Source: Candidatus Buchananbacteria bacterium
Lineage (GTDB): Bacteria > Patescibacteriota > Patescibacteriia > 2-01-FULL-39-33
Length of the DNA: 64,000 nucleotides
Reading direction: 5' to 3'
Assembly: GCA_903859075.1 (NCBI GenBank)
Contig: CAIOLF010000024.1
Coordinates: forward strand, 5,048-69,047
Shown here: positions 1-64,000 of the stretch, in pieces
Position numbering within the stretch: position 1 is the first letter of the stretch
Layout: the number at the start of each line of letters is the position of its first letter
The notes under the pieces: model-generated
Told to the model about the DNA's origin: nothing
What the model saw: the letters and a program-made list of their open reading frames with translations, nothing else
The model's database searches: none
Program-made: the position numbers and the translations under genes

Positions 1-2
1 TT

Positions 3-338
3 TTGCCAAGCGAGCGTGAAGGACAGCCCAACGTGATGATGGAGATGATGGCGTGTGGCAATCCTGTAATCGGATCCGATATCCCAGGCCTTCGGGAAAT
101 TATCGCAGCCGGCAAAAACGGCTTGATTTTTCCGAAGGATAACCGCGTCTTGTTTCAGCAAGCGATGCATCAACTGATCGACAATGAATTGTTGCGCATT
201 GAGCTGGGGCATAGCGCCAGGGAATTGATCGTATCCGTAAAGGACGTGCGAGTTGTTACCGAGCAGTACCTCCAACTGTATGAAGGAAGGGCTTTACCGG
301 CGACTCTCGCAGATTATGATCGCAGTTGCAGTCACTGA
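3..338 (+). CDS. glycosyltransferase family 4 (GT-B fold), C-terminal fragment; 5' end lies outside the window
   Basis: C-terminal GT4 signature EREGQPNVMMEMMACGNPVIGSDIPGLREIIAAGKNGLIF; the ORF is open to the window edge. Confidence 0.6.
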   Translation: MPSEREGQPNVMMEMMACGNPVIGSDIPGLREIIAAGKNGLIFPKDNRVLFQQAMHQLIDNELLRIELGHSARELIVSVKDVRVVTEQYLQLYEGRALPATLADYDRSCSH

Positions 339-357
339 AACAGAGGAGGATCGAGAA

Positions 358-1362
358 GTGTTTACTAAGATCAGGGTTTCAGTTTCAAGGGTATGTGAAA
401 TGCAGTGTGTCTACTGCCCTCATGGACCCTTGATCAACATGGAGAACTACGACGGCGACGAGCAGTATTGCATGACCACGCAAGAATTGGTGGGAATACT
501 TCGGATCATGCGCAAGCATGGTTTGGAAAATGCCCATCTTACCGGAGGCGAACCGCTCAGAAGGAAAGACTTGGTTGATTTGATTGCCCAGATTACGTCC
601 TTGGGAATGAAAGTCGAGCTCAATACCAATGGCTTGGCTCTCAGTAGGACAATGGCTGAGCGAATCAGAGATGCCGGAGTTGACTTCCTAAAGATTTCTC
701 TCGATGCGCCTAATAGAAGTTCTTTTCTGGCATTCACCGGAATTGACGCTTTCGAAAAGGTAATCGAGGGAATCAAAGCGACGCTTCAGGTGATGCCTGT
801 CAGGCTCAACTGCGTGGTAATGCGGTCAAACTTGGAATCGGTAATCCCGATACTGGGTATCTGCAACGAGCTTGGAGTTCAGGAAATCCATCTGTTGGAT
901 CTGACATACTATCCATGTATGGGCGGTAGATCTTTTTGGGAAAGAGAGTTTGTCCATCTGACCAAGGAGGTTAAGCCCTTACTGGAGCAAGAGTATGTCC
1001 ACGTCTTTGAGACGATGCCCATCTACGGATGTAGATTCTACAGCATGGAAACCTTGCCTGGCGGAACAGTTGCAGTTTTGAAAGAAGCGGAGCCGACTAT
1101 GCGCATCGCTGAATGCGAAACTTGCAACGAGTATTGTCATGAAGGTGTTTTTACTCTCAGGTTGTCTGCCGGCGGATACCTCAATTTCTGCCCATGTAGC
1201 AACCATAACGGCGTAGACGCTCTCGAACTTTACCGCAAGGGAGCACTGGACGGAGTTCTGTCTGCGTATTCACAATACTTCGACAGGGCGAGGTCGGTGG
1301 ATTCTTTCCAGATGTTTTTGGACAAGAACGGCCTGAGCTTTGGAAACGGAGGACCGCCATGA
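358..1362 (+). CDS. MoaA-family radical SAM enzyme (GTP 3',8-cyclase-like) with a C-terminal auxiliary Cys cluster
   Basis: CxxxCxxC motif (CEMQCVYC); LTGGEPLRRKDL resembles MoaA; C-terminal CETCNEYC...LRLSAGGYLNFCPC resembles the MoaA second-cluster region; AGGAGG lies 8 nt upstream of GTG at 358 (the longer ORF from 253 would overlap the upstream gene). Confidence 0.55.
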   Translation: MFTKIRVSVSRVCEMQCVYCPHGPLINMENYDGDEQYCMTTQELVGILRIMRKHGLENAHLTGGEPLRRKDLVDLIAQITSLGMKVELNTNGLALSRTMAERIRDAGVDFLKISLDAPNRSSFLAFTGIDAFEKVIEGIKATLQVMPVRLNCVVMRSNLESVIPILGICNELGVQEIHLLDLTYYPCMGGRSFWEREFVHLTKEVKPLLEQEYVHVFETMPIYGCRFYSMETLPGGTVAVLKEAEPTMRIAECETCNEYCHEGVFTLRLSAGGYLNFCPCSNHNGVDALELYRKGALDGVLSAYSQYFDRARSVDSFQMFLDKNGLSFGNGGPP

Positions 1363-2558
1363 GAGTGTGCTTCATCAACTTTGACGGGGCACCGACGATT
1401 AAGGCAGCAGTGAATAATAGAATAGGCGGGCTGAATACGATTTTATTCAACCTACTGAAATCTGTTTCACTGCTGCCTGAAATAAAAACGTCGGTAGTCT
1501 ATCGTGATGATGGGTTGAGCGGGTTGCAGGAAGAAATTCCCGGCAGCGTGAAAGCGATCCTGGCAGGGAAACAAGAAGTTCTGTCCCGTAGTGATTTGGA
1601 AGAGGCTATCCCGCTGTTTGTTCAAGGAGTAAAAGGATTTCTCCTAAATGAGCAGCAGGATGTCATTCATACGTCAGGCTCAGAAGCTGGAATAGCCATG
1701 TGCCAATTACGCCAGGAGGGTATTACGATACCTTGGGTCCATACCAACTACGCCACTTTAGCCGTAAGAAGGGTGATTGTTGAAGGTATGTCTTCAAGGG
1801 ATGCTCTCTCTGATATGATTGGACAAAGGGAGTTATGCTGTCTTGAACACTGTGATCACATAATCGCCTTAAGCGAGGTTGATCGGCTAGAAGTTTGCCA
1901 AGTGTTCGGGATATCACCCGGTAAGGTAAGTGTGGCGTGGCCCGGCATAGATCACAACATTTTTTATCCTCCGCGGATAAATGCTGGAAGAGCGCCGGTT
2001 GTGGTAAGTGCAGGGCGAATGAGCAGAATAAAAGATTTCCCCTTTTTGCTGCGAAGTTTCCGAATACTAGATTACCTTAATCCCAGCTTGGGTGCGAGAC
2101 TGCTAGTAATAGGGGGCAATCAGCAGGAAAGGGAATCTCTCGGCTTGCACAATCTAGCCAATAGCTTGCGAGTGAGTGACAAAGTCGCGTATCTGGATGG
2201 AACAGACCAAGGCGAACTGGCAGAGCACTTCCGATCCGCAAAGGTATTTGCCGGCGTCTCTAAGCACGAGACATTCGGATTGTTGCCGGTAGAGGCTAGA
2301 GCTTGCGGAACTCCTTTCGTTGTACGTTCAAACAGTAGTTACTTGGCAACCGCGACAGACGGCTATGGAGGATTTTTTTCGGGCAACGGCTCGGAAGAGG
2401 ATATGGCCCGAAAGCTAAACGTCGTCTTAAGTCTTTCGGAGGGAGACTGGCAAGTAATGTCTAAAGCCGCTTATCGCAGCGCCCAGAAATTCGAATGGGC
2501 ACAAACGGCCAAGGCATGCCACGAAGCATACTGCCAATTAGCAAGAAGACAAACATAA
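1359..2558 (+). CDS. glycosyltransferase family 4
   Basis: ATGA overlap with the upstream radical-SAM gene suggests translational coupling; E-x7-E GT4 motif KHETFGLLPVEARACGTPFVV. Confidence 0.65.
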   Translation: MRVCFINFDGAPTIKAAVNNRIGGLNTILFNLLKSVSLLPEIKTSVVYRDDGLSGLQEEIPGSVKAILAGKQEVLSRSDLEEAIPLFVQGVKGFLLNEQQDVIHTSGSEAGIAMCQLRQEGITIPWVHTNYATLAVRRVIVEGMSSRDALSDMIGQRELCCLEHCDHIIALSEVDRLEVCQVFGISPGKVSVAWPGIDHNIFYPPRINAGRAPVVVSAGRMSRIKDFPFLLRSFRILDYLNPSLGARLLVIGGNQQERESLGLHNLANSLRVSDKVAYLDGTDQGELAEHFRSAKVFAGVSKHETFGLLPVEARACGTPFVVRSNSSYLATATDGYGGFFSGNGSEEDMARKLNVVLSLSEGDWQVMSKAAYRSAQKFEWAQTAKACHEAYCQLARRQT

Positions 2559-2600
2559 GACCGGATTCCACGGATGGAACCCGGTCTTCTTTATTTTTAT
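2559..2600. terminator. bidirectional Rho-independent terminator between convergent genes
   Basis: hairpin gaccggattcca-cgga-tggaacccggtc followed by ttctttatttttat (complement aaaaataaagaa on the other strand). Confidence 0.55.
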
Positions 2601-3427
2601 ATAGATGTTATATATTCAATCGCTTTTGCCATTTCATGTATTTCGCATTCAAGCTCGAAGTATCCCTGGTAATTGTATTTTTTGAGCGCTTGAACGACTT
2701 TTTTCCAATCTATCTTTCCTTTGCCAGGGGCTAAATGGGGGTCTGGCCTATTGCTTTTCTTTAGATTGTTTTCCGGTTTTCCAAAGTTATCATGAGCGTG
2801 GATATGATATATTTTAGAATTATATTTCTCTATGGCTAAAAGATAGTTTTCTTCACTGACATTGGCATGTCCGATATCCAGAGTCATGCCGAAATATTTA
2901 TTTTTTACTTTGGATATAGTTTCAGTTAGCAGATCGAATTTGCAGGCTCTATCCGGAAACCAAAAACAGGTTTGAGCTTCATTCTCAATTCCTATTTTGA
3001 TTTTTTTCTTGGCTCCGTAATCGGCTATCTTCTTGTAGGCCTCAATTTCTAATTTTTTTCTTCTTTCTAATTTAAGTCCGTATGGCTCAAGGGCGGGATG
3101 AAGAGTTACCACGGAGGATTTTAGTTGGGAAGCATAGTCGATTGATTTAAATACCTGTTTAATGCTCTCTTGTCTTATAATATTGTTAAAATCATTGATA
3201 CTGCCGCTTAGGTATTGGGCGTGAACGGTGTATCTGATCTTTTTGTCTCTTTGCAGTTTCTTCAAAAAAGCCATTTCTTGCCTGAAATCACCGTCATGTG
3301 GATAATTAAAGTCGATTTCAATACAGTCGACAATATCAGCCAAGTATTTTGTTTCCTCAATAAAATCACGACCCAGCTTTCTGGATCCCTTGGCGCATAA
3401 TTTAAGGTTGTTCTTTTCAGTTTTCAT
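2597..3427 (-). CDS. sugar phosphate isomerase/epimerase (xylose-isomerase-like TIM barrel family)
   Basis: motifs TLDIGHANV and HIHAHDNFG are typical of the AP-endonuclease-2/xylose-isomerase-like TIM barrel. Confidence 0.5.
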   Translation of the reverse strand: MKTEKNNLKLCAKGSRKLGRDFIEETKYLADIVDCIEIDFNYPHDGDFRQEMAFLKKLQRDKKIRYTVHAQYLSGSINDFNNIIRQESIKQVFKSIDYASQLKSSVVTLHPALEPYGLKLERRKKLEIEAYKKIADYGAKKKIKIGIENEAQTCFWFPDRACKFDLLTETISKVKNKYFGMTLDIGHANVSEENYLLAIEKYNSKIYHIHAHDNFGKPENNLKKSNRPDPHLAPGKGKIDWKKVVQALKKYNYQGYFELECEIHEMAKAIEYITSI

Positions 3428-3473
3428 GTTATAATTTTACATATAATAACCGTAAAAGTAAACACCATAGTAT

Positions 3474-3887
3474 ATGATAAAGAAGGGAAATGATCAACCG
3501 CCAACTTCTGTCAGTGCCATCATAACCCGCAGTGACGGCAAAGTATTTATCGCCCAAAGGAGCTGGAAGAAAAAGTTATCGCCTGGCCAATGGGAGACCG
3601 TGGGAGGTAAATTAGAGTTGAAGGAAGTACTTGAAGAAGGTTTAAGGCGTGAGATCAAAGAGGAATTAGGTGTAGATATAAAAGGCATTAGATTCTTCAA
3701 TAATTATTCCTATGCGGCCGGCAAAGTCAGCGCCACTTATATAGTTGAGATTGAGAAGAGCCCGCAGCCAAACATTCAGGATTTCGCTAATTGGGGCTGG
3801 TTCGATGAAAAGGGAATTTTACCACTGGATTTTGCGGTTGATTGCAAAGAAAGATTATTGGATTATTTTAAAAATTTGAAGAGCTAA
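3474..3887 (+). CDS. NUDIX hydrolase
   Basis: Nudix box GGKLELKEVLEEGLRREIKEELGV (G-x5-E-x7-REUxEExGU). Confidence 0.7.
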   Translation: MIKKGNDQPPTSVSAIITRSDGKVFIAQRSWKKKLSPGQWETVGGKLELKEVLEEGLRREIKEELGVDIKGIRFFNNYSYAAGKVSATYIVEIEKSPQPNIQDFANWGWFDEKGILPLDFAVDCKERLLDYFKNLKS

Positions 3888-4030
3888 CAAAAATATCATA
3901 GAATATACCAATTTTTAATCAAGTAATAAAATCATTAAATCAGCTAATATCAGAACAGCAACCCAAAACCATCAGCAGTTATTGGATTTTACAAAATTCC
4001 CCGGCCAGTTATCGTTTTATAGTAAAAAAT

Positions 4031-4612
4031 GTGAGGACAGACTTAGATGATATTGATTGGGATAGGGTCATCAGCAATTTGAAGCGGGATTTCCAACCCC
4101 TCTGGCGTCCGCTCAAGAACAGGCCAAAGAGAGTTAAGAAGTATCGGGACAAGCAGGAGGTAAATATCATTTTGAAGAAATACCGACATAAACTTTATGT
4201 TTTTATTTCCGCTCTGAACGATGAAGACAGGTTGCTCAGAAATGAAATTAGTATTGCTTTGGTCCGCATCTCACAGAAGGGCAATCTGAGCGCGCAGAGA
4301 CAGCTTATAAAATTATTAAGATATCTGACGGATCAATGGCTCGAATGTTTCCCGCCACTTTACCGTTGGCGAGGTTATGGAGACCAATTAGAAGAAAGAT
4401 TTATCGCCTGCATAAGATGTTACCGTTTTACTGGTTCTTTTATCGGATATTTATATAAGACGCTAGAGTATTCCGGTCGAGGGTTGGTCAAGATGGAATC
4501 ACACTCATTGGATGGTTATGTTGGCGACAGTGGTAAGAGGATAATTGATTTTGTGGCCAAGGATTTGGAGACTGGTGATATCGGAATTTTTGGAAGCAAT
4601 CATTATAATTAG
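4031..4612 (+). CDS. hypothetical protein
   Basis: 193-aa ORF with coding-like composition and no recognisable motif. Confidence 0.3.
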   Translation: MRTDLDDIDWDRVISNLKRDFQPLWRPLKNRPKRVKKYRDKQEVNIILKKYRHKLYVFISALNDEDRLLRNEISIALVRISQKGNLSAQRQLIKLLRYLTDQWLECFPPLYRWRGYGDQLEERFIACIRCYRFTGSFIGYLYKTLEYSGRGLVKMESHSLDGYVGDSGKRIIDFVAKDLETGDIGIFGSNHYN

Positions 4613-4623
4613 GAATTACTATT

Positions 4624-5076
4624 ATGACCAATATTTACATAGATGTTTGTTGCCATACGCCCAATGCTCATCTCAAGGGCAGAGAAGTGACCGGCGATTG
4701 TTTTGCCGGCGTTTATATTATTAATGAGGACGGACAGGAACATAAATTTCAGGCGGCAATAGGAATAATGACTAACCCGGAGGCATACATTAATGCGGCT
4801 TTTATAGCTCTAGTCAAAGCTAAGAGTGTTGGAGTCAATGGCGAGGTGAAACTTAATTCTAGTCATGATGTCTTGATCGGTTGGTTATCTGGACGGTATG
4901 GCATTAAACTTCAGACGATTAAGGATATTAGTAGTCAGATCAAGGAATTAGCCAAGGAATTCGATCAAGTTTACTATCAGGTGGTAGATAAGAAAGATAA
5001 AGGTATCACTATGGCTAAGATTCTGGCCAAAGGGCAGAAAACATTAAGTGGTTCCAAGCCCTCCGAGGCTGTTTAA
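4624..5076 (+). CDS. hypothetical protein, possibly a degenerate RNase H-like fold
   Basis: 150-aa ORF directly downstream of the previous ORF; IYIDVCC...NAAFIAL...SSHDVLIGWL loosely resembles RNase H strand/helix order but lacks a clear catalytic Glu. Confidence 0.3.
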   Translation: MTNIYIDVCCHTPNAHLKGREVTGDCFAGVYIINEDGQEHKFQAAIGIMTNPEAYINAAFIALVKAKSVGVNGEVKLNSSHDVLIGWLSGRYGIKLQTIKDISSQIKELAKEFDQVYYQVVDKKDKGITMAKILAKGQKTLSGSKPSEAV

Positions 5077-5404
5077 GAAGGATTCTGCTTCCATAATGTC
5101 ATCTTAGTCATCTATGGAATTATAGGCACCTCTAAACAGCCCTCTTCAACCAGAATCGTGTAAGTATACTTTGGTCATAAAATCAATATTTTATAAATCA
5201 TTTACCACTAGATTTTGGAAATAATTCTTTAGGCAAAACTTTCCGTCCATAGAAGTCCATAAACTCCAAAATCGACTTCAATTCTTTGAGGCTAGCATCT
5301 CGAATTGCCTGTCTGTATTCGTTGAGAATGGTTCTATAATCGTTCGATGCGCGGAGCCATAGTGTATTACCCCCCCCCCATTTCCCGCCACTTTCCAATT
5401 AATT

Positions 5405-5433
5405 TTGACAATTTTTTATATTTCTATAATATT
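5405..5433 (+). promoter_or_regulatory. sigma70-like promoter (TTGACA-16 nt-TAATAT) ahead of a long 5' leader
   Basis: TTGACA at 5405-5410 and TAATAT 16 nt downstream; the downstream ORF starts about 270 nt later. Confidence 0.35.
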
Positions 5434-5707
5434 AGATTACGGCTTTAGGCCAACATGCGGCTTAGGGTTCGAGGGTTATCTCACTTTGAGACCCGCCTCA
5501 TTGCCGGGGATGACACAAGCTCCCCGGCACGAGAATTCCTCTTCCTAGGAAGAGTTTGATCTTTAGATAATTCATCCCTAGAGAAAGTTCTTTTGAGTCG
5601 CAGTTTTAGACGGAGGCAAAAGATTGTCCGATTAGCTTCCTTGAGAGTTGGTCACTGCAACATAATGGTACGGGCATGGCCCGGTGCTAAGCGAAGGAGA
5701 ATCCTGC

Positions 5708-6580
5708 ATGGCGAAGAAACTGGTTTTACCCGGCATCCGTATCTATGGGACGAATATCCGAGTATTGAAACCGGAAAAATTGGCGCTGCTCCAGCCCGGC
5801 CAACTCCGGAAATTCATTTCGGATACGGATGGCACTTTCAGCACCCTACGCGAGGGCTGGGAAGGCATCATGGGTCCCCTGATGGTTGAGATGATCATCG
5901 GCGGAGCCGAGATTGACGACGCCTTGCGAAACCGGATCGAACAAGATGTCGCCCGCTACATTTTTGAGTCAACGGGGATCAATACGATCCTGCAGATGGC
6001 TCATCTCGTCGAGATGATCAAGGAATACGGCCTGGTCCCGGCCGACAAAACCCTCGACGACCAAGGATACAAGGCGGAGTACAACCGACGGCTGATGGTG
6101 CCGGTGGGTAATCGCATTTCCCGGCTGGCAAACAACAGCCTCAAGCTCACCGACGTGACCATGTACGGCGCCCTGCAGTTCGTGCGGCTCGCGTCCAAGT
6201 CCGTTGACATCCATGTGTTCAGTGGAACCGACGATGAGGACGTCAGGAAAGAACTGGCGGCCATCGGCATCGCGCCCCACGTCAAGTCCATTCATGGCGC
6301 CCTGCGAGAATACAAAGATTCCAACAAGGAGATGGTGCTCAGGAAACTGATGGCCGAATTCGGCCTGAGCGGTCTGCAAGTGGCGGTCATCGGCGACGGC
6401 AAAGTCGAGCTTCAAGTCGGAGCCGAGGCCGGTTGCATTACCATCGGCATTGCTTCGGACGAGGTTCTCGGCCACGGCTGGAACCTGAAGAAGGTGGAGC
6501 GTCTCGCGCCTTACGCGGACCTACTCATCTCCGACTTCCGCTACCATCATGCGATTATGCGGCTGTTGAAGCTGGCCTAG
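5708..6580 (+). CDS. HAD-superfamily hydrolase
   Basis: HAD motif I FISDTDGT (DxDGT) and motif III VAVIGDGKVE (GDG); GGAGAA lies 6 nt upstream of ATG 5708; GC-rich codon usage. Confidence 0.55.
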   Translation: MAKKLVLPGIRIYGTNIRVLKPEKLALLQPGQLRKFISDTDGTFSTLREGWEGIMGPLMVEMIIGGAEIDDALRNRIEQDVARYIFESTGINTILQMAHLVEMIKEYGLVPADKTLDDQGYKAEYNRRLMVPVGNRISRLANNSLKLTDVTMYGALQFVRLASKSVDIHVFSGTDDEDVRKELAAIGIAPHVKSIHGALREYKDSNKEMVLRKLMAEFGLSGLQVAVIGDGKVELQVGAEAGCITIGIASDEVLGHGWNLKKVERLAPYADLLISDFRYHHAIMRLLKLA

Positions 6581-6716
6581 GGCGAAACCCGTCGAAGACA
6601 GTTATCTCACTTACCTATTAGGTGGAAGTCAACTACGTTGATGACCACCTCTTTTTAATATTAAAAAATAACAAAAATTTATGATATAATGTATATAAAA
6701 TTAATAAATCAACTAT

Positions 6717-7322
6717 ATGTCTAAATTTTTCAAAGTTTGGCTTCCCCTCATAATCATAGTGGGAGCCGTAGCCGGAACTGTAGTCGTTCTCCATAACAGA
6801 CCAACGGAACAGCAACCATTAATGTTTCGGTTTATAGAAGAAAAGATTAACTCCATTATCACCCCCAAACCGCCGATTGGCGATCTGGCACTAGTTCGCG
6901 ACCTGCGAGGAACCTGGAAATCGTCTTTAGCGGGAAAAGGAATCCAGGTCTATGGCAAATTTACGACCGGCCCCGGCATCGCCACGGTCTATGAAGATGG
7001 CGACATGGAACTGATAATCGATTCGGTGATAAACAATATTGCCTCTGGAAAAGTCCGTTTCACAAATTTGTGCGCCACCGCCCAAGCCACAATCCCGAAA
7101 TTGAAAACCATCACTACTAAAAAGTGTACGCCAGATACCGGATACCTTCCGATGGGAATACGGGTCAGCGGCAGCGCTCTGGACTTCGGTACGGTCTCCA
7201 TCCCTGGCGCCGCGGCCTCCATGCAAGGCACCTATACTACCGACATCATAACCGGCAGCATGACAGTAACTCTCCCCGCATACGGAGCCCTTAAAGGAGA
7301 ATTTCATCTCATGCGACAATAA
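6717..7322 (+). CDS. hypothetical membrane-anchored or secreted protein
   Basis: N-terminal hydrophobic segment WLPLIIIVGAVAGTVVVL followed by a Gly/Thr-rich soluble domain. Confidence 0.4.
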   Translation: MSKFFKVWLPLIIIVGAVAGTVVVLHNRPTEQQPLMFRFIEEKINSIITPKPPIGDLALVRDLRGTWKSSLAGKGIQVYGKFTTGPGIATVYEDGDMELIIDSVINNIASGKVRFTNLCATAQATIPKLKTITTKKCTPDTGYLPMGIRVSGSALDFGTVSIPGAAASMQGTYTTDIITGSMTVTLPAYGALKGEFHLMRQ

Positions 7323-7338
7323 TAGCTATACTAGTGTT

Positions 7339-7373
7339 TAAAACGCCATCCTTACGGGTGGCGTTTTGCATTT
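7339..7373 (+). terminator. Rho-independent terminator
   Basis: aaaacgccatccttacgggtggcgttttgcattttt: 9-bp stem aacgccacc/ggtggcgtt followed by a T-run. Confidence 0.65.
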
Positions 7374-7402
7374 TTGACAAGAAGATATTCCTATGATAAT
7401 AT
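7374..7402 (+). promoter_or_regulatory. sigma70-like promoter (TTGACA-17 nt-TAATAT)
   Basis: TTGACA 7374-7379, 17-nt spacer, TAATAT 7397-7402; a second similar element TTGACG 7535-7540 plus TATAAA lies nearer the 7649 gene. Confidence 0.5.
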
Positions 7403-7648
7403 TTATTGTCAACGAACATATGGGAGGGTAAGACATGACACTGGTACATCGGGTATTAGGCAAAAAACGGATCGCGAAATTCTGCGAGCCGCCCAGCATG
7501 CTGGCCGGCTCCTTTTATTTTTAAGTAAAACCAGTTGACGCTTTGGCCGAAATAATATATAAATTAAAACAATCTTATGGGGTTCATGATACTTCATAAG
7601 CGTACAATGGCGTAGCAGAGGTCATCCAAAAGAAGAGGAGAACGCACG

Positions 7649-8824
7649 ATGGCAAAGGCAACACTGGAGTTATTGGTAGGCGGTTGGCACTTGCTTAGCC
7701 AGAAAATGGCTTTTGGCAACCCCACTGCGGGCGGATTTTCAACCATGCTTGAGGCGGTGATGGCGGTGGCCGATCTTAATGAGCAACTGAAGCCCCAATA
7801 CGGCATTGAAATCGCCGTGTCCGGACACTGGTGGCATGAGTTGCTGGTGCCCGACGACGTACCGGAAATCGGGTACAGCGCAAAGTGGAACAACCCGCGG
7901 AGCATCGACCTGAAAGACTGGGCAAAAGGCGTCAAAAAGGGCAAATACGCCCCCATCGGCCGGGTAATTCCTCCAGGTTTCGGGCTGCCAGGTGCCGATG
8001 ACGGCGCATTTATCAATCCGGATCCAGTCCGTCGCAAGCTGGCGCACGATATGATGATGTACAGCTTCCGCATGAGCGAGTATGTGAAGGGTCATGGGGT
8101 CGGCTACGGCGACGTGATCTACTGGACCGGTCCGGACGGCATCCGCTGGAAACGTCTGGTCCAGGGCGACGACATCCTGCTGGGCCACCAGCTTAATCCC
8201 GGGCTGGAAGAATGGAAGATGATTATGAATGGCGTTTCCGGAGCGGTCAAAGCGGCACGCGAAGACGGCTGCACCGAAACCATCCTGCTGATCGAAGGCA
8301 AGCCGGGTGGAGACCCGTCTTACCTGGACGTATTCACCGATACGGCGCTCGAGATCATGGGCATCAAGCAGATCAATGAGCTGGTCGGCGCGCCGATCGC
8401 CCAGTGGCAAGGAGAATTCTGCCACAGCCGCGGCGCGGGCCAACGTTTCTCGGACGCGCTGAAACAAGTCATTGAGGCCGACGTCTTCGGCGGCCAAATC
8501 CACTTCAATTCCGGCGGCCTGGGCGCGGTGAACTTTACCGAATTGCTGTCGGCGCCTGGGGGGACGCTCGCGTCAAAGTTTCCGCAATATGTCGATAACG
8601 ACTATTGCCCCGGGGAAGGCGTTGGTGAATGGGTGGACGATCAGCGCGAGACGATCCGAATCGGAGCCGAGTGGTCGGCCAAAACGGGACGGCCGTTCCA
8701 AATTGAGTTTGATGCCCGGTTTTCCCGCTACGCCGACACCATCGGCGCACTGAGGAAATCGGCCGAATGGGCCATCGGCGTCTTCAATGAGGCGCGGGAG
8801 GAGCTGGAGCAAGCGGCGGCCTGA
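7649..8824 (+). CDS. divergent xylose-isomerase-like TIM-barrel family protein (putative sugar isomerase)
   Basis: LLIEGKPGGDPSYLDVF resembles the xylose isomerase LIEPKP-EP segment; strong SD AGAAGAGGAGAA before ATG; GC-rich. Confidence 0.35.
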   Translation: MAKATLELLVGGWHLLSQKMAFGNPTAGGFSTMLEAVMAVADLNEQLKPQYGIEIAVSGHWWHELLVPDDVPEIGYSAKWNNPRSIDLKDWAKGVKKGKYAPIGRVIPPGFGLPGADDGAFINPDPVRRKLAHDMMMYSFRMSEYVKGHGVGYGDVIYWTGPDGIRWKRLVQGDDILLGHQLNPGLEEWKMIMNGVSGAVKAAREDGCTETILLIEGKPGGDPSYLDVFTDTALEIMGIKQINELVGAPIAQWQGEFCHSRGAGQRFSDALKQVIEADVFGGQIHFNSGGLGAVNFTELLSAPGGTLASKFPQYVDNDYCPGEGVGEWVDDQRETIRIGAEWSAKTGRPFQIEFDARFSRYADTIGALRKSAEWAIGVFNEAREELEQAAA

Positions 8825-8846
8825 AATACGGCTGCGACAATTTACC

Positions 8847-8889
8847 GAGCGCGGTGCTAAAAACGATTTAGCGTCGCGCTCTTTTTTTA
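8847..8889 (+). terminator. Rho-independent terminator
   Basis: gagcgcggtgctaaa/tttagcgtcgcgctc stem (about 13 of 15 bp) followed by a T8 run. Confidence 0.6.
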
Positions 8890-8978
8890 TTTTACAAAAA
8901 TCGCCAAATCAACTATCATTATAGTAGAAAAAATCATACGGCCTAAACGGGCTGTTAAATAATTAATAACTAAAAACT

Positions 8979-9377
8979 ATGAAAGGATTTAACGCTAACA
9001 TTGAGAAAGAAACATTGGAAAACAGCAATTTCCGCAAAGTGCTCTACACTGCCAAGCACAGCCAGTTAGTGCTGATGAGCTTGAAGCCGCTGGAAGAAAT
9101 CGGCCGGGAGGCGCATACCGACAATGACCAATTTTTCCGCTTTGAAAAAGGACAAGGCAAATGCATTATTGACGGCAATGAGTATGCCGTCACCGACGGC
9201 TCGGCCATAGTCGTGCCGGCGGGAGCCCAGCACAATGTCATCAATATCTCCGAGACCGACGACCTAAAACTCTACACCATTTACTCCCCCGCTCACCACC
9301 AAGACGGCATCGTCCGCGCGACCAAAGCTGAGGCCGAGGCCGACGGACCGGAATTTGACGGAGTGACTACTGAATAA
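8979..9377 (+). CDS. cupin-domain protein
   Basis: small beta-barrel cupin pattern (..GQGKCIIDGNEYAVTDGSAIVVPAGAQHNVIN..). Confidence 0.5.
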   Translation: MKGFNANIEKETLENSNFRKVLYTAKHSQLVLMSLKPLEEIGREAHTDNDQFFRFEKGQGKCIIDGNEYAVTDGSAIVVPAGAQHNVINISETDDLKLYTIYSPAHHQDGIVRATKAEAEADGPEFDGVTTE

Positions 9378-9391
9378 ATTTTTTAACTTAA

Positions 9392-9434
9392 ACCGTCCCC
9401 GCTGTTCGCGAGCAGCGGGGACGGTTTTTTTTAA
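9392..9434. terminator. bidirectional Rho-independent terminator
   Basis: accgtccccgctg-ttcgcgag-cagcggggacggt stem followed by T8, with an A-run on the other side. Confidence 0.7.
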
Positions 9435-9491
9435 TTATTGCTTTTTATAAAATAAAAAAACGCGCCGATCTCTTACCGATCAACGCGTTAG

Positions 9492-11339
9492 CTAATGAAC
9501 GCTCGCAACCCCGCTGGCTGCACTGGCGGTCCTGAACTTCTCCAACACGCGCTTGGAACAGAAGCTCCGCAATCCCTCCGCTGGCGGTTTTGCCGGCAGC
9601 ACCTCCAGCATCGTGGCAAATGTCCAGAAAGTCAGCTCCGGACGATTCGGCGCTTGGCGTCCGGCTGTCCTCTCACCGTCAATGATTCGGCCGGCAAGCT
9701 GCTCTGTAAATTTGCCATTGAAACGGTAGAGCGCGCCGATCACTTTCTCATCATCCAGCATCGCTGAAGTGACCTCTCCTTGAATGGAGTAGATCATACT
9801 AGCGGCCTTGACGGCCTGGGGGATACCGCCAAAATGCCTCCCCGCTGCTTCTAACAAGTCGAGGTTCTCACTACCGGACTCGGTCACCAGGCCCGACTCA
9901 AAACAGCTCATCAGATACTTAATGACATCGCTACCGCTTCGCAAGCCAGCCGCTTCGGTTGCGACAGAGGCGATTCCTGCCCGTTCCAGAAACTGCTTCC
10001 AGGAATCAAAGTGGCGAATAGCCGCGAAGAACAGCCATTGCGAGAGGGGACTCTTTTTGGCGTCCTGCGCCGTCAAGCTAATCCCTCGCGCCTCCAGGTC
10101 TTTGGCCGCTTGGATTAACCGCTGCAAGCTATGGCTAAGGAACTTACTGATCTGATCGGCGGGTAGTCCCGCTTCTTGCAGTACTTTGCCCCAATCGCCG
10201 AACTCACGCATGGCACGCATATAGATTACATGCGATTGCTCGTCGCCATACTGCGTCATCCCGGCGGGACTCAAGTCCCAACCCCGCCGATCTAGGGCCC
10301 TAATCTTCTTTAGCACTTTCGCGATGGATACCAACTTGCTGGCGAGATAAACCTCACGCGGATTAAGGCCGGACTTTAGCAATGCTTCATTCCACCTGCC
10401 GGGAAATAACCGATAACCGGCATGGTACAGATCGCTGTGCTTCGTGGAGATGTAACCGGAATTAACGGGCTCGCCGCTTTCATGGAGCCGAACGATCCAG
10501 TCAATAACTCTCTCCGGAGTCCAATAACCTTTTTTTCTCTGGCAGAGTCCAAAGTAATCCACGCCAATTAGCTCAACCGGCTCCCTCCAGCCATTGTCAA
10601 ACTTCTTCGTAGCCGCATTATACACATCGCTATGCGATCCTTCCTGGATCGCAGTTGAATTCAGGTCTTGGCCATGAATATGGAGTTCGATAACCTTCAG
10701 CAGAATCTCCTTCTTGTTCATCGGTTTGCCAGTCAAACGGACCTCATCAGGGTCAAATCCCGCATACCTCAACGCGTCGTCATAACAATTATTGAAGTGG
10801 TGCAGGCAGGCCTTATACAATGACGGATCGTCATCCTTAACCGCGGAGACGTTGATCGGTTTATGCGCCTTGTTCCTAGCGATCAGTTCCCGCTTGACTT
10901 TCTCTTTGTCCCAAAGTCTCTGGCGGATGATTTCCTCTACTGGTAGCTTGGCCGCCCGCAGAGCATTATGCCAGAAAAAACGTCCCGAAAATGCATACTT
11001 GGCGCGATCACGAAGCCCGCGATTCGGATTGCCCTTGGCTTGAATGGCACTGCCGCTCAGATCAATCCCGTCGGCATAAGCCTTAGCCAAATCGGCTAAA
11101 AGCTTTTGCTTGCGTTTCTTGCGCCGCGGACCCTCCACTTTTTGCTTGACGATTTCTTGTGACAGGCCAACCTCTTCAAGCATTTCGTTCCAATCAGAGA
11201 AATAATGGCGGCCGGAACGCTCCAGCCAGCGATTTTTTCCTCTGGTAACGCCGCTATAGCGCAAATCATCTCCCCTTTTCCAAGCTTTCCTTATTCCTTC
11301 CAAGATCTCGTCCCTGGAAGGTTTTTTGCCTCTGGGCAT
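9492..11339 (-). CDS. hypothetical protein built from about 8 tandem degenerate ~55-60-aa repeats with a Lys/Arg-rich N-terminus
   Basis: recurrent module ending F-x-x-W-x-x-(A/L)-L-x-x-A-G-(L/F/I) (YFSDWNEMLEEVGL, FFWHNALRAAKL, CYDDALRYAGF, RWNEALLKSGL, FGDWGKVLQEAGL, FDSWKQFLERAGI); last gene of the dnaG-rpoD transcription unit. Confidence 0.5.
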   Translation of the reverse strand: MPRGKKPSRDEILEGIRKAWKRGDDLRYSGVTRGKNRWLERSGRHYFSDWNEMLEEVGLSQEIVKQKVEGPRRKKRKQKLLADLAKAYADGIDLSGSAIQAKGNPNRGLRDRAKYAFSGRFFWHNALRAAKLPVEEIIRQRLWDKEKVKRELIARNKAHKPINVSAVKDDDPSLYKACLHHFNNCYDDALRYAGFDPDEVRLTGKPMNKKEILLKVIELHIHGQDLNSTAIQEGSHSDVYNAATKKFDNGWREPVELIGVDYFGLCQRKKGYWTPERVIDWIVRLHESGEPVNSGYISTKHSDLYHAGYRLFPGRWNEALLKSGLNPREVYLASKLVSIAKVLKKIRALDRRGWDLSPAGMTQYGDEQSHVIYMRAMREFGDWGKVLQEAGLPADQISKFLSHSLQRLIQAAKDLEARGISLTAQDAKKSPLSQWLFFAAIRHFDSWKQFLERAGIASVATEAAGLRSGSDVIKYLMSCFESGLVTESGSENLDLLEAAGRHFGGIPQAVKAASMIYSIQGEVTSAMLDDEKVIGALYRFNGKFTEQLAGRIIDGERTAGRQAPNRPELTFWTFATMLEVLPAKPPAEGLRSFCSKRVLEKFRTASAASGVASVH

Positions 11340-11539
11340 AGTTTTATCCTCCTTCCTCGGTTAGAATCCCGGTGTAAATTGGAACATCTGTTGAAATGAA
11401 CTAAACCGCATTATATTATAATTTATGATTTACGTCAATTCTACCGCAGTAGCTATTATTAAATTTATAAAATAAAACTTGCTAGTTATAATAAAACAGC
11501 CCCGCTTATGGCGGGGTTGTTTTTATAAAGAAGAATACT

Positions 11540-12847
11540 TTAATAATCCCTCAGCTTTTCTGATCCCTTAATTTTTTCAATCTTCTCCAGCGCTTTGGCT
11601 TCAATTTGGCGGATGCGCTCGCGAGTAACATCAAACTCTTTGCCGACTTCTTCCAAGGTATGCGCTACTCCGTCTTTCAAGCCAAATCGCATCTCCAGCA
11701 CCTTTTGCTCGCGCGGCGTCAGCTCGGAAATCACGTTGCGCACGTAGTCGCGCAAAATCTGCAAAGCGGCGGCGCGATCCGGCGTCATGGTCTTTTGATC
11801 TTCAATAAAATCCTCCAAGATGCTGTCCTCGCTGTCATCGCCCACCGGCGTGCCGAGAGAAATTGTTTCTTGCGAAATCTTAATGATATGATTGACCTTT
11901 TCTAATTCCTCACCCATTTCCGCGGCCACTTCTTCCGGCAACGGCTCGCGTCCGAGATCCTGCACTAGGCGACGCTCGACTTGCTGGAACTTATTGATAT
12001 TTTCCACCATATGCACGGGAATGCGGATAGTACGTGATTGATCAGCCAGTGACCGGGTGATGGCTTGGCGGATCCACCAAGTGGCATAAGTGGAAAATTT
12101 ATAACCCTTGCGATAATCGAATTTATCCACGCCGCGGAACAAACCGATATTCCCTTCTTGAATCAGGTCCAAGAGCGACAGATTCTTGCCAGTGAATTTC
12201 TTGGCAATGGATACTACTAAGCGCAAATTGGCTTTGATCAATCTCTGCCGGGCATCATGATCGCCTTTTTCAATCCGCTTGGCCAGAGAAACCTCCTCTT
12301 CAGTATTTAGAAGCGGCACTTTGCCGATTTCGCGCAAATACATCTGAATGGAGTCGGCGCTGATATCGCCCAGTTCAATATTTTCAGAAAGCTTGATGGC
12401 TGAAGTCCTACGCCCGCCAGTTGCCGGCTTTTCCGGCTCCGGCTGTTTCATGAGTAGGCTGGGAGCATCGGTAATTCTGATATTGTTTAAAGTAAATTCA
12501 TCCAGCAGCTCTTCGTATCGTTCTACATATTCTTCCAGTTCCGGGAAAAGCAAAACTAATTCTTTCTCAATGACAAAACTGCGCAATCTCCCCTTCTTGA
12601 TGAGGGATCGAATTGCTTCTTCATTGGGAAGCTGGACCTGCCTGGGTTCAGGCGCGATCTTGGCTAGTTTCCTTTTGGATGCCGCTTTTTTTGTAATCGC
12701 CTTGGCCTTTTTTTGTTTGGCCGGTTTTTTGGACGATTGAGTTTTTTTGGTTTTTTTGGCGGGTAAAGTTTTTTTGCCAGATCTGGCGGCCACTTTGGCC
12801 TTTTTGCTTTTTTCCTTTTTAGTTTTGCCTTTGACTGTCTTCTTCAT
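11540..12847 (-). CDS. rpoD: RNA polymerase sigma factor RpoD (sigma70) with a Lys-rich N-terminal extension
   Basis: region 2 [38 protein letters not shown]; region 4 at the C-terminus; about 70-aa KKxK-rich N-terminus. Confidence 0.9.
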
Positions 12848-12876
12848 TTAACTAAAAAGCACTACATTTAATTTAA

Positions 12877-14703
12877 TTAAGTTAATTTATTTTTTTGACT
12901 GATTAAATCGCTCAGCCGGCCATAAATTTCTTTAATCTTATCAGCATCTTTATTTTTTTCGGCCAGGGCCAGTTCATCTTTAGACTGATTAATCTTCTTA
13001 TTGATAAAAGCCAAGTGCAAGGCGCGTATTAAATTATCCAGCTCCGTCTTAATCTCTCGATCCTCTAGGCTGGGAAACTCCTCTTGCGCCAGCAAGTAGC
13101 TATCTGACCAGTAACTGAGCAAATATGCCTCATTTTCCTGGGTTTTTAACCATTTATCAAATTCTACAAATAAATCAATACCTGAGTTATCCACAGCCGT
13201 AGAATTCAATAGGTCAACGTTGTTATTATAAAATAATACTAACTTTTTGTAAATAGTTCTGGGCAAGTCTTGACTGACCGCCTCGGCCGAAAGATTGTCA
13301 ATAAAATGAGACAAAAATTGAGGTCGGATAATCAGCAAAGAAAGCAAACGCTGAAAAATAGCCGTCTCCCAATCAACTAGGAGCGGCTTTACTTCTGCTT
13401 TAGCGGCCGCTTCCGCCACTTTTCGCACCTTAAGCGGGCGCAGCCGGCCATAGGCCTCACGCAGCAACGGCTCGCTCAGGGAAAGATCCTGGGCCACCCG
13501 CTTAATCCAAAAATCCCTGTCGACCTCGCTGCCAAGACGGGAAATTTTTTCCAGCATGAATTTCACTATGGTCTTGCGGTCGGCGGAGTCGCTCGGATCT
13601 TTGCCGGCCCGCGCTTCATTAAAAAAATATTCCATCGCTTCCTGGGACTCACCAATGGCCCGCACCCAATCATCAGGGTTATTTTTGACGCACTCACCCG
13701 GATCTTTGCCGTATGGCACGCTGATTACCCGGACATTCATCTCTAGCTGCAGCGCCAGATCAATGCTACGCAAGGCGGCTACCTTGCCCGCTTCATCTTG
13801 ATCAAGGGCAATCGCCAGATTCGGGGAATATCTTTTTAGAATTCTAATCTGATTATCGGTCAGCGCCGTCCCGGAAATGGATACGACATTTTTTATTCCC
13901 GCCTGATGCGAAGGAATCACATCCATGTAGCCCTCGACCAGAATAGTCAGATCGGCTTTCTTGATTTCCCGCTTCGCCTGATACAGGCCGTAAAGCACTT
14001 CGCTCTTATTGTAAATTTCCGATTGCGGCGTGTTAATATATTTGGCCGCTTCATCACTGCCGAGCGCCCGGCCGCCAAAGCCGACTATCCGGCCATGATA
14101 ATCCCAAATAGGAAACATCAGCCGATCGCGGAAACGGTCATAATAACCGCCTTGATTTTTGCGCACGATCAACCCGGCGGCGGCAATCTCTTTTTCGCTA
14201 TAACCGCGTCTTAGCAAGAATTGCAGCAGATTATCCCAGCAGTCAATGGCATAACCGATTTTAAAATCATCAACGGTCTCTTCTAACAGTCCGCGGCTGA
14301 CAAGATACTGACGCACCTCGGCGGCGCGCGACGAATCCAGCAATACCTTATGCCAATAATTGGCGGCCAGCTGGCAGAGATCATAGAGACGATTTTTACC
14401 GGTGCTTACCTCTTGCTGATAAGTAGACAAGGTGACTCCCGTGCGCTGGGCCAGTACCTTAAGCGCTTCCGGAAAAGGAATATTTTCAGTCTTCATCAAA
14501 AATTCAAGAGCGTCGCCGCCTTCGCCGCAGCCAAAACAGCGCCAAATCCCCCTCTCTCTGTTGACCATGAAAGAAGGGGTCTTTTCATTATGGAAAGGAC
14601 AATTCGCCTTAAAGTTGGTGCCGGCCGGCGTCAACCTTAAGTATTCTGAAATAAATTCCACAATGTCCAGCTTTGATTTAATCTCATCTATCTCACTGCT
14701 CAT
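12877..14703 (-). CDS. dnaG: DNA primase DnaG
   Basis: zinc-binding CPFHNEKTPSFMVNRERGIWRCFGCGEGGDALEF; TOPRIM region EGYMDV; dnaG-rpoD synteny. Confidence 0.9.
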   Translation of the reverse strand: MSSEIDEIKSKLDIVEFISEYLRLTPAGTNFKANCPFHNEKTPSFMVNRERGIWRCFGCGEGGDALEFLMKTENIPFPEALKVLAQRTGVTLSTYQQEVSTGKNRLYDLCQLAANYWHKVLLDSSRAAEVRQYLVSRGLLEETVDDFKIGYAIDCWDNLLQFLLRRGYSEKEIAAAGLIVRKNQGGYYDRFRDRLMFPIWDYHGRIVGFGGRALGSDEAAKYINTPQSEIYNKSEVLYGLYQAKREIKKADLTILVEGYMDVIPSHQAGIKNVVSISGTALTDNQIRILKRYSPNLAIALDQDEAGKVAALRSIDLALQLEMNVRVISVPYGKDPGECVKNNPDDWVRAIGESQEAMEYFFNEARAGKDPSDSADRKTIVKFMLEKISRLGSEVDRDFWIKRVAQDLSLSEPLLREAYGRLRPLKVRKVAEAAAKAEVKPLLVDWETAIFQRLLSLLIIRPQFLSHFIDNLSAEAVSQDLPRTIYKKLVLFYNNNVDLLNSTAVDNSGIDLFVEFDKWLKTQENEAYLLSYWSDSYLLAQEEFPSLEDREIKTELDNLIRALHLAFINKKINQSKDELALAEKNKDADKIKEIYGRLSDLISQKNKLT

Positions 14704-14834
14704 AATTAGTTTATTGGCTAAATCTCCTCTATCTTAACACCCTCATGGCGTAAAAGCAACTTCTATTTTGCCGGCCAGTAAATTGCCGTAAAAATAAAAA
14801 ATACCCGGAATTTACTCCGGGTATTTGGTAAATA

Positions 14835-15737
14835 TTACTGCGCAGAAATATTCTGCAATGCTTGCAAGGCCTTGACGGCGTCGCCTGGGCGTCCTAAATA
14901 ATATCTTTTAAGATCTTTCGGATTAACATACCAGGCCTCTTTCTTACCGTCGATCTGAATCAAGATCTTGCCTGAGTTAGCCCTGGCAAAATTTTCATCA
15001 AGGGGCGATTTGCCTGTTCCGACCGGGTTGTATCCGGCCAAAATTTCCATTTTGTCATTGTAGCCGTTGCCGTTAGTGTCGGCTTTAGCCGGGTTAGTGC
15101 CTAAAGCGGCTTCTACCGTATCGGACAAGCCATCCTTGTCAGTATCTGTTCCGTTACCTAAATTATAATCAGCAATTTTTATCTTATAAAAATCCTTGTT
15201 AGAAGTGCCGATACCCAATTGCACTAAGGTATTAAAAACATTGGCATTATCCACGCCCAGATCGTTACGGAACTGCTGGTAACCTTGAAGAGACTGGGCC
15301 TGAGTATTAATGGTCTTCTGATATTCCTCGGTCTTTTGGGTTAGGGCCTTCTGGCCTTCGGTCAGCTGAGTAATCTGATTTTGCGCATCGGAAATCTGGC
15401 CCTGATACTGACTAATCTCGCTCTTGGACTGGGACAATTGCCCTTGACTATCGGAAAGAGTCTTCTTGGTCGTGTCCAGTTCTTGGCGCGCTGTCTCTAA
15501 ATTCTGAGTGACTGCGGCGACTCGCGTCATTAAGGCGGCATTATCAAGATAAATTTTTACCGCGTAAGCGGTCATCCCAATAAAAACAACCGCGATAACT
15601 GCATAGAGCATCCAGCGCTGCCAGCGGCGGAGCTTTACTTCTTTTTTGACTTGAGTCTGATACATCACCGGCGCGCCGCAATTGGGGCAGCTGGTGACAT
15701 TATCCGGAATCTGGCTTTTGCAGTTAAAGCAAACCAT
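14835..15737 (-). CDS. zinc-ribbon membrane protein with a Gln-rich coiled coil and thrombospondin-type-3-like Ca-binding repeats
   Basis: N-terminal CxxC...CPNC zinc ribbon, one TM segment, SQGQLSQSKSEISQYQGQISDAQNQITQ coiled coil, DTDKDGLSDT/DTNGNGYND Asp-rich repeats. Confidence 0.45.
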   Translation of the reverse strand: MVCFNCKSQIPDNVTSCPNCGAPVMYQTQVKKEVKLRRWQRWMLYAVIAVVFIGMTAYAVKIYLDNAALMTRVAAVTQNLETARQELDTTKKTLSDSQGQLSQSKSEISQYQGQISDAQNQITQLTEGQKALTQKTEEYQKTINTQAQSLQGYQQFRNDLGVDNANVFNTLVQLGIGTSNKDFYKIKIADYNLGNGTDTDKDGLSDTVEAALGTNPAKADTNGNGYNDKMEILAGYNPVGTGKSPLDENFARANSGKILIQIDGKKEAWYVNPKDLKRYYLGRPGDAVKALQALQNISAQ

Positions 15738-15833
15738 ATCTTTTTGTTTAATTTAAAACAAGATTTTTACCTTATTTTTATTATAACATAAATTATAAAA
15801 TGACGCTAATACTTAATCAATTAAGGGGATAAG

Positions 15834-16505
15834 TTACCGCCGCGCTTTTCTCTTTGATAACTCCCTGATAACATCGCTGGCAATCCAGCGGGCTGATGGC
15901 GTATCCAACTTTTTTATTTCTTCCGCCAGCTTGATCGTTTTCAGGCGCAATTTCTCGCTGCGGCATTTGCCGATTTCCCTTAGCGCCCAGCTGATGGCTT
16001 TTTTCACGTAGACACGCTCATCAACGGAATATTTTTTTAGCAACGGAAAATATTTTTCAAAAAAACTATCCGGCAACTTTTTATTTTTTACTGCCAGCGC
16101 GGCCAAAAGGACTATCCCTGCCCGGCGCACGAATTCACGCTTATCCTTGCTCCACTTATTTATCTTTATTTCCGGCTTAGCTATCCGCCACAATAGATTG
16201 CCGCAAAGCTGATCATTAGTATCCCATGATTTCAGTTCGCTCACCCACTTATCCAATTGTGCCGCTGTCAGATTATCCGCCTCTGCGATAATTGTCGCCA
16301 AAATCCTCGCTTCATGGATTTTGCTGTCCCAAAGCTGAAGCGCCAATTCAGTATTTTTGCCAATCTGCTTGCCCATGCATCTTATGACCGGGATATTCAC
16401 CCCATATACTTTATCATTGGGCCTAATGCCGAATCGCTTCATTCCTTCGATGTTGCGAGGATTCTTTAATTTTTTAAATCTGGCAATAATTTCATTGTAA
16501 GTCAT
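15834..16505 (-). CDS. DNA alkylation repair enzyme (AlkD/AlkC-like HEAT-repeat glycosylase)
   Basis: 224 aa from internal Met (MTYNEIIARFKKLKNPRN...); HEAT-like repeats matching the AlkD family size and pattern; the longer ORF to 16592 probably overextends. Confidence 0.5.
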   Translation of the reverse strand: MTYNEIIARFKKLKNPRNIEGMKRFGIRPNDKVYGVNIPVIRCMGKQIGKNTELALQLWDSKIHEARILATIIAEADNLTAAQLDKWVSELKSWDTNDQLCGNLLWRIAKPEIKINKWSKDKREFVRRAGIVLLAALAVKNKKLPDSFFEKYFPLLKKYSVDERVYVKKAISWALREIGKCRSEKLRLKTIKLAEEIKKLDTPSARWIASDVIRELSKRKARR

Positions 16506-16635
16506 AAGAAGTGAGCAACTAAAATAATAACGAGATATGCTTTTATTATAGGCTATGGTACTTTTTTGGTCAAAACGACGCAGATGAAACATTGGACAAA
16601 TTATTTTTTTTATAGTAAAATATTTAGGTAAATTT

Positions 16636-16722
16636 GGAGAGTTCGCATAGTGGTCGAGTGCGCTCGCTTGGAAAGCGAGTAGGGTGTCAAAGCCCTCGGG
16701 AGTTCGAATCTCCCACTCTCCG
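16636..16722 (+). tRNA. tRNA-Ser (anticodon GGA)
   Basis: acceptor GGAGAGT/ACTCTCC, anticodon stem CTCGC/GCGAG with loop TTGGAAA, long variable arm, T-arm GGAGTTCGAATCTCC; no encoded CCA. Confidence 0.8.
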
Positions 16723-16726
16723 CAAA

Positions 16727-16757
16727 CAAAAGACGCCCCTCTCGGGACGTCTTTTAT
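16727..16757 (+). terminator. Rho-independent terminator after tRNA-Ser
   Basis: aaagacgcccctctcgggacgtcttttat: stem agacg(cc)c/g(gg)cgtct followed by a T-run. Confidence 0.6.
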
Positions 16758-16775
16758 ATCAGATTCAAACTTATA

Positions 16776-17387
16776 CTATTTAATCACCGCGTCAATCGCC
16801 GCCTTAAGCTCTGCCGCTTCAGCATTCAAGTCTTTCTGCGATTCATGGCCATTACCGACGCGGAAATATTTGCAGCCGATAACAAAGGTCGGGATAGACC
16901 CGGCCGGATTAAATTCTTTATAAACCGCTTGAGCCGCGGCTGGTACGCTGGTTTCCTTTGCGCTTGTCAAAGTATTGTCATTTGTATCTAACTCCCAATG
17001 ATAAGCCACGATCTTGCCGGCTTTGACGTACTGCGAAACAACAGAATCAAAAGTATCTTTTACCCATTGACAATGCGGGCACCAAGTAGTTGAAAAAAGA
17101 TAAACCACCGGCTTGCCGCCCTCTTTACATATCTGGGCGTTTTTCTTTTCAAAAAATGTCTCTACTCCTGGAGCCGTCGGGGAAATCGCTTCCGGACCGC
17201 TGGCCGGTTGATTCTGCGCCTGCTGGTTTTGCTGATTGTTGGACAAATTATTGCTACCGCCTCGATTACCAGTAACCAGTACAATGGCCAGAACTATTAC
17301 GCCGATAACGGCGATAACGGCGATGCCGGCAAAAAGCCCCAACAAAAACTGCTGGTTGCCGCCCGTCGTCTTTTTGTCATCTTCCAT
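16776..17387 (-). CDS. membrane-anchored thioredoxin-fold thiol-disulfide oxidoreductase (DsbA/TlpA-like)
   Basis: CXXC active site STTWCPHCQ; N-terminal TM segment; Gln/Asn-rich linker. Confidence 0.6.
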   Translation of the reverse strand: MEDDKKTTGGNQQFLLGLFAGIAVIAVIGVIVLAIVLVTGNRGGSNNLSNNQQNQQAQNQPASGPEAISPTAPGVETFFEKKNAQICKEGGKPVVYLFSTTWCPHCQWVKDTFDSVVSQYVKAGKIVAYHWELDTNDNTLTSAKETSVPAAAQAVYKEFNPAGSIPTFVIGCKYFRVGNGHESQKDLNAEAAELKAAIDAVIK

Positions 17388-17411
17388 AAAATGTTTATAA
17401 TTATTATTGAT

Positions 17412-17492
17412 CGATACTAATATGCGAATTCATACTAATGATACGAATTGAATTTATTAGTATAATTAGTATCCATTCGCATATTAGTATCG
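17412..17492. repeat. 18-bp perfect inverted repeat (cgatactaatatgcgaat / attcgcatattagtatcg) enclosing an array of five ATACTAAT/ATTAGTAT octamers
   Basis: arms at 17412-17429 and 17475-17492; octamers at 17413, 17432 (forward) and 17456, 17466, 17482 (reverse). Confidence 0.7.
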
Positions 17493-17497
17493 TTTAT

Positions 17498-18955
17498 TTA
17501 TTTTAGCACAGGTTTTTGTTTATGCCAACCAGTAGCCAGTTGATATTGATGCCCCACGCGCAAAACCGTCTTCTCATCAAACCGCTTGCCTAGCAGCTGA
17601 ATGCCCACCGGCAGATTATTAGAAAAACCGGCCGGCACTACTAAACCGCAAATTCCCGCCAGTGATGCCGGGGTGGTAAAGACGTCTTCCAGATACATTT
17701 TCAATGGATCATTGATATTTTCTCCCAACTTAAAAGGCGGCGTTGGGGCTACTGGCGTCAAAATCACGTCAACTTTCTCAAAAGCATTTTCAAAATCACG
17801 CTTAACTAGGGTGCGCGTCTGCATGGCCTTTTTATAATAAGCGTCATAATAGCCGGCGGAGAGCGCGTAAGTACCAATCATTACCCTGCGCTTGACTTCC
17901 TTGCCGAGTCCCTCGGCCCGGCTGTCAAGATAAATATCCAATAAATCTTTCCCCCGCTTGGAGAGGCCATATTTAATGCCGTCATATCTAGCCATATTAG
18001 AACTAACCTCGGAGGGCACAATAATATAATAAGTGGCGATGGCCAATTCGCTATGAGGCAAACTAATGTCCACTATCTCCGCTCCCAGCTCTTCAAATTT
18101 TTTGGCAGCTTCCAGTACTACTTGGCGCACGCCTTCATCCATGCCTTCAATAAAATATTCCTTGGGCAAACCGATTTTTAAGCCTTTGATGTCTTTTTTT
18201 ATTTCCTCACTATAATTATCTACTTCAATATCCGGGGTGGTTGAGTCCTTAACATCCCGACCAGCCAGATATTTTAAAATCAGGGCAATATCTTCAACGT
18301 TTTTGCCAAAGGGCCCGATGGTATCAAGCGACGAGGTCATGGCCATGACGCCATAGCGCGAGACCCGGCCGTAGGAAACTTTCAGTCCGGAAATACTGCA
18401 ATATGAAGCCGGCTGCCTGATAGATCCGCCCGTATCCGTTCCTAAGGAATAAATACACATATCAGCGGCAATGGCCGCGGCCGAACCGCCGGAAGAACCA
18501 CCCGGCACCCGCTCCAAATCCCAGGGATTATGAGTCGGGAAAAATCCTGAATTCTCGGTGGAGCCGCCCATAGCAAATTCATCACAATTCGTCTTGCCCA
18601 AAATTACCGCGTCATTATCTTTTAAAATCTTAACCGCTGTAGCATCAAAGGGCGGGACATAGTTTTCCAAAATTTTTGAAGCGCCGGTAGTTCGCAGTCC
18701 GGCGGTACAGAATAAATCTTTGACAGCGACCGGAATGCCGGCGAGCGGCGAAACACCCTCGTCATTTTTTAATTTTTGGTCTACTGCTTTGGCCTGGGCT
18801 AATGCTCCGGCTTTGTCTAAGGTGATAAAAGCTTTTACTTGGTCATCAAATTTGTTGATATTATCAAAGCAAGCGCGGGTCAATTCCTCGCTGGAAAATT
18901 TCTTTTCGCGCAAGCCGGTAAATGATTCTAGCAGTGTCAGTTTATTTAATTCCAT
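17498..18955 (-). CDS. gatA: Glu-tRNA(Gln) amidotransferase subunit A
   Basis: amidase signature GGSSGGSAAAIAA; gatC immediately upstream. Confidence 0.9.
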   Translation of the reverse strand: MELNKLTLLESFTGLREKKFSSEELTRACFDNINKFDDQVKAFITLDKAGALAQAKAVDQKLKNDEGVSPLAGIPVAVKDLFCTAGLRTTGASKILENYVPPFDATAVKILKDNDAVILGKTNCDEFAMGGSTENSGFFPTHNPWDLERVPGGSSGGSAAAIAADMCIYSLGTDTGGSIRQPASYCSISGLKVSYGRVSRYGVMAMTSSLDTIGPFGKNVEDIALILKYLAGRDVKDSTTPDIEVDNYSEEIKKDIKGLKIGLPKEYFIEGMDEGVRQVVLEAAKKFEELGAEIVDISLPHSELAIATYYIIVPSEVSSNMARYDGIKYGLSKRGKDLLDIYLDSRAEGLGKEVKRRVMIGTYALSAGYYDAYYKKAMQTRTLVKRDFENAFEKVDVILTPVAPTPPFKLGENINDPLKMYLEDVFTTPASLAGICGLVVPAGFSNNLPVGIQLLGKRFDEKTVLRVGHQYQLATGWHKQKPVLK

Positions 18956-18957
18956 AA

Positions 18958-19257
18958 TTATTTATTTTCAAACACCTTGGGAATCTTTACAAATCCCAAA
19001 CCTTTGTCCGGCGCGCAATCAACCAATTCTTTTTCAATACCGGATTCAATTACCTCGTCCTCGCGCATAATATTGGTCAGTCCGGTGACTTGGGAAGTCG
19101 GCTCAACAGCGGCAGTATCCACGGAAGATAACTTTTCCATGTAATTCAAAATAGCGGACAATTGTTCGCTATATTTCTCTTTTTCCTCTTCAGTCAGGCG
19201 AAGGCGCGCCAGAGTGGCGATATGTTCTACTTCTTGTTTGGTAAGTTTCATAAGCAA
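18958..19257 (-). CDS. gatC: Glu-tRNA(Gln) amidotransferase subunit C
   Basis: GatC-like N-terminus LTKQEVEHIATLARLRLTEEEKEKYSEQL; adjacent to gatA. Confidence 0.8.
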   Translation of the reverse strand: MLMKLTKQEVEHIATLARLRLTEEEKEKYSEQLSAILNYMEKLSSVDTAAVEPTSQVTGLTNIMREDEVIESGIEKELVDCAPDKGLGFVKIPKVFENK

Positions 19258-19350
19258 ATAAATATTAACATATTGATAAAATTATTTCAAGCAAAAAAAG
19301 CTGCCCTAGATACTAATCTAAAGCAGCTGCTTACTTCATCCTGATTTGCA

Positions 19351-20286
19351 CTAGCTGGGCTTGATCTCCCTGACAACTACCTCCATATTCATCGGGGATA
19401 TCACCTGACAACAAGGCATTGAGCCGTAATATATTCCTGGCGGATCCGGGAAGGTCCTGCCCCTGGCTCCGCAAAGCTGGTACACAGGGATTCCCTTAGG
19501 CCGGCCCAACTTACTGACAAAATCGTCCGGATCCTTAAGGTAGGCCTCGTTGACGATAATCCAATTCGACCCTAGACGACCTCTAAGGGTCAATAGATTA
19601 TCTTCTTTGACCAAGCTGATCAGCACGACCTGACGATCCCGCAATTCCTCCGGCCAAACAAACTCCGGCTTGTTGCGTTCCTGAGGATTAATCATGATGG
19701 CTGTCAAGCCGCCACTTATCTTCAGATATTTGTCGATTCGTTCAATCATCGACCTTGTCGCCAGAAAAATAACCGGCGCGCCATCTAGTCCGTGTCTCTC
19801 CCTTACTTGCTGGGCTGCCAGTACCGCCGCCTGAGCCGCAACAAACGCGTCATCAGCGGAAACTAGTAGCTGTCCCTGGGCGTCTTTTGGGCGATCACCC
19901 CTGAGAGCGGCGCCGATGCCAAAGCCGTAAAGCACCTTTTCCGCTCCGGTAATTTGACGGAGGCGTTCCATCCTATCCAGCAGTTTTCTCCTGTTGGACT
20001 TATTGTCCGAGGTTGACAGCTCGTGAGGAAAGGAAGAGATGACGAATTTGAGCCCCCAGACGCCGCCCTGTTCAAACGGCCCTAGGAAATACGGCCGCCA
20101 CTTCAGATAGCCGAAAAGCCACCGCGGCGCGAACCGCGAAGCGATCTTCTCCGAATTCGGGTAAGTGACGAACACGGCCTTGAGAAACCGCCTCCGCTTA
20201 TTGGCCAGGCCGATCAGCTTGAAGACGATGTCATGATTGACAAGCACATTCAAAATAATAAAGAACAACTGTGTCAGCGCTTGCAT
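19351..20286 (-). CDS. hypothetical protein in a GC-rich compositional island
   Basis: 311-aa ORF with high GC3 and no confident motif. Confidence 0.4.
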   Translation of the reverse strand: MQALTQLFFIILNVLVNHDIVFKLIGLANKRRRFLKAVFVTYPNSEKIASRFAPRWLFGYLKWRPYFLGPFEQGGVWGLKFVISSFPHELSTSDNKSNRRKLLDRMERLRQITGAEKVLYGFGIGAALRGDRPKDAQGQLLVSADDAFVAAQAAVLAAQQVRERHGLDGAPVIFLATRSMIERIDKYLKISGGLTAIMINPQERNKPEFVWPEELRDRQVVLISLVKEDNLLTLRGRLGSNWIIVNEAYLKDPDDFVSKLGRPKGIPVYQLCGARGRTFPDPPGIYYGSMPCCQVISPMNMEVVVREIKPS

Positions 20287-20389
20287 GGACTTTCCCTCCC
20301 GATTGTTGAACCGCGACTATTAAACACAAATTAATATATAACAAAAAAACAGCTCAGCGTCAATTTTTAGGCAGCTAACTGATAATTAA

Positions 20390-20416
20390 AAAAGACGGAT
20401 TAGATCCGTCTTTTAA
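20390..20416. terminator. Rho-independent terminator
   Basis: aaaagacggat-tag-atccgtctttt: perfect 8-bp stem flanked by A/T runs. Confidence 0.65.
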
Positions 20417-20424
20417 AGTTGTTT

Positions 20425-20442
20425 GTAGCCCCATGGGGAATT
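20425..20442. repeat. 18-nt direct copy (gtagccccatggggaatt) of the 3' end of the downstream tRNA-Glu gene; att-like scar
   Basis: identical to 20639-20656, which overlaps the tRNA-Glu 3' acceptor/T-arm region. Confidence 0.7.
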
Positions 20443-20640
20443 CCTCATTGTTTTTGCTTCCGCAAAAACTTCTTCGTCCTGGGCAGAGCCAATGCTCCCA
20501 TTGGTCGCATTGTCTACACTCACCTGCGCTTTGTTTTGGCAAAATCCAAAACAAAGCTTGTTTCGTTTCTGCCCGTTCAATTCCCCTTAATAAAAACAGA
20601 TAATTAAAAAACATCCATAAATGGATGTTTTTTAATTAGT

Positions 20641-20710
20641 AGCCCCATGGGGAATTGAACCCCAGTTTTCTCCGTGAGAGGGAGATGTCCTAGCCACTAG
20701 ACGATGAGGC
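20641..20710 (-). tRNA. tRNA-Glu (anticodon CTC)
   Basis: minus-strand GCCTCATCGTCTAGTGGCTAGGACATCTCCCTCTCACGGAGAAAACTGGGGTTCAATTCCCCATGGGGCT; the D-arm resembles the E. coli tRNA-Glu TCGTCTAGAGGCCCAGGACA; anticodon loop CTCTCAC. Confidence 0.8.
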
Positions 20711-20778
20711 CGAATATTTAAATAAAGCTTAAATATTATACTCTTTATTTTTACAGATTTCAATAGTCAAACAAAAAA

Positions 20779-21339
20779 TTAATTCCCAAACTTATATACA
20801 AAAATCCTTTCCATCTGCTTGCCGTCACGACGCGTATCAACTATCTTTATCGGCTCAGTGTTGGGCAGCTTAAAGCCATAGGAAACTACTCGCGCCGTCG
20901 ATTTTAATTCTTTGGCAAATTTCGGCTCCAGCCGCGCCATTACCTCCGGAAATAAATAGCAGTAAACCACATCGGCGCCTGAGAGATCGGCCTTGAAAAA
21001 ATTTTTCATCCTCACTTCCACATTTGCTCGGCTGATAAGAATATTAAATTTAGACCACAAGTACGGCCACAGCGATAATTCATAGCCGATGCCCTTAGCG
21101 CCGAATTCCTTGGCCGCCAAGACCAGCAAGGAGGCCTTGCCGCAGCCCAAATCATAAATCTTTTCTCCCGGCTTTAAGTCAACCGCGGAAAGTATCTGGC
21201 GGTATTTGCGACGCGGGGTGGAGACAAACGGCACGCCGCGCGCCATAATCAGTCCGACGATTACGGAAATAAACAGGGAGAGAACGGCTACTAAAAAAAC
21301 TAGATAGCCGATGAGTATGAAGTATTGCCAAAAGGTCAT
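20779..21339 (-). CDS. membrane-anchored class I SAM-dependent methyltransferase
   Basis: N-terminal TM segment; SAM motif I IYDLGCGKASLLVLAA; acidic motif II region. Confidence 0.55.
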   Translation of the reverse strand: MTFWQYFILIGYLVFLVAVLSLFISVIVGLIMARGVPFVSTPRRKYRQILSAVDLKPGEKIYDLGCGKASLLVLAAKEFGAKGIGYELSLWPYLWSKFNILISRANVEVRMKNFFKADLSGADVVYCYLFPEVMARLEPKFAKELKSTARVVSYGFKLPNTEPIKIVDTRRDGKQMERIFVYKFGN

Positions 21340-21349
21340 ATTAACATTT

Positions 21350-22456
21350 TTAAATGTTTAAATCTTCGATCAATTTTTTCTGCTGGCGATCCAAGTGTTT
21401 GGGAATATCAACTATCACTTCCACCAAATGATCACCGCGCCCGCGACCCCGCAAGTGCGGCACTCCTTTTTCTCTTAGACGAAACTGGGTATGGCTCTGG
21501 GTTCCCTCGGGAATCCGCAAAGCCACCAGACCATCCACCGTCTCTACCTCTATTTTATCACCTAATGCCGCCTGTCGTATAGAGATATGCGCTTCTGAAC
21601 GGATATCATCTCCCGCTCTGTTAAATTTTTTATTAGGACGAATATGGATCTTCAGATATAAATCTCCCGCAGTCCCTTTGGACGCCACCTCACCCTTGCC
21701 TGACAATTTCAGCGACTGCTCGTCATTGATGCCGGCGGGAATATTTATCTTGATTTTTTCCGAACCCTTGGATATTCCTTCGCCGTGGCAATGCCGGCAT
21801 TTCTTTTCAATTTTTTTGCCTTCACCTTGGCATTCGGGACAAATCGTCTCCGTCGCCATATTGCCGAAGATGGTCTGCTGTACCCGCTGCACCCGTCCCC
21901 GGCCGCCGCAGTGCAAGCAATTGGATACCTTGCTGCCCGGCTCGGCGCCGCTGCCCCGGCACTCGGGACAATTAATATCTTTCTGCAGGTCAATTACTTT
22001 TTCCGCTCCAAAAACCGCTTCGGAAAAATCCACATCCAGCTCCACTTCCAAATCGCGGCCCCGGGCTGATTTCTTGCCGCTCTTGCGCCCGCCGCCGAAT
22101 AAATCTCCTAAACCGCCAAAAACATACTCCAAGTCCTCAAAATCGCCAAAGTTAAAACCCTGGCTGGAGAAGCCCTGGCCGAAAGGATTGCCGCGGGAAA
22201 AATCCTGAAAACCGCCAAATCCCTGACCGCCGGCCGGACCGCCGCCGGAAAAACTTTGGCCAAACTGGTCGTACTGCTGGCGTTTCTGCTCATTGCCCAG
22301 CGTCTGGTAGGCCTCATTGATCTCCTTGAATTTTTCCGCGTTGCCGCCCTGTTTATCGGGATGATGCTCATGCGCCAGTTTGCGGAAGGCCTTTTTTATC
22401 TCTTCGCCGGAAGATGTCTTGGAAACGCCTAATATATTGTAATAATCTTTAGCCAT
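21350..22456 (-). CDS. dnaJ: molecular chaperone DnaJ
   Basis: J-domain with HPD (YYNILGV...HHPDK), Gly/Phe-rich linker, four CxxCxGxG zinc-finger repeats. Confidence 0.9.
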   Translation of the reverse strand: MAKDYYNILGVSKTSSGEEIKKAFRKLAHEHHPDKQGGNAEKFKEINEAYQTLGNEQKRQQYDQFGQSFSGGGPAGGQGFGGFQDFSRGNPFGQGFSSQGFNFGDFEDLEYVFGGLGDLFGGGRKSGKKSARGRDLEVELDVDFSEAVFGAEKVIDLQKDINCPECRGSGAEPGSKVSNCLHCGGRGRVQRVQQTIFGNMATETICPECQGEGKKIEKKCRHCHGEGISKGSEKIKINIPAGINDEQSLKLSGKGEVASKGTAGDLYLKIHIRPNKKFNRAGDDIRSEAHISIRQAALGDKIEVETVDGLVALRIPEGTQSHTQFRLREKGVPHLRGRGRGDHLVEVIVDIPKHLDRQQKKLIEDLNI

Positions 22457-22469
22457 AACTTATAATTTT

Positions 22470-22763
22470 TTACGCTTGAAAACCGATTTCCTGCTTTGGG
22501 CTCTCCGCCTCCGTCACCGTGCCGAATTGGCTTTCATACTTCTTTAAATTATCTTGCAGGGCGGCAATCATGCGCTTCAAGTGCCCCGGATTGGTGATTA
22601 TCTTGGCTACCACCCGGCCGCCCGGCGCGACAATATTAAAAAATGACAAGATGAACTCCTGCTGATTATGCATTATCTGCATAGCATTGGCATATTCGCC
22701 GCCGACAAAATTATCAGTAATGCGAATTTCTTGCGGAGCGCTTTTTGTTGTTGGCTCGTTCAT
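22470..22763 (-). CDS. small DUF3467-like protein
   Basis: 97 aa; the ...YANAMQIMHNQQEFILSF... pattern resembles the DUF3467 family; sits between the activase trio and dnaJ. Confidence 0.35.
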   Translation of the reverse strand: MNEPTTKSAPQEIRITDNFVGGEYANAMQIMHNQQEFILSFFNIVAPGGRVVAKIITNPGHLKRMIAALQDNLKKYESQFGTVTEAESPKQEIGFQA

Positions 22764-22909
22764 AGAATTAAGAATTATGAATTAAGATCGTTAATATTGG
22801 ATATTAAGGATATTTATGATATTTTTTAATTAAATTCAATATCCCTAATATCTTAATTTCTAAATATCTTTAATATGTCTGTCATAAAATTACCAATTAC
22901 TAATTACTT

Positions 22910-23893
22910 TTAGGAAACTAGAATCTTATCCGCCGGTGACTTATCCAGATTTTCCGACCACTTGCCGCAACGGTCGCCCCAGCGCGCGATCACTTTGCCG
23001 TTTTCTTTGAATTCCACCACTTCGCATTTATTGGGGCAGTCCGTGCAATCAAAAGCGGTGGTCTCAAATTCCGATTTGATGATTTCAAAACCTTTGAAAT
23101 TCGTCTTGGCTGGATCCAGTTCCAGCGCCAAAATCGCCGCTCCAATCGCTCCCATGACATCAAAATTCTCCGGCACGATAACTTTTTCTCCCAGAGCCCG
23201 CTCAAATTCTTTGATAATTCCTTTATTAGCGGCAACGCCGCCCTGAAAAATTATCGGCGCTTCAATTTTTTTTCCTCGGGCGACATTACTCAAGTAATTG
23301 CGCACCAACGCCTCGCATAACCCGCGGATAATATCTTCACGCTTAGCTCCGATTTGCTGTTTATGTATCATATCCGATTCGGCAAAAACCGTACAGCGGC
23401 CGGCAATATTGACGTTGGCGGTGGAAGCCAGCGCCAGATCGCCAAATTCCTCAATCTGCAACCCCAGACGTCCGGCCTGCTGATCCAAAAATGATCCCGT
23501 ACCGGCGGCGCAAACGGTATTCATGGCAAAATCAGTAACCATTCCGCCCTCGAGAATTATAATTTTGGAATCCTGACCGCCGATTTCCAACACCGTCCTG
23601 ACTCCCGGCACTTCGCTCAGTGCCGCCATGGCATGGGAAGTGATCTCGTTTTTTACGATATCACCGCCGACTAAGATGCTCGCCAGCATGCGGCCGCTGC
23701 CGGTCGTGCCGACTCCAGCCACTCCGCAATCGTGGAGCTGGTCTTTTACGGCTGCCAAGCCTTCTTTGACGGCGCGAATCGGCTGGCCTTGGGTCCGGAT
23801 ATAAGACTTGGCCAGTAATTTTTTATTTTCATCAATCGCTACGACATTGCAGCTTACCGATCCGACATCAACGCCGAGATAAATTTTCTTCAT
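22910..23893 (-). CDS. BadF/BadG/BcrA/BcrD-type ATPase (HgdC-like acyl-CoA dehydratase activase) with a C-terminal Cys cluster
   Basis: N-terminal IYLGVDVGSVSCNVVAID actin-fold phosphate-1 motif, GVGTTGSG, conserved Cys pair; C-terminal CTDCPNKC...RCGKW. Confidence 0.6.
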   Translation of the reverse strand: MKKIYLGVDVGSVSCNVVAIDENKKLLAKSYIRTQGQPIRAVKEGLAAVKDQLHDCGVAGVGTTGSGRMLASILVGGDIVKNEITSHAMAALSEVPGVRTVLEIGGQDSKIIILEGGMVTDFAMNTVCAAGTGSFLDQQAGRLGLQIEEFGDLALASTANVNIAGRCTVFAESDMIHKQQIGAKREDIIRGLCEALVRNYLSNVARGKKIEAPIIFQGGVAANKGIIKEFERALGEKVIVPENFDVMGAIGAAILALELDPAKTNFKGFEIIKSEFETTAFDCTDCPNKCEVVEFKENGKVIARWGDRCGKWSENLDKSPADKILVS

Positions 23894-24978
23894 ATTTTTT
23901 GTTTTCTTTTTAGCAAATCAACGAACGCCTCCAAACGTGTCTGATATTGCGTATCGCTGGAATGAGTATCGCGCAAAAAGTGGATTATCGGCACGCCGTA
24001 GTCCTTGGCAATGCGGTCCAGTATCGGCTTCAGCAGCAAATCGGGCATGCAGCCGAATGACTGGAAGTGCACGATGCCGCTCGCGCCATTTTCCAATTCT
24101 TCCAATACTTCGCCGACGCTTAAGTCCAAAAAAGACGCCGGCGACGATTGCAGATATTTCTTGCCCTTAACCATCAGCTCCGCATACCTTTTTTGGTAAT
24201 CGCTCTTCAGCGGCACTTTATTCATGCCAAAAAATATCAACGAAAATTGCAATGACTGGCGCACTTCCGCTCCCAGCCGATTCAGCTTGCGGATAGTATC
24301 AAAATGCGAAAAAGGTTCGTGGACTTTGAACATATCGCCGACAAAAGCCACTTTGATTAATTTCTTTTCTTTATCAAGCGGAATGTTTTCCCATTCTTTC
24401 AAGGCCGCCCTAAATATTTTACGCGGCTGCCAGAATTTCTTGACACCGCAGAGCTCACTGTTCCATTTGGCCAGCCAGGCGTCAGTCTCGCCGTTATTTT
24501 TCTCGCGCGGCCGCGACCTGTTGGCCAGGTCGTTAATCTTATCAGCCGCCTCCAGCGTCAGGCAGAAAATCAGGATACCACGCAACATTTTAAACTTTGA
24601 TGGTCCGCCCATTACTTCCTTAAGCTGATCAAAAGATAAATCCAAGCCATAGCCGCCCCAATAATTGATGCGAAAATCCGGGTAGCCGTTTTCCCGCAGA
24701 ATCTGCGCCGTCCCCTCCCAAAGATCGACATAACGACAGGAGCGGATATCGCACAGGCCGTGGACAAAAATATTTGTTACTCCTTTTTCCGCCAGCTGCC
24801 TAAGATAACCGAGATAAAGCTTAAAAGGAAAGCAGGCATATTCCGGCGAATGCGCTTCGCCGAATTTGAGCATCGACTCATTGAGCGGCACTGGCAATTC
24901 AAACTCTTGGCCGAAATAATTAAACATGGCTTTCATGGCGATATATTCGTTAAGCGCTGGCACTGATCCGTATTTCAT
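23890..24978 (-). CDS. 2-hydroxyacyl-CoA dehydratase (HgdB/D-component)-like protein
   Basis: ATGA overlap with the downstream activase; length and architecture match the HGD-D domain seen in fused CoA-substrate-specific enzyme activases. Confidence 0.4.
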   Translation of the reverse strand: MKYGSVPALNEYIAMKAMFNYFGQEFELPVPLNESMLKFGEAHSPEYACFPFKLYLGYLRQLAEKGVTNIFVHGLCDIRSCRYVDLWEGTAQILRENGYPDFRINYWGGYGLDLSFDQLKEVMGGPSKFKMLRGILIFCLTLEAADKINDLANRSRPREKNNGETDAWLAKWNSELCGVKKFWQPRKIFRAALKEWENIPLDKEKKLIKVAFVGDMFKVHEPFSHFDTIRKLNRLGAEVRQSLQFSLIFFGMNKVPLKSDYQKRYAELMVKGKKYLQSSPASFLDLSVGEVLEELENGASGIVHFQSFGCMPDLLLKPILDRIAKDYGVPIIHFLRDTHSSDTQYQTRLEAFVDLLKRKQKI

Positions 24979-24982
24979 AAAA

Positions 24983-25894
24983 TTATTTCAACATATCAAA
25001 AAAAGCATCCAGACGAGTAAGCAGCCCGGCCTCGCCGCTGGATTCGTCAAAAGATATCGAGATGACCGGCTTATTTCTTCTTGCCAGGCGGATGGAAAAA
25101 TTCTCCATCAAAAAATCCGGCCCGCAATTAAAAGGAGTGGCATAAATTATGCCTTTGACATGAGGATCATGGCTGGCGGCAATGATTGCTCCGTATTCGC
25201 GATTAGTCAGACGCCAATGGTAATGATAGCATTTATGCAATTCGCCAAAACCCCGTTCAATGCCCTCATCGGAAAAATCATCCACCGTTTTTATTTCATA
25301 CCCCCTGGCTCTGATTTTTTTTAGCAGTTCCAAATTGGCTTGTTCATCATAAAGGAGGTAGGGGCGGCCAATAACGGCAATCACCGCTTTCCCATTGTCC
25401 TTGAACTTTTCAAAAATGTTTGGCGCTTCTTCCTGCACTTGGCTAGCCGCGTCGTAAGCGGCTTTCGCTTGCTGCTTATTTTTTCCCAATTGCTCGGCCA
25501 GTTCCAGCCAAGGCTCAGCCACCATCTTGCCGTCTAAAAACTTTATGACCGGCCGCAAAATTTTTAACTGGGGATACTCCGCCGCAAACATATCCGGCAT
25601 CGCCACAAAGTACGGGCAAAAATACTCCCTCTTGTCTTTGTCGCTGCTATAAGCGAATTCCTCGAACTGCGGTATCAGGATGTAATCGGCCAGGCCCTGA
25701 AGCGATAAGACATGGCCATAAAAGATTTTCATCGGCAGACACATTTCGCTATGCGAGTGTTTCAGCCCCAAATTCAATATCCGGCGATCGGTAGGATCGG
25801 AAATCACCACCTCAAAACCCAGCGCTTCAAAAAAAGCATTCCAAAAAGCATGGTAATAATAATATAATCCCGCGCGGGGTATGGCAATTTTCAT
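24983..25894 (-). CDS. DUF2229-like protein (CoA enzyme activase uncharacterised domain)
   Basis: N-terminus IAIPRAGLYYYYHAFWNAFFEALGFEVVIS...EMCLPMKIFYGHV matches the DUF2229 pattern (IGIPRAL.YYE..P.W..FF..LGFEVV). Confidence 0.45.
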   Translation of the reverse strand: MKIAIPRAGLYYYYHAFWNAFFEALGFEVVISDPTDRRILNLGLKHSHSEMCLPMKIFYGHVLSLQGLADYILIPQFEEFAYSSDKDKREYFCPYFVAMPDMFAAEYPQLKILRPVIKFLDGKMVAEPWLELAEQLGKNKQQAKAAYDAASQVQEEAPNIFEKFKDNGKAVIAVIGRPYLLYDEQANLELLKKIRARGYEIKTVDDFSDEGIERGFGELHKCYHYHWRLTNREYGAIIAASHDPHVKGIIYATPFNCGPDFLMENFSIRLARRNKPVISISFDESSGEAGLLTRLDAFFDMLK

Positions 25895-25948
25895 ATTTAA
25901 AAAACGCGCAGAGACGTCCGCCGCGGCGGACGTCTCTCTAAAATATAA

Positions 25949-27865
25949 TTATTTCTTTACTTCTTCGTACTGCCCATCAATCGGCCCTTGCTGACCGGCT
26001 TGCTGCTGTTCTCCAGCGCCCGCGGAACCGCCAGCGGACTTGTCCGCCGGAGCTTCAGCGGAGGCGGACTGATACATAGCCGCACCGACTTTCTGGATCG
26101 CTTCGGACAGCGTGTCATAATTGCGCTTGATAAGATCTTTGTCCTCGCCATCTTTGGCTTTTTTAAGATCTTCCACCTTATCCATTATATCTTTTCTGGT
26201 GCCGGCGTCAACTTTATCTCCGGCATCTTTGAGCGTTTTTTCCGTGGTAAAAATCAGGCTCTCCGCTTGATTTTTAAGATCGATGATTTCTTTTCTATTC
26301 TTATCTTCCTCGGCATGGGCGGCGGCATCATTTTTCATCCGCTCAATTTCATCCTTGGATAAGCCGGTTGATGCGGTGATTGTGATGTGCTGTTCGCGAC
26401 TGGTGGCCTTATCTTTGGCTTTGACATTTAAAATGCCGTTGGCATCAATATCAAAAGTCACTTCAATCTGCGGGACGCCGCGCGGAGCCGGCGGAATACC
26501 ATCTAGCATGAATTTACCCAGCGTCTTGTTGTCAGCCGCCATTGGTCGTTCGCCTTGCAAAACATGGATTTCCACACCTGGCTGATTATCGGCCGCGGTA
26601 GAAAATACCTGGCTGTGAGAGGTCGGGATGGTAGTATTGCGCTCAATCAGCGGGGTCATGACTCCGCCCAAGGTCTCAATACCCAAAGTCAGCGGGGTAA
26701 CATCTAAAAGCAACACATCTTTGACATCGCCTTGCAAAACCCCGGCCTGAACGGCGGCGCCGAGCGCCACTACTTCATCGGGATTGACGCTGATATTCGG
26801 CTTTTTGCCAAAAAATTCCTCTACCTTCTTTTGCACCAAAGGCATGCGGGTCATGCCGCCGACTAAAACTATTTCTTCAACATCTTTGGGCGACATGCCG
26901 GCATCTGACAAAGCTTTGCGTACCGGCTCAAAAGTTTTCTCTACGAATTCCATCACTAAGCTCTCTAATTGAGCTCGAGTAACTCTCATATTCAAATGCT
27001 TGGGCGAGCTATCGGCTCCCATCGTGATAAATGGCTGATTAATCTCGGTTTCCATCTGGGTGGAGAGCTCTATCTTGGCTTTTTCGGCCGCTTCTTTGAC
27101 GCGCTGCAGAGCGGTGATATCCTTGGAGAGATCAACGCCTTCCTGCTTCTTGAATTCATCCAAAATCCAGTTCATTATTTTGAGGTCAAAATCATCGCCG
27201 CCCAAATGCGTATCGCCATTGGTTGATTTCACTTCCACGGTGTCAGCGGCAACATCCAGCACGGAGACGTCAAAAGTACCGCCGCCCAAATCGTAAACCA
27301 CTATCTGCTGGCCGGCTTTCTTCTCAAAACCATAAGCCAAAGCGGCCGCGGTCGGCTCATTGATAATGCGCTTGACGGTGAGTCCAGCGATTTCTCCGGC
27401 ATCTTTGGTCGCTTGTCTCTGAGCGTCATTAAAATACGCCGGCACGGTAATTACCGCTTCGGTGATTTTTTCACCCAGTTTGGCCTCGGCGTCTTCCTTG
27501 AGCTTGGTCAGTACCATGGCGGAGATTTCCTGCGGGCTGTAATCCTTGCCGCCCATGACTATTTTTACTCCAGTGCCGGATTTTTTGATTTCAAACGGCA
27601 TCAGCTTGATATCGCGCTGCACTTCCGGATCATCCCAGGCGCGCCCGATAAGGCGCTTGATGGAAAAAAGCGTATTGGCGGGATTGGTAACGGCTTGGCG
27701 CTTGGCAGAGATTCCGACTAAGCGCTCGTTAGTTTTGGTGACCGCCACGATTGACGGGGTGGTGCGAGCTCCCTCCTTATTCTCTAATACTTTCGGCTGG
27801 CCGCCTTCAATGATGGCCAGGCAGGAATTGGTGGTTCCTAAATCGATTCCTAAAATTTTCGGCAT
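25949..27865 (-). CDS. dnaK: molecular chaperone DnaK (Hsp70)
   Basis: [37 protein letters not shown] and other Hsp70 signatures. Confidence 0.95.
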
Positions 27866-27875
27866 AGTATTTTTT

Positions 27876-27970
27876 TAATTAAGAATTATGAATTATGAAT
27901 TAAAAATTAAGAACTATGAATGAATTATTAATTAAGAAAACATCTTAATTCATAATTCATAATTCTTCAT
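27876..27970. repeat. AT-rich palindromic intergenic repeat (22-bp perfect inverted repeat aagaattatgaattatgaatta / taattcataattcataattctt) between grpE and dnaK
   Basis: arms at 27881-27902 and 27947-27968 with a 44-bp AT-rich spacer. Confidence 0.75.
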
Positions 27971-28446
27971 TACTTAGCTACTTTCACTTTCGCCGGGACC
28001 AACACTTTGCCATCCACCAGATAGCCCGGCTGGACTTCTTCAAAAACCAAATCGGCGTCAAAGCCGTCCTTTTGTTCATGCGAGAGCGCCTCATGCAGAT
28101 TATGATCAAATTTCTCGCCCACGGTATGAATTTCTTCAATATTATATTTTTTCAAAAACTCTTGGAATAATTTCTGGATCTGAATAACGCCGACCACCCA
28201 GGGTTCCTGGCGGCTCGCCTCGGGGATATGGCTCAGGGCCAGTTTGAAATGGCTGTAAATCGGCAAGAGCTCCGCCAGAGTACCGGCACTCACAAATTCC
28301 ATCATTTCCTGGGCCTGTTTTTCCTGTTCTTTCTTGAGATTGGAATAATCGGCCCGAGCGCGCTGCCACCCTGCCAAATGCTCTTGCGCCTTTTGTTCCG
28401 AGAGCGCTAATTCTTCCTGTAATTGTTCAATGGTCTTATCTTCCAT
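27970..28446 (-). CDS. grpE: nucleotide exchange factor GrpE
   Basis: coiled-coil N-terminus and GrpE C-terminal beta domain; hrcA-grpE-dnaK synteny. Confidence 0.85.
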   Translation of the reverse strand: MEDKTIEQLQEELALSEQKAQEHLAGWQRARADYSNLKKEQEKQAQEMMEFVSAGTLAELLPIYSHFKLALSHIPEASRQEPWVVGVIQIQKLFQEFLKKYNIEEIHTVGEKFDHNLHEALSHEQKDGFDADLVFEEVQPGYLVDGKVLVPAKVKVAK

Positions 28447-28462
28447 AAAAATGTCTAGGTTA

Positions 28463-29161
28463 TTATTTTAATCCGCTGATTATCTCCTGCACTAATTTCA
28501 GCAGTCCCAAATTCCTGCGGTAATCCATGCGGTTCGGCCCCAGAATTCCAATCAACCCAGAAATGCCGGCCTGATCATATTTGACGAGTATCACCGAAGA
28601 CATCTCTCCAAAAGGATTGTCCTGACCCAAAAGTATCTTAGCTTCATCTTTAATCTCATAAAAAATTTTGCCCATGACGTCATCCAGATGATCAATAATT
28701 TCTGACATGGAAAAAACCAGCTGGGGCTGGGCAAATTCCGGCTGCTTGAATAAATTGGCGATGCCGGTGTAGTAAATATTGCTGGCCGCGAAACCGATTA
28801 GAATTGTGTTGTCAGAAATTTCCGCCAGCGCCTTGGCGAGCGTCTTAATGCCAATTTCATCAACCGGCAGTCCTGGCGCCAGCTGCTCCAGCTGTTTTCG
28901 ATCACGCTCGGAAATCTTGCCTTCGCCGATAAATTTGTCAATATAACGGCGATAGCCGAGAGCGGTAGGTATCCGACCGGCCGAGGTATGCGGCTGGAAA
29001 ATCAAGCCCTCTTCTTCCAGTTCGGCCATCTCATTTCTAATAGTTGCCGAGCTCAGCTCCGGCAGATATTTTTCAACTACCAGGGATGAACCGACGGGAT
29101 TGGCGCTTTCTATGTATTCCTCAACGATTATCTTTAATAAATTGTCTTTTCTTGATTCCAT
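28463..29161 (-). CDS. hrcA: heat-inducible transcription repressor HrcA (short, 232-aa form)
   Basis: N-terminal winged-helix IVEEYIESANPVGSSLVVEKY; CIRCE operator immediately upstream. Confidence 0.75.
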   Translation of the reverse strand: MESRKDNLLKIIVEEYIESANPVGSSLVVEKYLPELSSATIRNEMAELEEEGLIFQPHTSAGRIPTALGYRRYIDKFIGEGKISERDRKQLEQLAPGLPVDEIGIKTLAKALAEISDNTILIGFAASNIYYTGIANLFKQPEFAQPQLVFSMSEIIDHLDDVMGKIFYEIKDEAKILLGQDNPFGEMSSVILVKYDQAGISGLIGILGPNRMDYRRNLGLLKLVQEIISGLK

Positions 29162-29201
29162 AAGCCCCCATATTTTGCCCGATTATCGGGCCTTTTTAGA
29201 A

Positions 29202-29228
29202 TTAGCACTCACGTTGCTAGAGTGCTAA
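29202..29228. promoter_or_regulatory. CIRCE operator (TTAGCACTC-N9-GAGTGCTAA), the HrcA binding site
   Basis: ttagcactc acgttgcta gagtgctaa is a perfect match to the CIRCE consensus. Confidence 0.9.
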
Positions 29229-29232
29229 GTTA

Positions 29233-29261
29233 AATATAATGCATCTGAAAGAGCTTGTCAA
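29233..29261 (-). promoter_or_regulatory. sigma70-like promoter of the hrcA operon (TTGACA-17 nt-TATATT on the minus strand)
   Basis: minus-strand reading gcTTGACAagctctttcagatgcatTATATTtaac lies directly upstream of CIRCE. Confidence 0.55.
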
Positions 29262-29299
29262 GCTTTATCAATTATGAATTATGAATTAAAAAAAATAGC

Positions 29300-29340
29300 A
29301 AAACAAAAACCCCAATTAATTTCGGGGCTTTTATTTCAAT
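29300..29340 (-). terminator. probable Rho-independent terminator
   Basis: minus-strand aaaagccccgaaattaattggggtttttgtttt. Confidence 0.4.
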
Positions 29341-29384
29341 TTTATATAAATTATTAATCTTAATTCTTAATTCGTAATTCGTAA

Positions 29385-30221
29385 TTAATCGCCTGGCTTC
29401 ATGATGTTACTATCATCAAAAGCATTAAGCTCCGGCCTGACTTCTATGCTGTCAATGCCGGGCAGGCGATAATTCCAGTCCACCTCGATCTGCCTGGCCT
29501 CCCCCGCTCTGAATTGTTTAACATCTATGTAATTAATCGAAACCAATTCGCCAGCGCTATAGAGAAATACCTGCGCCCCCACGTTCCAAAAACCGAAAGC
29601 GGAATTATTAGTCATTTTAAAAACCACCCGATTAGGCTCGCCCGCCGCGGCGTTACCAGCATAAAGCTTCTCGTCAGAAACTTCAAAGCGTAACCGACTA
29701 TTAATGGTCGATTCCACCTTCTCTACCCGCTTCCAATATTGATTGATAATCTCCAGCTTAGAGGCGCTGACCTCGTGCCCCAAATCCATTAGATATTTCT
29801 CCTCACCGGGCATGGCAAAGCTATGCCTATAAGAACCCTCCTTATCGCCATCGCTGAAACGATAATCAAAAGTCACCAGCCAATCATTGTTGGGATTTTT
29901 TGTCAGCGCCAAAAAATCATAACGTCCATTGTCCTCGGAAAATGATCGGGAATCAGAAATGATTAATTCTTGGGGACGCCGGCTATTTAGCAATTCCAAA
30001 TAGGGGCTGCCGGTAAACAGCAGCCGGCCGACGCGATACTGATCAAAATTGTAATTGGCGATAAAATCAGCCGTCTGCCAGCCAAATAATAACCATAGTA
30101 AAACGGCCGCCACGATCAAAAAAATCGTCGTGTAGCGCCTGATTTTCAGCTTATGGGAAATATACCAATAACTCAGCTTGAGCTGCTTATCGGTAAGATT
30201 GTGAGTCGGTGCTTCCACCAT
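29385..30221 (-). CDS. hypothetical membrane-anchored protein
   Basis: single N-terminal TM segment (IFLIVAAVLLWLLFGW) followed by a soluble domain. Confidence 0.4.
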   Translation of the reverse strand: MVEAPTHNLTDKQLKLSYWYISHKLKIRRYTTIFLIVAAVLLWLLFGWQTADFIANYNFDQYRVGRLLFTGSPYLELLNSRRPQELIISDSRSFSEDNGRYDFLALTKNPNNDWLVTFDYRFSDGDKEGSYRHSFAMPGEEKYLMDLGHEVSASKLEIINQYWKRVEKVESTINSRLRFEVSDEKLYAGNAAAGEPNRVVFKMTNNSAFGFWNVGAQVFLYSAGELVSINYIDVKQFRAGEARQIEVDWNYRLPGIDSIEVRPELNAFDDSNIMKPGD

Positions 30222-30252
30222 ATGGCTGTATTATAGCATAAAAACTATAATA

Positions 30253-31381
30253 TTATAATACCGAAATTACTTTTTTAATCTTGTATCCTTGGCAATGCTG
30301 GAGCAGCCCCAGATATGATTGTCGGCTTTGCTTCAATTTTTCAGCGCCAAGTAATCCAGATTCGGTTAGCAAGCGTTTTTCTTTCAACTTTTTTAGCATC
30401 CTTCTTTTGGTCTTGGTCCGTAAAACGCGATGATCAAAAAAATTAATCATGCCTAAAAAATCAACGCCCGAAGATAGTGTCTTAATAAAAATCTTGTCCG
30501 GATGTAAGGCTAATTTAAGTTTGTTTGACAAATAATCGCCTATCAGCGGAATTAAATTTTCCAAATATACTTTGTCGTCAAAAAATATTACAAAATCGTC
30601 GGCATAACGGATATAATGCTTTATTTTTAACTCATGTTTGATAAATTGATCAAATTTATTCAGATAAATATTGACCAGCAATTGCGAGGTAAGGTTGCCG
30701 AGCGGCAGGCCATGCGCCTTTGTATTTTCCCCCTCCCCTTTATAAGGGGAGGGTTGGGGAGGGGTAATTTCCGAATTATCATTACCCCCTCTGGCTCCCC
30801 GTTTGAAAGGGGGAGAAAAAAACACCTGCCGCAAAACTATCAATCACCTCATCCAATAAACCTAAAATTCTCTTATTGGGAATATATTCAGCTAAAATAT
30901 TTTTTAATATTCGATGGTCGATACTGGCAAAAAATTTCCTGATATCGCCTTTCAAAATCCAGCAAGTATGGGTATTATTTTTACTAACCGCATAGGCGAA
31001 TTTCTGGAATCTGACTAGGGCTTTATGCGTCCCTTTCCCTAGCCGGCAAGAATAGGAATCGCTGATGAAAATGCGATCGAAGAAAGGATACAAAATCCGA
31101 TAAATGGCATGATGGACTAATCTGTCCCTGACGCCGGCTTTATGGATGTTTCGGGGTTTGGGATCGCAGATGTTAAAGGCCTGATAGCCGCCATGGCGAT
31201 AATTGCCAGTTGCCGGATCAGAGTGCAATGCGATAAGATTATTCATGAGGCGCGATTGGAACTGCTGGACGTCTGATTTATTTCTTTTGCCTTTGATAAA
31301 TTCTCGCCAGGCGGATAATAAATTTTCTAAACTAATAATATCTTCAAACGTATGGCTCAATTGGATTTTGTTCCGGTTCAT
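30253..31381 (-). pseudogene. DGR-type reverse transcriptase, split into two frames by a ~100-bp GC-rich palindromic insertion (a homopolymer error is an alternative)
   Basis: N-part (frame A, to 30782): SLENLLSAWREFIKGKRNK, KPRNIHKAGVRDRLVHHAIY, SYSCRLGKGTHKAL, ILKGDIRKFFASIDH; C-part (frame B): HGLPLGNLTSQLLVNIYL (DGR hallmark GNLTSQ), IRYADDFVIFF, LHPDKIFIK; the frames differ by 1 nt across the insert at 30721-30821. Confidence 0.75.
30721..30821. mobile_element. GC-rich palindromic miniature element (copy 1), two CTCCCC-loop-GGGGAG hairpins in inverted orientation, inserted in the RT gene
   Basis: ccccctcccctttataaggggagggttggggaggggtaa ... taccccctctggctccccgtttgaaagggggag; compositionally alien to the AT-rich flanks; second copy at 62749-62852. 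Confidence 0.6.
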
Positions 31382-31778
31382 AATGATAAAATAAATTCTA
31401 CCCCCCCCCTCGTCCACGAATTTATTCATTTTTAATAAAGCCGTTGCCGCGTACAAATCGTGGCATGAGTGGCTGAAAAACTTTCCCAAACACTCGCGCT
31501 ATGCTCTGGGCTCGCGGGCCGACCAGATATTTCTTGATCTGCTGGAACTGCTGTTTACGGCCGGCTATCTGCCTAAAAATAAAAAACTGGAGCCGGCAAT
31601 AAAATCCATCGGCAAAATAGATCTGTTGAAATTTTATCTGCGCTTATGCTGGGAAATGAAACTTCTAAGCGACAATAAATTCCAAATTCTGGGTGTAAAA
31701 ATGGAGGAAATCGGCCGGCTGTCGTGGGCCTGGAAAAATAATTTAGAAAAAACATCCTCGCCGGAAGCGAAGATGTAA
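31352..31778 (+). CDS. Avd-like four-helix-bundle accessory protein, antisense to the RT start; continuously in frame only from 31395
   Basis: translation from 31395: ...NLFIFNKAVAAYKSWHEWLKNFPKHSRYALGSRADQIFLDLLELLFTAGYLPKNKKLEPAIKSIGKIDLLKFYLRLCWEMKLLSDNKFQILGVKMEEIGRLSWAWKNNLEKTS, which fits the TIGR02436/Avd pattern (L.vwq.a...FPK.e.y.LgsQ...); ATG 31352 is in frame only if the C9 run (31401-31409) were C8. Confidence 0.45.
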
Positions 31779-31793
31779 AGCAAAAAACCGCTG

Positions 31794-31916
31794 GCGGACA
31801 ACCGCGAAACGCCAGTTGTCGTTGAAGTCATTCTCAATCCTGTTGAGGTTCAGGTTGCGCTTCTGATCATTCCTGTTCAGATACGCGAAGTTGCGATTGC
31901 CATCGGGATGAAGCCG
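31794..31916 (-). repeat. DGR template repeat (TR)
   Basis: about 123 bp aligning to 32174-32296 at +380; at 23 mismatch positions this copy has T on the plus strand (A on the minus sense strand); encodes an AAY-rich Asn tract in the target frame. Confidence 0.85.
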
Positions 31917-32085
31917 ATTATACGCCCGATACCGTCAGGAACACCGCCGATTGAATGCTCTCTCGGCTGAATCTTGCTTGGGATCTTTAAATCCGCCAGT
32001 ATCGGGCGCCAAGCAGTTTTTTGTTTTTTTAGGTATTCCCGAGCCGTAGCCGGGGAAATATTAACCTACTTTCATTATAGATAAA

Positions 32086-32132
32086 TATGTTAAAAAGAAA
32101 AAGGCCTGCCCGACAGAAATCGTCAGACAGGC
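32086..32132 (-). terminator. hairpin plus U-tract downstream of the DGR target gene/VR
   Basis: minus-strand gcctgtctgacga-tttc-tgtcgggcaggc followed by ctttttctttttaac. Confidence 0.5.
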
Positions 32133-32155
32133 GCAAGGGGTCAAACTTCAAGGGG

Positions 32156-32857
32156 TCAAGGAGCCACCTGCTCGCGGACAACCGCGAAACGCCAGCCGTC
32201 GCGGAAGCCATCCCCAACCCTGCCGAGGTGCAGGTAGCGCCTCCGACCACCCCCGTCCAGATCCGCGAAGTCGCGAGAGCCACCGGGATGAAGCCGGATA
32301 CTTCCGAGCGCGGCAATCGGAAACTTCCGTTGCAAGTCGCGCTGCGTCGCTCCCAAAGCCAGCAACTCCTCGATACGCGCGAAGCGGTACCGATAGCCGG
32401 CTTTTTGCTCGGCCAGCCACTGGTTGACCGCTTCCAATTCGGCGATGACCGCATCGCCATTGTTGAAATAGCGGTCAAAGTGGAGCAGTTCCACTTTTAC
32501 GGCCGTCTTGCCGATTCCCTTGACGGGAAAATGCTCAGCCGTGATTTCGGGATGAACGGAGTCATACCCACCGGCAGAGATCATTTGCCCCAGGTCTTGG
32601 CTGAAGTCAACCACAACAGCCCAGGTCGACTCGAAGTATTTGGAGACGACTTCAGCGGCCTGTCGCGCTTCCGCGACAATCATTTCGGCGATCTTACGGA
32701 GTGTCTCCTCGCCTTTGGCGCTTGCCAAATAGCAGATGCACTCTCCGACATTACCGCCTACCTCCTTGATAAACTTCACGAGAGCGATAATGACCTGCTC
32801 GATCATGCCCATCAGTGACACGATCAACTCCGGTTTTTCCGATGTTCCTTTGGCCAT
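32156..32857 (-). CDS. DGR target (variable) protein, 233 aa, with the VR in the C-terminal ~40 codons
   Basis: AAAGGAGG lies 7 nt upstream of ATG (32857); C-terminus ...IRLHPGGSRDFADLDGGGRRRYLHLGRVGDGFRDGWRFAVVREQVAP is encoded by the VR; GC-rich; no obvious signal peptide. Confidence 0.7.
   Translation of the reverse strand: MAKGTSEKPELIVSLMGMIEQVIIALVKFIKEVGGNVGECICYLASAKGEETLRKIAEMIVAEARQAAEVVSKYFESTWAVVVDFSQDLGQMISAGGYDSVHPEITAEHFPVKGIGKTAVKVELLHFDRYFNNGDAVIAELEAVNQWLAEQKAGYRYRFARIEELLALGATQRDLQRKFPIAALGSIRLHPGGSRDFADLDGGGRRRYLHLGRVGDGFRDGWRFAVVREQVAP
32174..32296 (-). repeat. DGR variable repeat (VR)
   Basis: see TR; all differences lie at TR adenine positions (one exception at 31883/32263). 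Confidence 0.85.
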
Positions 32858-33178
32858 GGTAGGCCTCCTTTCGATTTTCGGCTCGCCCCTCATTCCGGAC
32901 CAATTCCAGAACCCCAGACTCGCCAAATGTACCGCCATATTTATAGCATATTATTTATATTTTGTCAATAATTTTGAAACATTTTCAAATTGACAAATAT
33001 TTTATTTAAATTTGAATAAAAAAAATAAAAGGGCAGGCACAAGGCACTGCCCCCTACAATATGCAATACTAATTAATAAACCTAATAAAAAGTCCTCAAA
33101 ATATCCCTAAAAAATAATTGCCACGACTTCTTTTTTTTGCTATAATTACCTTGTTAAACTAGCTAAAATAACCCCTAA

Positions 33179-35338
<2,160 letters not shown>

Positions 35339-35340
35339 AA

Positions 35341-35470
35341 AGAAATTAAGAAATTAGGAAATTAAAAAATTTAGGGCTTAATTATTTTTACACAAAAAAA
35401 GTCCCGAATTAATTCGGGACTTCTTTTGTTATTTCCTTAATCTCTGAATTTCTTAGTTTCTTAATTACTC
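35341..35470. repeat. AT-rich palindromic repeat block (agaaattaagaaattaggaaatta ... ttccttaatctctgaatttcttagtttcttaatt) flanking a central terminator hairpin
   Basis: central hairpin aaaaaaagtcccgaattaattcgggacttctttt at 35394-35427; lies between convergent gyrB and greA. Confidence 0.65.
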
Positions 35471-35926
35471 AATTTTATCAATCTTGCATTTGATCTTTCC
35501 GGCCGGGATATTGATTTCAAATTCATGGCCGACCGCTTTGCCGATAAAGGCCATCCCGAGCGGCGACTCGTTGGAAATCTTGCCGCTGGCCGGGTCGGCC
35601 TCGCTATGGCCCACGATCATATACTTTATTTTCTGGCCATTGTCGCAAGTAGCGTGCACTGTTGATCCTAAGCCGACCGTGGATGATCTTTGGGACGCTT
35701 CAATGACAACAGCATTTTTAATCAGAGCTTCCAACTCGAGAACACGGCCTTCAATAAAACTCTGCTTATCGCGGGCATCGTGATACTCGGCGTTCTCCGA
35801 CAGGTCGCCGAGCTCGCGGGCGCGGGCAATACGTTCGATCACTTCCGGTCGCTCGACATTTTTTAAATTTTCCAGCTCCTGTTTGACCTTTTCCAGACCG
35901 TCTGGAGAGATGTAACTGTCTTTCAT
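35465..35926 (-). CDS. greA: transcription elongation factor GreA
   Basis: N-terminal coiled coil and C-terminal FKBP-like domain; length 153 aa. Confidence 0.85.
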   Translation of the reverse strand: MKDSYISPDGLEKVKQELENLKNVERPEVIERIARARELGDLSENAEYHDARDKQSFIEGRVLELEALIKNAVVIEASQRSSTVGLGSTVHATCDNGQKIKYMIVGHSEADPASGKISNESPLGMAFIGKAVGHEFEINIPAGKIKCKIDKIE

Positions 35927-36025
35927 GAATAATGATATTTAATAATGATAGTTAAAAGGATATCAGAAACGTCGGATACTGTCAAACGTTGTTATCCGGA
36001 ATTTTACCCCAGGCCGATATTTTCC

Positions 36026-37927
36026 CTATTTAAACCAATATTCTAATATTTCCCTAGCAATCGGGGTGGCAACGCTGCTGCCCTCCCCCCCCTCTTCAAA
36101 TAGCACCGTAACGGCAAAAGTCGGATTATCATAAGGCGCGAAGGCGGTAAACCAGGCATGATTTTTTTTGGTGGTGTTCCACTGAGCCGTGCCGGTCTTT
36201 CCCGCTACCGCCACTTTGAAATCACTCAGGCTCTTAGCCGACCCGGTTTTCACCGTTTCTCGCATGCCCTCCCTGACAATATTGATGTTTTCCTTGGAGA
36301 TAAAATTCTCCCTGACAATTTGGGGCGGAAAAGATTCTTTGCTGCCGTCGGGGCGCACTAGGCCCAGCGCCAGATGCGGCCGCAAATATCTGCCGCCGTT
36401 AGCGACAGTTGCCGTCCAAGCATTGACTTGCAGCGGCGTCACTAGCAAGTCGCCCTGACCGATCGAAATATGGTAAGTATCGCCGATATACCATTGTTCT
36501 TTTTTTACTTCTTCTTTCCATTGCGGCGTCGGCACAAAGCCGCCGCGTTCTCCGGGCAGATCAATGCCAGTCGGCTCTCCCAGGCCGAAAAGACGGAAAT
36601 ATTTTACCAGCCGGTCTACCCCTAAACCTTTAAAATCGCCGAAACCGCCCCCGATATAATAAAAGAAGGTGTTGACCGACTGAGCAATGGCTTTAATGAC
36701 ATTAGTGGCGCCATGTCCGCCAGCCTTCCAATCTGGGAAAAACCACTCTTTTACTTTCAGTCCTCCGGTACTGTTAACGATCGTATTTATGGTGATTATT
36801 TTTTCTTGCAAGGCCGCGGCGGCGATTGTCGGCTTGATAGTGGAACCGGAGGGATATTCGCCAAAAATCGACCGGGTAAACAATGGCTTATTGGGATCTT
36901 CCAATAGTTTTTTATAATCATCCGGCTTGATGCCTGGGGCAAAAAGATTATTATCATAGCTGGGATAATCAACCAAGGCCAAAATCTCTCCGGTCTGAGG
37001 ATTAGAGACCACTACCGAACCGCGGCCGTCCTTGATATGATTTTGTAAAATCTCATAAATCTTTTTTTGCAGCTGGCAGTCAACCGATAAAATCAGGCTA
37101 GCGCCGGCGACGTACTGGGTCTGGGAAATGACTTTCTTTTCCCGGCCCAGAGCATCAACTTCGATTCTTTTTTGTCCACGCTGTCCTTTGAGGTAGCTCT
37201 CATATTGCTTTTCCAGTCCCGCTTTGCCAATGTTGTCGCTAAGCAGATAAGTGCTTTTATTCTTCTCGTACGCCGGGGCATCAATCTTGCCGACATAGCC
37301 CAAAAGGTGAGACCAAGATGGTCCGGCCAGATATTGCCTCCAAGAATCAATATCCAGATAAACTCCTGGCATGTCCGAGCTGATTATCTTCAAATACATC
37401 GCCTGCTCATAACCAATACCAGTCTTAATAATAATCGACTGATAATAATACTTTGAAGAATCCTTGAGCTTAGCTTCAATCTCCTGGCTGGTAATTCCCG
37501 CCAGAGAGGCGGCCGTATTTATGACTTCGCTTCTTTTATCGCTATCTTTGGGCAGGTCGGCGGGTATAATCGACAAAGAAAAGCCAAACACATTCTGCAC
37601 CAAGGACTGTCCATTGCGGTCATAGATAATGCCGCGATCGGCCTTGGTGTATTCGGTCTTAATCCGATTTTCTTCAGCCAAAGAAAAATAATAATCGCCT
37701 TTGATTATCTGCAGATAAAAACTCTTGGCAAACAATACGACCAAGCCGAGCAGCAGCAGCAGATAAAATAATCTGATTTTTTTAGCAGTCAAGGACAAGC
37801 TTAAAAAACCGGCACCCGCGCCGGAAGAAATTGAAGTGGGCGAACTAAAACTGTCCTCCACCCAGCGGACTGAGCTTTTTCTCTCCAAGTCAACATTTTT
37901 GCTTTCAAAGAATATATTGTTTTTCAT
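36026..37927 (-). CDS. mrdA: penicillin-binding protein 2 (peptidoglycan D,D-transpeptidase MrdA)
   Basis: PBP dimerisation and transpeptidase domains (STIKP, SxN, KTGT); last gene of the mreBCD-mrdA cluster. Confidence 0.85.
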   Translation of the reverse strand: MKNNIFFESKNVDLERKSSVRWVEDSFSSPTSISSGAGAGFLSLSLTAKKIRLFYLLLLLGLVVLFAKSFYLQIIKGDYYFSLAEENRIKTEYTKADRGIIYDRNGQSLVQNVFGFSLSIIPADLPKDSDKRSEVINTAASLAGITSQEIEAKLKDSSKYYYQSIIIKTGIGYEQAMYLKIISSDMPGVYLDIDSWRQYLAGPSWSHLLGYVGKIDAPAYEKNKSTYLLSDNIGKAGLEKQYESYLKGQRGQKRIEVDALGREKKVISQTQYVAGASLILSVDCQLQKKIYEILQNHIKDGRGSVVVSNPQTGEILALVDYPSYDNNLFAPGIKPDDYKKLLEDPNKPLFTRSIFGEYPSGSTIKPTIAAAALQEKIITINTIVNSTGGLKVKEWFFPDWKAGGHGATNVIKAIAQSVNTFFYYIGGGFGDFKGLGVDRLVKYFRLFGLGEPTGIDLPGERGGFVPTPQWKEEVKKEQWYIGDTYHISIGQGDLLVTPLQVNAWTATVANGGRYLRPHLALGLVRPDGSKESFPPQIVRENFISKENINIVREGMRETVKTGSAKSLSDFKVAVAGKTGTAQWNTTKKNHAWFTAFAPYDNPTFAVTVLFEEGGEGSSVATPIAREILEYWFK

Positions 37928-38445
37928 GAATGTAAAAAAACCGGCTTAAATCTTTTGGACAAGTAATTTATAAACAAAAAGGCCAGCGCCAAAAAGATCA
38001 CAACATTAACCAGCTGCCAGCCAATCGCGCCCAAGTAACGCCAGTTAGTAAAATACTCGCTGCCGCCCAGATAGTAAATCAAGCCCGAGAAGGACAGAAA
38101 AAATAGATTGTAAACTAAGACGCCGATACTTCCAATAATCAACAAAGAATAAAAGGAGCGATTAGTAAAAAAATTCTTAAAGAGCGCCTCCAAAATAATG
38201 GCCGTCAGCAAATAGCTGACCATAAAAATTCCGAAGGGCAGGCTGGAATAAATGTCCATAATAACGCCGCTCAGAACCAGAAACCAGATAACGCGCTCAA
38301 AAGAGCTCAGATTAACCAGCAGCACCAAGATAATTAGCAGCAAGTCGAAATTGGCCATAATCGCATTCTGGCTGGACGAGAGAAAAACTTGGCCGGCGGC
38401 GGCCAGAATAATGACAATGGACCAGAGGATATATTTATACCACAT
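37924..38445 (-). CDS. mreD: rod shape-determining protein MreD
   Basis: polytopic 173-aa membrane protein between mreC and mrdA; ATGA overlap. Confidence 0.6.
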   Translation of the reverse strand: MWYKYILWSIVIILAAAGQVFLSSSQNAIMANFDLLLIILVLLVNLSSFERVIWFLVLSGVIMDIYSSLPFGIFMVSYLLTAIILEALFKNFFTNRSFYSLLIIGSIGVLVYNLFFLSFSGLIYYLGGSEYFTNWRYLGAIGWQLVNVVIFLALAFLFINYLSKRFKPVFLHS

Positions 38446-38451
38446 AAAAAA

Positions 38452-39276
38452 TCAGGGAATAATCACTAATACATAACTCAGATCGGCAAAAGAGACTATG
38501 GGCTTAAGGATGGCTGTTTTAAAAATCTCGCTTTCAACCTCTTTGACCGATTCCACCCGGGCGATCAATAAATTCTTTGGTATCTGCCCTTCCAATCCGG
38601 AAGTGACTATCGTATCGCCTTCCTTGATCTGCTGATTGCGGGCAATATTAGTCATGGAAAAGCTCAGTCCGAATTGACCTTCGACTAAGCCGGCCGTCCG
38701 ATCAGAATTTTGCACCGTTGCCGCTACCTTGCTCTTATTGTCCGTGAGCAGCAACACTTTGGAAAAACCATCTCCTACTTCCGTCAGTTTTCCCACCAAC
38801 ACGCCGTTTTCAGTTACTACTGCCATTCCTTTTAGCAACCCCTCGTGCTGCCCCCGATTGATAACCACCGTCTGAGAGTAAGGATCGGCCACGCCGCTAA
38901 TAATTTTAGCCGCGACATGCTTAAGCTGACTTTCACTGGCGAAGCCAAGTTCTTTTTTTAATAACTCATTTTCTTCTTGGAGCGCCTTAATGCGGCTAAC
39001 ATCAATCTGGTTGCTTTTTAATTGCTCCCGCAACTGGCTGTTTTCCGCCAACAAATCCTTTTTCTTTAGCCAGGAATCATAAAAGGATTTCCCCTGGCCG
39101 CTGACGGCGCGCGTGCCCTGCTGCAAAGGCGAGAAAATTCTGACCGCCAACCCTTCCACCGGCCCGAGCCAGCCGATAAAATGTAAAAAAATTAAGACGG
39201 CAATGATGACCAGGCCAACTATTGCCGATTTGAAAAATTTATTCATAAATTTGGTCCTATTGCGAAGACGGGACAA
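38452..39276 (-). CDS. mreC: rod shape-determining protein MreC
   Basis: N-terminal TM segment, coiled coil, beta-rich C-domain; follows mreB. Confidence 0.75.
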   Translation of the reverse strand: MSRLRNRTKFMNKFFKSAIVGLVIIAVLIFLHFIGWLGPVEGLAVRIFSPLQQGTRAVSGQGKSFYDSWLKKKDLLAENSQLREQLKSNQIDVSRIKALQEENELLKKELGFASESQLKHVAAKIISGVADPYSQTVVINRGQHEGLLKGMAVVTENGVLVGKLTEVGDGFSKVLLLTDNKSKVAATVQNSDRTAGLVEGQFGLSFSMTNIARNQQIKEGDTIVTSGLEGQIPKNLLIARVESVKEVESEIFKTAILKPIVSFADLSYVLVIIP

Positions 39277-40291
39277 TCACGTCTTTTAACAATCCAAAAT
39301 TATCCAACAAATACCCCATGCCGCGGACAGCGCAAGTCTGCGGATCATCAGCGACATGGACGGGAATTTGAATGTCCCGGGCGATATATTCATCCAGCCC
39401 CTTAAGCATGGCCGTGCCGCCGGTTAAAATAATGCCCTTTTGATAAATATCCGCCACTAGCTCCGGCGGGGTAGTTTCCAAAGTTAATTTGATAATATCC
39501 AAGATCTTATGGACCGATTTAGCAACGGCCTCTTGCACCTGTGAATTATTAACGTTAAATTCTTTCGGCAGGCCGGTAATTACGTCGCGGCCGCGCATGG
39601 GCATTGACAGCGGCTCCTTGAGCGGCAGCGCCGAACCGATTTTCTTCTTAATATCCTCAGCCACCATCTCGCCCAGAACCAGATTGAATTCCTCGCGGGC
39701 AAAAGCGATGATGTCTTTATCCAAAGAAACGCCGGCGACGCGGGAAACTTTCCAATTCACGATACCGTCGAGGGAGATTACCGCGACTTCCGTCAACCCG
39801 CCGCCCAAATTAACCACCATATTGCCGCTGGGCTCCTGAATCGGCACGCGGGCGCCAATGGCGGAAGCAATAATATTTTCCACTAAGAAAACCTCCGAAG
39901 CGCCGGCCGCTAGCACGGCGTCCTCAACCGCTTTTTTCTCCACTGCCGTTACGTCAAGCGGCACGCCAATAACGACCCGGGGCATCGAAGAAAAAAAACC
40001 GTGGGCTTTTACCCGGCTCATGAAATACTTAAGCATTTTCTCGGCTACCTCGAAATCAGCGATAATGCCGTACTCGAGCGGCTTAGTCGTCACGATATGC
40101 GGCGGCGTCTTACCCAGCATTTTCCGCGCCTCATCCCCAATCGCCAAAATTTGGTCAGTGCGGGTATTTACCGCCACTACTGACGATTCATTAATCACTG
40201 TTCCCCTATCCTGCTGATAAATCAAGGTATAAGAACTGCCCAGATCAATGCCCAATCCTTTATTAAATCTCCCCAAAAACTTTTTCAGCAT
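39257..40291 (-). CDS. mreB: rod shape-determining protein MreB
   Basis: actin-fold motifs GIDLGSSYT, DIGGGTT-like GGGLTEVAVI, LTGGTAMLKGLD. Confidence 0.9.
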   Translation of the reverse strand: MLKKFLGRFNKGLGIDLGSSYTLIYQQDRGTVINESSVVAVNTRTDQILAIGDEARKMLGKTPPHIVTTKPLEYGIIADFEVAEKMLKYFMSRVKAHGFFSSMPRVVIGVPLDVTAVEKKAVEDAVLAAGASEVFLVENIIASAIGARVPIQEPSGNMVVNLGGGLTEVAVISLDGIVNWKVSRVAGVSLDKDIIAFAREEFNLVLGEMVAEDIKKKIGSALPLKEPLSMPMRGRDVITGLPKEFNVNNSQVQEAVAKSVHKILDIIKLTLETTPPELVADIYQKGIILTGGTAMLKGLDEYIARDIQIPVHVADDPQTCAVRGMGYLLDNFGLLKDVIVPSSQ

Positions 40292-40294
40292 AAT

Positions 40295-41779
40295 TTAATA
40301 AGCTTTAGCGAAAATTACTCTTTCCTTTGACTCCTGGCCGCACACTAAGCACTTTCCCTTTTCGGCTTTGTTATTAAAGGGAATGCAGCGAATAGTTGCT
40401 TTAGTCTCTTCCTTGATTTGGGCCTCGCACTGAGCGCTACCGCACCAATGAGAGGAAATAAAAACATCATTTTCTTCCAGCTGTTTTTTAAATTTGGAAT
40501 AATCATCAATCTCTTTAGTATTAGCTAATTGATTTTTAAGCGCCCGATCAAATAAATTTTTCTGAATTGACTCCAATAATTTTTTGACCTGTTTCACGAT
40601 TTCATCGACACCGATAACGGCCTTTTCGCCATTGTCGCGGCGGACAGCTATGACTTGTTTTTTGGCGACGTCTTTGGGGCCAACCTCTAGTCTTAGCGGT
40701 ACGCCCTTCTTTTCCCATTCAAAATATTTCACGCCCGGCCGCTCATCGCGATCATCCACTTTGGCGATTACTCCGGCGGCTTTTAATTTTTCCGCCAATT
40801 CCTTGGCCGCTTCAACGGTTAGCTTTTTTTCTTCTTCGCTGGCGAAGATAGTAACCAGCACCGCCTGAAGAGGCGCGATTTTGGGAGGCATGATCATGCC
40901 TTTATCATCGCCATGGGTCATGATTAGTCCGCCGATCATTCTGGTAGAAACGCCCCAGCTGGTCTGCCAGACAAATTGCCTTTCACCTTTTTCATCCAAA
41001 AAAGACACATTGAACGACTTGGCAAAATTCTGTCCCAGCATGTGCGAAGTGCCGGCTTGTAACGCCTTGCCATCCTGCATCATCGCTTCCACGCACAAAG
41101 TATAATCGGCGCCGGCGAATTTTTCCGCTTCCGTCTTGCGGCCGGCCAGCACCGGCATAGCCAGATAATTTTCAAGAAAATCCTTATAAACTAAAACCAT
41201 TTGCTTGGCCCGATCCTCGGCTTCCTGCCGTGAGGCATGAGCCGTATGCCCCTCTTGCCAAAGGAATTCCATGGTGCGTAAAAAAACTCTGGTACGCATT
41301 TCCCAGCGGACAATATTGACCCACTGGTTGATGAGCAGCGGCAGATCGCGGTAAGATTGCACCCATCTGGAATAAGTGTCGTAAATTATAGTCTCTGAAG
41401 TCGGCCTGACAATCAGCGGTTCCTCCAATGGCCCGGCGGGATTAAGCTTGCCGGTAGCAGGATCCAATTCCAAACGATGGTGAGTAACTACGGCGCACTC
41501 TTTGGCAAAGTGTTCCACGTGCTCGGCTTCACGCTCAAAAAATGATTTAGGTATGAAAATTGGAAAATAAGCATTAACCACGTCCGTCTCCTTGAATTTA
41601 GCATCCAAAATTTTCTGGATATTCTCCCAGAGAGCATAACCATAGGGTTTGATTACCATACAGCCCCTGACTGAGGAATTTTCAGCCAAATCGGCAGCTT
41701 CGACTACATCCAAATACCATTTAGAATAATCCTCTTCTCTGGTAGTGATGCCTTTTTTTGTTTCTGACTGGTTAGACAT
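40295..41779 (-). CDS. proS: prolyl-tRNA synthetase, archaeal/eukaryotic type
   Basis: class II aaRS motifs; C-terminal Zn-binding domain (HWCGSAQCE...CLVCGQES) typical of type-3 ProRS. Confidence 0.9.
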   Translation of the reverse strand: MSNQSETKKGITTREEDYSKWYLDVVEAADLAENSSVRGCMVIKPYGYALWENIQKILDAKFKETDVVNAYFPIFIPKSFFEREAEHVEHFAKECAVVTHHRLELDPATGKLNPAGPLEEPLIVRPTSETIIYDTYSRWVQSYRDLPLLINQWVNIVRWEMRTRVFLRTMEFLWQEGHTAHASRQEAEDRAKQMVLVYKDFLENYLAMPVLAGRKTEAEKFAGADYTLCVEAMMQDGKALQAGTSHMLGQNFAKSFNVSFLDEKGERQFVWQTSWGVSTRMIGGLIMTHGDDKGMIMPPKIAPLQAVLVTIFASEEEKKLTVEAAKELAEKLKAAGVIAKVDDRDERPGVKYFEWEKKGVPLRLEVGPKDVAKKQVIAVRRDNGEKAVIGVDEIVKQVKKLLESIQKNLFDRALKNQLANTKEIDDYSKFKKQLEENDVFISSHWCGSAQCEAQIKEETKATIRCIPFNNKAEKGKCLVCGQESKERVIFAKAY

Positions 41780-41795
41780 ATTTAATTTAATTTAA

Positions 41796-42155
41796 TTATT
41801 TATTGCCGAATAATCTAGCCCAAAATCCTTTTGACTGCGGCTTAAAAACATCTTCCGGCGGCGCGCTACGCTCCTGCGCTAGCTGCTGCAAAACGCCTTC
41901 GATTCTCCGCGCTTCCCGCTCCACCACTTCTCCGTCGTACTCGCCGCTATGAGCGCCATAACCCTCATAGCTGGCCTGCTTTTGATCAAGATGAAGGTTA
42001 ATATCGCGATCACTAACATAGGCATGAAAACGAGGGTAGTTAAGCGTTCCTAAGCGGCGGACAAAGCTCGGGTTATTTTGGGAGTTGATCAAGCCATAGC
42101 CGCAACGCCGTACCGCTTCCAAAGGATTCAAAGTATTAGGTATGGAAATATGCAT
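41796..42155 (-). CDS. hypothetical protein
   Basis: 119-aa ORF, no motif recognised. Confidence 0.35.
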   Translation of the reverse strand: MHISIPNTLNPLEAVRRCGYGLINSQNNPSFVRRLGTLNYPRFHAYVSDRDINLHLDQKQASYEGYGAHSGEYDGEVVEREARRIEGVLQQLAQERSAPPEDVFKPQSKGFWARLFGNK

Positions 42156-42160
42156 AAATA

Positions 42161-43348
42161 TTACATGCCAATTAGCTGCTTGAAAACTCCGGCTATTCTG
42201 CCGCCGTATCTTATCACATCTTTATAAGTGACGACAAGTACCAATAGCATTAGCAGAACAAAGCCAATATTATGGGATAAATTCTCCCATTTTTGCTTAA
42301 TCGCCCGGCCGCGGATCTTTTCAATTAATAAGAATAAAATGCGTCCCCCGTCGAGCGCCGGAAAAGGCAAAATATTAATAATGGCCAGATTCAAAGAGAT
42401 GAGGGCGACGAACTGCAATAAATAAGAAACGCCCATCCGAGTCGCCTCGCCGGTCATGACGGCGATGCCAACCGGGCCCGTCACTTCCAGTCCGACCGGA
42501 ACGCCGAAGATCAAATTTTTCAGCACGGTAAATAAAGCCACAAAAATAAAAGCCAGCCAGATAAAAGTCATCTTGAAGCCGTACCAAACCGCCAAATGCC
42601 AAGGATAGCGGACGATCTGCGTTTCTGAAAGAGCAATACCGACTCCTATCACTCCTTGATACTGCTGAACTTTTATTTTTTTGCTGATCAGCGACTCTCC
42701 CCGCGCCAGATCAACCGATACCTCGGCATCTTTCTTGCCGGCAAGATAGTTCTGCAACCCTTTGATGTCGGAAAATTCCTGGCCATCTACTTTATTGATA
42801 ACATCGCCCAGCTTTACCCCCGCTTCTTTAGCGGGCAGCTTATCGATTAGCTCTACCACTTGGATTTTTGTCGGAGTTACGGCAATCGCTCCCGAAGCCA
42901 ACGGCCCGGAAGTCGGCATGCCGATGCCATAACCGATCATTAAGAGTATCATGCAGAGTAAAAAATTCATCAGCACTCCCGAAGCCAGCACTAATATTCG
43001 CTTGGGAATGCTTTGGCTGGCAAAACTATCCGCCTCAGCCGCCGCTTCTCCGTTTTCACCTTTAATCTTCACGAAACCGCCTATCGGCAACCAATTCAAC
43101 GAATAGACCGTGGGCTTGTTTTCTGCTAGTTTCTGATTGCCCCAAACCCAATGCCAATTCTTTTTCTCTGGCTCTTCGTTTACGGCGGCAATTTTTTCTC
43201 GCCGAATGCCCACCGCCCGCGGCGGGATGCCCAAGCCGAACTCGTCCACGCGGATGCCGAATTTTCTGGCAGTATAAAAATGCCCCAACTCATGGACAAA
43301 AACCAGGATGGAGAGCATGACGATAAAGACGATGATGGTGATGAGCAT
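42161..43348 (-). CDS. rseP: RIP zinc metalloprotease RseP (M50 site-2 protease) with a PDZ domain
   Basis: HELGHFYTARKFG HExxH motif in TM1; PDZ segment; LDGG motif. Confidence 0.8.
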   Translation of the reverse strand: MLITIIVFIVMLSILVFVHELGHFYTARKFGIRVDEFGLGIPPRAVGIRREKIAAVNEEPEKKNWHWVWGNQKLAENKPTVYSLNWLPIGGFVKIKGENGEAAAEADSFASQSIPKRILVLASGVLMNFLLCMILLMIGYGIGMPTSGPLASGAIAVTPTKIQVVELIDKLPAKEAGVKLGDVINKVDGQEFSDIKGLQNYLAGKKDAEVSVDLARGESLISKKIKVQQYQGVIGVGIALSETQIVRYPWHLAVWYGFKMTFIWLAFIFVALFTVLKNLIFGVPVGLEVTGPVGIAVMTGEATRMGVSYLLQFVALISLNLAIINILPFPALDGGRILFLLIEKIRGRAIKQKWENLSHNIGFVLLMLLVLVVTYKDVIRYGGRIAGVFKQLIGM

Positions 43349-43360
43349 AATTGAATTAAT

Positions 43361-43480
43361 AAATTAAAAAAAATAGAAATTAAGAAATAAAGAAACTAAG
43401 AAATTAAGGGAAAGTCAACACAATAATAAATTATTAATTACCCTTAATTTCATAATTTCTCAATTTCATAATTTCATATT
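43361..43480. repeat. AT-rich palindromic repeat block (aaatagaaattaagaaataaagaaactaagaaattaaggg ... cccttaatttcataatttctcaatttcataatttcat)
   Basis: imperfect inverted repeat arms at 43370-43408 and 43441-43476. Confidence 0.6.
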
Positions 43481-44027
43481 ACACGGTCATTATTTCCTCT
43501 TCTTTTTCTTCGGTGATGGACTTGACTTGATTATTGAATCCGCCGACCTTCTTGTCCAATTCTTCCAACAGGCTGAATTTTTCATCTTCGCCGAATTCTT
43601 TATTCTTTTCCGCCTCGACAATTTCTTCTTTTACCTTATCACGTGTCTGCCTGATAGCCACTTTAGCTTGCTCAGTTTTCTGATGCAGAATCTTTACGAT
43701 TTCCTTGCGCGTCTCTTCAGTCAGCGGCGAGATGGTAATTCTGATTCTTTCTCCTTCATTGGCCGGCGACAACCCCAAACCCGACTCGACAATGGCTTTT
43801 TCAATTTCTTTAATGACGCTCTTGTCCCAGGGCTGGATAAGCAGGCTGCGACCATCAATTGTTACTGAGCCCAGCTGATTGAGGGGGTTTTTGACGCCAT
43901 AGGCCTCGACTCGCACGTTATCCAGCAGCATCGGCGTGACGCGGCCGGTCTTTAAAGTACCAATATCGTGCTTGAAATGCTCGACCGCCTTGGTGAATTC
44001 ACCCAAACTGTTATCGACAATACTCAT
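43479..44027 (-). CDS. frr: ribosome recycling factor
   Basis: RRF signature VRVEAYGV...LNQLGSV; 182 aa. Confidence 0.85.
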   Translation of the reverse strand: MSIVDNSLGEFTKAVEHFKHDIGTLKTGRVTPMLLDNVRVEAYGVKNPLNQLGSVTIDGRSLLIQPWDKSVIKEIEKAIVESGLGLSPANEGERIRITISPLTEETRKEIVKILHQKTEQAKVAIRQTRDKVKEEIVEAEKNKEFGEDEKFSLLEELDKKVGGFNNQVKSITEEKEEEIMTV

Positions 44028-44039
44028 ATCTATAAGTTA

Positions 44040-45101
44040 TTATTTAGGAGGCAAATTATTGCCTAAATAAATTATTTTAGTATCAGTCGGATTAACCGCG
44101 ATGTCAGACGTCAAACGGGAATAAGGCAATTTAATTGACGACCAAGTTTGTCCGCCGTCAACTGACTTCACCAGTGAATTCTGGGTGGCATAGTAAATTT
44201 CCTTGCTATTTTTGGGATTGACGCTAACAGCATAAATCAGAGCCGCTTGAGAAACCGGCAATAAATTAACCACCTCCCAATTGACGCCGCCACTAGTGCT
44301 GCGCAGCATGCCATATTTGGAAATGAAGATCAATCCGCCCTCAGTGGCCGGATCGGCAATCAACTTTTTGTACTCATGCGTACCGGAATATGATTTCAGC
44401 CCTTCGCCCAGCCCCGCCCAATTATCGCCATTATCAGTGGACTTATAAAGCCCGTCTTTCTGAGTGCCAATATAGACTGTTGGGGAATCGTTGGGGTCGA
44501 CGACAATATCCAAAATGGAGCCGCTCTTAGTTCTTAAGACCGTTTTCCAAGACTGCCCTCCGTTGGTGCTTTTTAATAGCTCGCCGCTACTATCGCCCAT
44601 CAGAATATTATTGGGATCATTACGGTTTAGCGCCATAGCAGTCAGATAAACATCCGGCTTCTGATGATAATAAGGATTCTGCCAGGTCCGGCCGCAATCG
44701 ATTGATTTGTAGAGCTTATTGCTTAGGGCCGCGTATAGCACGCATTTGTTCTTGGGATCAACGGTTAAAAAATTCACTAATCCATTATTAAGATCGCGGA
44801 ACTGACGCCAGGAAGAACCGCCGTCATAACTATAGATAATGCCATTGCTCTTGGTGCCTAAATAAATAGCTTGGCTGTCAGACGGATCAATGGCTATCTC
44901 CGTCACCTCAACATTGGAGATGGTGATAATCTTTCCGTCAACCGCCGGTACCTTTACCGTCTGGACGAAGGTACGGCCGCTGTCGGTGGACCGCCAAATG
45001 CCGCCGGTAGAATTGCTTTGGGAAGGGCCGGTCACGGTACAGCCGCCTAGGGCCAGCAGGCCAGCCAGCAATAGGATCATGACGATTCTTTTATGGTTCA
45101 T
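44040..45101 (-). CDS. BNR/Asp-box repeat beta-propeller lipoprotein
   Basis: lipobox LLALGGC; seven S-x-D-x-G-x-T-W Asp-box repeats (STDSGRTF, SYDGGSSW, SIDCGRTW, STNGGQSW, STDNGDNW, STSGGVNW, SVDGGQTW). Confidence 0.6.
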   Translation of the reverse strand: MNHKRIVMILLLAGLLALGGCTVTGPSQSNSTGGIWRSTDSGRTFVQTVKVPAVDGKIITISNVEVTEIAIDPSDSQAIYLGTKSNGIIYSYDGGSSWRQFRDLNNGLVNFLTVDPKNKCVLYAALSNKLYKSIDCGRTWQNPYYHQKPDVYLTAMALNRNDPNNILMGDSSGELLKSTNGGQSWKTVLRTKSGSILDIVVDPNDSPTVYIGTQKDGLYKSTDNGDNWAGLGEGLKSYSGTHEYKKLIADPATEGGLIFISKYGMLRSTSGGVNWEVVNLLPVSQAALIYAVSVNPKNSKEIYYATQNSLVKSVDGGQTWSSIKLPYSRLTSDIAVNPTDTKIIYLGNNLPPK

Positions 45102-46132
45102 AGATTTATGATTAAATTTTCTAGGACAAATTTAGTATTAATATTCTGTTGCAGCAGTTCCCGAGCCGTTTGCAGCAGCGACGCTACCTGGAGAATACGC
45201 CGCCAATCGAATTTTTCCTTCAACTCGGAAAACACCTTCAGGTATTCCGCATTGGCGATATGATATTCATCGCCCTGAGTTAGCAACAATAAATCGCGCA
45301 AAGCCGCCTGCCAATCATCGAGCAGCCGGCCGATTTTGGCGGCATTCTGCGTTTCATCTTTCTCCCAGTTAATGATCTCTTCCAAGTAATTCAATCTCCG
45401 ACTGGAACTGACCCGGACTATTTCTGAAAAAAATTTGAGATTTAATTGCAGTTGAGCCAGTGATTCTTCGTCTCTAAGAAGATTGATGGCTCGGCCGGGC
45501 AAACCGTGGGCCAAACGCGACACCAGCTTGATCTTTTCCGCCTCAACCTCAAAACGGAGCAAATAATTTTCCAAAACTCCGCTGGCTACCGGCAAGAAAT
45601 TAATCGTCTGGCAGCGGGAGACAATCGTCGCGGGAATTTTCCTGAAATCGTCAGTCAATAGAATAATGATTGTCTTAGCCGTGGGCTCTTCCAAAATTTT
45701 CAGGAGTGAATTATAAGCATGCTCATTAATCAGCTGGGCCTCGGGAATGAGCGCCGCCTTATATCCGGAAAGCAAGGTTGTCTGCTGCAGCTTCAGCTTT
45801 AACTCCCTTATCTGATCGATGATAATATCTTTTTTCCATTTGCCGGTATCCTCGTCTATCAGCCGCTGGATCAAATAAACGTCGGGGTGCATCTCCCGCT
45901 CCAGCTGCTGGCAATTGCTGCACTCGCCGCACGGCAAAGGCTCGTCAAAGCGCAGGCAAAAGATTGATTTGATGAATTGCTTGGACAGAGCGTATTTGCC
46001 CACTCCGGCCGGCCCCACGAACAAATAAGCATGGCTAAGTTTGTTACTGACAATGGCTGATTGCAGAAAGGAAGCTATCCTCTCATGGCCGCAAATATCC
46101 CAATTGAATTTTTTCTCATGACTCTTGGCCAT
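45098..46132 (-). CDS. holB: DNA polymerase III subunit delta prime
   Basis: AAA+ clamp-loader box LSHAYLFVGPAGVGKYALS, Zn module CGECSNCQ, SRC motif. Confidence 0.7.
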   Translation of the reverse strand: MAKSHEKKFNWDICGHERIASFLQSAIVSNKLSHAYLFVGPAGVGKYALSKQFIKSIFCLRFDEPLPCGECSNCQQLEREMHPDVYLIQRLIDEDTGKWKKDIIIDQIRELKLKLQQTTLLSGYKAALIPEAQLINEHAYNSLLKILEEPTAKTIIILLTDDFRKIPATIVSRCQTINFLPVASGVLENYLLRFEVEAEKIKLVSRLAHGLPGRAINLLRDEESLAQLQLNLKFFSEIVRVSSSRRLNYLEEIINWEKDETQNAAKIGRLLDDWQAALRDLLLLTQGDEYHIANAEYLKVFSELKEKFDWRRILQVASLLQTARELLQQNINTKFVLENLIINL

Positions 46133-46171
46133 AACTATTATATTTTAACACAATTTTAATATTTTTTGAAA

Positions 46172-47311
46172 TTAAGCGTTCTTTCCGGCCTGCCGGATGA
46201 TTCTGAGCGTTGCCGCGGCGGTTTTTTCCCAAGAAAATTCCTCTGCTCTCTGCCTGCCCTTAGCCACCAGTAATTGCCGATAATCGTGATCATTGAGAAC
46301 CTCGGCGATTTTTTCTCCAAGTACCGCGGCGTCATAAGGGTCAACGAGCGCCGCCGCTCCGCCGGCCACTTCTCGATGCGGATCCAGATCAGAGGTAATC
46401 ACCGGCGTGCCGCAGGCCATCGCCTCCAAAATCGGCAATCCAAAACCCTCGTATAGGGTGGGAAAAAGGAAAATAGCGGCACCCTTAATAAGAGTTGGCA
46501 GATCCTCGACAGCAGCATAACCCGGCAGAATTATTTCATTTTCCAATTTTTGATTTGCGATAATCTCCTTAATCGCCTCAAATTGATTGCCGGAATTTCC
46601 GGCCAGCACTAATTTCAGCTCAGGAAATTGCTCCTTGACCAAAGCAAAGGCCTTGACGATATTGCCGATGTTCTTCTTTTTTTCCAGCCGGCCGACATAT
46701 AATAGATAAGGCAAAGTGATTCTATATTTATTCAGGACTTCCTGAAGTAAATCTTTTTTGATTTCTTCCTTGGCGTTGTACTGGTCCTGATCATAGCCGA
46801 GATAAGAAATTTTTATTCTTGATTCGGCCACGCCGTAATACTTCATTATTTCATTTTTGGAAAACTGCGAGATGGTCAAAATAACGTCGGCGCGCTTTTT
46901 TATTTTTCTCATAGTCAGCTCATGATACCAGACCTGAATCGGCTTATAGAGCTCGGGGAAATGACGAAAACCGACATCATGGACAGTAACGATCACCTTG
47001 GTGCGGCGCGGAATCGGCAAAAAAGGAATCGTGTGCGCCGGGACGAATAAAACATCCGGCGGATTCAAAAATAATTCCCACCAGAGACGGAATTGCGTCC
47101 ATAAATATTTCGGCGGCCAGCCCAATCTTTTTTCAAAAAAATTATCCAGGCACTTGCCTAAATCCCCCTTCAGCGGAAGGTTGGTGTATAAAAAAACCTT
47201 ATCGCCAGCCGGGACGATTTTTTTGAATTCCTCAATCAGATGCCAGCTGTACCATTCCGTGCCGGTCTTATTGTCTTTGTTGGCGCGGCTAGCGTCGATG
47301 CCGATGATCAT
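46172..47311 (-). CDS. glycosyltransferase family 4
   Basis: E-x7-E motif LYEGFGLPILEAMACGTPVITSD. Confidence 0.65.
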   Translation of the reverse strand: MIIGIDASRANKDNKTGTEWYSWHLIEEFKKIVPAGDKVFLYTNLPLKGDLGKCLDNFFEKRLGWPPKYLWTQFRLWWELFLNPPDVLFVPAHTIPFLPIPRRTKVIVTVHDVGFRHFPELYKPIQVWYHELTMRKIKKRADVILTISQFSKNEIMKYYGVAESRIKISYLGYDQDQYNAKEEIKKDLLQEVLNKYRITLPYLLYVGRLEKKKNIGNIVKAFALVKEQFPELKLVLAGNSGNQFEAIKEIIANQKLENEIILPGYAAVEDLPTLIKGAAIFLFPTLYEGFGLPILEAMACGTPVITSDLDPHREVAGGAAALVDPYDAAVLGEKIAEVLNDHDYRQLLVAKGRQRAEEFSWEKTAAATLRIIRQAGKNA

Positions 47312-47346
47312 CGGTAATTTAAAATTATGAATTAAGAATTAAAAAA

Positions 47347-48366
47347 CTATTTTGTCGCCAGAATACTTCTCTTATAACTCTCCAGATTCTCCAAAGCGAT
47401 GCCCGTCCCTTTGACCACGCAATAAAGCGCGTCATCGGCCACGTAAGTGGAGATGCCCGTCGCCTTAGTAATCAGCCTATCAATATTGCGGAGCAAACTG
47501 GAGCCGCCGCTCATCACAATCCCCTTGTCAATCACGTCAGCGGAAAGTTCCGGCGGCGTCTCATGCAAGACGCCTTTGACGGCGGTAATAATTCCTTCCA
47601 ATTCCGATTGGATCGCCTCTGTCACGTCGTCGGAAGAGGCCAGGACGGTTTTGGGCATGCCATCAATCATGTCGCGGCCGCGTATTTCCAAATATAATTT
47701 TTCTTCTAAGTAAAGCGCCGAGCCGATTTTTATTTTTATTTCTTCCGCGGTGCGTTCGCCGATGGCCAGATTATACTTGCGCCGGATATAATCGGAAATG
47801 GAAGCGTCAAATTTGTTGCCGCCGATACGCACGGAATTAGAAGCCACTATGCCGCCGAGCGAAATAACTGCGATCTCCGAAGTACCGCCGCCGATGTCAA
47901 TGATCATATGGCCCGAGGCCGAGCCGATGGGAATATTGGCGCCGATGGCGGCAACAATCGGCTCCTTGATGATATAAGCGGCCTTGGCGCCGGCGGCGAT
48001 AGTCGCGTCGATTACGGCGCGGCGTTCAGTGGAAGTAATACCGGCCGGCACAGCCACCATTACCTCCGGACGAAACAGGCGCACTCCGCCTAACGCCTTA
48101 TTGATGAAATACCGCAGCATCGCTTCCGTAGTCTTATAATCGGCGATCACGCCGTCGCGCAGCGGCTTGCTGGCGATAATCGTGTCCGGCGTGCGGCCGA
48201 GCATTTCCTTGGCCTCGGCGCCAACGGCGATAATTTTTTTATCAATATTTGAAATAGCCACTACAGACGGTTCATTAATAACTACTCCCCTCTTTGGCAC
48301 GTGCACTAGGACGTTAGTCGTACCCAGATCAATTCCGATTTTCTTTATAAACATAAAGTGTTTCAA
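47347..48366 (-). CDS. second MreB/Mbl-family actin homologue
   Basis: [43 protein letters not shown]. Confidence 0.75.
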   Translation of the reverse strand: MKHFMFIKKIGIDLGTTNVLVHVPKRGVVINEPSVVAISNIDKKIIAVGAEAKEMLGRTPDTIIASKPLRDGVIADYKTTEAMLRYFINKALGGVRLFRPEVMVAVPAGITSTERRAVIDATIAAGAKAAYIIKEPIVAAIGANIPIGSASGHMIIDIGGGTSEIAVISLGGIVASNSVRIGGNKFDASISDYIRRKYNLAIGERTAEEIKIKIGSALYLEEKLYLEIRGRDMIDGMPKTVLASSDDVTEAIQSELEGIITAVKGVLHETPPELSADVIDKGIVMSGGSSLLRNIDRLITKATGISTYVADDALYCVVKGTGIALENLESYKRSILATK

Positions 48367-48390
48367 AAATTATAATTATTGATTAAACGC

Positions 48391-50385
48391 CTAAAATCTG
48401 ACCGTAAATTCCCTGTCCATCTGTAAATTTGATTTCCAAAACAGCCGCTGGCCGCTAATAGCGTCAGGCAAGGCCTCCGAGTGGTAGGCGCTTAAATAAC
48501 GGCTGAAGTTTAAATCAACGTGCAAATCATGTCCAACCGTTCCTGGCTGCTTTTGAACAATCAATTTATACAATCCCCGCTGGTATTGCTGCAGCGTTTT
48601 GGCCGGCAGCTCGTATTCAAATGTTACTGTTTTGGTAGTTTTTGGCTCGACGGAAAAAAAGTAAGCCAAAACCGTCTTGCCGAATTCATTTCTTACTTCT
48701 AAGTCGCTAGTTAGATTAATCGGATGCCGGCCGGACTGATCGCTCCAATAAGCGCTCAGCGGACGCGAACCTTCAGGCACATAGAGCTGCAGATAATCAC
48801 GGTACTCCCGGATGAAGTAATTCACGCGTTCGCTTTGATGCTCATAGGTCAGCTCGGCTCGGCCAATCAGCTTGCCATTTTTTTCATCCAGACGATAACT
48901 GATTGATTTTTTCATGACTGAATCGGTTTTCCAGGCTGCCATATTGGCGTCGACGGCTAACAGATAATCACTGTCCGAATATTTCATAATGCCGGACCAA
49001 TTCTGATCGGCAAAATAGCTCTGCGTCTGAGGATTAGTCAAATAGACCAAAATCTGTTTCTCATCGATGTTCTTCTTGAAAGCCAGCCAAGCTTGCAGCA
49101 TATTAGGCAGGGAGGATTTTTCCATTCGGGAAATCAGCTCCCGGGTCAAGGGGCTAATAATCGACTTGCGCTGGCTTTTGGGCAATCCCCTTTGGGCATA
49201 ATCCCGCTCGACTTCTTTTTCCAGCTCCATGGCAAAATTTTTATCGGTAAAGGTAACTCCGCCGACCGTAATCGGTCCGACTACCTTAAGTAAGTTAGAA
49301 ATAAAATCCGGCGTCAGGGCAATCACCCCGTCCAAGCGCTGGTAAGGCAGTTTGCCAAACTCCCTTTCGCGATCAAAAAACCAAATTATATTCTTGGCTG
49401 AAGTCGGCCAATCAGTATACCAATTGGCGTCTCGCATAAACCAGTTTTTCTGGCCCATGAACTTCTGCAATGGCTGAGGCGGAGCCACGTTTAGTTGGCC
49501 CTCAGCCAATTTATCCAGATTATAAACATCATCCGTCATTAAATCCGTTATTTCGCCGGCTTTGAAAGTAAGCAGTCCGTAGCTGCCGATAAATCCTCCC
49601 GTCGGCCGCATCTCCATGTTATTCTGAAAAACAAATAGATAGGTTTTGGACTGATTCTGACCCACTAGCTCCGGCAAATTTTTAAAGATCGGCAGAGCCA
49701 TTTCGCTGTTAGCGATTAATCCGGAAAGCGATTGGTTGAATCCCAATAATTTATCCTTGAAAATCCCGTTAAAATCCTTGGTATTAATGCCGCTAATCGT
49801 CTTTTGGGCCTGTTCAATCTTTGCTCTGGCGCGATCGAGCGCCTCTTGATTGTCAGCTATTGCCTGCAATAAAGTTTTTTTCTGCTGAGTATCTTTTATC
49901 TGTCCGATTACTTGCCCGGCATCAGCGGTTTGCAGCCGCAGCTGCTCCATAATGACGACTGCCTCCGAATAGCCATCCAATAAATCACTGGCTGCCAAAA
50001 GCATTTGCTGACTGACTCGGGCGCTTTGTCCCAGCGGCGGAATCCAAAGCAGCGGACCTAAATAGCCGACGCTTTTTTTGATTGCCGCCAGATCATCAGA
50101 ACCGCCGTTTAGCTCACTCCTTATCACTGCCCAATCGTTGCTGGAAGCGGCTTGGGTGATTTTTTCAACCCGCTGGCCGAGGCCAACCGCTTTTTGGGCA
50201 ATAATCGCGCCGTTAATCGCCAAGGGCAATGCCACCGCCAAAATAATGATTATTAATATAAATAAAATCCAACGCCGGACATGGGAGCGTTTTTTTCGGG
50301 GCGTGGCATCCGGCTGGTAGTAAACCGGGGCGTGCTGATTATTTTCTGCCGGCACTGGCTGGCTGCTAGGAGTGAGTAACGTCAT
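48391..50385 (-). CDS. large N-terminally membrane-anchored protein (DUF4012-like, envelope-polymer associated)
   Basis: single N-terminal TM segment after a basic cytoplasmic tail; 664 aa; sits next to GT2/GT4 genes as DUF4012 proteins do. Confidence 0.35.
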   Translation of the reverse strand: MTLLTPSSQPVPAENNQHAPVYYQPDATPRKKRSHVRRWILFILIIIILAVALPLAINGAIIAQKAVGLGQRVEKITQAASSNDWAVIRSELNGGSDDLAAIKKSVGYLGPLLWIPPLGQSARVSQQMLLAASDLLDGYSEAVVIMEQLRLQTADAGQVIGQIKDTQQKKTLLQAIADNQEALDRARAKIEQAQKTISGINTKDFNGIFKDKLLGFNQSLSGLIANSEMALPIFKNLPELVGQNQSKTYLFVFQNNMEMRPTGGFIGSYGLLTFKAGEITDLMTDDVYNLDKLAEGQLNVAPPQPLQKFMGQKNWFMRDANWYTDWPTSAKNIIWFFDREREFGKLPYQRLDGVIALTPDFISNLLKVVGPITVGGVTFTDKNFAMELEKEVERDYAQRGLPKSQRKSIISPLTRELISRMEKSSLPNMLQAWLAFKKNIDEKQILVYLTNPQTQSYFADQNWSGIMKYSDSDYLLAVDANMAAWKTDSVMKKSISYRLDEKNGKLIGRAELTYEHQSERVNYFIREYRDYLQLYVPEGSRPLSAYWSDQSGRHPINLTSDLEVRNEFGKTVLAYFFSVEPKTTKTVTFEYELPAKTLQQYQRGLYKLIVQKQPGTVGHDLHVDLNFSRYLSAYHSEALPDAISGQRLFWKSNLQMDREFTVRF

Positions 50386-51157
50386 ATTTTCGATATTTTA
50401 ATAAATATTTAATCCAATCAATGGTATGGATCCAAAAAATCTTAGACCAAATTCCGCTGCCCGCCGACTCTCGCTTGTGATAATGAATAATATTAGCATC
50501 GGCAAAATAGTAGACCGGCATTTGATGCCGCCAAAATTCCCGGCACCAGGCAACATCGCCAAAATACAAGTAGAGATATTCATCCATTAATCCCACTTTA
50601 TCGATGGCGCTCTTCCGGACCATTTCAAAAGCCCCCAAAATCCAATCGACGGTGCGAGTCTCGCTATGGGAAAAATCGGCCATTAGGTATTGAGCTAATT
50701 TTTTCTTAGCTCCCGGCAGGAGACCAAAAAAAGTCCGCCGATAAAAAGGAGTGATGACCGAGGGAAACCGTAAGCAGGATGACTGAATGGAACCATCCGG
50801 ATTTTTTAATTTTGGCCCGACCAAAGCCGTTTCTGGATGCTCCTCCATGAATTTGTATAAGCGATCAAAGCTGTCATCCAGGATGGCTATATCGGTGTTC
50901 ATGATCACCACGTACTTGCCGCGGGAATTTTTTATTCCCAGATTATTGCCCTTATGGTGGCCGAGGTTTTCCGTGGCGGCAATCAGCTTCACCCGAGCAA
51001 ACCCTTCCCTGACCATTTCTATCGAGCCGTCTTGGGAATTATTGTCGACGACGATAACCTCATAAGGGCAGGACGGCGGAAACAAATAAATGCCCTTCAA
51101 ACATTGTTTGAGGAGGCCTCTAGTTTTGTAATTATTAATAATAATGGATATTTCCAT
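50366..51157 (-). CDS. glycosyltransferase family 2
   Basis: GT-A N-terminal motif ISIIINNYK...VIVVDNNSQDGS; DxD region. Confidence 0.65.
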   Translation of the reverse strand: MEISIIINNYKTRGLLKQCLKGIYLFPPSCPYEVIVVDNNSQDGSIEMVREGFARVKLIAATENLGHHKGNNLGIKNSRGKYVVIMNTDIAILDDSFDRLYKFMEEHPETALVGPKLKNPDGSIQSSCLRFPSVITPFYRRTFFGLLPGAKKKLAQYLMADFSHSETRTVDWILGAFEMVRKSAIDKVGLMDEYLYLYFGDVAWCREFWRHQMPVYYFADANIIHYHKRESAGSGIWSKIFWIHTIDWIKYLLKYRKYDVTHS

Positions 51158-51167
51158 AAAACTGAAA

Positions 51168-52205
51168 TTATTTATACCACCTTCTTATTTCTTTGGCGGT
51201 AACCCGGCATTTTGAAAAAATATATTTTCTTTTTCTTCTGATTCTTCCCGACAGTGCCAGCACTTCGCCAATGGCTTTAAGGTTGCGCGGCTCAAAAAAT
51301 AATATATAGAAAAACTTGCCGATTTCGTGCCACAGGATTTGCGGCAGATAACGCAGCAAGTTAGCGGCGAATTCATCAGCCAAAAGCCAGAGAAAATGAT
51401 TACGATAAGAATAATATCTGGCCAGCTGGGATTTTTGGGAACGCGCCTTGATGATTCGCCCGAGACTGTCTTCGTCCGATCCGGACAACGTCCGCAAATG
51501 ATAGGCAACCGCGCTGGGCACGAATAGCGACGGCCGCCCCATCAGCTGCAACCGCCAAGCCAAATCAACATCTTCTTTATAAAATAAAAAATCGCCGTCA
51601 AAATAATCGCCGTTGGGGTGATCATCGTTTTTAAGAATGGCCTCCTCCAGGGCTTCCCGCTTAAATAACGCCAAAGCGCCTGACTGGCCGAATACTTCCT
51701 GCTGCTGCAAAAATCTGTCTTTGGGCTCGCCGGCGCCCAGCTCAACTACCCGATGATTTTTACATACCAGCAAGCCGCAAGAATCGATTCTATCTGTTTT
51801 TTCAAAGTCACCCACTTCAATATTGATGCTTTTGAGCTTTAACAAACGGCCGCCAAAGCTGCCATAACGAAAATACCTGTCCATCTCAGCCGTCCGCATT
51901 ATTTCCTCCAGCCAAGTCGGCTCCAGAATAATATCTTGATTGCACAGCACGACATAATCAGTCTTAACCAAGCGCAGGCCCTGATTATTGGCTTTGGCAA
52001 AAAAAAGATTTTTATTATTTTTAATTATATTGACGCGAGGATAATTGCGGCGGACAAAATCAGCCGTATCATCTTGGGAATCATTATCAATCAGCAAAAC
52101 TTGGAAATCACGATAAGTCTGATCAAAAACTGAATTCAAGCAATGAGCAATGTAAATCTTGCTGTTATAAGTAGGAATAATGATTGTAACTTTGGGACTG
52201 GACAT
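51168..52205 (-). CDS. glycosyltransferase family 2
   Basis: VTIIIPTYNSKIYIAHCLNSVFDQTYRDFQVLLIDNDSQDDT. Confidence 0.65.
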   Translation of the reverse strand: MSSPKVTIIIPTYNSKIYIAHCLNSVFDQTYRDFQVLLIDNDSQDDTADFVRRNYPRVNIIKNNKNLFFAKANNQGLRLVKTDYVVLCNQDIILEPTWLEEIMRTAEMDRYFRYGSFGGRLLKLKSINIEVGDFEKTDRIDSCGLLVCKNHRVVELGAGEPKDRFLQQQEVFGQSGALALFKREALEEAILKNDDHPNGDYFDGDFLFYKEDVDLAWRLQLMGRPSLFVPSAVAYHLRTLSGSDEDSLGRIIKARSQKSQLARYYSYRNHFLWLLADEFAANLLRYLPQILWHEIGKFFYILFFEPRNLKAIGEVLALSGRIRRKRKYIFSKCRVTAKEIRRWYK

Positions 52206-52246
52206 TTTAATTGTTAACTGTTAATCGTCAATCGTTAAATGTTAGT

Positions 52247-53737
52247 TTATGCTTTCTTCTGCGTCACCCAAAAACCGAGGCGCCACTTGCCGCCCAGCAA
52301 TAATCTGGTCTGAGCGTCAATCGCCGGAATAGAGCCGAAAACAATCATCGTGACGGGAAAAATCACCCACTGGACAACCATAATCAAATAATTGTACCAG
52401 CCAAAACCCTTGGGGCGGCGCGGCAACAGCAAGGTATACATGAAAGCGTTGAAAACCAAGCCGATCATGCCGACGGTCATTAGCGTCTCCAGCGAATGAG
52501 GGGCATTTTGAAAAAAAGCCGAGACCTTATCAGAGGGAGAAGCCACCCACAGCGGCAAACGGCCGACAATCAAGATGAGCAGCGGCGCCGTCGCCCAAGA
52601 GTACATGCCTTCCAGCTGATTCCAAAAATACCGCCAGCGAATTTTCAGTGGTATCCGGCGATTGGCCTTGGCTCCAAAAAAATTGTCCCACATCCAAGGA
52701 TAGTGCTCAACGCCCCAAGCCCAGCGCCGCATCTGTTTGTATTGATTTTTGAAACTGCGCCGCAAGCTGCCAATGTAGACTGTATCCATGGAAAGAGTGG
52801 TAAACATCGGGACAATCTCATAATCACCGTCATAGCGCACCAGCGCCTGCAGGCAGATGCGCGAGTCCTCCGTGACGATCGTCTTATCATGAAAGCCGAC
52901 GTCAAAGAGCATCTTGAAACTCATGCTGTGGGAAGAAAAAGTCAGCAACTTTTCCGGACGCGACATATCGGTGAGGAGCCAAAAAGTGGTCGCCGAGGCC
53001 ACGACGCGGATAATCGGATTTGATTCCCAAATATTGTTATTGTAAAGAATGAGCGGCTGATAGCTGGCATGAGTCGGGTTGGGATGGGTCAGGTATTTGT
53101 AAGCCAAGCAAGCGAAGTACTGGGGGTGCGGCAGGGTTTCGATGTCAAAGCAGGAGACGATTATTTTTTCATAAGGAATGCCCAGGGCGTCTATCTCCTG
53201 CTTCAAATTCTGTTCCATAAAATGCACATTAGCCCCTTTGCCGAGTAATTCATCGGGCTGGCTAAGATGAACCGTAATATAAAGCCGGAAAAATTTGTCG
53301 CCGAACTCGGCCTTAATCCTCTCGGCAATGGCCAAAAAATTCTTCTCGTCGCGATCCTCGCCGCCCAAAGCGACGATCATTTTGTCCTTGGGATAATCCG
53401 TTTCTAAAAGCTTCTTAAGAGATCTGGCGATAACCTCATAGGGCTCTTTATAAGTCGGGTAAGTAATCACGTGGTAATATTCATGATAATCCTTAGGCAG
53501 CTTCTTAAGCTCTGACATCCAGTCCTTCCTGATATCCCGCAAATATCTAAACCAGGAGACAAACAGCCAAAACATCATGTAGAACAGGCGGACAATCCAA
53601 TAGACGGCAAAAACCAAGATAAAATAAATCGCCCACAGGGGCCTTACTAGAGATAAGATAATAACGCCAAGAAGCGTAATCCAGACCAGCAAAGCTGGGG
53701 TCATTTCCATCATTTTTTGGCTAAAAAGCTTTTTCAT
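52247..53737 (-). CDS. membrane-embedded processive GT2-like glycosyltransferase (cellulose/chitin-synthase-like)
   Basis: TM helices at both ends; cytoplasmic GT-A core with a Q-x-x-RW-like motif (QYKQMRRWAWG). Confidence 0.5.
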   Translation of the reverse strand: MKKLFSQKMMEMTPALLVWITLLGVIILSLVRPLWAIYFILVFAVYWIVRLFYMMFWLFVSWFRYLRDIRKDWMSELKKLPKDYHEYYHVITYPTYKEPYEVIARSLKKLLETDYPKDKMIVALGGEDRDEKNFLAIAERIKAEFGDKFFRLYITVHLSQPDELLGKGANVHFMEQNLKQEIDALGIPYEKIIVSCFDIETLPHPQYFACLAYKYLTHPNPTHASYQPLILYNNNIWESNPIIRVVASATTFWLLTDMSRPEKLLTFSSHSMSFKMLFDVGFHDKTIVTEDSRICLQALVRYDGDYEIVPMFTTLSMDTVYIGSLRRSFKNQYKQMRRWAWGVEHYPWMWDNFFGAKANRRIPLKIRWRYFWNQLEGMYSWATAPLLILIVGRLPLWVASPSDKVSAFFQNAPHSLETLMTVGMIGLVFNAFMYTLLLPRRPKGFGWYNYLIMVVQWVIFPVTMIVFGSIPAIDAQTRLLLGGKWRLGFWVTQKKA

Positions 53738-53779
53738 AACGTTTTCAGAATAACATTTTAAGCAAAAAAAATCAAGGTC

Positions 53780-53812
53780 TTTAAAACCCCGCCCTGACGG
53801 GCGGGGCTGGCT
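53780..53812 (-). terminator. Rho-independent terminator downstream of ligA
   Basis: minus-strand gccagccccgcccgtcagggcggggtttt. Confidence 0.65.
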
Positions 53813-53821
53813 TCTGAATTT

Positions 53822-55873
<2,052 letters not shown>

Positions 55874-55882
55874 TTAAAATTT

Positions 55883-56800
55883 TTACTGCTGATCTTTTTT
55901 TACCAGCTCTGCCGCTGCCACTCCTTCCGGCAGGTTGTCGCCCCGGCAATTATGCTCTTTAAAAACCCGCACCGAGATATCCCTGACATACTCAGCGGCA
56001 GTCCCCCGCGGCTCAATGGTGACCAGATAAGAAGCTGTCTCGTTGTCGGCCAAATCGAAGCAAAGCGCCGCCAGCCGTGAATCAAAATTCCTTACTTCGG
56101 AGCGCGAATCTTTCCGACTAACAGCGGCAATCTGACTGAATTGGACGCTAAGCTGGCTGAAGTAGCCGCCTTTCCGCCAATAAATGCCGACGGACCTGGG
56201 CAAGCCGCTAACAGTAGTCGAAACAATCTCCACCCTGGCTTTGTCTCCGGCATCCAGTCGCGACCAATAGGCCTCCGGCAATTTATTCTGAAAAGATTTA
56301 AAATCCGTCACCTGCCAGGAGTCAGCCAGATCAAAAGATGCTATGAAGCTGCTGCGGCCGCCGGCGACGCTGATTTCTATTAAATTACTAACGCCTGAAT
56401 TGCCGTCCGCTTCCCCATCAGGCAGCAGCGCTATCTTAAAAATCCCGGGCGTCGGACGCAATGATTTAACGGAGACGCTGCCTAAAAAAACTTTTTCCAG
56501 AACTATTTCTTGCCCTTCGGCCGTGAGAACGCCGAGCTCATAAAAACAATTTTTCCGGCAGTCCCTAAGCGCCAGACTATAAGACGCCGGCACGCGATCA
56601 TTGACCATCTGCCTATTAACGGCCAAAACATTAAGCCGGATAATCCCCTGCTGGATCTTATCGGCGGCGGCCATTGCCTTTTTTCCTTCGGAATAATTTA
56701 TCGTCCAAATTACAGCGCCGATGATTATTAATATTACCGCTAAAAAACTAATAACTCCAGCCGGCCTGAAAAAAATATTAATTTTTTTCTGTTGTTGCAT
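55883..56800 (-). CDS. hypothetical membrane-anchored protein
   Basis: N-terminal TM segment VISFLAVILIIIGAVIW; 305 aa. Confidence 0.4.
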   Translation of the reverse strand: MQQQKKINIFFRPAGVISFLAVILIIIGAVIWTINYSEGKKAMAAADKIQQGIIRLNVLAVNRQMVNDRVPASYSLALRDCRKNCFYELGVLTAEGQEIVLEKVFLGSVSVKSLRPTPGIFKIALLPDGEADGNSGVSNLIEISVAGGRSSFIASFDLADSWQVTDFKSFQNKLPEAYWSRLDAGDKARVEIVSTTVSGLPRSVGIYWRKGGYFSQLSVQFSQIAAVSRKDSRSEVRNFDSRLAALCFDLADNETASYLVTIEPRGTAAEYVRDISVRVFKEHNCRGDNLPEGVAAAELVKKDQQ

Positions 56801-56818
56801 ATAACTAATTAATAATAT

Positions 56819-57679
56819 TTAGAAAAATCCCAGATACCAGCTGATAATTCTCCCGCCCAGCCACAGAGTAATCAGCGCCGCTGGCGCCAAAAAAACGGCA
56901 AAAGGGATCTCGCTGTTTAATTTCTTGCCCTTGGCTATAACCAGCATAATCGAAATGGCCGCTCCGACGATATAAGCGAGAAAAATCCCCAAAATGATCT
57001 GCGGCCAGCCGAGCAAGACGCCCAACAAAGCCCCTACCCGCAAATCGCCGCCGCCGATCCAGCGGCCGCGCGAAATAAGATATTGCGAAGCAAAAAAACC
57101 AAAACCGACCAAGGCGGCCGCGGCTAAATTTATCGGGCTATAGCCGAGCAGCAGATTAAGAATAAAAATGACCGCCAGCGCCGGCAGAGCGACCCGATCC
57201 AGAATCACCCGCCACTTGAGATCATAGACGAAAATGACAACCAAGAAAAAAATAGCCAGCCAGTCACGCAGCAATTCAAGCAAAAAATTTCCGCAAACCG
57301 GCAGCCAAGAAAAAAAACACGAGCTGTCAAGATCATAAGCAACGATAGGAAAAGAATTGTTTCTGATGCTAATATAAGCCGCCAGCGCAAAAAGCAAGCC
57401 GGTAGCCAATTCTACCGCCGGATATTGCCAAGAAATTTTCTGCTGGCAATAGCGGCAACGGCCTCTTAAAAAGATAAAACTGATAATCGGAAATAAGTCA
57501 ACCCAGCCCAGGCGCTGCCGGCACTTGGGGCACTGCGACGGCGGCCACAGCAAACTGCCGCCGGCATGAAACCGCTCAATCACCACATTCAAAAAACTTC
57601 CTATTACCGCTCCGACTACAAAAGACAGCGGATAAATCGCGGCCATGCCCAGATAAAACATATCATTGCTTAATTCCAT
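56819..57679 (-). CDS. pilD: prepilin peptidase (A24 family)
   Basis: N-terminal Zn-binding CPKCRQRLGWVDLFPIISFIFLRGRCRYCQ; polytopic membrane protein. Confidence 0.75.
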   Translation of the reverse strand: MELSNDMFYLGMAAIYPLSFVVGAVIGSFLNVVIERFHAGGSLLWPPSQCPKCRQRLGWVDLFPIISFIFLRGRCRYCQQKISWQYPAVELATGLLFALAAYISIRNNSFPIVAYDLDSSCFFSWLPVCGNFLLELLRDWLAIFFLVVIFVYDLKWRVILDRVALPALAVIFILNLLLGYSPINLAAAALVGFGFFASQYLISRGRWIGGGDLRVGALLGVLLGWPQIILGIFLAYIVGAAISIMLVIAKGKKLNSEIPFAVFLAPAALITLWLGGRIISWYLGFF

Positions 57680-58070
57680 TTTTAGTATACGAATACGCGC
57701 CCTTTAATAAGCCGGAGACCGTTGTCTCCAGGGCGAATCCAATTTCAAAATCATCATCGCTTAAAGAAACTATTTTATATTGGTAACCGCGCCCATTAAG
57801 GGGATCAACCAGGCGGCCGAGATTTATCCGTCGCTCGTCCTCGCCGACGCAGCTGTTTACCGCCGCCGGCGGATTACAGCCGGGAATGCGATAAGTATTA
57901 AATTTGAAAAAATAATCCGCCAACACTTGCTGGATCTGCTTGAGGTCGCCCAGCCGCTGATAATCGCGCCCCTTAGCTTGGCTCGCCTGCCAAATGAAAG
58001 CTAAGCCGATACTGGCTATGATTAAGAGCAGGCCATAAGCAAAAAACTTGAATCTGGTGCGCTGGGTCAT
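57663..58070 (-). CDS. pilin-like membrane protein with a non-canonical N-terminus
   Basis: TM segment followed by RDYQRLGDLKQIQQVLADYF, which resembles the post-helix region of type IV pilins; no G-F-T-L-I-E cleavage motif. Confidence 0.35.
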   Translation of the reverse strand: MTQRTRFKFFAYGLLLIIASIGLAFIWQASQAKGRDYQRLGDLKQIQQVLADYFFKFNTYRIPGCNPPAAVNSCVGEDERRINLGRLVDPLNGRGYQYKIVSLSDDDFEIGFALETTVSGLLKGAYSYTKNGIKQ

Positions 58071-58205
58071 AAATTTGGATGATATTTATAGCTTTATTAT
58101 AACATAAACACCCCCCGACTTCTAGCTTGGCCTCCCGAGTAATTAAGAAAATCCTTCCCAACTGGCGTCGGAAAGGATTTTCTGGTATTTTCTAGAAAAT
58201 AATCA

Positions 58206-58601
58206 CTAGGGGCAGATGGTCGCGCCGTTAGAGACGCCGCCGCTAACGACCTTGGCCGCGCCAATTGAATCCACGCAGAAATCTCCGGTAGCGCTGCAGA
58301 GATCGGCCCAAGCGGCCCAAGCAGTGCCATCAGCGGAAACACTGACATTGTAGGCGGCATCCTGAGAGCAGGCGGGCGGAGCAATGGCCGGAGTAACTTG
58401 AGTGATCAACATGCCGGTATAAACACCGTTCTCATGGCTGGTCTCGGCGAAAGTCCTGAATTGAGACAGGTCGTTTTTGATCTGGCTGTCATAGGCCTTG
58501 TTTCTGGCGCTGTTTAAGGAAACGACCGCCAGAGAAGCTAAGATGCCGATAATGGCGATAACCACCAGCAACTCAATTAAAGTAAAACCTTTTTTGTTCA
58601 T
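58206..58601 (-). CDS. type IV pilin (major pilin candidate)
   Basis: class III signal [27 protein letters not shown]. Confidence 0.8.
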
Positions 58602-58717
58602 ATTTTTGGTTTAATGCTTGTATTTATCAATAAATTGCCAGGGATAAGTCGACCTTTTGCTTATCCACATTGAATTTATGTATTAATTATAGCAAAACAA
58701 TTACCAAAGACTACCAA

Positions 58718-59110
58718 CTAGCTCTTACCGGCGCCGGCCAGTTTTTTGATTTTTCCGACGACTTCCGACGGCATAAAGTGGGCTTTAATCAGGTAATCGG
58801 TACCGCCCAGTTTCAGGCCCTTCTCTACATCAGCTTTCTGGCTCAAATTAGTCAATAGAATAATCGGGGTTTTTTTAAACTCTGGCTGCGCCCGTAAATT
58901 TTCTAAAATTGAAAACCCGCTCATTTTAGGCAGAATTAAATCCAGTAAAATAACATCCGGCTTATTTTTTTGAGCCATCTCATATCCTTTCTCCCCCTCA
59001 TAAGCGACATAAGTCTTGAATCCTTCCAATTCAAACTTGGTCTTATACAGATCGGCTAAAAAAACATCATCCTCAATCACTAAAATCGTTAGCTTTTTTT
59101 CTTTAGGCAT
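58718..59110 (-). CDS. single-domain response regulator (CheY-like receiver)
   Basis: ILVIEDD...PDVILLDLILPKMSGF...K motifs of the receiver domain; 130 aa with no output domain. Confidence 0.75.
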   Translation of the reverse strand: MPKEKKLTILVIEDDVFLADLYKTKFELEGFKTYVAYEGEKGYEMAQKNKPDVILLDLILPKMSGFSILENLRAQPEFKKTPIILLTNLSQKADVEKGLKLGGTDYLIKAHFMPSEVVGKIKKLAGAGKS

Positions 59111-59123
59111 AATAAAACGTTAG

Positions 59124-59504
59124 TTACTTATTTAATGCTTCCTGCACCGAACGGCAAGCGTTATCCGGCTGCCGTGTTTCCAAATCCAGGATTCCGGTGA
59201 CAAAAAGTTGACGCGGCTGGATCTGCTTCGGTTCGAAAGGATTACCGCGGCCCGCGCTCAGCTGGCTGCCGGTGATCGGCCACTGGCCGCAAAGCAGCAG
59301 GCCCGACAACAACTCGCGGAGCTGGGCTTTTTCCTGTTCGGCCAAGACGCCGGTTTTTGCCACCTCGGTGCTGGCCTGAGCCGAGTTAAGATACTTGGGC
59401 GCGGCGCGGCCGCTAAGCAAAATTAAATCAAAAGAAAAACAAACGACTATGACGAGCAGCAGCCAGCCGATCAGTTGAGTTACTTTTTTATAGTCGTGTT
59501 CCAT
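59124..59504 (-). CDS. hypothetical single-pass membrane protein in the pilus cluster (PilP-like position)
   Basis: N-terminal TM segment; 126 aa; sits between pilO-like and the response regulator. Confidence 0.35.
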   Translation of the reverse strand: MEHDYKKVTQLIGWLLLVIVVCFSFDLILLSGRAAPKYLNSAQASTEVAKTGVLAEQEKAQLRELLSGLLLCGQWPITGSQLSAGRGNPFEPKQIQPRQLFVTGILDLETRQPDNACRSVQEALNK

Positions 59505-59507
59505 ACT

Positions 59508-60083
59508 TTAGGGCGCTTGATAATGATAAGTCCTGAGCTGCAGCTGATAACCGTCATCCTTATAACTGACGCCATTGACATTAAGGTAAAGGATGCTTGA
59601 TTCCATCGCCTGCAATAATTTCTTTAAATTTTCATAGCTGCCTCCTTGCAGCTTCAGAGTCACGTCCGTCCCCTTCAACCGGGAATCCGCGAGAGTAAAA
59701 TTATCGCCTTGAGCTTCCCGGTTTTCCAAACTGGAAACCTTGAAGCCGTTATTCTCCGCCAAGGCATTGAGCTGCATTGCCAGGTTGGGAAAATCAAATT
59801 TCTCCGGCAAAGCCAAGTCAACTAACGCTTTTTCTCCGGCGGCAACTTCTGCCGGAGGAATTTTCTGATAATCGCTTAGCGCCGCCGCCAATGAATTATT
59901 TTCCTCTTTTAACGAGGCGAGAGCGTAATTTTTGCTCCACCAGTACTGCTGGCATTGGACGTCGATAATCTGCATATAGCCCACGAATAAAACCGCGACC
60001 ACGATCAAAACGATAATGAGAGGATAAAACTCATGAATAAAAGCTCTCATCTGGCTGGATTGGCGCTGTTCTTGGTGGTCCAT
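59508..60083 (-). CDS. PilO-like type IV pilus assembly protein
   Basis: N-terminal TM segment plus coiled coil, downstream of pilN; 191 aa. Confidence 0.45.
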   Translation of the reverse strand: MDHQEQRQSSQMRAFIHEFYPLIIVLIVVAVLFVGYMQIIDVQCQQYWWSKNYALASLKEENNSLAAALSDYQKIPPAEVAAGEKALVDLALPEKFDFPNLAMQLNALAENNGFKVSSLENREAQGDNFTLADSRLKGTDVTLKLQGGSYENLKKLLQAMESSILYLNVNGVSYKDDGYQLQLRTYHYQAP

Positions 60084-60084
60084 A

Positions 60085-61521
60085 TTATTTCATTTCCCAA
60101 TTTTTATTGAAAATTCCTTCGAAGATATTCAGGCGCGGCTGGAAATTAATCATGACCCGGCCGACTTTCTCATCATTGGCTTCTTTGGCTTCATTGACTT
60201 TCACTGCTTTGACGAATTCTCCGGCGCCGGAAAAAACCGCCGTTTGCTCAGCCGCCGTCTGATAGCTGGGGGCCATGGCCGAAAGGGACATTGGTCCGCC
60301 GGCCTCAGCCGACAATTCACGATAGTAAACGTCATCCAGGGTATATTTTTCTAAGAGATTAAAAAACGTCTGCCAAGTATTTTGATTTTTTATCAGCGAT
60401 CCCAAAGCAGCTAAGCGGCCGTTAAAAACATCCAGCTGCCCTTGCTGCCGCAAATAAGGAGACAGTTGGCTATTTAATTCGACTTTCTGTTTCTGTGCCT
60501 GAGTTATTTGCGCCTCTACTTTGACCTGCTGGTAGTTAATGAAAGAAAAACATCCATAGATGGCCAACGCCGGCAAAATCCAAGCGGCGACGAAAATTAA
60601 TAGCAGCAAAGCGAAACTCGGCTCGCGCTGCTCGTGCTGAATTGGAGGCAGTTTGGCAAGATTGATCCGCACCGCCGACGGCTGAACCGGCGGCGCCTGA
60701 TGATAGCTCGGCTGAACCGGTTTTATGTCCGGCCTATGGCCGTTTTGCGGACGATAAACCGGCGCTGGGCCGGCCATGATTCTGGCATGCTCGCCAGCCA
60801 GATGTAGGCCAGCGACATTTTTCTTTTTTGGCGAAGTAAATAATCCATGAAAGATTTTCCACCAGCTGTCGCGCGGTTCCTTTTTGATCGGTTTAACAAG
60901 TGCTGGCATTGGCGCCGGCAGCGGACGCGGCGGCAAAGAAGCCGGAATGGCAGCTGGCTTAGGGAGTGGCATCGGCTTGGGCGCTTGTGGCTTTCTGGCA
61001 AATAATCTTGCCCAAAAAGATTTCTTCTCCGCCGGCTTGGCATAAGTCTTATAAGGAGCTGGCGGCATTGCCGGACGCGGCGGCTGCTGCTGGAAAAATC
61101 CGTTCTGCGGACGAGCTGGGGCTGGTTGTGCCGGACGCGGCCAGGGTTGCTGCGGCTGCGGCCGCGCCGGATGCTGCTCTCTCGGCCCGGCATAAGCGGC
61201 CTTGGTGAATTCCTGCGGCTTGGCGCCGAACTTGTAATTGAATTGTTTCTTTTTGGAAGCGGCCAATAAATCCATGTCAAAACTTGATTTGAAAACCGCT
61301 GGCGGCGTTTGAAAAGGCAGAGCGACCTTTTTTGGACGCGTGCCAAAAAATTCCTTCAGCCAGGATTTTTTCGGTTTGTCGCTTTCTTTTTTGAGTGCCT
61401 GCTGAACCGGCAAAGGACGGTTAAGCTCAATTCTCTCGATTCTTCTTTGCTTGGCCAGATGCTCCAATTCTTTTTGCTCTCGCCGCCGCAATTCTTCGGG
61501 CAATAAATTTATGTTAGCCAT
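60085..61521 (-). CDS. PilN-like type IV pilus assembly protein with a long Pro/Gln-rich cytoplasmic insertion
   Basis: MANINLLPEEL N-terminus is typical of PilN; about 190-aa low-complexity Pro-rich region; TM segment; C-terminal PilN-like periplasmic domain. Confidence 0.6.
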   Translation of the reverse strand: MANINLLPEELRRREQKELEHLAKQRRIERIELNRPLPVQQALKKESDKPKKSWLKEFFGTRPKKVALPFQTPPAVFKSSFDMDLLAASKKKQFNYKFGAKPQEFTKAAYAGPREQHPARPQPQQPWPRPAQPAPARPQNGFFQQQPPRPAMPPAPYKTYAKPAEKKSFWARLFARKPQAPKPMPLPKPAAIPASLPPRPLPAPMPALVKPIKKEPRDSWWKIFHGLFTSPKKKNVAGLHLAGEHARIMAGPAPVYRPQNGHRPDIKPVQPSYHQAPPVQPSAVRINLAKLPPIQHEQREPSFALLLLIFVAAWILPALAIYGCFSFINYQQVKVEAQITQAQKQKVELNSQLSPYLRQQGQLDVFNGRLAALGSLIKNQNTWQTFFNLLEKYTLDDVYYRELSAEAGGPMSLSAMAPSYQTAAEQTAVFSGAGEFVKAVKVNEAKEANDEKVGRVMINFQPRLNIFEGIFNKNWEMK

Positions 61522-61529
61522 GATATTAA

Positions 61530-62654
61530 TTATTCAATGTCGCGCATCGCCAGTCCCACGGCGACGGCAAAACGCGCTCCGAGACGGTCCAGGATCGGCT
61601 TGAGGTCGGTGGGATAAATAACGCGCGCCCAAGGATCGCCGATATAGGTGTTTATGGACAATACCCGCGACAGATAACCGGTCAGATGCCCTAGGAAAGC
61701 CGTGCCGCCGGTAAGAACTATCTTTTCTACTTTTTTGTTATGATTCTTCTGGTAAAAATCCAAAGTATATTTAATCTCATTAAGTATCGGCTCAAAACTC
61801 TTTTCCACCGTGGATGGCAAAATACTCTCGGAAGTCTCCAGATCAAGCGCCAAATCCTGCTTGAATTGCTCGGCTTTTTCCATAGTAATGTTCAGGTTGG
61901 CGGAAACGGCTTTAGTGATCAGATTGCCGCCGGATTTCAAGCTACGGGTCGCTACCGGCACGCCTTTTTCGATGATGGAAATACTGCTCGTTGTCGCGCC
62001 GAGATCAATCAACATGATAATTGATTTGTCATTGCCGACTAACGCCCGAGCCAGAGCGAAACTTTCCGTTTCCAAGCTCAGCAATCCCATACCCGCTTTG
62101 GCGAAAATATCAATGTATCTTTTGATCACATTCTTGCCGGCGCCGGTGAGTAAGATGCGGACATTTTTTCTGGCTTTGGAATAAATGCGTTTAAAATTAA
62201 GATTCTTTTGCGTGTCTTTGAGGATGTCCTGCGCTTTCTTTTCTTCTTCCTCCGTCAACTCCCCGATTTCCTCGATTATCTTCCAATCCAAAACCACTTC
62301 CTCCAGTGAGGCGGGAATGATTTTTTTTGCCTCCCAGGCAATGGCTTGGGCCAGCTCTTTTTTGGGCATCTCCGGCAAAGTCAGAACGCTGGTAAAAACA
62401 GCGTAATTCGGCAAGGCGGTAATCGCTTTTTTTGACGCCACTTTGGCTTTTTTACAGATATCAACCAGCACGGAAGCCGCTTCGTCAACATTTTCAATCA
62501 AGCCGCTATCGCTGATGTTAGCCGGGTTTTTTTCGGTAAAGCCGTAGGTGACCAGCTTGGGCCGGCCGCCGGCGTTGGCAAGCTCCACTACCTTAATTGA
62601 TGAGGAGCCAAAATCAACGCCTAAATAATTTTTGGGAGAGGAAAATAATCCCAT
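61530..62654 (-). CDS. pilM: PilM type IV pilus assembly ATPase-fold protein
   Basis: actin-like LGVDFGSSSIKVVEL, DLGATTSSISII; precedes pilN. Confidence 0.75.
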   Translation of the reverse strand: MGLFSSPKNYLGVDFGSSSIKVVELANAGGRPKLVTYGFTEKNPANISDSGLIENVDEAASVLVDICKKAKVASKKAITALPNYAVFTSVLTLPEMPKKELAQAIAWEAKKIIPASLEEVVLDWKIIEEIGELTEEEEKKAQDILKDTQKNLNFKRIYSKARKNVRILLTGAGKNVIKRYIDIFAKAGMGLLSLETESFALARALVGNDKSIIMLIDLGATTSSISIIEKGVPVATRSLKSGGNLITKAVSANLNITMEKAEQFKQDLALDLETSESILPSTVEKSFEPILNEIKYTLDFYQKNHNKKVEKIVLTGGTAFLGHLTGYLSRVLSINTYIGDPWARVIYPTDLKPILDRLGARFAVAVGLAMRDIE

Positions 62655-62748
62655 AGATTTTGTTTAAATTTAAACTTATCCACAGAACCTGGTTAAATTA
62701 ATTATAACATAAAAAGGAGAAAAATGAAAAATAGAAATTAAGAAACTA

Positions 62749-62852
62749 ATTCCTCCCCTTTCCAGGGGGAGGTTAGGAGGGGTTATGAAACGAACTCTTG
62801 CCTTGTGACTTTCAAAACCTCCCCTGACCCCTCCTTGGAAAGGAGGGGCATT
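62749..62852. mobile_element. GC-rich palindromic miniature element (copy 2) in the divergent pilM/lemA intergenic region
   Basis: cctcccctttccagggggaggttaggaggggtta ... acctcccctgacccctccttggaaaggaggggca; same CTCCCC-loop-GGGGAG hairpin units as 30721-30821. Confidence 0.6.
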
Positions 62853-62956
62853 AAAAAATCTTTGCCCTAGTTGACTAAAACACAGTAATATTGTAACATT
62901 AATGCAAATATGGCGTAATTTTAACGCCCAATTAATAATCATTTAACCAAAAAATT

Positions 62957-63514
62957 ATGATGACTCCCGTCTGGATCATAATTGCCGTAGTGGCAGTTAT
63001 CGTCCTCTGGCTAATCGCCATTTACAACCGCCTGATCACCCTGAAGAACCGCACTGATGAGGCCTGGTCCGACATCGACGTGCAACTGAAACGGCGCTAT
63101 GACTTGATCCCTAATTTGCTTGAAACCGTAAAGGGCTATGCCACCCACGAACAGGGCACCTTGCAAAAAGTTATTGATGCCCGCAGCGCGGCCATGACCG
63201 CCGGCGGCAGCCGGGAGACTAAGGCCAAAGCGGAAAACGCCTTGTCAGCGACCTTAAAATCAATCTTTGCCTTGGCTGAGAGCTATCCGGATCTGAAGGC
63301 CAACCAGAACTTCATGAAATTGCAGGACGAGCTTTCCGATACGGAAAATAAAATCCAGGCTGCTCGCCGCTTCTACAACGGCAACGTCCGCGACTTCAAC
63401 ATTACTATAGAAGTTTTCCCTAACAATCTCATCAATGGAATGCTGAGATTCAAAAAATACGAATTTTTTGAAGCTAATGAGGAAGAAAAAAAGAATGTGG
63501 AAGTAAAATTCTAA
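62957..63514 (+). CDS. lemA: LemA family membrane protein
   Basis: N-terminal TM segment then NRLITLKNRTDEAWSDIDVQLKRRYDLIPNL, characteristic of LemA. Confidence 0.75.
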   Translation: MMTPVWIIIAVVAVIVLWLIAIYNRLITLKNRTDEAWSDIDVQLKRRYDLIPNLLETVKGYATHEQGTLQKVIDARSAAMTAGGSRETKAKAENALSATLKSIFALAESYPDLKANQNFMKLQDELSDTENKIQAARRFYNGNVRDFNITIEVFPNNLINGMLRFKKYEFFEANEEEKKNVEVKF

Positions 63515-63610
63515 TAACTAGCTTTTAAGAAGTCAGTTTGCTAGCTTTAATAATTTAATAATTATAAGCTAACAAGCTATAAGCTAACAAGCTAAGAAGC
63601 TAATTCCCCT

Positions 63611-64000
63611 ATGCATATCACTGAACGCTTTTCCAACAACTTCAAAAATTCCCTCAAGGCCGGGGCGGATCTCGCGCTGGAGCTGGGCCATGCCCGAATC
63701 GAGCCGGAGCACATACTCTATGGACTGGCCAGCCAAAAAGGCAGCGTCGGCGCCCAGCTGCTCGCCGCTCTAGCCAAAAAATCCTCTGACGTCAAAGACT
63801 TTATCAGCAAGAACCAAACGCCAATAAACAGTAGCATCCTGCCTGACTTCTCTCCCTCAGCTAGACAATTGATCCAAAAAGCGATTAAAATCGCCTACCT
63901 GAATAATCATCGTTATGTCGGCACGGAACATCTTTTAGCGGCGCTTATGGAAACAAACGATGACCGCCTGAAAAGTATTTTCCGCCTGGCCGAAATTCAA
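63611..64000 (+). CDS. Clp ATPase (ClpB/ClpC-type) N-terminal domain; 3' end outside the window
   Basis: two Clp_N repeats (LELGHARIEPEHILYGLA ; NHRYVGTEHLLAALM). Confidence 0.6.
   Translation, partial: MHITERFSNNFKNSLKAGADLALELGHARIEPEHILYGLASQKGSVGAQLLAALAKKSSDVKDFISKNQTPINSSILPDFSPSARQLIQKAIKIAYLNNHRYVGTEHLLAALMETNDDRLKSIFRLAEIQ

Follow-up and report, generated by a model that had tools for sequence, protein, structure and literature searches.

Why does the heat-shock operon of a Patescibacterium carry, between dnaK and dnaJ, three genes for a radical enzyme? In the window, i.e. the whole 64,000-nucleotide stretch of Candidatus Buchananbacteria DNA analysed here, the minus strand reads CIRCE-hrcA-grpE-dnaK-[Red1 24983-25894]-[Red2 23890-24978]-[Act 22910-23893]-DUF3467-dnaJ-methyltransferase. 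All ORFs were rechecked, and gene order and coordinates are those of an earlier note on this DNA, which had also correctly named hrcA, grpE, dnaK and dnaJ as the flanks of the inserted block. On this strand, hrcA (28463..29161; PF01628; TIGR00331 172.7 bits, below the cut-off of 197.2) encodes a short form of 232 aa, about 100 aa shorter than the usual HrcA and matched in length by that of relatives (228-246 aa). It is followed by grpE (27970..28446; PF01025, E 1e-37) and dnaK (25949..27865; NF001413 978 bits, TIGR02350 960 bits) and, beyond the cassette, by dnaJ (21350..22456; TIGR02349 396.8 bits, above the cut-off of 377.2). The final gene (20779..21339) encodes a small protein-lysine or PrmA-like methyltransferase (NF041081 E 3e-21, below cut-off; weak PrmA matches), a homologue of which lies immediately 3' of dnaJ in six related loci (L001, L003, L014, L016, L018, L092).

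The CIRCE operator reported earlier at 29202..29228, a predicted HrcA site, is a perfect TTAGCACTC-N9-GAGTGCTAA and, with up to three mismatches allowed, the window's sole match (0 expected). Fourteen related loci carry one perfect CIRCE each, likewise positioned 5' of hrcA. In the window a sigma-70-like promoter, TTGACA-17-TATATT (29233..29261, minus strand; 11/12 consensus), immediately precedes the operator. The class I operon of Bacillus subtilis, known from the work of Homuth and Schumann, reportedly has the order hrcA-grpE-dnaK-dnaJ-prmA. Both have a perfect CIRCE between promoter and hrcA, the order hrcA-grpE-dnaK...dnaJ, a methyltransferase 3' of dnaJ and a stem-loop 3' of dnaK; here, however, DUF3467 stands between dnaK and dnaJ, as is general in Patescibacteria, and in this lineage a 3-kb radical-enzyme cassette also splits the two genes. 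We found no description of a radical-enzyme cassette within a hrcA-grpE-dnaK-dnaJ operon in the searchable literature, and the arrangement is conserved in relatives, in keeping with the earlier suggestion of an unusual and seemingly undescribed operon organisation.

What does the cassette encode? Domain (HMM) searches, together with the fold of the middle ORF, bear out the family assignments made from the letters. Act (22910..23893, minus strand; 327 aa) is an HgdC/BcrAD-type ATPase (PF01869 160 bits; TIGR00241 177.5 bits, cut-off 125.4), with PDB matches to MbdQ (3e-39), HgdC (1hux, 3e-37) and HadI (1e-35), and keeps both bridging-cluster cysteines, Cys128 and Cys167. Unlike the ~260-aa HgdC/HadI activators it adds a 4-Cys C-terminal domain beyond their end, and this C283-x2-C286-x3-C290...C309 tail is common only to the Act2 domain of fused proteins. 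Red1 (24983..25894, minus strand; 303 aa) is a DUF2229 catalytic subunit (PF09989 163 bits, E 9e-48), whose C52, C93 and C257 are invariant across 80 homologues. Red2 (23890..24978, minus strand; 362 aa), a HadC/HgdB-like catalytic subunit, matches its families weakly by sequence: DUF2229 (PF09989) at the N-terminus with 32.1 bits (gathering score 29.4) and HGD-D (PF06050) at the C-terminus with 27.5 bits, slightly under the threshold of 28.4. Its C49, C81 and C310 are invariant across 103 homologues, and the C-terminal Cys/TRLEAF region gives a profile match to DCCP and HadC. The AF2 model (pLDDT 92, pTM 0.91) retrieved with Foldseek, as its best 17 PDB matches, solely HadB/C, BzdN/O, MbdN or DCCP, led by HadC (3o3n_B; E 9e-9, TM 0.61) and including BzdO and DCCP; no other fold was found below E 1e-3. 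The sub-threshold HGD-D assignment is confirmed by this predicted fold.

The three ORFs had been said to share the domain content of fused 'CoA-substrate-specific enzyme activase' proteins. Indeed, they are collinear with, and have cysteines in common with, Act-Act-Red1-Red2 fusions of 1339-1460 aa from Desulfatibacillum and a deltaproteobacterium. The motifs CxPxK, FCPY, FxCGPD and TRLEAF and the Act2-type 4-Cys tail recur in the fusions, the cysteines and motifs of Red1 in their Red1 segment; identity to fused proteins is 32-43% for Act, 25-33% for Red1 (one comparison: 25-30%, E 1e-33) and ~18% for Red2. In an exhaustive search, stand-alone, Red1-Red2-fused and fully fused forms made a continuum with similar scores, the nearest full fusions being those of Ca. 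Brocadiia/Planctomycetota. At the level of sequence, this comparison shows the cassette to correspond to the Act1-Act2-Red1-Red2 fusion, split into separate genes and permuted to Red1-Red2-Act.

Taken together, these results show that the cassette specifies a single enzyme of three subunits, complete in itself, from the ATP-dependent [4Fe-4S] radical reductase/dehydratase superfamily. It falls in the DUF2229 branch, along with PlsA/PlsR plasmalogen synthase and Ger glycerol ester reductase. Its catalytic subunits, Red1 and Red2, are paralogues with three invariant cysteines each for a predicted [4Fe-4S] site. The superfamily spans 2-hydroxyacyl-CoA dehydratase, benzoyl-CoA reductase and double-cubane protein. 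Of the 4-nt overlaps claimed among the three genes, that between Red2 and Act (ATGA) is present, whereas 4 nt lie between Red1 and Red2; this gap and the overlap suggest translational coupling and, by extension, a stoichiometric complex. An Act homodimer would bridge a [4Fe-4S] cluster via Cys128 and Cys167, and would inject a low-potential electron when it hydrolyses ATP. The ATP-dependent activator with its bridging [4Fe-4S] cluster, the catalytic-subunit fold and the separate activator and catalytic genes are all shared with HgdAB/HgdC, HadBC/HadI, BzdNOPQ, MbdONPQ and DCCP/DCCP-R. Split DUF2229 cassettes with the same three genes, order and invariant cysteines, under names such as 'CoA protein activase' or 'acyl-CoA dehydratase activase-related protein', are found in Clostridia, Atribacterota, Chloroflexota and Asgard archaea (identity to the proteins here 54-64% for Act, 25-34% for Red1/Red2). 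In the neighbourhoods of 70 other cassette loci no partner gene recurred.

On which substrate could such an enzyme act? The earlier note held the substrates of the fused proteins to be unknown, a view now outdated, because that architecture is the one of PlsA/PlsR and Ger (PMC9702350, PMC13159169, PMC12838417), namely Clostridium perfringens CPE1194/1195, the single-gene PlsA of Enterococcus, Lactococcus and Bifidobacterium, and the Ger of Thermotoga maritima (Tmari_0479) and Desulfatibacillum alkenivorans. In E. coli, expression of PlsA/PlsR or of Ger alone is enough to turn sn-1 esters into vinyl or alkyl ethers (PMC13159169, PMC9702350, PMC12838417), by a mechanism discussed in PMC8788747, and sequence does not tell PlsA and Ger apart (PMC13274423). 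The cassette resembles them in its domain set (BcrAD_BadFG, DUF2229, HGD-D-like), in collinear Red1-Red2 halves with three cysteines each and the same flanking motifs, in the Act2-type tail of Act and in being a self-sufficient unit without pathway partners. It differs in consisting of three genes, with one Act gene (presumably for a homodimer) in place of two fused Act domains, and in its place in a heat-shock operon, whereas PlsA in facultative anaerobes adjoins a TetR/AcrR-type regulator gene (PMC9702350). By analogy, our best guess, and a tentative one, is that the cassette enzyme might act on membrane glycerolipids and reduce their sn-1 acyl ester, giving a vinyl or alkyl ether. The low identity of Red1 and Red2 to the fusions speaks against this role.

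Could the substrate instead be a soluble metabolite? A dehydratase-, benzoyl-CoA reductase- or DCCP-like radical enzyme with a CoA thioester or small molecule as its substrate, e.g. a toxic compound made under stress, would agree with the fold and Cys pattern of HadBC, BzdNO and DCCP and with the NCBI names of relatives ('2-hydroxyacyl-CoA dehydratase', 'acyl-CoA dehydratase activase-related'). Bacillota also carry, next to bona fide PlsA, further 'PlsA homologues lacking the activation domain' (PMC13274423), which would agree with another substrate. These proteins may be the split family, and that family would then be a paralogue with a function of its own. We consider such an enzyme improbable here, however: Red2 is only 10-15% identical to HadC, BzdO and DCCP, with HGD-D below the Pfam threshold, whereas Red1 covers PF09989 over its full length, and the motifs and Act2-type tail are held in common with PlsA/Ger-type fusions. 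CoA-transferase, acyl-CoA dehydrogenase and aromatic-pathway genes do not accompany the cassette in the window, and are missing from the annotated recurrent neighbours at the 70 other loci. Patescibacteria, moreover, have a very reduced metabolism, which also argues against this alternative.

Is the placement between dnaK and dnaJ more than chance? In all orthologous Patescibacteria loci with enough flank, some 9-10 distinct ones in two subclades, dnaK and dnaJ enclose the cassette (L001/20, L003/21, L005/14, L007/52, L013, L015, L018, L022), and it adjoins DUF3467-dnaJ in L002, L016 and L017; in the second subclade HtrA-dnaJ follows it in place of DUF3467-dnaJ. Because the arrangement recurs in every such locus, down to 47% identity in Red2 and 67% in DnaK (ranges 47-61% and 67-86%), it is more than chance. 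Sequences beyond the operon differ. Outside this clade, none of ~65 loci (Clostridia, Asgard and other, including Nealsonbacteria) has the cassette near dnaK or dnaJ, and the genes around it there are unrelated. The DUF3467 gene (22470..22763, minus strand; 97 aa; PF11950 62.7 bits), which the earlier note had listed between the ATPase gene and dnaJ, is not part of the novelty. Its homologues are 57-89% identical across Patescibacteria, with dnaK upstream in 50/55 and dnaJ downstream in 61/65 informative loci; dnaK-DUF3467-dnaJ is the standard Patescibacteria core and DUF3467 a resident dnaJ partner. In other Patescibacteria the slot behind dnaK holds a poly-ferredoxin, a pilin-like protein, a DUF559 endonuclease, a 23S-IVP-like, a TPR, a Trp-repressor-like or an HD protein, a peptidase S51, an IS200-like fragment or a 1403-aa surface protein. 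Insertions recur in this slot, a hotspot whose cargo are unrelated singletons; the cassette entered it in one Patescibacteria lineage and was then retained.

Since the slot holds unrelated cargo elsewhere, location alone is no proof of a functional link. Accordingly, the earlier idea of an enzyme 'acting with, or protected by' the chaperones finds no support. We regard as very unlikely a reductive [4Fe-4S] activation that works with or depends on DnaK/DnaJ, be it that the chaperones help to mature or mend Fe-S proteins or that they guard this O2- and heat-labile enzyme: the conserved adjacency to dnaK and dnaJ and a second Fe-S protein in the slot of L092 (the 436-aa poly-ferredoxin) would fit, but the other cargo are not Fe-S proteins, DUF3467 has neither cysteines nor a recognisable fold link, the cassette does without neighbouring chaperone genes at the ~65 other loci, and the literature searched holds no precedent. 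Less improbable, though still doubtful, is a neutral or opportunistic cargo in a permissive slot behind the dnaK hairpin, with its own regulation, unrelated to heat shock and kept by genomic inertia. The singletons in the slot elsewhere and the lack of a fixed gene context for the cassette in other lineages favour this, and yet the cassette, unlike every other cargo, has been kept across both subclades.

The transcript bears on the same question. Between dnaK and Red1 come a stem-loop of 12 bp with 8 G-C pairs (25937..25910) and, 5 nt further on, a T6 run (25904..25899) that ends 4 nt ahead of the Red1 ATG (whole element 25899..25937, minus strand). This terminator-like hairpin (MFE -25.9 kcal/mol, z -4.54; 0/200 shuffles equally stable) is a candidate partial terminator or mRNA stabiliser. 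Comparable post-dnaK hairpins occur in L003, L015 and L022 and are absent in L013 and L018; in 4/7 loci dnaK has a hairpin behind it, in some cases a terminator-like one. In L003 a terminator-like hairpin and a promoter-like TTGATA-17-TAAAAT precede Red1; both the hairpins and this site would suit an independently regulated cargo. Against it, the gaps between heat-shock genes in L013 (<=34 nt at every junction) and L018 (a 9-nt junction gap) or overlaps leave no room for a cassette promoter. The earlier note put co-expression with Hsp70 too strongly in calling it implied: these two loci force co-transcription, whereas the hairpin and the L003 sites speak against it. In the interval singled out there for internal signals, 25895-25948, the hairpin with T6 is present, and the space from the hairpin to the Red1 ATG is too short for a promoter. 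The cassette is likely co-regulated by HrcA. This control is not certain and may vary among loci, given the dnaK-Red1 hairpin, the L003 sites, a 4.7-kb gene that separates dnaK from the cassette in L005/L014 and a promoter-like site (11/12) within the 3' part of dnaK (26211..26184).

We think that the cassette is probably read from the CIRCE promoter, or from one upstream of dnaK, through the post-dnaK hairpin, which would lower or stabilise the downstream mRNA, an effect that such stem-loops have behind dnaK in other operons of this type. The amount of enzyme would then rise with Hsp70 on heat or proteotoxic stress, and scavenged lipids could be remodelled into more stress-resistant ether lipids alongside protein repair. 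Plasmalogen-making E. coli resists oxidative and osmotic stress better (PMC12838417); in the literature, bacterial ether lipids respond to temperature in mixed ways. This combination of enzyme, operon placement, expression and lipid role is our best explanation as a whole, about evenly poised between right and wrong, and hints that under stress these uncultured Patescibacteria may tune the membrane in step with protein repair.

The second spacer singled out for internal signals (22760-22910), between Act and DUF3467, contains 146 AT-rich nucleotides (22764..22909, minus strand) with a 15-bp inverted repeat (arms ~22852-22838 and 22814-22800), whose fold is not significant (z -0.6), and heptamer repeats of an enriched motif (22765-22785). 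Its equivalent spans only 9-40 nt in L001, L003, L014, L016 and L018.

Genes of the locus all lie on the minus strand of the window, where a six-frame ORF list gives, in the order of transcription, hrcA (28463-29161), grpE (27970-28446), dnaK (25949-27865), Red1 (a 303-aa ORF, 24983-25894), Red2 (362 aa, 23890-24978), Act (327 aa, 22910-23893), DUF3467 (97 aa, 22470-22763), dnaJ (21350-22456) and a 186-aa methyltransferase (20779-21339). Here, Red1 denotes a DUF2229 (PF09989) catalytic subunit, Red2 a HadC/HgdB-like catalytic subunit with weak DUF2229 and HGD-D matches, and Act an HgdC/BcrAD-type ATPase matching TIGR00241 and BcrAD_BadFG; the three genes together are referred to as the cassette. 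The list reproduced all gene coordinates of the earlier note, and Pfam and NCBIfam searches bear out its family assignments, including that of DUF3467 (62.7 bits). Of the 4-nt overlaps it described within the cassette, the one between Red2 and Act (ATGA) is present, while Red1 and Red2 are instead separated by a 4-nt gap. HrcA is short in these Patescibacteria (228-246 aa vs ~340 aa for the TIGR00331 model) and the window protein scores 172.7 bits, below the NCBIfam cut-off of 197.2, yet it is accompanied in every case by a perfect CIRCE element, the HrcA operator. At the other end of the operon, a ~180-aa methyltransferase (a distant protein-lysine methyltransferase or PrmA-like) follows dnaJ in the window and in the related loci L001, L003, L014, L016, L018 and L092, an order that echoes dnaJ-prmA of the Bacillus subtilis dnaK operon. 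The window copy has tRNA-Glu (20639-20711) and a terminator-like hairpin downstream of it.

Act matches TIGR00241 over profile positions 2-248 of 248 with 177.5 bits (cut-off 125.4) and PF01869 (BcrAD_BadFG) with 160 bits, and its sequence matches in the PDB are HgdC (1hux, 3e-37) and MbdQ (3e-39). Cys128 (VCAAGTG) and Cys167 (RCTVFAES) align with both Act domains of the fused Act1-Act2-Red1-Red2 proteins and with MbdQ. The corresponding residues of HgdC are Cys127 and Cys166, two per monomer, which ligate the subunit-bridging [4Fe-4S] cluster. Judged from this alignment, Act keeps both cysteines for a bridging cluster. A C-terminal C283-x2-C286-x3-C290...C309 tail is found in Act2 of the fusions and is absent from Act1; it lies beyond the end of the ~260-aa proteins HgdC, HadI and MbdQ, whose alignments stop at about residue 258. 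Act is 70-77% identical within the Patescibacteria clade, 54-64% to copies from Clostridia and archaea (Asgard) and 32-43% to the fused proteins. Red1 and Red2 are far less conserved, with 25-34% identity between CPR and Clostridia/Asgard copies. Across the two Patescibacteria subclades, the percent identities of Red2 and Act relative to the window proteins are out of step with those of DnaK.

The DUF2229 profile covers Red1 almost completely (PF09989, 163.2 bits, profile positions 1-216 of 218) and matches the N-terminus of Red2 with 32.1 bits, above the gathering score of 29.4. The HGD-D profile PF06050 stays below its gathering score of 28.4 for both proteins (Red2 27.5 bits, Red1 19.6 bits), and the match is confined to the C-terminal 60-80 residues. 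Exactly three cysteines are invariant in Red1 (C52, C93 and C257; 80 homologues) and likewise in Red2 (C49, C81 and C310; 103 homologues). As both proteins also end in a TRLEAF-type motif, they are paralogues, and their invariant cysteines are putative ligands of a [4Fe-4S] or double-cubane cluster. A search with Red2 identified the source of the window as a Patescibacteria (CPR) bacterium: it recovered a tight clade of ~30 proteins of 47-93% identity, some of them named Candidatus Buchananbacteria or Patescibacteria group, beyond which identity falls sharply to <30% (Bacillota, Chloroflexota and others). The AlphaFold2 model of Red2 (pLDDT 92, pTM 0.91) was compared with the PDB, and the 17 best matches (E 9e-9 to 8e-6, TM 0.52-0.61) all belong to the HAD/BCR/DCCP superfamily, led by HadC (3o3n_B, E 9e-9, TM 0.61), BzdO, MbdN and DCCP at 10-15% identity; the next match has an E-value of 7e-3. 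The model thus places Red2 in the HadB/C, BzdN/O and DCCP catalytic-subunit fold. Among solved structures, the Red2 family profile gave weak matches to DCCP, with E 0.008, and to HadC, with E 0.04. These matches lie in the C-terminal region of the Cys-x-Pro and TRLEAF motifs, the Cys-x-Pro aligning with FCQP of DCCP and FCDPE of HadC. The same kind of sequence search with Red1 returned nothing relevant.

The earlier note had stated that the substrates of fused proteins with this domain content are unknown, which is outdated: the plasmalogen synthase PlsA/PlsR and the glycerol ester reductase Ger have this architecture and reduce lipid esters. In PlsA/PlsR, a pair of BcrAD_BadFG domains precedes the DUF2229 and HGD-D segments (PMC9702350, PMC12838417), and Ger has the same layout (PMC13159169). 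These enzymes act on membrane glycerolipids, in which they reduce the ester at sn-1 to an ether of the vinyl or alkyl type, and each is active alone in E. coli (PMC9702350, PMC12838417, PMC13159169). Our genome scan found fused proteins of 1339-1460 aa in a Desulfatibacillum sp. (L091) and a deltaproteobacterium (L090), with two BcrAD domains and DUF2229 as their Pfam content. Act best matches the second activation domain (Act2) of these fusions over its full length, including the four-cysteine tail; Red1 aligns with residues 671-979 of the 1402-aa protein of L090 (25-30% identity, E 1e-33) and Red2 with residues 1021-1388 (18.5% identity, E 5e-9). All three invariant cysteines of the window Red1, in their CxPxK, FCPY and FxCGPD contexts, recur in the fusions, as do the Red2 cysteines.

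With fusions from Desulfatibacillum and Candidatus Brocadiia standing in for the validated PlsA (Q8XL48/Q8XL47, Q835P9) and Ger (AGL49404, SHJ90043), Red1 is 25-33% identical to the fused form, no closer than to its split relatives. An exhaustive HMMER search with Red1 gave 2,460 clusters at 50% identity, 285 of them at E <= 1e-30. The best 150 of the 2,460 form a continuum from stand-alone proteins (300-350 aa) over Red1-Red2 fusions (670-765 aa) to full fusions of ~1,400 aa, and among these 150 the full fusions, e.g. of Candidatus Brocadiia, score like most split relatives. Based on the collinearity, the common cysteines and this continuum of split and fused forms, the cassette is, as far as sequence comparison can place it, a split and gene-permuted member of the DUF2229 (PlsA/Ger) branch, in which one Act takes the place of two fused Act domains. 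We hold this assignment of enzyme family and architecture with high confidence; PlsA and Ger are not separable by sequence. PlsA/Ger enzymes are a single polypeptide or a PlsA + PlsR pair with two activation domains, whereas three genes with one Act are found here. The number of activation domains has been tied to product type, and Bacillota carry extra PlsA homologues without activation domains, whose role was called unclear (PMC13274423). In some Clostridia no Act gene adjoins the Red1-Red2 pair, and in others a single contig carries two cassettes (L061, L065, L066, L071-L073 and L082 from Thermoanaerobacter/Thermoanaerobacterium; L030, L044, L046, L053 and L069), and Thermoanaerobacter kivui is reported as a plasmalogen maker (PMC10601643).

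Is the position inside the chaperone operon peculiar to this genome? Gene tables of four relatives and a tblastn screen of 91 loci show that all orthologous Patescibacteria loci with sufficient flanking sequence have the cassette between dnaK and dnaJ. Both dnaK and dnaJ flank it in L001/L020, L003/L021, L005/L014, L007/L052, L013, L015, L018 and L022, and the partial contigs L002, L016 and L017 show the downstream neighbours alone. In a first subclade (DnaK 82-86% identical to that of the window) genes follow the order dnaK-cassette-DUF3467-dnaJ-methyltransferase, and hsp20 often precedes dnaK. In a second subclade (DnaK 67-69%) DUF3467 is missing, and Act is separated from dnaJ by one or two HtrA-type proteases (Trypsin_2 + PDZ), joined in L007 by an RtcB RNA ligase. 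The genes concerned are located at 6436-7692 in L013, 12248-14284 in L015 and 8284-11080 in L007, so that in this subclade the cassette is flanked on both sides by stress-response genes. Outside this group, dnaK or dnaJ was found within 10 kb of the split cassette in none of ~65 loci (Clostridia, Atribacterota, Asgard archaea, Bathyarchaeia and one Nealsonbacteria genome). The literature searched held no mention of this operon arrangement, in agreement with the earlier view of an unusual and apparently undescribed layout; likewise, no paper was found there on DUF3467 in dnaK operons or on the function of the split cassette, and public records give these proteins generic names or none.

DUF3467, which the earlier note had placed between Act and dnaJ, has the family and place described there and is not part of the insertion. 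Patescibacteria commonly have homologues at 57-89% identity, and in genomes without the cassette DUF3467 still stands directly before dnaJ. A metagenome scan with DUF3467 as seed yielded 83 loci (including L092-L174), with dnaK upstream in 50 of 55 informative cases and dnaJ downstream in 61 of 65; only two of the 83 carry the cassette, both on contigs already in the cassette set. The resident core is therefore dnaK-DUF3467-dnaJ, and the cassette is a lineage-specific insertion between dnaK and DUF3467. Other cargo at this place includes a 436-aa poly-ferredoxin (L092), a pilin-like protein, a DUF559 endonuclease, a 23S-IVP-like protein, a TPR protein, a Trp-repressor-like protein, a peptidase S51, an HD protein, an IS200-like fragment and a 1403-aa surface protein. 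Unrelated singleton cargo after dnaK occurs in L092, L100, L116, L117, L124, L126, L143, L148, L155 and L174, and in L007 at 3464-4978. The slot downstream of dnaK is thus a hotspot for insertions, of which the cassette alone has been retained across many lineages. The poly-ferredoxin had suggested that the slot attracts Fe-S proteins, an idea we rejected, the other cargos being unrelated.

DUF3467 itself is a highly conserved, cysteine-free protein of ~95 aa, with a conserved, predicted-disordered N-terminal DNFxGGEYAN motif and a core of three strands plus a helix. Its model is of moderate quality (pLDDT 70) and gave no significant Foldseek match in the PDB (best E 0.5); Whirly/PUR-like and BiP matches were dismissed as noise. 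The sole literature match found concerns a DUF3467 protein of P. gingivalis, which increases 5-fold along with GroES following chlorhexidine (PMC11986949). We consider DUF3467 a candidate for an undescribed accessory protein of the Hsp70 system.

The CIRCE element upstream of the operon, placed at 29202-29228 by the earlier note, is confirmed as a perfect TTAGCACTC-N9-GAGTGCTAA repeat (9-N9-9) right behind the -10 of a sigma-70-like promoter that matches the consensus at 11 of 12 positions. It is conserved in 14 loci, one per locus and upstream of hrcA, and a second or degenerate copy before the cassette or DUF3467 was found nowhere in the window at up to three mismatches. Could the cassette nevertheless be transcribed apart from dnaK? 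The earlier note had named a terminator together with an independent promoter as evidence against joint expression, and half of this is present: the window has a terminator-like element and lacks an isolating promoter. The 54-nt gap between dnaK and Red1 holds a 12-bp stem (8 G-C pairs) followed by 5 nt and T6, and the post-dnaK hairpin reaches -25.9 kcal/mol with a z of -4.5. No promoter fits between the T-run and the Red1 ATG, as only 4 nt (AAAT) separate them. Further upstream, in the 3' part of dnaK and ~290 nt before the Red1 start, a promoter-like TTGACG-16-TATAAT (26211..26184, minus strand, 11/12) could serve as an internal promoter for the cassette or could be a chance match, and a second candidate lies near the dnaK end (25976..25948, 9/12). 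The relatives point in both directions. Strong hairpins follow dnaK in L003, L015 and L022, and L003 combines a terminator-like hairpin with a promoter-like TTGATA-17-TAAAAT before Red1; the dnaK-cassette gap is 9 nt in L018, and every junction from dnaK to dnaJ in L013 is a gap of <=34 nt or an overlap. For the window we favour read-through co-transcription with dnaK, as the most economical reading rather than a proven one, and we judge co-expression of the cassette with dnaK to be somewhat probable.

Which reaction might such an enzyme catalyse inside a chaperone operon? The window operon contains no genes for a CoA-transferase, an acyl-CoA dehydrogenase/ETF or an aromatic ring pathway, and in 70 non-CPR cassette loci the recurrent neighbours that were annotated include neither CoA-transferase nor acyl-CoA dehydrogenase genes. 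These 70 loci have no recurrent partner at all: the maximum recurrence is 12/70 (chromate transporter, amylase, WhiA, HI0933 flavoprotein, RodZ, PrsW and others), so that no pathway can be deduced from the neighbours. PlsA and Ger are self-contained, as is the cassette, unlike the metabolic dehydratases and reductases. By analogy, the cassette enzyme would reductively turn membrane ester lipids into (vinyl) ether lipids and would be induced together with the chaperones. We regard such a lipid-ether function as possible and put it forward tentatively. Plasmalogen production in E. coli raises oxidative and osmotic stress tolerance (PMC12838417). The reservations are considerable: the cassette proteins share little identity with the fused ones, PlsA and Ger are not separable by sequence, Bacillota have the extra PlsA homologues without activation domains, and published effects of temperature on bacterial ether lipids are inconsistent.

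The split DUF2229 cassette is widespread, in Clostridia, Chloroflexota, Atribacterota, Asgard archaea and CPR bacteria, with no experimental function found for it in the literature searched, and among its relatives only the ether-lipid enzymes PlsA and Ger, both recent discoveries, have been characterised. Patescibacteria are generally thought to lack lipid synthesis of their own. Only one conserved and interpretable cassette context was found here, inside the HrcA-controlled chaperone operon, and this context makes stress-induced lipid etherification a concrete, testable hypothesis. We speculate that the HrcA/CIRCE regulon may extend from proteins to the membrane: a split PlsA/Ger-like enzyme, co-induced with DnaK, DUF3467 and DnaJ (and HtrA), would convert scavenged ester phospholipids to (vinyl) ether lipids on stress, a scenario that we consider rather unlikely as a whole. 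If true, it would be the first ether-lipid synthase under heat-shock control and the first functional assignment for the split three-gene DUF2229 cassettes, including the cassettes of Clostridia and Asgard archaea. It would also reveal by what means ultra-small symbionts that scavenge their lipids adjust their membranes, widen the reach of the class I heat-shock regulon and have implications for claims that Asgard archaea can form ether lipids. If it is false, the locus remains a record of an insertion hotspot in a core operon and of DUF3467 as a conserved operon member. The enzyme kind (PlsA/Ger) and the operon kind (class I heat shock) are already known; new here is the split PlsA/Ger-like enzyme as an unprecedented passenger in such an operon.

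Several smaller features of the window were recorded. Rfam returned two tRNAs and no other RNA element. An RNA thermometer was considered for the Red1 start codon, which forms a weak AU stem with the sequence before it, but this stem contributes only ~1.5 kcal/mol. The Act-DUF3467 spacer measures 146 nt vs 9-40 nt in relatives and holds an AT-rich inverted repeat of 15 bp, GATATTAGGGATATT / AATATCCTTAATATC, around a loop of 23 nt (22800-22852, minus strand), which could be an operator or an insertion remnant; the spacer fold as a whole lacks significance (z -0.6). A tandem 7-nt motif, TTAATTC/ATAATTC, has 17 matches in the window vs 1.5 expected (22765-22785, 27883-27965, 29269-29289, 29360-29380, 47322-47342 and 54246-54266) and is concentrated in three operon spacers: before the hrcA -35, between grpE and dnaK in both orientations, and immediately ahead of the DUF3467 start. 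No cassette-clade locus has it, and the unrelated L035 and L146 have one occurrence each. A conserved regulatory element was therefore rejected and the motif is genome-specific, with an UP-like element, a translation leader or a regulator site as candidate roles. Upstream of the operon, an RVT_1 gene (30253-31489, minus strand) is broken into two ORFs, one spanning model positions 10-97 and the other 111-203, and the halves are separated by a short insert with a G/C-rich palindrome, CCCTCCCCTT/AAGGGGAGGG (30731-30753), probably a small palindromic element that disrupts a retron or group-II-type reverse transcriptase.

Follow-up and report, generated by a model that had tools for sequence, protein, structure and literature searches.

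The diversity-generating retroelement (DGR) of Bordetella phage BPP-1, with the order mtd-avd-TR-brt, is the paradigm through which the working of other DGRs is read, and the locus described here, from Candidatus Buchananbacteria, has much in common with it. In both, transfer from TR to VR is adenine-specific, an Avd accompanies an RT bearing [LIV]GxxxSQ, a CLec-fold protein carries the VR at its C-terminus, and a GC-rich shared 3' end (in our locus apparently IMH-like) is found together with a hairpin downstream of the VR. Unlike in BPP-1, avd is inverted and sits between TR and RT, and the target, of 233 aa, is encoded on the chromosome and lacks a signal peptide, where BPP-1 has a phage tail fibre. 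Moreover, the conserved RNA in our locus is 5' of TR, whereas in BPP-1 the RT-10 motif is on the other side of TR (Weinberg et al.), in the spacer between TR and RT.

The nearer comparison is with the DGRs of CPR/DPANN genomes. In the part of Wu et al. 2018 (PMC5758913) drawn on here, architecture B3, "TR-(avd)-RT", with a reverse-strand avd between TR and RT, accounts for 90% of CPR DGRs. This is the arrangement in the window (the whole 64,000-nucleotide stretch of DNA that was analysed), with TR on the minus strand, avd on the plus strand and RT, from 31381, on the minus strand. Judged by that part of the source, the B3 elements and ours have in common the order target/VR - TR - inverted avd - RT, the host phylum, a small target without a Pfam domain, the RT clade and the occasional non-adenine TR/VR difference; they differ in that the RT in the window is frameshifted. 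The same part of Wu et al. 2018 makes no mention of a 5' structured leader, a 3' hairpin, or an avd leader with a homopolymer.

The features of the locus, from the target gene to the end of RT, are as follows.

32156..32857, minus strand: target gene, 233 aa plus stop; N-terminal three-helix segment, then a C-type-lectin-like domain
32174..32296, minus strand: VR, 123 nt, codons 187-227 of the 233-aa target ORF
32104..32132, minus strand: terminator-like hairpin of the target gene, 12 pairs, then a T-run
31908..32039, minus strand: conserved structured RNA directly 5' of TR, by covariance model and RNAalifold
31794..31916, minus strand: TR, 123 nt, 33 adenines, 10 AAY codons
31752..31776, minus strand: 3' hairpin of TR, 11 pairs plus a U-run, GC-rich, 18 nt 3' of TR
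31410..31778, plus strand: avd body, four-helix-bundle Avd, on the strand opposite to RT, TR and VR
31401..31409, no strand assigned: homopolymer, C9 on the plus strand and G9 on the RT strand, 19 nt upstream of the RT ATG
31352..31400, plus strand: avd leader ORF, its ATG antisense to RT codon His10, open to the poly-C tract
30782..31381, minus strand: RT N-terminal part, 199 aa, motifs 1-3, ending at TAA 30782-30784
30253..30843, minus strand: RT C-terminal ORF, +1 frame, with GLPLGNLTSQ (motif 4), YADD (motif 5) and thumb
30712..30832, minus strand: RT insert (hairpin cassette), 121 nt between "DSF" and "GLPLGN"

The retroelement and its relatives

The original prediction had paired two 123-nt intervals at a constant offset of 380, with 24 mismatches, 23 of them at positions where the RT-proximal copy has T on the plus strand. 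Ungapped comparison reproduces the pair, and all 23 coordinates are exactly as claimed; the 24th mismatch, at 31883, is A>C on the plus strand, i.e. T>G on the minus strand. Read on the minus strand, 23 of the 33 TR adenines are altered as against 1 of the 90 other bases (Fisher p = 4e-16), the changes from TR to VR being A>G 18 times, A>C 3 times and A>T twice. TR adenines occupy codon position 1 in 14 cases, position 2 in 19 and position 3 in none, and the 23 that changed are all at position 1 or 2; variation at the TR adenines could yield about 10^19 protein variants. The distal copy, proposed as the last ~40 codons of the minus-strand gene 32156-32857, begins on a codon boundary, and recomputed translations of TR and VR match those given earlier. 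Thus, on the two points that had been named in advance as decisive, a spectrum without adenine bias and a repeat outside the target frame, the bias holds and the VR is in frame. The 3' 22 nt of the VR (32174-32195) are identical to TR and 68% GC, with divergence beyond, in what appears from the alignment to be an IMH-like counterpart of the IMH/IMH* arrangement. BLAST of TR, target, RT, avd and cassette against the 64-kb window turned up neither another TR/VR nor another RT, nor any further copy of the cassette, so the cassette is not a repeat within the window. The DGR interpretation of TR/VR, RT and target is supported, and the identification of the locus as a DGR is near certain.

The target gene is preceded by a Shine-Dalgarno sequence (AAAGGAGG) 7 nt upstream of its ATG at 32857. 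Structure prediction had been proposed as a check for a lectin fold, and the model does have a C-type-lectin fold, with the VR as its C-terminal strands; by this model the VR encodes the predicted C-terminal surface of a small C-type-lectin-fold protein. A Foldseek search with the model gave no significant match. Sequence identity to Treponema denticola TvpA (PDB 2Y3C) and to FGE-type C-type-lectin folds is 9-13%; the target domain is much smaller than these, and its N-terminal helical segment has no counterpart there.

The adjacent RT belongs to a very large Patescibacteria family (8000 scored matches, the best at 66% identity) and matches the RVT_1 profile at 77.7 bits. GNLTSQ and YADD, the hallmarks on which it had been called a DGR-type enzyme, are present, and GLPLGNLTSQ and YADD are invariant in an alignment with 24 homologues; what had been overlooked is that its reading frame is broken. 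The frame break bears on the activity of the element, not on its identity as a DGR.

The locus had also been put forward as an uncharacterised instance from a group rich in DGRs. The abundance in CPR genomes is borne out, but the cassette is less unusual than was thought, being of the standard "TR-(avd)-RT" type with at least 590 related loci, among at least 600 matched stretches, in GTDB species genomes, at 53-66% RT identity. An avd directly upstream of RT on the opposite strand is found in 74 of 81 related loci; six of the seven loci without it have almost no sequence upstream of RT. The 63 TR/VR pairs recovered from related loci are all adenine-specific, and across them A>G makes up 60%, A>T 23% and A>C 17% of changes; with a lineage mean of 60%, the excess of A>G in the window (18/23) was rejected as a special feature. 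The geometry is shared as well, with the VR about 360-590 nt upstream of TR, and TR ending some tens of nt short of the avd stop.

Structured RNA on both sides of the template

The earlier reading also passed over two RNA features, one on each side of TR. Conservation at the nucleotide level extends over the roughly 110 nt directly 5' of TR, where nhmmer finds matches in more than 40 loci, and loci that share this leader have RTs only 55-60% identical. Behind an A-rich leader, the structured RNA folds into three helices: P1 (32009-31998/31933-31922), P2 (31994-31991/31984-31981) and P3 (31967-31964/31949-31946). By RNAalifold, 19 of 23 pairs have compensatory changes; 95.7% of alignment cells are paired, as against 31-49% in slid controls, and double-sided changes number 208 as against 22-51. 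The covariance model built on it has a single match in the window (104.7 bits, E 1.4e-21) and 78 matches in 87 sources, including about 38 loci outside the seed alignment. It detects one copy, and only one, in each DGR locus, in every case immediately upstream of TR, and gave no match in a locus that has targets without an RT. The leader matches no Rfam family; the Rfam search over 29900-33300 at E<=1 returned a single chance miRNA match, inside the hairpin cassette of RT.

On the 3' side, the hairpin at 31752-31776 overlaps the avd stop codon on the other strand, and an equivalent is visible in nearly every related locus. With loose criteria it is detected in 68/72 loci versus 30/72 random controls, and with strict criteria in 20/72 versus 5/720. 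The hairpin at 32104-32132, which would end the target transcript, lies 24 nt past the target stop codon and 42 nt past the VR end. Because the target has this terminator of its own, and because TR is flanked by a covarying RNA on its 5' side and a hairpin with a U-run on its 3' side, we infer that TR is a self-contained non-coding RNA gene.

If the Bordetella paradigm applies, TR would be transcribed as this self-contained non-coding RNA, RT with Avd would copy it into cDNA with misincorporation opposite adenines, and the cDNA would take the place of the VR, with the GC-rich 22 nt that the two share at their 3' ends serving for homing. Helix P1, of 12 bp, lies directly 5' of TR and ends 5 nt before it; it probably marks the 5' limit of the templated cDNA, as the place where synthesis would stop.

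The avd gene and the two frame breaks

Between TR and RT, on the plus strand, lies an avd gene (31352-31778) that was missed in the earlier reading of this DNA. Its body matches PF22296 (bAvd) at 47.9 bits against a cut-off of 40, and NF033474 at 57.9 bits (E 1e-15), under that profile's cut-off of 80. With dN/dS of 0.15 against the related locus L003, and 0.04-0.24 across comparisons, the avd body appears to be under purifying selection. Gene callers skip it, and the frame of the body has no ATG, GTG or TTG ahead of 31626. Such genes are routinely overlooked because the start codon is antisense within RT, behind a poly-C tract that shifts the frame: with C9 as assembled, the avd ATG is one base out of frame with the body, and C8 or C11 would restore it.

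Comparison among relatives argues that the leader ATG, antisense in the first RT codons to the conserved His10, is the genuine avd start. The frame from this ATG to the tract is open in 53/53 related loci, whereas of the two alternative frames one is open in 7/53 and the other in 5/53; at RT codon 8 (Leu), TTA or CTA occurs in 0/34, although these make up 33% of Leu codons elsewhere in the same RT genes; and in close relatives Avd proteins of 142-154 aa are called with the leader at their start, the closest of which, with a degenerate C5 tract, is 88% identical to the hypothetical fused Avd of the window. A run of G7-13, poly-C when read on the avd strand, precedes the RT ATG by 15-25 nt in nearly every relative. 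The ATG is in frame with the body in 8/53 genomes and out of frame in 45/53, requiring a shift of +1 in 27/53, the window among them, and of -1 in 18/53. In-frame tract states, at 8/53, are rarer than expected by chance.

In one species, with sequences 99.7% identical, the tract is G10 in eight assemblies and G9, which is in frame, in a ninth. The same-RT contig sets of P0257 and P0196 had no tract polymorphism; a variable block in P0196 was discarded, as it sits at a contig end. Candidate routes past the tract may include a phase switch at the DNA level, transcriptional or ribosomal slippage, and downstream TTG starts, which are available to avd in roughly half of related loci. Re-initiation at the avd start after an upstream ORF was ranked lower, since the stops lie 5-35 codons past the tract at positions that are not conserved; the leader-fused Avd proteins of relatives also count against it.

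The second frame break is in RT itself. The +1 break falls between 30785 and 30843, in the region of the hairpin cassette, and no intact RT ORF is found. The cassette consists of three hairpins (30795-30815, 30761-30788 and 30731-30753); its 121 nt are not divisible by 3, and it contains an A7/T7 run at 30816-30822, where removal of one T would restore the frame. A -1 ribosomal frameshift at U_UUU_UUC was rejected, since the shift needed is +1, and an N-terminal extension of RT through the G-run is not conserved, its frame being open in only 38/53 loci. At exactly the position of this cassette, 16 of 79 related RTs have palindromic inserts that keep the frame and are 12-65 aa long; the rest have a linker of 2-9 aa. 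In the relative nearest to the window (82% nucleotide identity) the cassette is a different one, and the alignment of the two breaks off at 30833. The reverse complement of our cassette aligns better than the sense strand to the cassettes of L003 and L008 (with L003, a score of 75 versus 46). It follows that the site is a hot spot at which hairpin insertions turn over fast, and in the window one such insertion has broken the RT frame.

Past activity and present state

The VR, with 23 of 33 template adenines replaced, is a record of past rounds of mutagenesis. The state of the element now is another matter, and the reading that we favor, and hold to be likely, is that this is a chromosomal Patescibacteria/CPR "TR-(avd)-RT" DGR with past activity that is now most likely off, with RT split by a one-base frame error at the A7/T7 run of the cassette and the avd ATG off by one across C9. 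An identical VR-bearing protein is encoded on six public contigs, which come from five samples or more, and it is the sole member of its 90% cluster. The L001 contig differs from the window by 40 SNPs in gyrB and by none in 31814-33450. A 28-nt stretch adjacent to the VR had no match in a scan of JGI metagenome contigs. As an argument, stasis of the VR is weak, because a relative with an intact RT also has an identical VR in four contigs. Because RT is frameshifted, avd is out of frame and the VR is unchanging, we think it probable that the element is not working in this population at present, whether through decay or through an OFF phase.

It is unlikely, in our estimation, that the DGR is instead fully active, some cells or transcripts getting past the frame errors through slipped-strand length change, RNA-polymerase slippage or ribosomal frameshifting at A7/T7 and C9, which would provide RT and Avd in sufficient amount. 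In favor of this, 45 of 53 relatives have the avd ATG out of frame, yet the body is conserved at the low dN/dS given above, and in the G9/G10 species the VR differs between assemblies. Indeed, differences between those assemblies are concentrated in the VR, so that the DGR of that species is active. Loss of one T would mend the RT frame. Against this view, all 80 related RTs that were fetched are single-frame, so none needs such a bypass, and no VR variant of the target protein is on record. Moreover, in bacterial transcriptional slippage, seven-base runs of A or T are poor sites, which also counts against bypass at A7/T7.

Less probable again is that both breaks are assembly or sequencing errors and that the real RT and avd are intact. 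Both do fall in homopolymers, and the contig of another assembly ends at about 30830, within the cassette, which suggests a difficult region. Against this, an independent 4165-nt contig from another sample has the identical split RT, called as ORFs of 211 and 190 aa (the former from a GTG equivalent to 31417), because of which the RT break is probably real; A7 is short for an Illumina consensus error, and out-of-frame avd tracts recur in 45/53 independent genomes. That there is no retroelement here, only a duplicated piece of a gene whose copies drifted apart through ordinary mutation or gene conversion, has nothing beyond the presence of a repeat to recommend it and is refuted by the spectrum (23/24 differences on adenines of one copy, p = 4e-16), besides facing a template without adenines at third codon positions, an adjacent RT and Avd, and the same adenine pattern in 63 related loci; we give it almost no weight.

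A broader reading, which we offer tentatively and regard as less probable than not, is that across the lineage homopolymer slippage gates the mutator through the avd tract. Avd, and hence targeted hypermutation, would then be available only in cells or transcripts with a slipped tract length, as a stochastic and reversible ON/OFF switch; C9 in the window (+1) would be the OFF state, to which the A7/T7 slip in RT is added. The template would be carried on a self-contained non-coding RNA made up of the three-helix leader, TR and the terminator hairpin, which has no Rfam match. The comparison that comes to mind is with contingency loci, the poly-G/C tracts in genes of Neisseria, Campylobacter and Helicobacter. 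Like these, avd has a C7-13 tract shortly after its start codon, whose length sets the frame and varies between near-identical genomes (G9 versus G10). Unlike them, the avd tract also lies in the 5' region of a divergent RT gene, and in-frame states are rarer here (8/53) than expected by chance.

As an instance of a DGR this locus contributes little, since exactly this cassette is already known to abound in CPR bacteria. It is, however, a clean case of a VR that keeps the signature of mutagenesis while RT and avd are both out of frame, and thus a caution for surveys that score TR/VR pairs as "active DGRs". Three lineage-wide features, the covarying 5' RNA, the 3' terminator hairpin and the overlooked avd, have a bearing on the working and control of the DGRs of these uncultivated organisms. 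What merits further study is the RNA leader, together with the way in which avd and its homopolymer are arranged. Should the tract be a switch, two classic mechanisms of bacterial diversity, contingency loci and retroelement-driven hypermutation, would be joined in it.

Structured RNA and hairpins around the template repeat

Immediately 5′ of the template repeat (TR) of the diversity-generating retroelement (DGR) lies a conserved three-helix RNA (window 31908-32039, minus strand), which is also found at the equivalent site in the related loci L003, L007-L086, L087, L095, L103 and L106. Its helices show strong covariation, and no family matching it was found in Rfam. A covariance model, with 78 hits, places it as a single copy per DGR locus. 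Two terminator-like hairpins were located on the same strand:

31752-31776, minus strand: terminator-like hairpin, 3′ of the TR
32104-32132, minus strand: terminator-like hairpin, 3′ of the target gene

Across relatives, it is the structure of the post-TR hairpin that is kept and not its sequence; the hairpin overlaps the stop codon of avd on the opposite strand.

The reverse transcriptase insert and the avd start

Between motifs 3 and 4 the reverse transcriptase (RT) has an insertion hot spot, where 16 of 79 related loci hold a palindromic hairpin insert of 12-65 aa. The window carries one:

30712-30832: hairpin cassette in the RT, between motifs 3 and 4

This cassette appears to be inverted when compared with its counterparts in L003 and L008. 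In L110, the closest relative, the cassette differs from that of the window. Contigs break at the cassette site in two assemblies.

In the first part of avd (window 31352-31409, plus strand; 53 related loci), the start codon lies antisense to codon His10 of the RT. A tract of C7-13 stands between this codon and the avd body, and in 45 of the 53 genomes its length leaves the two in different frames. Gene callers usually skip or shorten avd.

Target relatives, base composition and an active DGR

GC content contrasts markedly within the cassette (30253-32857), at 57.7% for the target gene, 44.8% for avd and 39.3% for the RT (whole window, 46.9%), and the high GC of the target extends beyond the variable repeat (VR). 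Against L001, a contig from another sample, 37 of the window's 40 differences fall inside a 450-nt gyrB patch (33451-33899), a pattern that suggests either a recombination tract or an assembly chimeric between strains.

Two features of the target family come from P0027, P0031 and L004 (2975-3712 and 10001-10738). Some members have two tandem lectin-like domain copies, both of which finish in a VR-like end. Paralogues that lack an RT within 10 kb occur in other genomes, and these may be targets that are diversified in trans.

Finally, nine assemblies of a related locus (L087-L094 and L010) share 99.7% identity across 2.7 kb, and nearly all their differences lie within the VR (L087 561-650), together with one base in the G tract, the RT-strand complement of the avd poly-C. 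This is a related DGR caught while active.

Follow-up and report, generated by a model that had tools for sequence, protein, structure and literature searches.

A one-base frame error at the edge of a composite palindromic element in a Patescibacteria DGR reverse transcriptase gene

The reverse transcriptase (RT) gene of the DGR in this window (the whole 64-kb stretch of DNA that was analysed) is read in two frames instead of one, and the frames meet in a palindromic segment. The first-pass annotation had taken the segment for a MITE/REP-like mobile element that inactivated the DGR or, failing that, for a structured insertion that is tolerated or bypassed. The RT lies on the minus strand (31381 to 30253) and is made up as follows.

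30782..31381, minus strand: N-terminal RT frame, from the ATG at 31381 to the TAA at 30784-30782, starting MNRNKIQLSH and aligning to residues 9-155 of Bordetella bRT
30253..30843, minus strand: C-terminal RT frame, with its stop at 30255-30253, holding GLPLGNLTSQ and YADD and aligning to bRT residues 177-284
30727..30822, inside the RT gene: composite palindromic element, copy 1, ~96 nt
30816..30822, minus strand: T7 run on the RT sense strand (A7 on the plus strand), at the element edge; one base fewer joins the RT frames

The closest solved relative of the RT is Bordetella bRT (PDB entry 8ub7, E = 6.4e-40), and the C-terminal frame carries the YADD and LGNLTSQ ([ILV]GxxxSQ type) motifs of a DGR RT. 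A single intact open reading frame was not found, as the two frames are offset by one base. Their junction lies inside the GC-rich palindromic segment, as had been annotated: the stop of the N-terminal frame falls within the AT-rich central loop of the element, and the C-terminal frame, open from 30843, runs through the entire element. The insert as sequenced is 3n+1 bases long, and it is this length that splits the RT. The lesion, a frame error of a single base, lies at the T7/C5 edge of the insert, and neither half of the RT shows other damage; deletion of one T in the T7 run gives a 375-aa RT that keeps every residue invariant in a 20-sequence alignment.

The palindromic character of the segment at the junction was borne out, and three hairpins (A, central and C) can be recognized in copy 1, together with a G-run motif.

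30731..30753: hairpin A, CCCTCCCC / TTTATAA / GGGGAGGG, encoding PSPYKGEG in the RT reading frame
about 30756..30791: central stem-loop, GGGGAGGGGTAAT ... ATTACCCCCTC, with an AT-rich loop that contains the stop codons of the N-terminal frame
30795..30815: hairpin C, CTCCCC / GTTTGAAA / GGGGGAG
30746..30764, plus strand: G-run motif GGGGAGGGTTGGGGAGGGG, G-quadruplex-capable by pattern only, overlapping hairpin A and the central stem

The termini of copy 1 are TTTT-CCCCCTCCCC ... GGGGGAG-AAAAAAA, and its predicted single-stranded DNA energy is about -23 to -24 kcal/mol for either strand. The G-run motif stands as a pattern, being the sole canonical G4 motif (four runs of at least three G with loops of 1-7 nt) on the plus strand of the window; the predicted hairpins compete for the same G-runs as this putative quadruplex. 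The GC content of the element is 51%, compared with 35-41% for the RT halves and 46.9% for the window, and the earlier description of the host sequence as AT-rich did not hold.

A second element lies 32 kb away.

62750..62849, intergenic, between pilM (minus strand) and the next plus-strand gene (putative lemA): element copy 2, ~100 nt, with the layout [CCTCCCC-TTTCCAG-GGGGAGG]-TTA-[GGAGGGGTTATGAAA..TTTCAAAACCTCCCC]-TGA-[CCCCTCC-TTGGAAA-GGAGGGG]

PilM beside copy 2 was confirmed by Pfam. Within the window the hairpin pattern CCTCCCCTTTNNNNGGGGAGG, with up to three mismatches, occurs only at the sites of copies 1 and 2 (four matches with both strands counted, against 0.23 expected; none of 100 shuffles reached four). 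The same two copies were the only ones returned by nhmmer with the family profile (E = 6.6e-12 for copy 1), and neither these searches nor a generic scan for GC hairpins gave a further copy in the window. The two copies share 59% identity overall and resemble one another closely only over the left ~38 nt, so they are members of the same family, not the closely related pair that had been described.

Copy 1 fits the 24-base pattern of the family; this signature, common to both window copies, recurs across many phyla (more than 120 genome stretches), often with several matches per genome (at least three in other genomes) and with the same composite architecture. By sequence matching, the element is shown to belong to a repeat family that spans many bacterial phyla. 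Inserts at the RT site of other loci show up to 100% identity over 37-38 nt with copies in Nitrospirota genomes, and the presence or absence of an insert at this site is scattered across the RT tree. The window copies are of MITE size and shape, being non-coding (<300 bp) with terminal inverted repeats, and like REPs and REPINs they are inverted doublets of short imperfect palindromes that form a larger hairpin; the inverted half-units end YT-CCTCCCC ... GGGGAGG-AR. No direct repeat indicative of a target-site duplication was seen beside the window copies or beside any of the 21 complete elements listed, and a search of 771 kb of related RT loci at E <= 0.01 returned no member of the same subfamily. 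An Rfam scan of the window at gathering thresholds found two tRNAs only, and in 30600-30950 an E-value scan turned up nothing beyond sub-threshold chance matches to miRNA and snoRNA families; the element is therefore not a described RNA family.

The full-length relatives of the element suggest how it may be moved. In six loci (L171, L197, L098, L184, L100 and L152) a DUF559 gene (Pfam PF04480, E = 4.8e-32) is nested between the left and right half-units. Across 842 kb of element-bearing loci, eight of nine DUF559 genes lie within 190 nt of an element, and of six DUF559 genes from complete plasmids or chromids, every one has hairpin-bearing inverted repeats on both sides. Since the gene stands between the same two half-units, the element looks like a MITE/REPIN-like derivative, and we infer that the miniature form is gene-less and is moved in trans by a DUF559-type protein; the window itself has no DUF559 gene. 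To our knowledge, DUF559 proteins have not been recognized as transposases, and a literature search found nothing that ties DUF559 to repeats. The architecture of the element points to its mobility, and the annotation of a mobile palindromic element is supported by the dispersed matches, the scattered occurrence at the RT site and the DUF559-bearing relatives.

The element sits in the loop between the helix ending ...LLDEVIDSF and the palm motif GLPLGNLTSQ, a linker of 2-8 residues in most homologues. At least eight extra residues are present here in 36 of 121 aligned sequences (35 of 120 homologues and the query), and just one of the 121 has an internal insert anywhere else in the RT; judged from this alignment, this Patescibacteria (CPR) DGR RT clade has no internal indel hot spot other than the loop. 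The inserts of the 35 close homologues are in frame and belong to this and other hairpin families, and many intact homologues translate such elements as 10-60 extra residues. Among 80 metagenome RT loci, 13 have long inserts, all of them in frame, and 11 of these fold as strong hairpins. The RT loop (residues 184-230) is modelled as coil with a pLDDT below 50, and in the RT tree sequences with and without an insert are intermingled. One intact RT, P0018 (L203), has a complete member of the element family in frame, 72-74% identical to window copy 2, in a DGR with a template repeat (TR) and two variable repeats (VRs) showing A-specific mismatches. The in-frame inserts of the 35 homologues and the full element of P0018 argue that an element at this site is tolerated. 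The proposal of a DGR inactivated by the element itself was not borne out, as intact homologues carry comparable inserts and the lesion here amounts to one base.

Permissiveness of the loop alone does not account for the higher density of hairpins at the RT site compared with flanking DNA: perfect hairpins of at least 9 bp are enriched ~4-5 fold at the site within the RT gene, and three polypyrimidine-arm hairpins lie at the RT site versus four elsewhere outside the DGR cassette (771 kb). Unrelated palindromes recur at exactly this position of the RT, and conserved structure is found at further places in the DGR cassette, among them the boundary between the 3' end of avd and the TR. These observations would fit hairpins that are selected or targeted and not merely tolerated, either because they form an RNA or DNA structure with a modulating effect on RT expression or on DGR function, or because the loop is a preferred landing site, with the insert here a regulated OFF state. 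We regard this as unlikely, however, since ~70-85% of homologues have no insert, the inserts are copies of repeat families also found in intergenic DNA and in other phyla, they differ in length, sequence and orientation and share no common structure, and no Rfam family matches them.

It is possible, but again improbable, that the RT is still produced, whether by low-level one-base slippage on T7/U7 (transcriptional or +1 ribosomal) or by activity of the two halves as separate polypeptides. A +1 slip on U7 would let the P-site tRNA-Phe pair again without mismatch, the downstream RT frame continues through the element without a stop and offers GTG/TTG starts, and neither half has accumulated further damage; a split enzyme is conceivable because the break sits in a surface loop that is predicted to be disordered. 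Against this, T7 is short for efficient slippage, and neither a slow A-site codon nor an obvious stimulator was found there. The GC-rich element is in any case open in two of three frames, so that the open frame is weak evidence of read-through. All 80 related RT loci are single-frame at the site; T7 is therefore not a conserved recoding site, and a programmed frameshift was rejected. Of the earlier alternative of a tolerated or bypassed insertion, tolerance is thus right for the site in general, and bypass at this copy finds no support.

A sequencing or assembly error in a homopolymer, with the true gene an intact RT bearing an in-frame insert, is very unlikely. A single base in the T7 or C5 run would restore the frame, and comparable inserts are present in intact homologues, but three blocks of the contig collection record an identical 190-aa product, and in a 4165-bp contig seen in two samples the gene is called as 211 aa and 190 aa with an overlap of 44 nt, just as here, although these confirming contigs may share a study and population with the present one. 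Systematic homopolymer error is ruled out by ~70 other homopolymers of at least 7 nt (7-8 nt) in the window, which sit within intact long open frames. The frameshift is thus probably real. That this RT lineage has the segment as a native linker scarcely merits consideration: a similar half-unit peptide does adjoin GLPLGN in some homologues (QPSPCKGEGGEN in P0047, APSPYKGEGD in P0060) and P0018 has such a segment in frame, but the comparison of homologues and the RT tree contradict it, since most homologues have the short linker and no insert at all, insert-bearing RTs are scattered among insert-free ones, and the same sequence family is also intergenic, including in this window.

The best explanation overall, and one that we consider probable, is that a non-autonomous MITE/REPIN-like composite element occupies an insertion-tolerant loop of a CPR RT, that its 3n+1 length splits the RT and that the DGR is likely to be off for now. 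The element consists of two inverted ~40-nt half-units around a short AT-rich spacer, and in each half-unit a G-run or C-run follows a G/C hairpin. Its full-length relatives have a DUF559 (Vsr-like, PD-(D/E)XK) gene in place of the spacer, and on this account a protein of this type would have moved the miniature form in trans into the one internal site at which the clade accepts insertions. The element may have arrived with a length of 3n+1, or may have arrived in frame and slipped afterwards. With an insert of 3n+1, translation from the RT start ends in the spacer and leaves the catalytic half in the other frame; as full-length RT would then not be made, mutagenic retrohoming has most likely ceased for the time being. 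Loss of one base from T7 (or C5) would restore the complete enzyme.

Several known systems resemble this arrangement in part. Rickettsia palindromic elements (RPEs) are reportedly palindromic repeats of ~100-150 bp that lie in frame in protein genes and are translated as extra surface loops. The present element is likewise a palindromic repeat inserted into a protein-coding gene, with in-frame counterparts in homologues, but its sequence is unrelated, the host phylum is different, the copy in this RT is out of frame and the family has a candidate protein-coding full-length form. With bacterial MITEs (Correia/NEMIS, RUP, Nezha, ERIC) it shares its small, non-coding, apparently multi-copy nature, terminal inverted repeats and strong secondary structure, and it resembles a longer element minus its gene; it departs from them in the lack of a target-site duplication at the present elements, in a longer relative without a recognized transposase family and in termini that are themselves hairpins.

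The REP/REPIN-RAYT systems (REPtrons) also have short imperfect palindromes arranged as inverted doublets that fold into larger hairpins, dispersed and mostly intergenic copies, and a single protein gene bracketed by inverted repeats. REP units carry a GTAG (or CGTC) tag at one end, and many members of the present family have GTAG by the stem (GGGGTAGA..., common in Nitrospirota-type members); the window copies have GGGGTAAT and GGGGTTAT instead, with GTAA/GTTA in place of GTAG. The bracketed gene here encodes a DUF559 PD-(D/E)XK endonuclease, not an HUH Y1 transposase, and near-identical units span phyla, unlike REPIN-RAYT systems, which are mostly vertically inherited according to published descriptions. 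REPs within open reading frames have been documented in polymerase and repair genes, including the same recB site in two Xanthomonas species, in a paper whose discussion also treats the Rickettsia palindromic elements (PMC3733652).

A broader reading, which we put forward tentatively and would not yet favour, is that DUF559 (Vsr-like PD-(D/E)XK) genes bracketed by inverted hairpin half-units constitute undescribed compact mobile units, REPtron-like but with another enzyme. Such units and their miniatures would cross phyla, would prefer the single permissive loop of CPR DGR RTs and would sometimes switch the diversifier off. If the link is true, a very common DUF would gain a testable role as the partner of cosmopolitan hairpin repeats, and it would help to account for the many spurious PSPxKGEG-type peptides in protein databases. 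For the RT, one surface loop in a large CPR clade absorbs foreign palindromic DNA, apparently without gene loss, and the inserts offer a natural map of the insertion tolerance of the enzyme; the present gene provides a concrete case of a diversity generator that one base at an insert's edge seems to have disabled. Two-ORF RT genes of this kind should be checked for elements before they are labelled as pseudogenes. A survey of DGRs from 2018 does not contain the word 'insertion'.

The remainder of the cassette adjoins the RT gene.

31395..31778, plus strand: bAvd accessory gene, divergent from the RT (Pfam PF22296, 47.9 bits versus a cut-off of 40)
31794..31916, minus strand: DGR template repeat, a direct repeat whose sense strand is the RT strand
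32156..32938, minus strand: DGR target gene, whose 3' end carries the variable repeat (about 32174-32296)

The TR and VR form a 147-nt direct repeat of 77% identity, and the mismatches fall almost entirely at T on the plus strand (A on the RT strand), with 24 T-to-N changes. The DGR of Bordetella phage BPP-1 similarly has a homologous RT with LGxxxSQ and YADD, a bAvd gene and A-specific differences between TR and VR; here, unlike in BPP-1, avd is on the opposite strand and lies between the TR and the RT, the loop matching bRT residues 156-176 has ~35 extra residues and the RT is frameshifted. The bAvd gene has no canonical start codon before 31626. A phase-variable poly-C switch in avd, acting through the C-tract between the RT and avd, was considered, and a literature search found nothing that links DGRs with homopolymer switching. 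The idea was weakened because the tract is constant in independent assemblies of the same RT allele (8/8, 8/8 and 3/3) and because the ATG 'leader' is an antisense reading of the conserved RT N-terminus.

The RT locus is a real diversity-generating cassette (DGR). Once its frame is repaired, the reverse transcriptase (RT) matches that of the Bordetella phage (bRT; 8ub7) with an E value of 6e-40, and the insert that it carries maps between bRT residues 155 and 177. A 147-nt repeat pair provides the template repeat (TR; ~31794-31916) and the variable repeat (VR; ~32174-32296), whose differences lie almost all at T on the + strand, equivalent to adenines on the RT strand; the cassette has thus diversified its target in the past. 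The features discussed here are as follows.

31381 to 30782, minus strand: RT gene, N-terminal frame, from the ATG at 31381 (MNRNKIQLSHTFEDII...) to the TAA at 30784-30782
30843 to 30253, minus strand: RT catalytic-half frame with GLPLGNLTSQ and YADD, open from 30843 to the stop at 30255-30253
30727-30822: element copy 1, ~96 nt, with the RT junction inside it; hairpins at 30731-30753, ~30756-30791 and 30795-30815
62750-62849: element copy 2, between pilM and the next + strand gene
31395-31778, + strand: bAvd gene (PF22296), upstream of and divergent from RT
31401-31409: C9 tract, which is G9 on the RT strand, in the interval that separates the divergent RT and bAvd
32938 to 32156, minus strand: DGR target gene

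The first-pass annotation had placed the two RT frames on either side of a junction in a palindromic GC-rich segment with a second copy, and the frames, the three hairpins and the copy at 62750-62849 all bear this out. The catalytic-half frame is one base off from the N-terminal frame. On the RT strand it reads through the whole element without a stop (...VFFSPPFKRGARGGNDNSEITPPQPSPYKGEGENTKAHGLPLGNLTSQ...), while the N-terminal frame is stopped three times within the element's AT-rich spacer. The two frames share a T7-C-T-C5 stretch at the element edge, and deleting one T from it gives a 375-aa RT with all of the residues that are invariant in an alignment with 19 homologues. Joining the frames needs a +1 shift (a one-base deletion) and not a -1 shift. 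Full-length RT could be made from the sequence as it stands only by a +1 event.

The extra base is most likely to be real. The exact 190-aa product is recorded in three blocks of the contig collection, and the one contig read (4165 bp, two samples) has, as here, 211-aa and 190-aa calls that overlap by 44 nt. The window holds 92 homopolymers of at least 7 nt, ~70 of them inside intact long open frames, so miscalled homopolymers are not a feature of this assembly. The junction is not a conserved recoding signal either, as none of 80 related RT loci is frameshifted at the insert site. Neither half of the RT shows further decay, and the lesion is therefore recent or reversible. Expression of bAvd is likewise uncertain: its frame has no ATG, GTG or TTG ahead of codon 78, and ATT stands at 31428 where a relative (L014) has ATG. 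Among 57 related loci, 25 also offer no canonical start codon from the C-tract to the Avd core. On this indirect evidence, diversification is probably off at present. In the layout of this clade of CPR DGRs (window 31381-32938; loci L203 and L201) the target with its VR, the TR and the RT share one strand and avd, placed between the TR and the RT, is on the other, so a TR-RT RNA would be antisense to avd.

Copy 1 has a GC content of 51%, compared with 35-41% in the RT halves and 46.9% in the whole window, and its predicted fold is alike on both strands. The G-run motif reported at 30746-30764 is present and, by pattern, is the sole canonical quadruplex on the + strand of the window; the only other one in the 64 kb is at 44419 on the - strand (GGGCGGGGCTGGGCGAAGGG). 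The hairpin pattern shared by the two copies matches them alone in the window, far above chance, and a family profile search of the window found no further copies. They are 59% identical overall, with a well conserved left half. Elsewhere in the window, an intergenic C10 tract (5370-5379) precedes a GC-rich segment (5440-5560) that contains a hairpin (CCGGGGA...TCCCCGG, 5504-5527); this region had no Rfam match at the gathering threshold.

The RT junction falls at a site where RT homologues repeatedly carry extra residues. In the best 120 homologues (55-67% identical; Patescibacteria/CPR), the spacing from ...IDSF to GLPLGN is mostly 2-8 residues, but 36 of 121 aligned sequences (35 homologues and the query) have at least eight extra residues there, the largest insert being 58 residues. 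Only one homologue (P0105) has an internal insertion elsewhere, a 35-residue hairpin-type peptide (...HPREGGDP...WIPAFAGMT...) in a different loop just before YIRYADD. Among 80 metagenome loci, 13 have inserts of 42-75 nt at the site, all in frame, and 11 of these form strong hairpins, their sequences belonging to several unrelated types. RTs with and without an insert are interleaved in a neighbour-joining tree, which indicates repeated gain or loss. In the AlphaFold model (moderate as a whole; mean pLDDT 68), residues 184-230 link two helices as an unstructured loop of low confidence. The homologue P0018 is an intact 376-aa RT with the full composite element in frame at this site; the insert DNA is 72-74% identical to copy 2, with the match extending over the TTATGAAA...TTCAAAA central stem, and its cassette has one TR and two VRs with A-specific mismatches. 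The element is thus compatible with an intact RT, and the simple view that its mere presence destroyed the gene falls away. The proposal that it had inactivated the DGR is refined: what splits the RT is a frame error of one base where the insert ends, while the insert is otherwise tolerated. An element of the same family does occur in frame in a homologue, and most of the 120 have only the short spacing.

The main rival to tolerance is an insertion preference for the RT loop, or a benefit from the insert. Selection only removes insertions and does not by itself account for the density of hairpins at the loop: in 771 kb, 13 hairpins have polypyrimidine arms, three in the RT loop, six at the avd 3' end/TR boundary and four elsewhere, and perfect hairpins of at least 9 bp are ~4-5 fold enriched at the loop over the rest of the RT gene, both being small numbers. 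The avd 3' end/TR boundary is a second recurrent spot for polypyrimidine/polypurine hairpins in related cassettes (L015 4938-4961, L018, L023, L048, L056 and L071; ~930-955 nt upstream of the GLPLGN codon), and the window has a weaker hairpin there (~31750-31775). At the RT site of another locus (L060, 10541-10585), a palindromic insert has a 27-nt copy, 96% identical, in L041 (10999-11025), ~450 nt further into the RT gene.

A 24-base pattern common to copies 1 and 2 was scanned against one genome per species and gave at least 131 matches in at least 120 genome stretches. Those listed include Nitrospirota, Nitrospinota, Desulfobacterota, Cyanobacteria, several Patescibacteria lineages, Planctomycetota, Chloroflexota, Deinococcota and Pseudomonadota, with multiple matches in several genomes. 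At least 45 of the 133 matches listed have the full layout, [CCTCCCC-loop-GGGGAGG]-n3-[GGAGGGG..stem..variable spacer..stem..CCTCCCC]-n3-[CCCCTCC-loop-GGAGGGG], which was no part of the search pattern. The termini are YT-CCTCCCC ... GGGGAGG-AR, and no target-site duplication was seen at them. The RT inserts of other loci are likewise copies of dispersed families. One (L080, 1534-1581) agrees with copies in two Nitrospirota genomes at 100% of positions over 37-38 nt, which suggests that it either moved recently from one phylum to another or is under very strong constraint; this half-unit, in a CPR-type RT gene, matches L158 (6403-6440) and L196 (three copies). Another widespread family of hairpins, ATTCCCGC-nnnn-GCGGGAAT, whose translation is LDSRLRGND or VIPAxAGIQ, is found in L001 (651-707), L014 (four copies), L196, L130, L129 and L152, and also at the RT site (P0001, P0004, P0019, P0036, P0050 and P0114). 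The L001 hairpin recurs in CPR, Nitrospirota and Betaproteobacteria loci, including intergenic DNA.

The reading of the element as MITE/REP-like is supported by its spread over many phyla and its shared layout, and is extended by relatives that bear a DUF559 gene. In 842 kb of element-bearing loci there are nine DUF559 genes (tblastn; PF04480, E=4.8e-32), eight of them 54-190 nt from an element. In six loci (L171, L197, L098, L184, L100 and, from Patescibacteria, L152) the gene is nested between left and right half-units, in the very position that the spacer occupies in the miniature element, and in L171 (3181-3830) the full-length copy lies beside a 129-nt miniature one. An independent check used six DUF559 genes carried on complete plasmids or chromids (L206-L211) of Picosynechococcus, two Deinococcus, Pseudanabaena, Sphingomonas and Azospirillum. 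Each of them is a small solitary gene with inverted repeats on either side (a G/C hairpin and a G-run or C-run), for which the chance expectation of a 12-mer inverted match between the flanks is ~0.3%; that of Sphingomonas parapaucimobilis (L209) lies between sufB and sufC. DUF559 (PF04480) occurs in many phyla as a solitary small gene bracketed by inverted hairpin-bearing half-units. Such units resemble REPtrons in having an enzyme gene flanked by cognate repeats, although the enzyme is a different one. REPs inside ORFs are documented, including polymerase and repair genes, as are REPs at the same recB site in two species (PMC3733652). From this arrangement we infer that DUF559 may mobilise the elements; our literature search found no paper connecting DUF559 with repeats, and this link is the part of the finding most worth following.

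A C7-C12 tract is present in the RT-avd interval of 57 of the 68 loci of the clade (L001-L080, L203/L204 and L212-L230), and on the RT strand it is a G-tract that precedes the RT ATG by 27-39 nt. A phase-variable switch is disfavoured by its constant length within RT alleles from independent assemblies (8/8, 8/8 and 3/3; one pair differs, G15 versus G11) and by the apparent ATG leader being the conserved RT N-terminus read antisense. In Bordetella, RT and Avd bind elements in the RNA that separates TR from the RT gene (Sp), and priming requires these elements (bioRxiv 10.1101/2023.10.23.563531). The tract of this clade occupies the RT-proximal end of the equivalent region, which makes a role in the DGR RNA a reasonable idea; a part in that RNA or in a 5'-UTR element seems more probable than phase variation.

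Follow-up and report, generated by a model that had tools for sequence, protein, structure and literature searches.

Background

In Bordetella, the protein Avd is required alongside the reverse transcriptase (RT) of the DGR for cDNA synthesis, and it is for the Bordetella protein only that a pentameric, RT-binding Avd has been established. We know of no N-terminal leader in the avd gene of the Bordetella phage BPP-1 that is disordered and tract-bearing like the one described below. Repeats in divergent or overlapping promoters are exemplified by the TA repeats of hifA/hifB in H. influenzae and by the poly-C tract of Bordetella fim. In the contingency loci of Neisseria, Haemophilus and Campylobacter, poly-G/C tracts or short repeats are found early in coding regions (PMC11868660), and phage examples of repeat contingency loci have been presented in a preprint (PMC12633550). 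For CPR bacteria, the architecture section of Wu et al. 2018 (PMC5758913) assigns 90% of the DGRs in its CPR set to a single layout, B3, with the order TR-(avd)-RT, where TR is the template repeat; elsewhere in the same paper, changes at positions other than adenine are described as common in CPR DGRs.

Here we examine a DGR in a window of 64,000 nucleotides from a Candidatus Buchananbacteria bacterium (contig CAIOLF010000024.1; coordinates are those of the window). Its Avd shares with that of the BPP-1 DGR (PDB 4DWL; bRT-Avd-RNA, 8UB7, 8UB8 and 8UBE) a four-helix bundle and the Pfam family bAvd, and is likewise encoded beside a TR and a DGR-type RT. Sequence identity between the two is only about 15%, however, and unlike its BPP-1 counterpart the window gene is encoded on the opposite strand, flanked by TR and RT, and overlaps the 5' end of the latter. 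Gene order and orientation are identical to those of B3 as set out in the architecture section of Wu et al. (PMC5758913). The gene also carries a simple-sequence repeat which recalls contingency loci in two respects: it belongs to the class of mononucleotide tracts of at least 9 or dinucleotide tracts of at least 8 units that occur soon after a start codon, the number of units setting the frame ON or OFF, and its length differs between otherwise identical sequences. Contingency loci classically gate surface structures and restriction-modification genes, whereas the gated gene here would be a cofactor of targeted hypermutation, so that one diversity generator would control another; moreover, the hosts are uncultured CPR bacteria, unlike the classical contingency-locus species. 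By analogy, the repeat may also be compared with those of hifA/hifB and fim, as it occupies a short region common to two divergent genes, but unlike them it lies inside the reading frame of one of the genes.

An avd gene in the standard CPR layout

An open frame of 127 codons extends along the plus strand from 31395 to 31778, immediately 3' of a TAA codon (31392-31394); within it the four-helix Avd core occupies 31410-31778, with its stop codon at 31776-31778. This frame had been described as Avd-like in a first-pass annotation, and profile searches agree: it is matched by Pfam PF22296 (bAvd) with 47.9 bits against a gathering cutoff of 40 (E = 2e-12), and by NCBIfam NF033474 (DivGenRetAVD) with E = 1e-15 over profile positions 2-102 of 104, at 57.9 bits, which falls under the strict equivalog cutoff of 80. 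The core keeps all of the family-invariant residues (41/41), and its pN/pS is 0.16 relative to L004, the nearest in-frame relative. For the fold, the window protein is represented by the homologue P0001, an ON allele that is 88% identical. The AlphaFold model of P0001 (mean pLDDT 87) comprises helices at residues 20-40, 45-69, 78-100 and 106-133, with residues 1-19 disordered, and was aligned by Foldseek with the Avd chains of 4DWL and 8UB7 at TM-scores of 0.82-0.90 (target-normalised) and an rmsd of 1.5-2.1 Å. A fold search was needed for this link, as the family profile searched against PDB sequences gave 4DWL only at E = 0.95. Judged by its profile matches and modelled fold, the frame encodes a true Avd; by its intact core and its pN/pS, the gene is no old pseudogene.

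The gene is antisense to the RT, to the sense strand of TR and to the target gene, and ends about 10-16 nt short of the TR homology, much as first described. Its overlap with the RT N terminus, also seen at that stage, amounts to 30 nt shared head-to-head by the 5' ends of two divergent genes. The position of avd, antisense and flanked by TR and RT, had been considered an unusual architecture; this is ruled out by the share of CPR DGRs that the architecture section of PMC5758913 assigns to B3. The TR-(avd)-RT order with avd on the reverse strand is found in the window and in every relative fetched that has the RT in view. On its gene content and order, the locus is the avd of a Patescibacteria (CPR) DGR in the standard CPR layout.

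TR (31788-31917, minus strand) has 130 nt of homology with the variable repeat (VR; 32168-32297, minus strand), which forms the 3' end of the target gene (32156-32938, minus strand). The latter is an intact ORF encoding 260 aa, with VR at its C terminus, and the protein has no match in Pfam. There are 34 adenines in TR, and of the 27 mismatches between TR and VR, 23 fall on TR adenines and four elsewhere; the locus thus has the adenine-specific TR/VR pair, with VR closing the target ORF, that identifies a DGR.

Directly 5' of TR is a structured RNA domain (31923-32008, minus strand) with a 12-bp stem around two hairpins, and directly 3' of TR is a hairpin with a U-tract (31742-31776, minus strand; the hairpin itself at 31755-31773), which resembles an intrinsic terminator and overlaps the 3' end of avd. 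For the 30-pair structure that combines the two, RNAalifold and pair counts over 12 lineages gave 94.6% of cells paired versus 33-51% in slid controls, and compensatory changes were found in 23 of the 30 pairs. The outer stem of the 5' domain shows changes on both sides in 10 of its 12 pairs. The 3' hairpin, followed by T-rich sequence, was recovered in 11 of the 12 lineages, with differing sequences and compensatory changes, and the stretch available from the twelfth ended early. Rfam contains no family for the 5' domain.

The RT (30253-31381, minus strand) is read in two frames, from 31381 to 30782 and from 30843 to 30253. RVT_1 matches both halves, the YADD motif is present, and tblastn with the RT of L012 as query aligned in two frames at 76% and 58% identity. 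The frame is broken within a 121-nt insert rich in GC hairpins (30712-30832, minus strand) between IDSF and GLPLGN, so that the gene is not intact; one base fewer would restore it, and a T7 or a C5 run in the insert is a candidate site. This frameshift was overlooked in the first-pass annotation. In relatives, the same site mostly holds 6-24 nt, with 78 nt in L001 and 195 nt in L013, both in frame. Comparison of the insert and the TR-flanking structure with Rfam returned only a chance-level miRNA match (E = 0.09).

A C9 tract separates the avd start codon from the Avd core

The simple-sequence repeat lies at 31401-31409 and is C9 when read on the plus strand, or G9 on that of the RT. It is preceded by ATG 31352 and the leader codons MAQLDFVPVHNDKINS(T) (31352-31400, plus strand), which are antisense to the first 10 RT codons in a head-to-head arrangement: the His codon of RT QLSH lies opposite the avd ATG, and a His codon of avd opposite the RT ATG. 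As had been proposed, the run of nine C residues sets the avd frame. At C9, translation from ATG 31352 yields MAQLDFVPVHNDKINSTPPLVHEFIHF* and stops after 27 codons, whereas the core is fused to this ATG at C8, the length originally suggested, or equally at C11. The earlier observation that avd has no in-frame start also holds, since the earliest ATG, GTG or TTG within the core frame is TTG 31626, 77 codons in; with no canonical in-frame start ahead of codon 78, the window's avd is not an intact gene.

The leader itself is coding in relatives, to judge by their annotated proteins. Five of eight close homologues, annotated as 142-154 aa, start at the equivalent ATG and are read through the tract; P0001-P0004 and P0006 begin with M-x-Q at the position equivalent to ATG 31352 and match the C8-repaired protein with 93-100% coverage.

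On the opposite strand, Met 31381 had been given as the more plausible RT start, and it is indeed conserved in relatives, with stop codons directly upstream. Since these stops separate the tract from the conserved Met, a start at TTG 31489 is ruled out and the G-run is placed outside RT coding, contrary to the idea that it encodes GGG in an N-terminal extension of the RT. In relatives, the distance from the tract to the RT start, which lies downstream of it on that strand, is 11-27 nt.

The tract lies 16 codons past ATG 31352 and is of slippage-prone length in a 5' coding region. CCC accounts for only 22% of Pro codons in the window, and PPP is absent from its 36 long ORFs, which, like the pN/pS of the core, speaks against a chance arrangement. 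Homopolymers of at least 8 occur in nine other window genes, every one inside an intact ORF, and gene packing is tight throughout; from the sequence itself, assembly-wide homopolymer errors are not supported. The second long tract of the window, C10 at 5370-5379, has no Pfam or Rfam match; shorter runs include C8 at 36085-36092 and several of A8 or T8.

The tract is conserved and variable in length among relatives

We surveyed relatives at the DNA level (Patescibacteria MAGs or groundwater metagenome contigs), and found a simple-sequence repeat at the avd tract site in every one. The repeat is C9 in the window, L012, L018 and L023, C10 in L001, L009, L010 and L030, and C11 in L013, L021 and L031. 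Other lineages have dinucleotide tracts, namely (CA)10 in L019, (CA)9 in L020, (GA)11 in L028 and (CT)11 in L029, the CA tracts ranging over (CA)8-10 with (CA)8 in L026; only two lineages, L004 (C5) and L006 (C6TC3), have an interrupted tract. When long repeats are defined as mononucleotide tracts of at least 9 or dinucleotide tracts of at least 6 units, 15 of the 16 present in 130,457 nt are at this site.

In comparisons of alleles, all frame breaks of avd map to the repeat. L009 (C10, in frame) and L022 (C9, out of frame) have no mismatches over 1293 nt, nor do L013 (C11) and L017 (C10) over 5352 nt, and L020, out of frame at (CA)9, is 99.4% identical over 3343 nt to L026, in frame at (CA)8; the sibling contigs compared come from independent samples and are distinguished solely, or nearly so, by the tract. 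C10/C11 and (CA)8/(CA)9 alleles coexist in the Hainich groundwater series (ERZ1292623, ERZ1292629, ERZ1292635, ERZ1292640 and the H43/H51 MAGs). In these sequences, tract length toggles the avd frame between otherwise identical relatives.

The encoded peptides vary with the repeat (PPP, HTHT, RERE or LSLS), and the codon phase of the C-runs varies as well, which, together with the share of CCC among Pro codons, argues for selection on the DNA repeat rather than on the peptide. Retention of the tract for a PPP motif in Avd is ruled out on the same grounds, as the CA, GA and CT lineages encode HT, RE and LS and the model shows the segment as disordered. Family-wide, 114 of the best 150 cluster representatives (50% identity clusters) are N-terminally intact, and 30 of these 114 have PPP(P) or a dipeptide repeat just ahead of helix 1. 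PPP occurs 27 times in 2,704 N-terminal residues versus three times in 16,068 other residues. Thirty-six of the 150 are N-terminally truncated gene calls, some of which may be alleles whose frame is broken at a tract of this kind.

Lineages differ in whether the upstream ATG is the sole canonical start, as in eight including the window, or a start codon follows the tract, as in five. The latter starts are just after the tract in L006 (ATG), L012 and L023 (both GTG) and L021 (GTG), and slightly further on in L013 (ATG). Most of them do not share the frame of the upstream ATG, and Avd may be made in these relatives whatever the tract length. Loci found by tblastn, a search unbiased for frame, comprise four distinct alleles in frame and seven out, which is close to the one third in frame that would be expected were frame irrelevant and so counts against a switch. 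Divided by start, lineages without a post-tract start have six alleles in frame and four out, and those with one have one in frame and five out, as would be predicted were frame of consequence in lineages whose sole start is the upstream ATG.

A conserved, length-variable repeat at the avd site appears to be new as a comparative result. Literature linking phase variation, slipped-strand mechanisms, homopolymers or contingency loci to DGRs, mutagenic retrohoming or Avd yielded no report of the tract, leaving aside Paul et al. 2017 (PMC5436926), which may mention it. The architecture section and text-searched parts of PMC5758913 contain no avd repeat tract or avd frame variation, the term 'frame shift' there referring to VR.

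Alternative explanations

Slipped-strand control of Avd and a homopolymer basecalling error had both been raised by the first-pass annotation, the former rightly so. Four kinds of repeat at one site, the ON and OFF alleles, and the intact genes around the other homopolymers of at least 8 favour a tract that is real, conserved and variable in length. If the true tract were C8 (or C11), with avd intact and the conserved tract real but stable, a one-base fix would suffice, and G/C homopolymers of at least 9 are error-prone; some related contigs have a coverage of only 0.5-3x, so single tract lengths among them may be miscalled. We nevertheless regard an assembly or basecalling error as very unlikely, because long runs and tight packing in the rest of the window are free of such breaks, the same ON/OFF pattern accompanies (CA)8 and (CA)9 where there is no homopolymer, C10 and C11 are both seen on contigs at 8-14x coverage (L027, L014), and a stable tract leaves the four repeat kinds unexplained. 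It is also unlikely that the cassette is decaying, with avd and RT both inactivated, the DGR a non-expressed remnant and the tract merely the place where mutation struck. This one cassette does carry two independent frame breaks, in avd and in the RT, and four TR/VR mismatches are not at adenines. However, each break is one base from repair, and that in avd would be reversible, as the surplus base is within the C9 tract; the Avd core is open over 127 codons with its invariant residues and a pN/pS of 0.16, the target ORF is intact, the remaining TR/VR mismatches are all at TR adenines, and Wu et al. (PMC5758913), in the part cited above, find non-adenine changes common in CPR DGRs. Decay and a switch are, in addition, not mutually exclusive.

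A different possibility is that the tract acts mainly on the opposite strand or at the RNA level, by setting the promoter or 5'-UTR spacing of the RT gene or of both divergent genes, for which the hifA/hifB and fim repeats are known parallels, with the avd frame as a side effect, or that programmed slippage yields some Avd from every allele. Since the tract is a short distance ahead of the RT start when read along the RT strand, its effect could be on the RT rather than on avd, and it is retained even in lineages with a post-tract start. The conserved terminator-like hairpin after TR implies that the RT needs a promoter of its own, necessarily near the tract; past the G-run, several lineages have AT-rich, -10-like sequences (e.g. 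TAGAAT in the window and L004), and the in-frame fraction of the unbiased loci is near one third. Conversely, a consensus scan detected no sigma-70-like promoter at the tract, where the flanks are coding on both strands and promoter motifs are thus not assessable by eye, and the contrast between lineages without and with a post-tract start (six in and four out versus one in and five out) relates frame to the upstream ATG. On balance we consider an action of this sort improbable. A single programmed ribosomal frameshift as the general cause is ruled out, as some alleles would need a +1 shift and others a -1 shift; leakiness of the OFF state could nonetheless arise from slippage of RNA polymerase or from +1 slippage of the ribosome on CCC-C.

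A putative switch on DGR mutagenesis

The reading we favour, and hold to be somewhat probable from the comparative sequence evidence, is that the repeat is a contingency-type switch on Avd which is OFF in the window. A hypermutable repeat a few codons past the avd ATG, inside a short disordered leader peptide, would be altered in length by replication slippage, and such changes would couple the only canonical start to, or uncouple it from, the reading frame of the four-helix Avd core. The window represents the OFF state, in which the product of ATG 31352 ends at 27 codons and the core is left without another canonical start. We infer the switch with caution, given the post-tract starts of some relatives and the RT frameshift in the window. 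It presupposes that Avd is initiated at the upstream ATG, that the tract varies at a high rate within populations, and that CPR elements deprived of Avd no longer carry out mutagenesis. As Avd is required with the RT in Bordetella, switching it would make adenine mutagenesis of the target gene stochastic and reversible, stopping and resuming as the tract changes.

Continuous DGR mutagenesis would erase the useful variants it had made. A repeat-tract switch on Avd, as an obligatory cofactor, would provide control without a regulator, which would suit the tiny genomes of CPR bacteria. If true, this would be a rare case of a contingency locus controlling a DGR, one form of localized hypermutation presiding over another. 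Both annotation pipelines and surveys of DGR activity should allow for the avd tract. More tentatively, and at rather less than even chances, the hypermutable repeat in the overlap may be under selection in many TR-(avd)-RT DGRs of CPR/Patescibacteria as a stochastic, heritable and reversible master switch of hypermutation, gating translation of Avd and possibly expression of the RT. Were this so, a useful target variant could be frozen in a lineage while a minority of cells continued to diversify.

The avd reading frame and the C-tract

The plus-strand frame at 31395-31778, which lies between the template repeat (TR) and the reverse transcriptase (RT) gene of the diversity-generating retroelement (DGR), is open over 127 codons. 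As the first-pass annotation had anticipated, its translation matches Avd profiles: it scores 47.9 bits against Pfam bAvd (gathering score 40), and covers nearly the whole of NCBIfam DivGenRetAVD (E = 1e-15), at 57.9 bits against an equivalog cutoff of 80. The frame opens right after a TAA, and its first canonical start codon is found 77 codons in. An ATG at 31352 runs into a C9 tract (31401-31409) and then reaches a stop after 27 codons; a C8 or C11 tract would instead bring it into frame with the Avd core. The earlier statements about this frame, its lack of an in-frame start, the C9 run and the ATG are all correct.

Using the C8-repaired protein as query, we found eight homologues (63-88% identity), five of which (142-154 aa) begin at the equivalent ATG and span the tract. 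All 41 family-invariant residues are present in the window's Avd core, and comparison with L004, the closest in-frame relative, yields a pN/pS of 0.16; the core has thus evolved under purifying selection, and an old pseudogene is ruled out. In the AlphaFold model of P0001, an in-frame relative 88% identical to the window's Avd, residues 20-133 form a confidently predicted four-helix bundle and residues 1-19 are disordered. In a Foldseek search this model matched the 23S-IVS/Avd fold, with Avd of Bordetella (4DWL) and the Avd chains of a DGR RNP (8UB7) among the hits.

Repeat tracts in related loci

A simple-sequence repeat occupies the position of the C9 run in every lineage examined at the DNA level, and each break in an avd frame falls exactly at the repeat. 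Among the related DGR loci (L001-L031), the avd ATG is in frame with the core in L001/2/3/15, L009, L010/11 and L030 (all C10), L018 (C9) and L031 (C11), and in the interrupted runs of L004/5 (C5) and L006/7/8/16/24 (C6TC3). It is out of frame in L022 (C9), L012 and L023 (C9, where C10 would be in frame), L013 and L027 (C11, where C9 or C12 would be in frame), L014 and L017 (C10) and L021 (C11). Dinucleotide repeats are out of frame in the Saccharibacteria-type loci L019/25, (CA)10, and L020, (CA)9, and in frame in L026, (CA)8, which is 99.4% identical to L020; they are also in frame in L028, (GA)11, and L029, (CT)11. L028 to L031 were located via called proteins. L009 and L022 align over 1293 nt, and L013 and L017 over 5352 nt, each pair with 0 mismatches.

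Across 17 distinct loci (130,457 nt), and taking runs of at least nine mononucleotide or six dinucleotide units as long repeats, we found that 15 of the 16 are at the avd tract site. The encoded peptides vary (PPP, HTHT, RERE, LSLS), C-runs are read in different codon phases, and in the window genome CCC makes up only 22% of Pro codons and PPP is absent from 36 long ORFs. Thus, what is conserved is the repeat as DNA; a conserved peptide motif is ruled out by the differing peptides and phases.

The C9 run is probably real rather than an assembly or basecalling error, as the window otherwise assembles cleanly, its genes being tightly packed and intact, with runs of at least eight in nine other genes without frame breaks, dinucleotide alleles give the same in/out pattern as C-runs, and tract variants are present in contigs at 8-14x coverage. 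Single tract lengths may be wrong in low-coverage relatives. A C8 run at 36085-36092, which reads as G8 in the sense of an intact 633-aa gene (36026-37927) and is close to that gene's 3' end, would suit as an internal control for read-level tract error rates. The window has just one further long repeat, C10 at 5370-5379, which lies inside a 600-nt ORF-poor gap (5077-5683), seven codons into a minus-strand 66-aa ORF (5198-5398, MESGGKWGGG...), and adjoins a promoter-like TTGACA-16-TAATAT site at about 5405-5432. Pfam and Rfam searches of this region gave no match; it may be another length-variable site.

Organization of the DGR

All other components are on the minus strand: the target gene (32938 to 32156) with its variable repeat (VR) at about 32297-32168, the TR at about 31917-31788, and the RT gene from 31381 down to 30253. 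TR and VR are homologous over 130 nt and differ at 27 positions; TR adenines account for 23 of these (18 A>G, 3 A>C, 2 A>T). An RT gene, a divergent avd on the other strand and a target beyond occur in the same order in every fetched relative with the RT in view. The antisense avd had been regarded as an unusual architecture; it is ordinary for Patescibacteria, since this arrangement (B3, 'TR-(avd)-RT') makes up 90% of DGRs in the CPR set of Wu et al. (2018; PMC5758913), according to those authors.

The avd ATG is antisense to the RT His codon in QLSH, and the RT ATG to an avd His codon, so that the two genes overlap head-to-head by 30 nt. Met 31381, downstream of the G-run and already favoured as the RT start, is conserved, and relatives have stop codons just upstream of it, which places the G-run outside the RT coding sequence.

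Conserved RNA structure adjoins the TR on either side: on its 5' flank a three-helix domain in which a 12-bp stem encloses two hairpins (32008-31923, minus strand), and on its 3' flank a terminator-like hairpin with a U-tract (31776-31742, minus strand), which overlaps the avd stop codon. In 12 lineages, 94.6% of cells are paired, compared with 33-51% in slid controls, and 23 of the 30 pairs show compensatory changes; an Rfam search returned no family match. This structure, which probably forms the DGR RNA scaffold of B3-type elements, confirms the minus-strand orientation of the TR transcript and suggests that the transcript stops short of an antisense passage through avd. Immediately beyond the target gene and VR is a further strong hairpin with a U-tract (32104-32132, minus strand), which could terminate target-gene transcription or represent the GC-rich inverted repeat found behind the VR in some DGRs.

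The RT gene is split by a frameshift within a 121-nt insert (30712-30832, minus strand) between the IDSF and GLPLGN motifs, which holds two GC-rich hairpins (CCCCTCCCC/GGGGAGGG and CTCCCC/GGGGGAG); one base fewer, e.g. in a T7 run, would restore the frame. Relatives have 6-24 nt at this position, or longer in-frame inserts (78 nt in L001, 195 nt in L013). The L013 insert has similar hairpin modules, and small palindromic insertions appear to accumulate at this site. As sequenced, with neither RT nor avd in frame, the element is probably inactive, either as a reversible state or through early decay.

A possible switch on avd

We propose that the tract would act as a contingency-type switch, in which slippage alters the number of units and thereby decides whether the sole canonical start is in frame with the Avd core. 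In the Bordetella DGR, Avd is needed alongside RT, and Avd chains are contained in the 8UB7 structures; by analogy, an out-of-frame tract should silence mutagenesis reversibly. On this reading the tract in the window is in the OFF state.

The avd frame might instead be irrelevant, with in and out states at chance, and the loci found without frame bias (four alleles in, seven out) are indeed close to the chance value of 1/3. The tract may also lie in a 5' UTR where a start codon comes after it, as in five lineages with a start right after the tract, where the upstream ATG is mostly out of frame. However, in lineages that lack such a start (eight), six alleles are in and four out, against one in and five out in those that have one; the numbers are small, but the direction is that expected if the frame is of consequence in lineages with the upstream ATG as sole start. 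A role of the repeat in tuning RT expression from the other strand is kept alive by its position 11-27 nt upstream of the RT start and because, if the TR transcript ends before avd, RT would need its own promoter near the tract; we looked for one around the avd/RT overlap and assigned none. Two loci (L031:300-370 and L012:1258-1313) have two ATGs in different frames upstream of the C-tract, so that two of three tract-length classes would have an in-frame start, which would bias the proposed switch towards ON.

Breadth and significance

We searched 1.84 billion cluster representatives with a profile, which yielded 1263 matches, and surveyed the N-termini of the best 150 (P0009-P0158). Among these 150, 36 gene calls begin after the start of helix 1 (e.g. 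MPKNLRYTLG...), and in 30 of the 114 non-truncated representatives PPP(P) or a dipeptide repeat immediately precedes helix 1. PPP counts are 27 in 2,704 N-terminal residues and three in 16,068 residues elsewhere. Some truncated calls may be alleles out of frame at the repeat, for which the gene caller used an internal start.

The separate ingredients are already known: DGRs, Avd, architecture B3 and phase variation through repeats. No description of a repeat tract in avd came up in full-text literature searches that paired DGR, mutagenic retrohoming or Avd with phase variation, homopolymer, slipped-strand or contingency loci; an earlier mention in Paul et al. 2017, the key CPR paper, is possible. 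The switch, if confirmed, would be of high interest, because it would provide a testable explanation of how DGRs stop mutagenesis.
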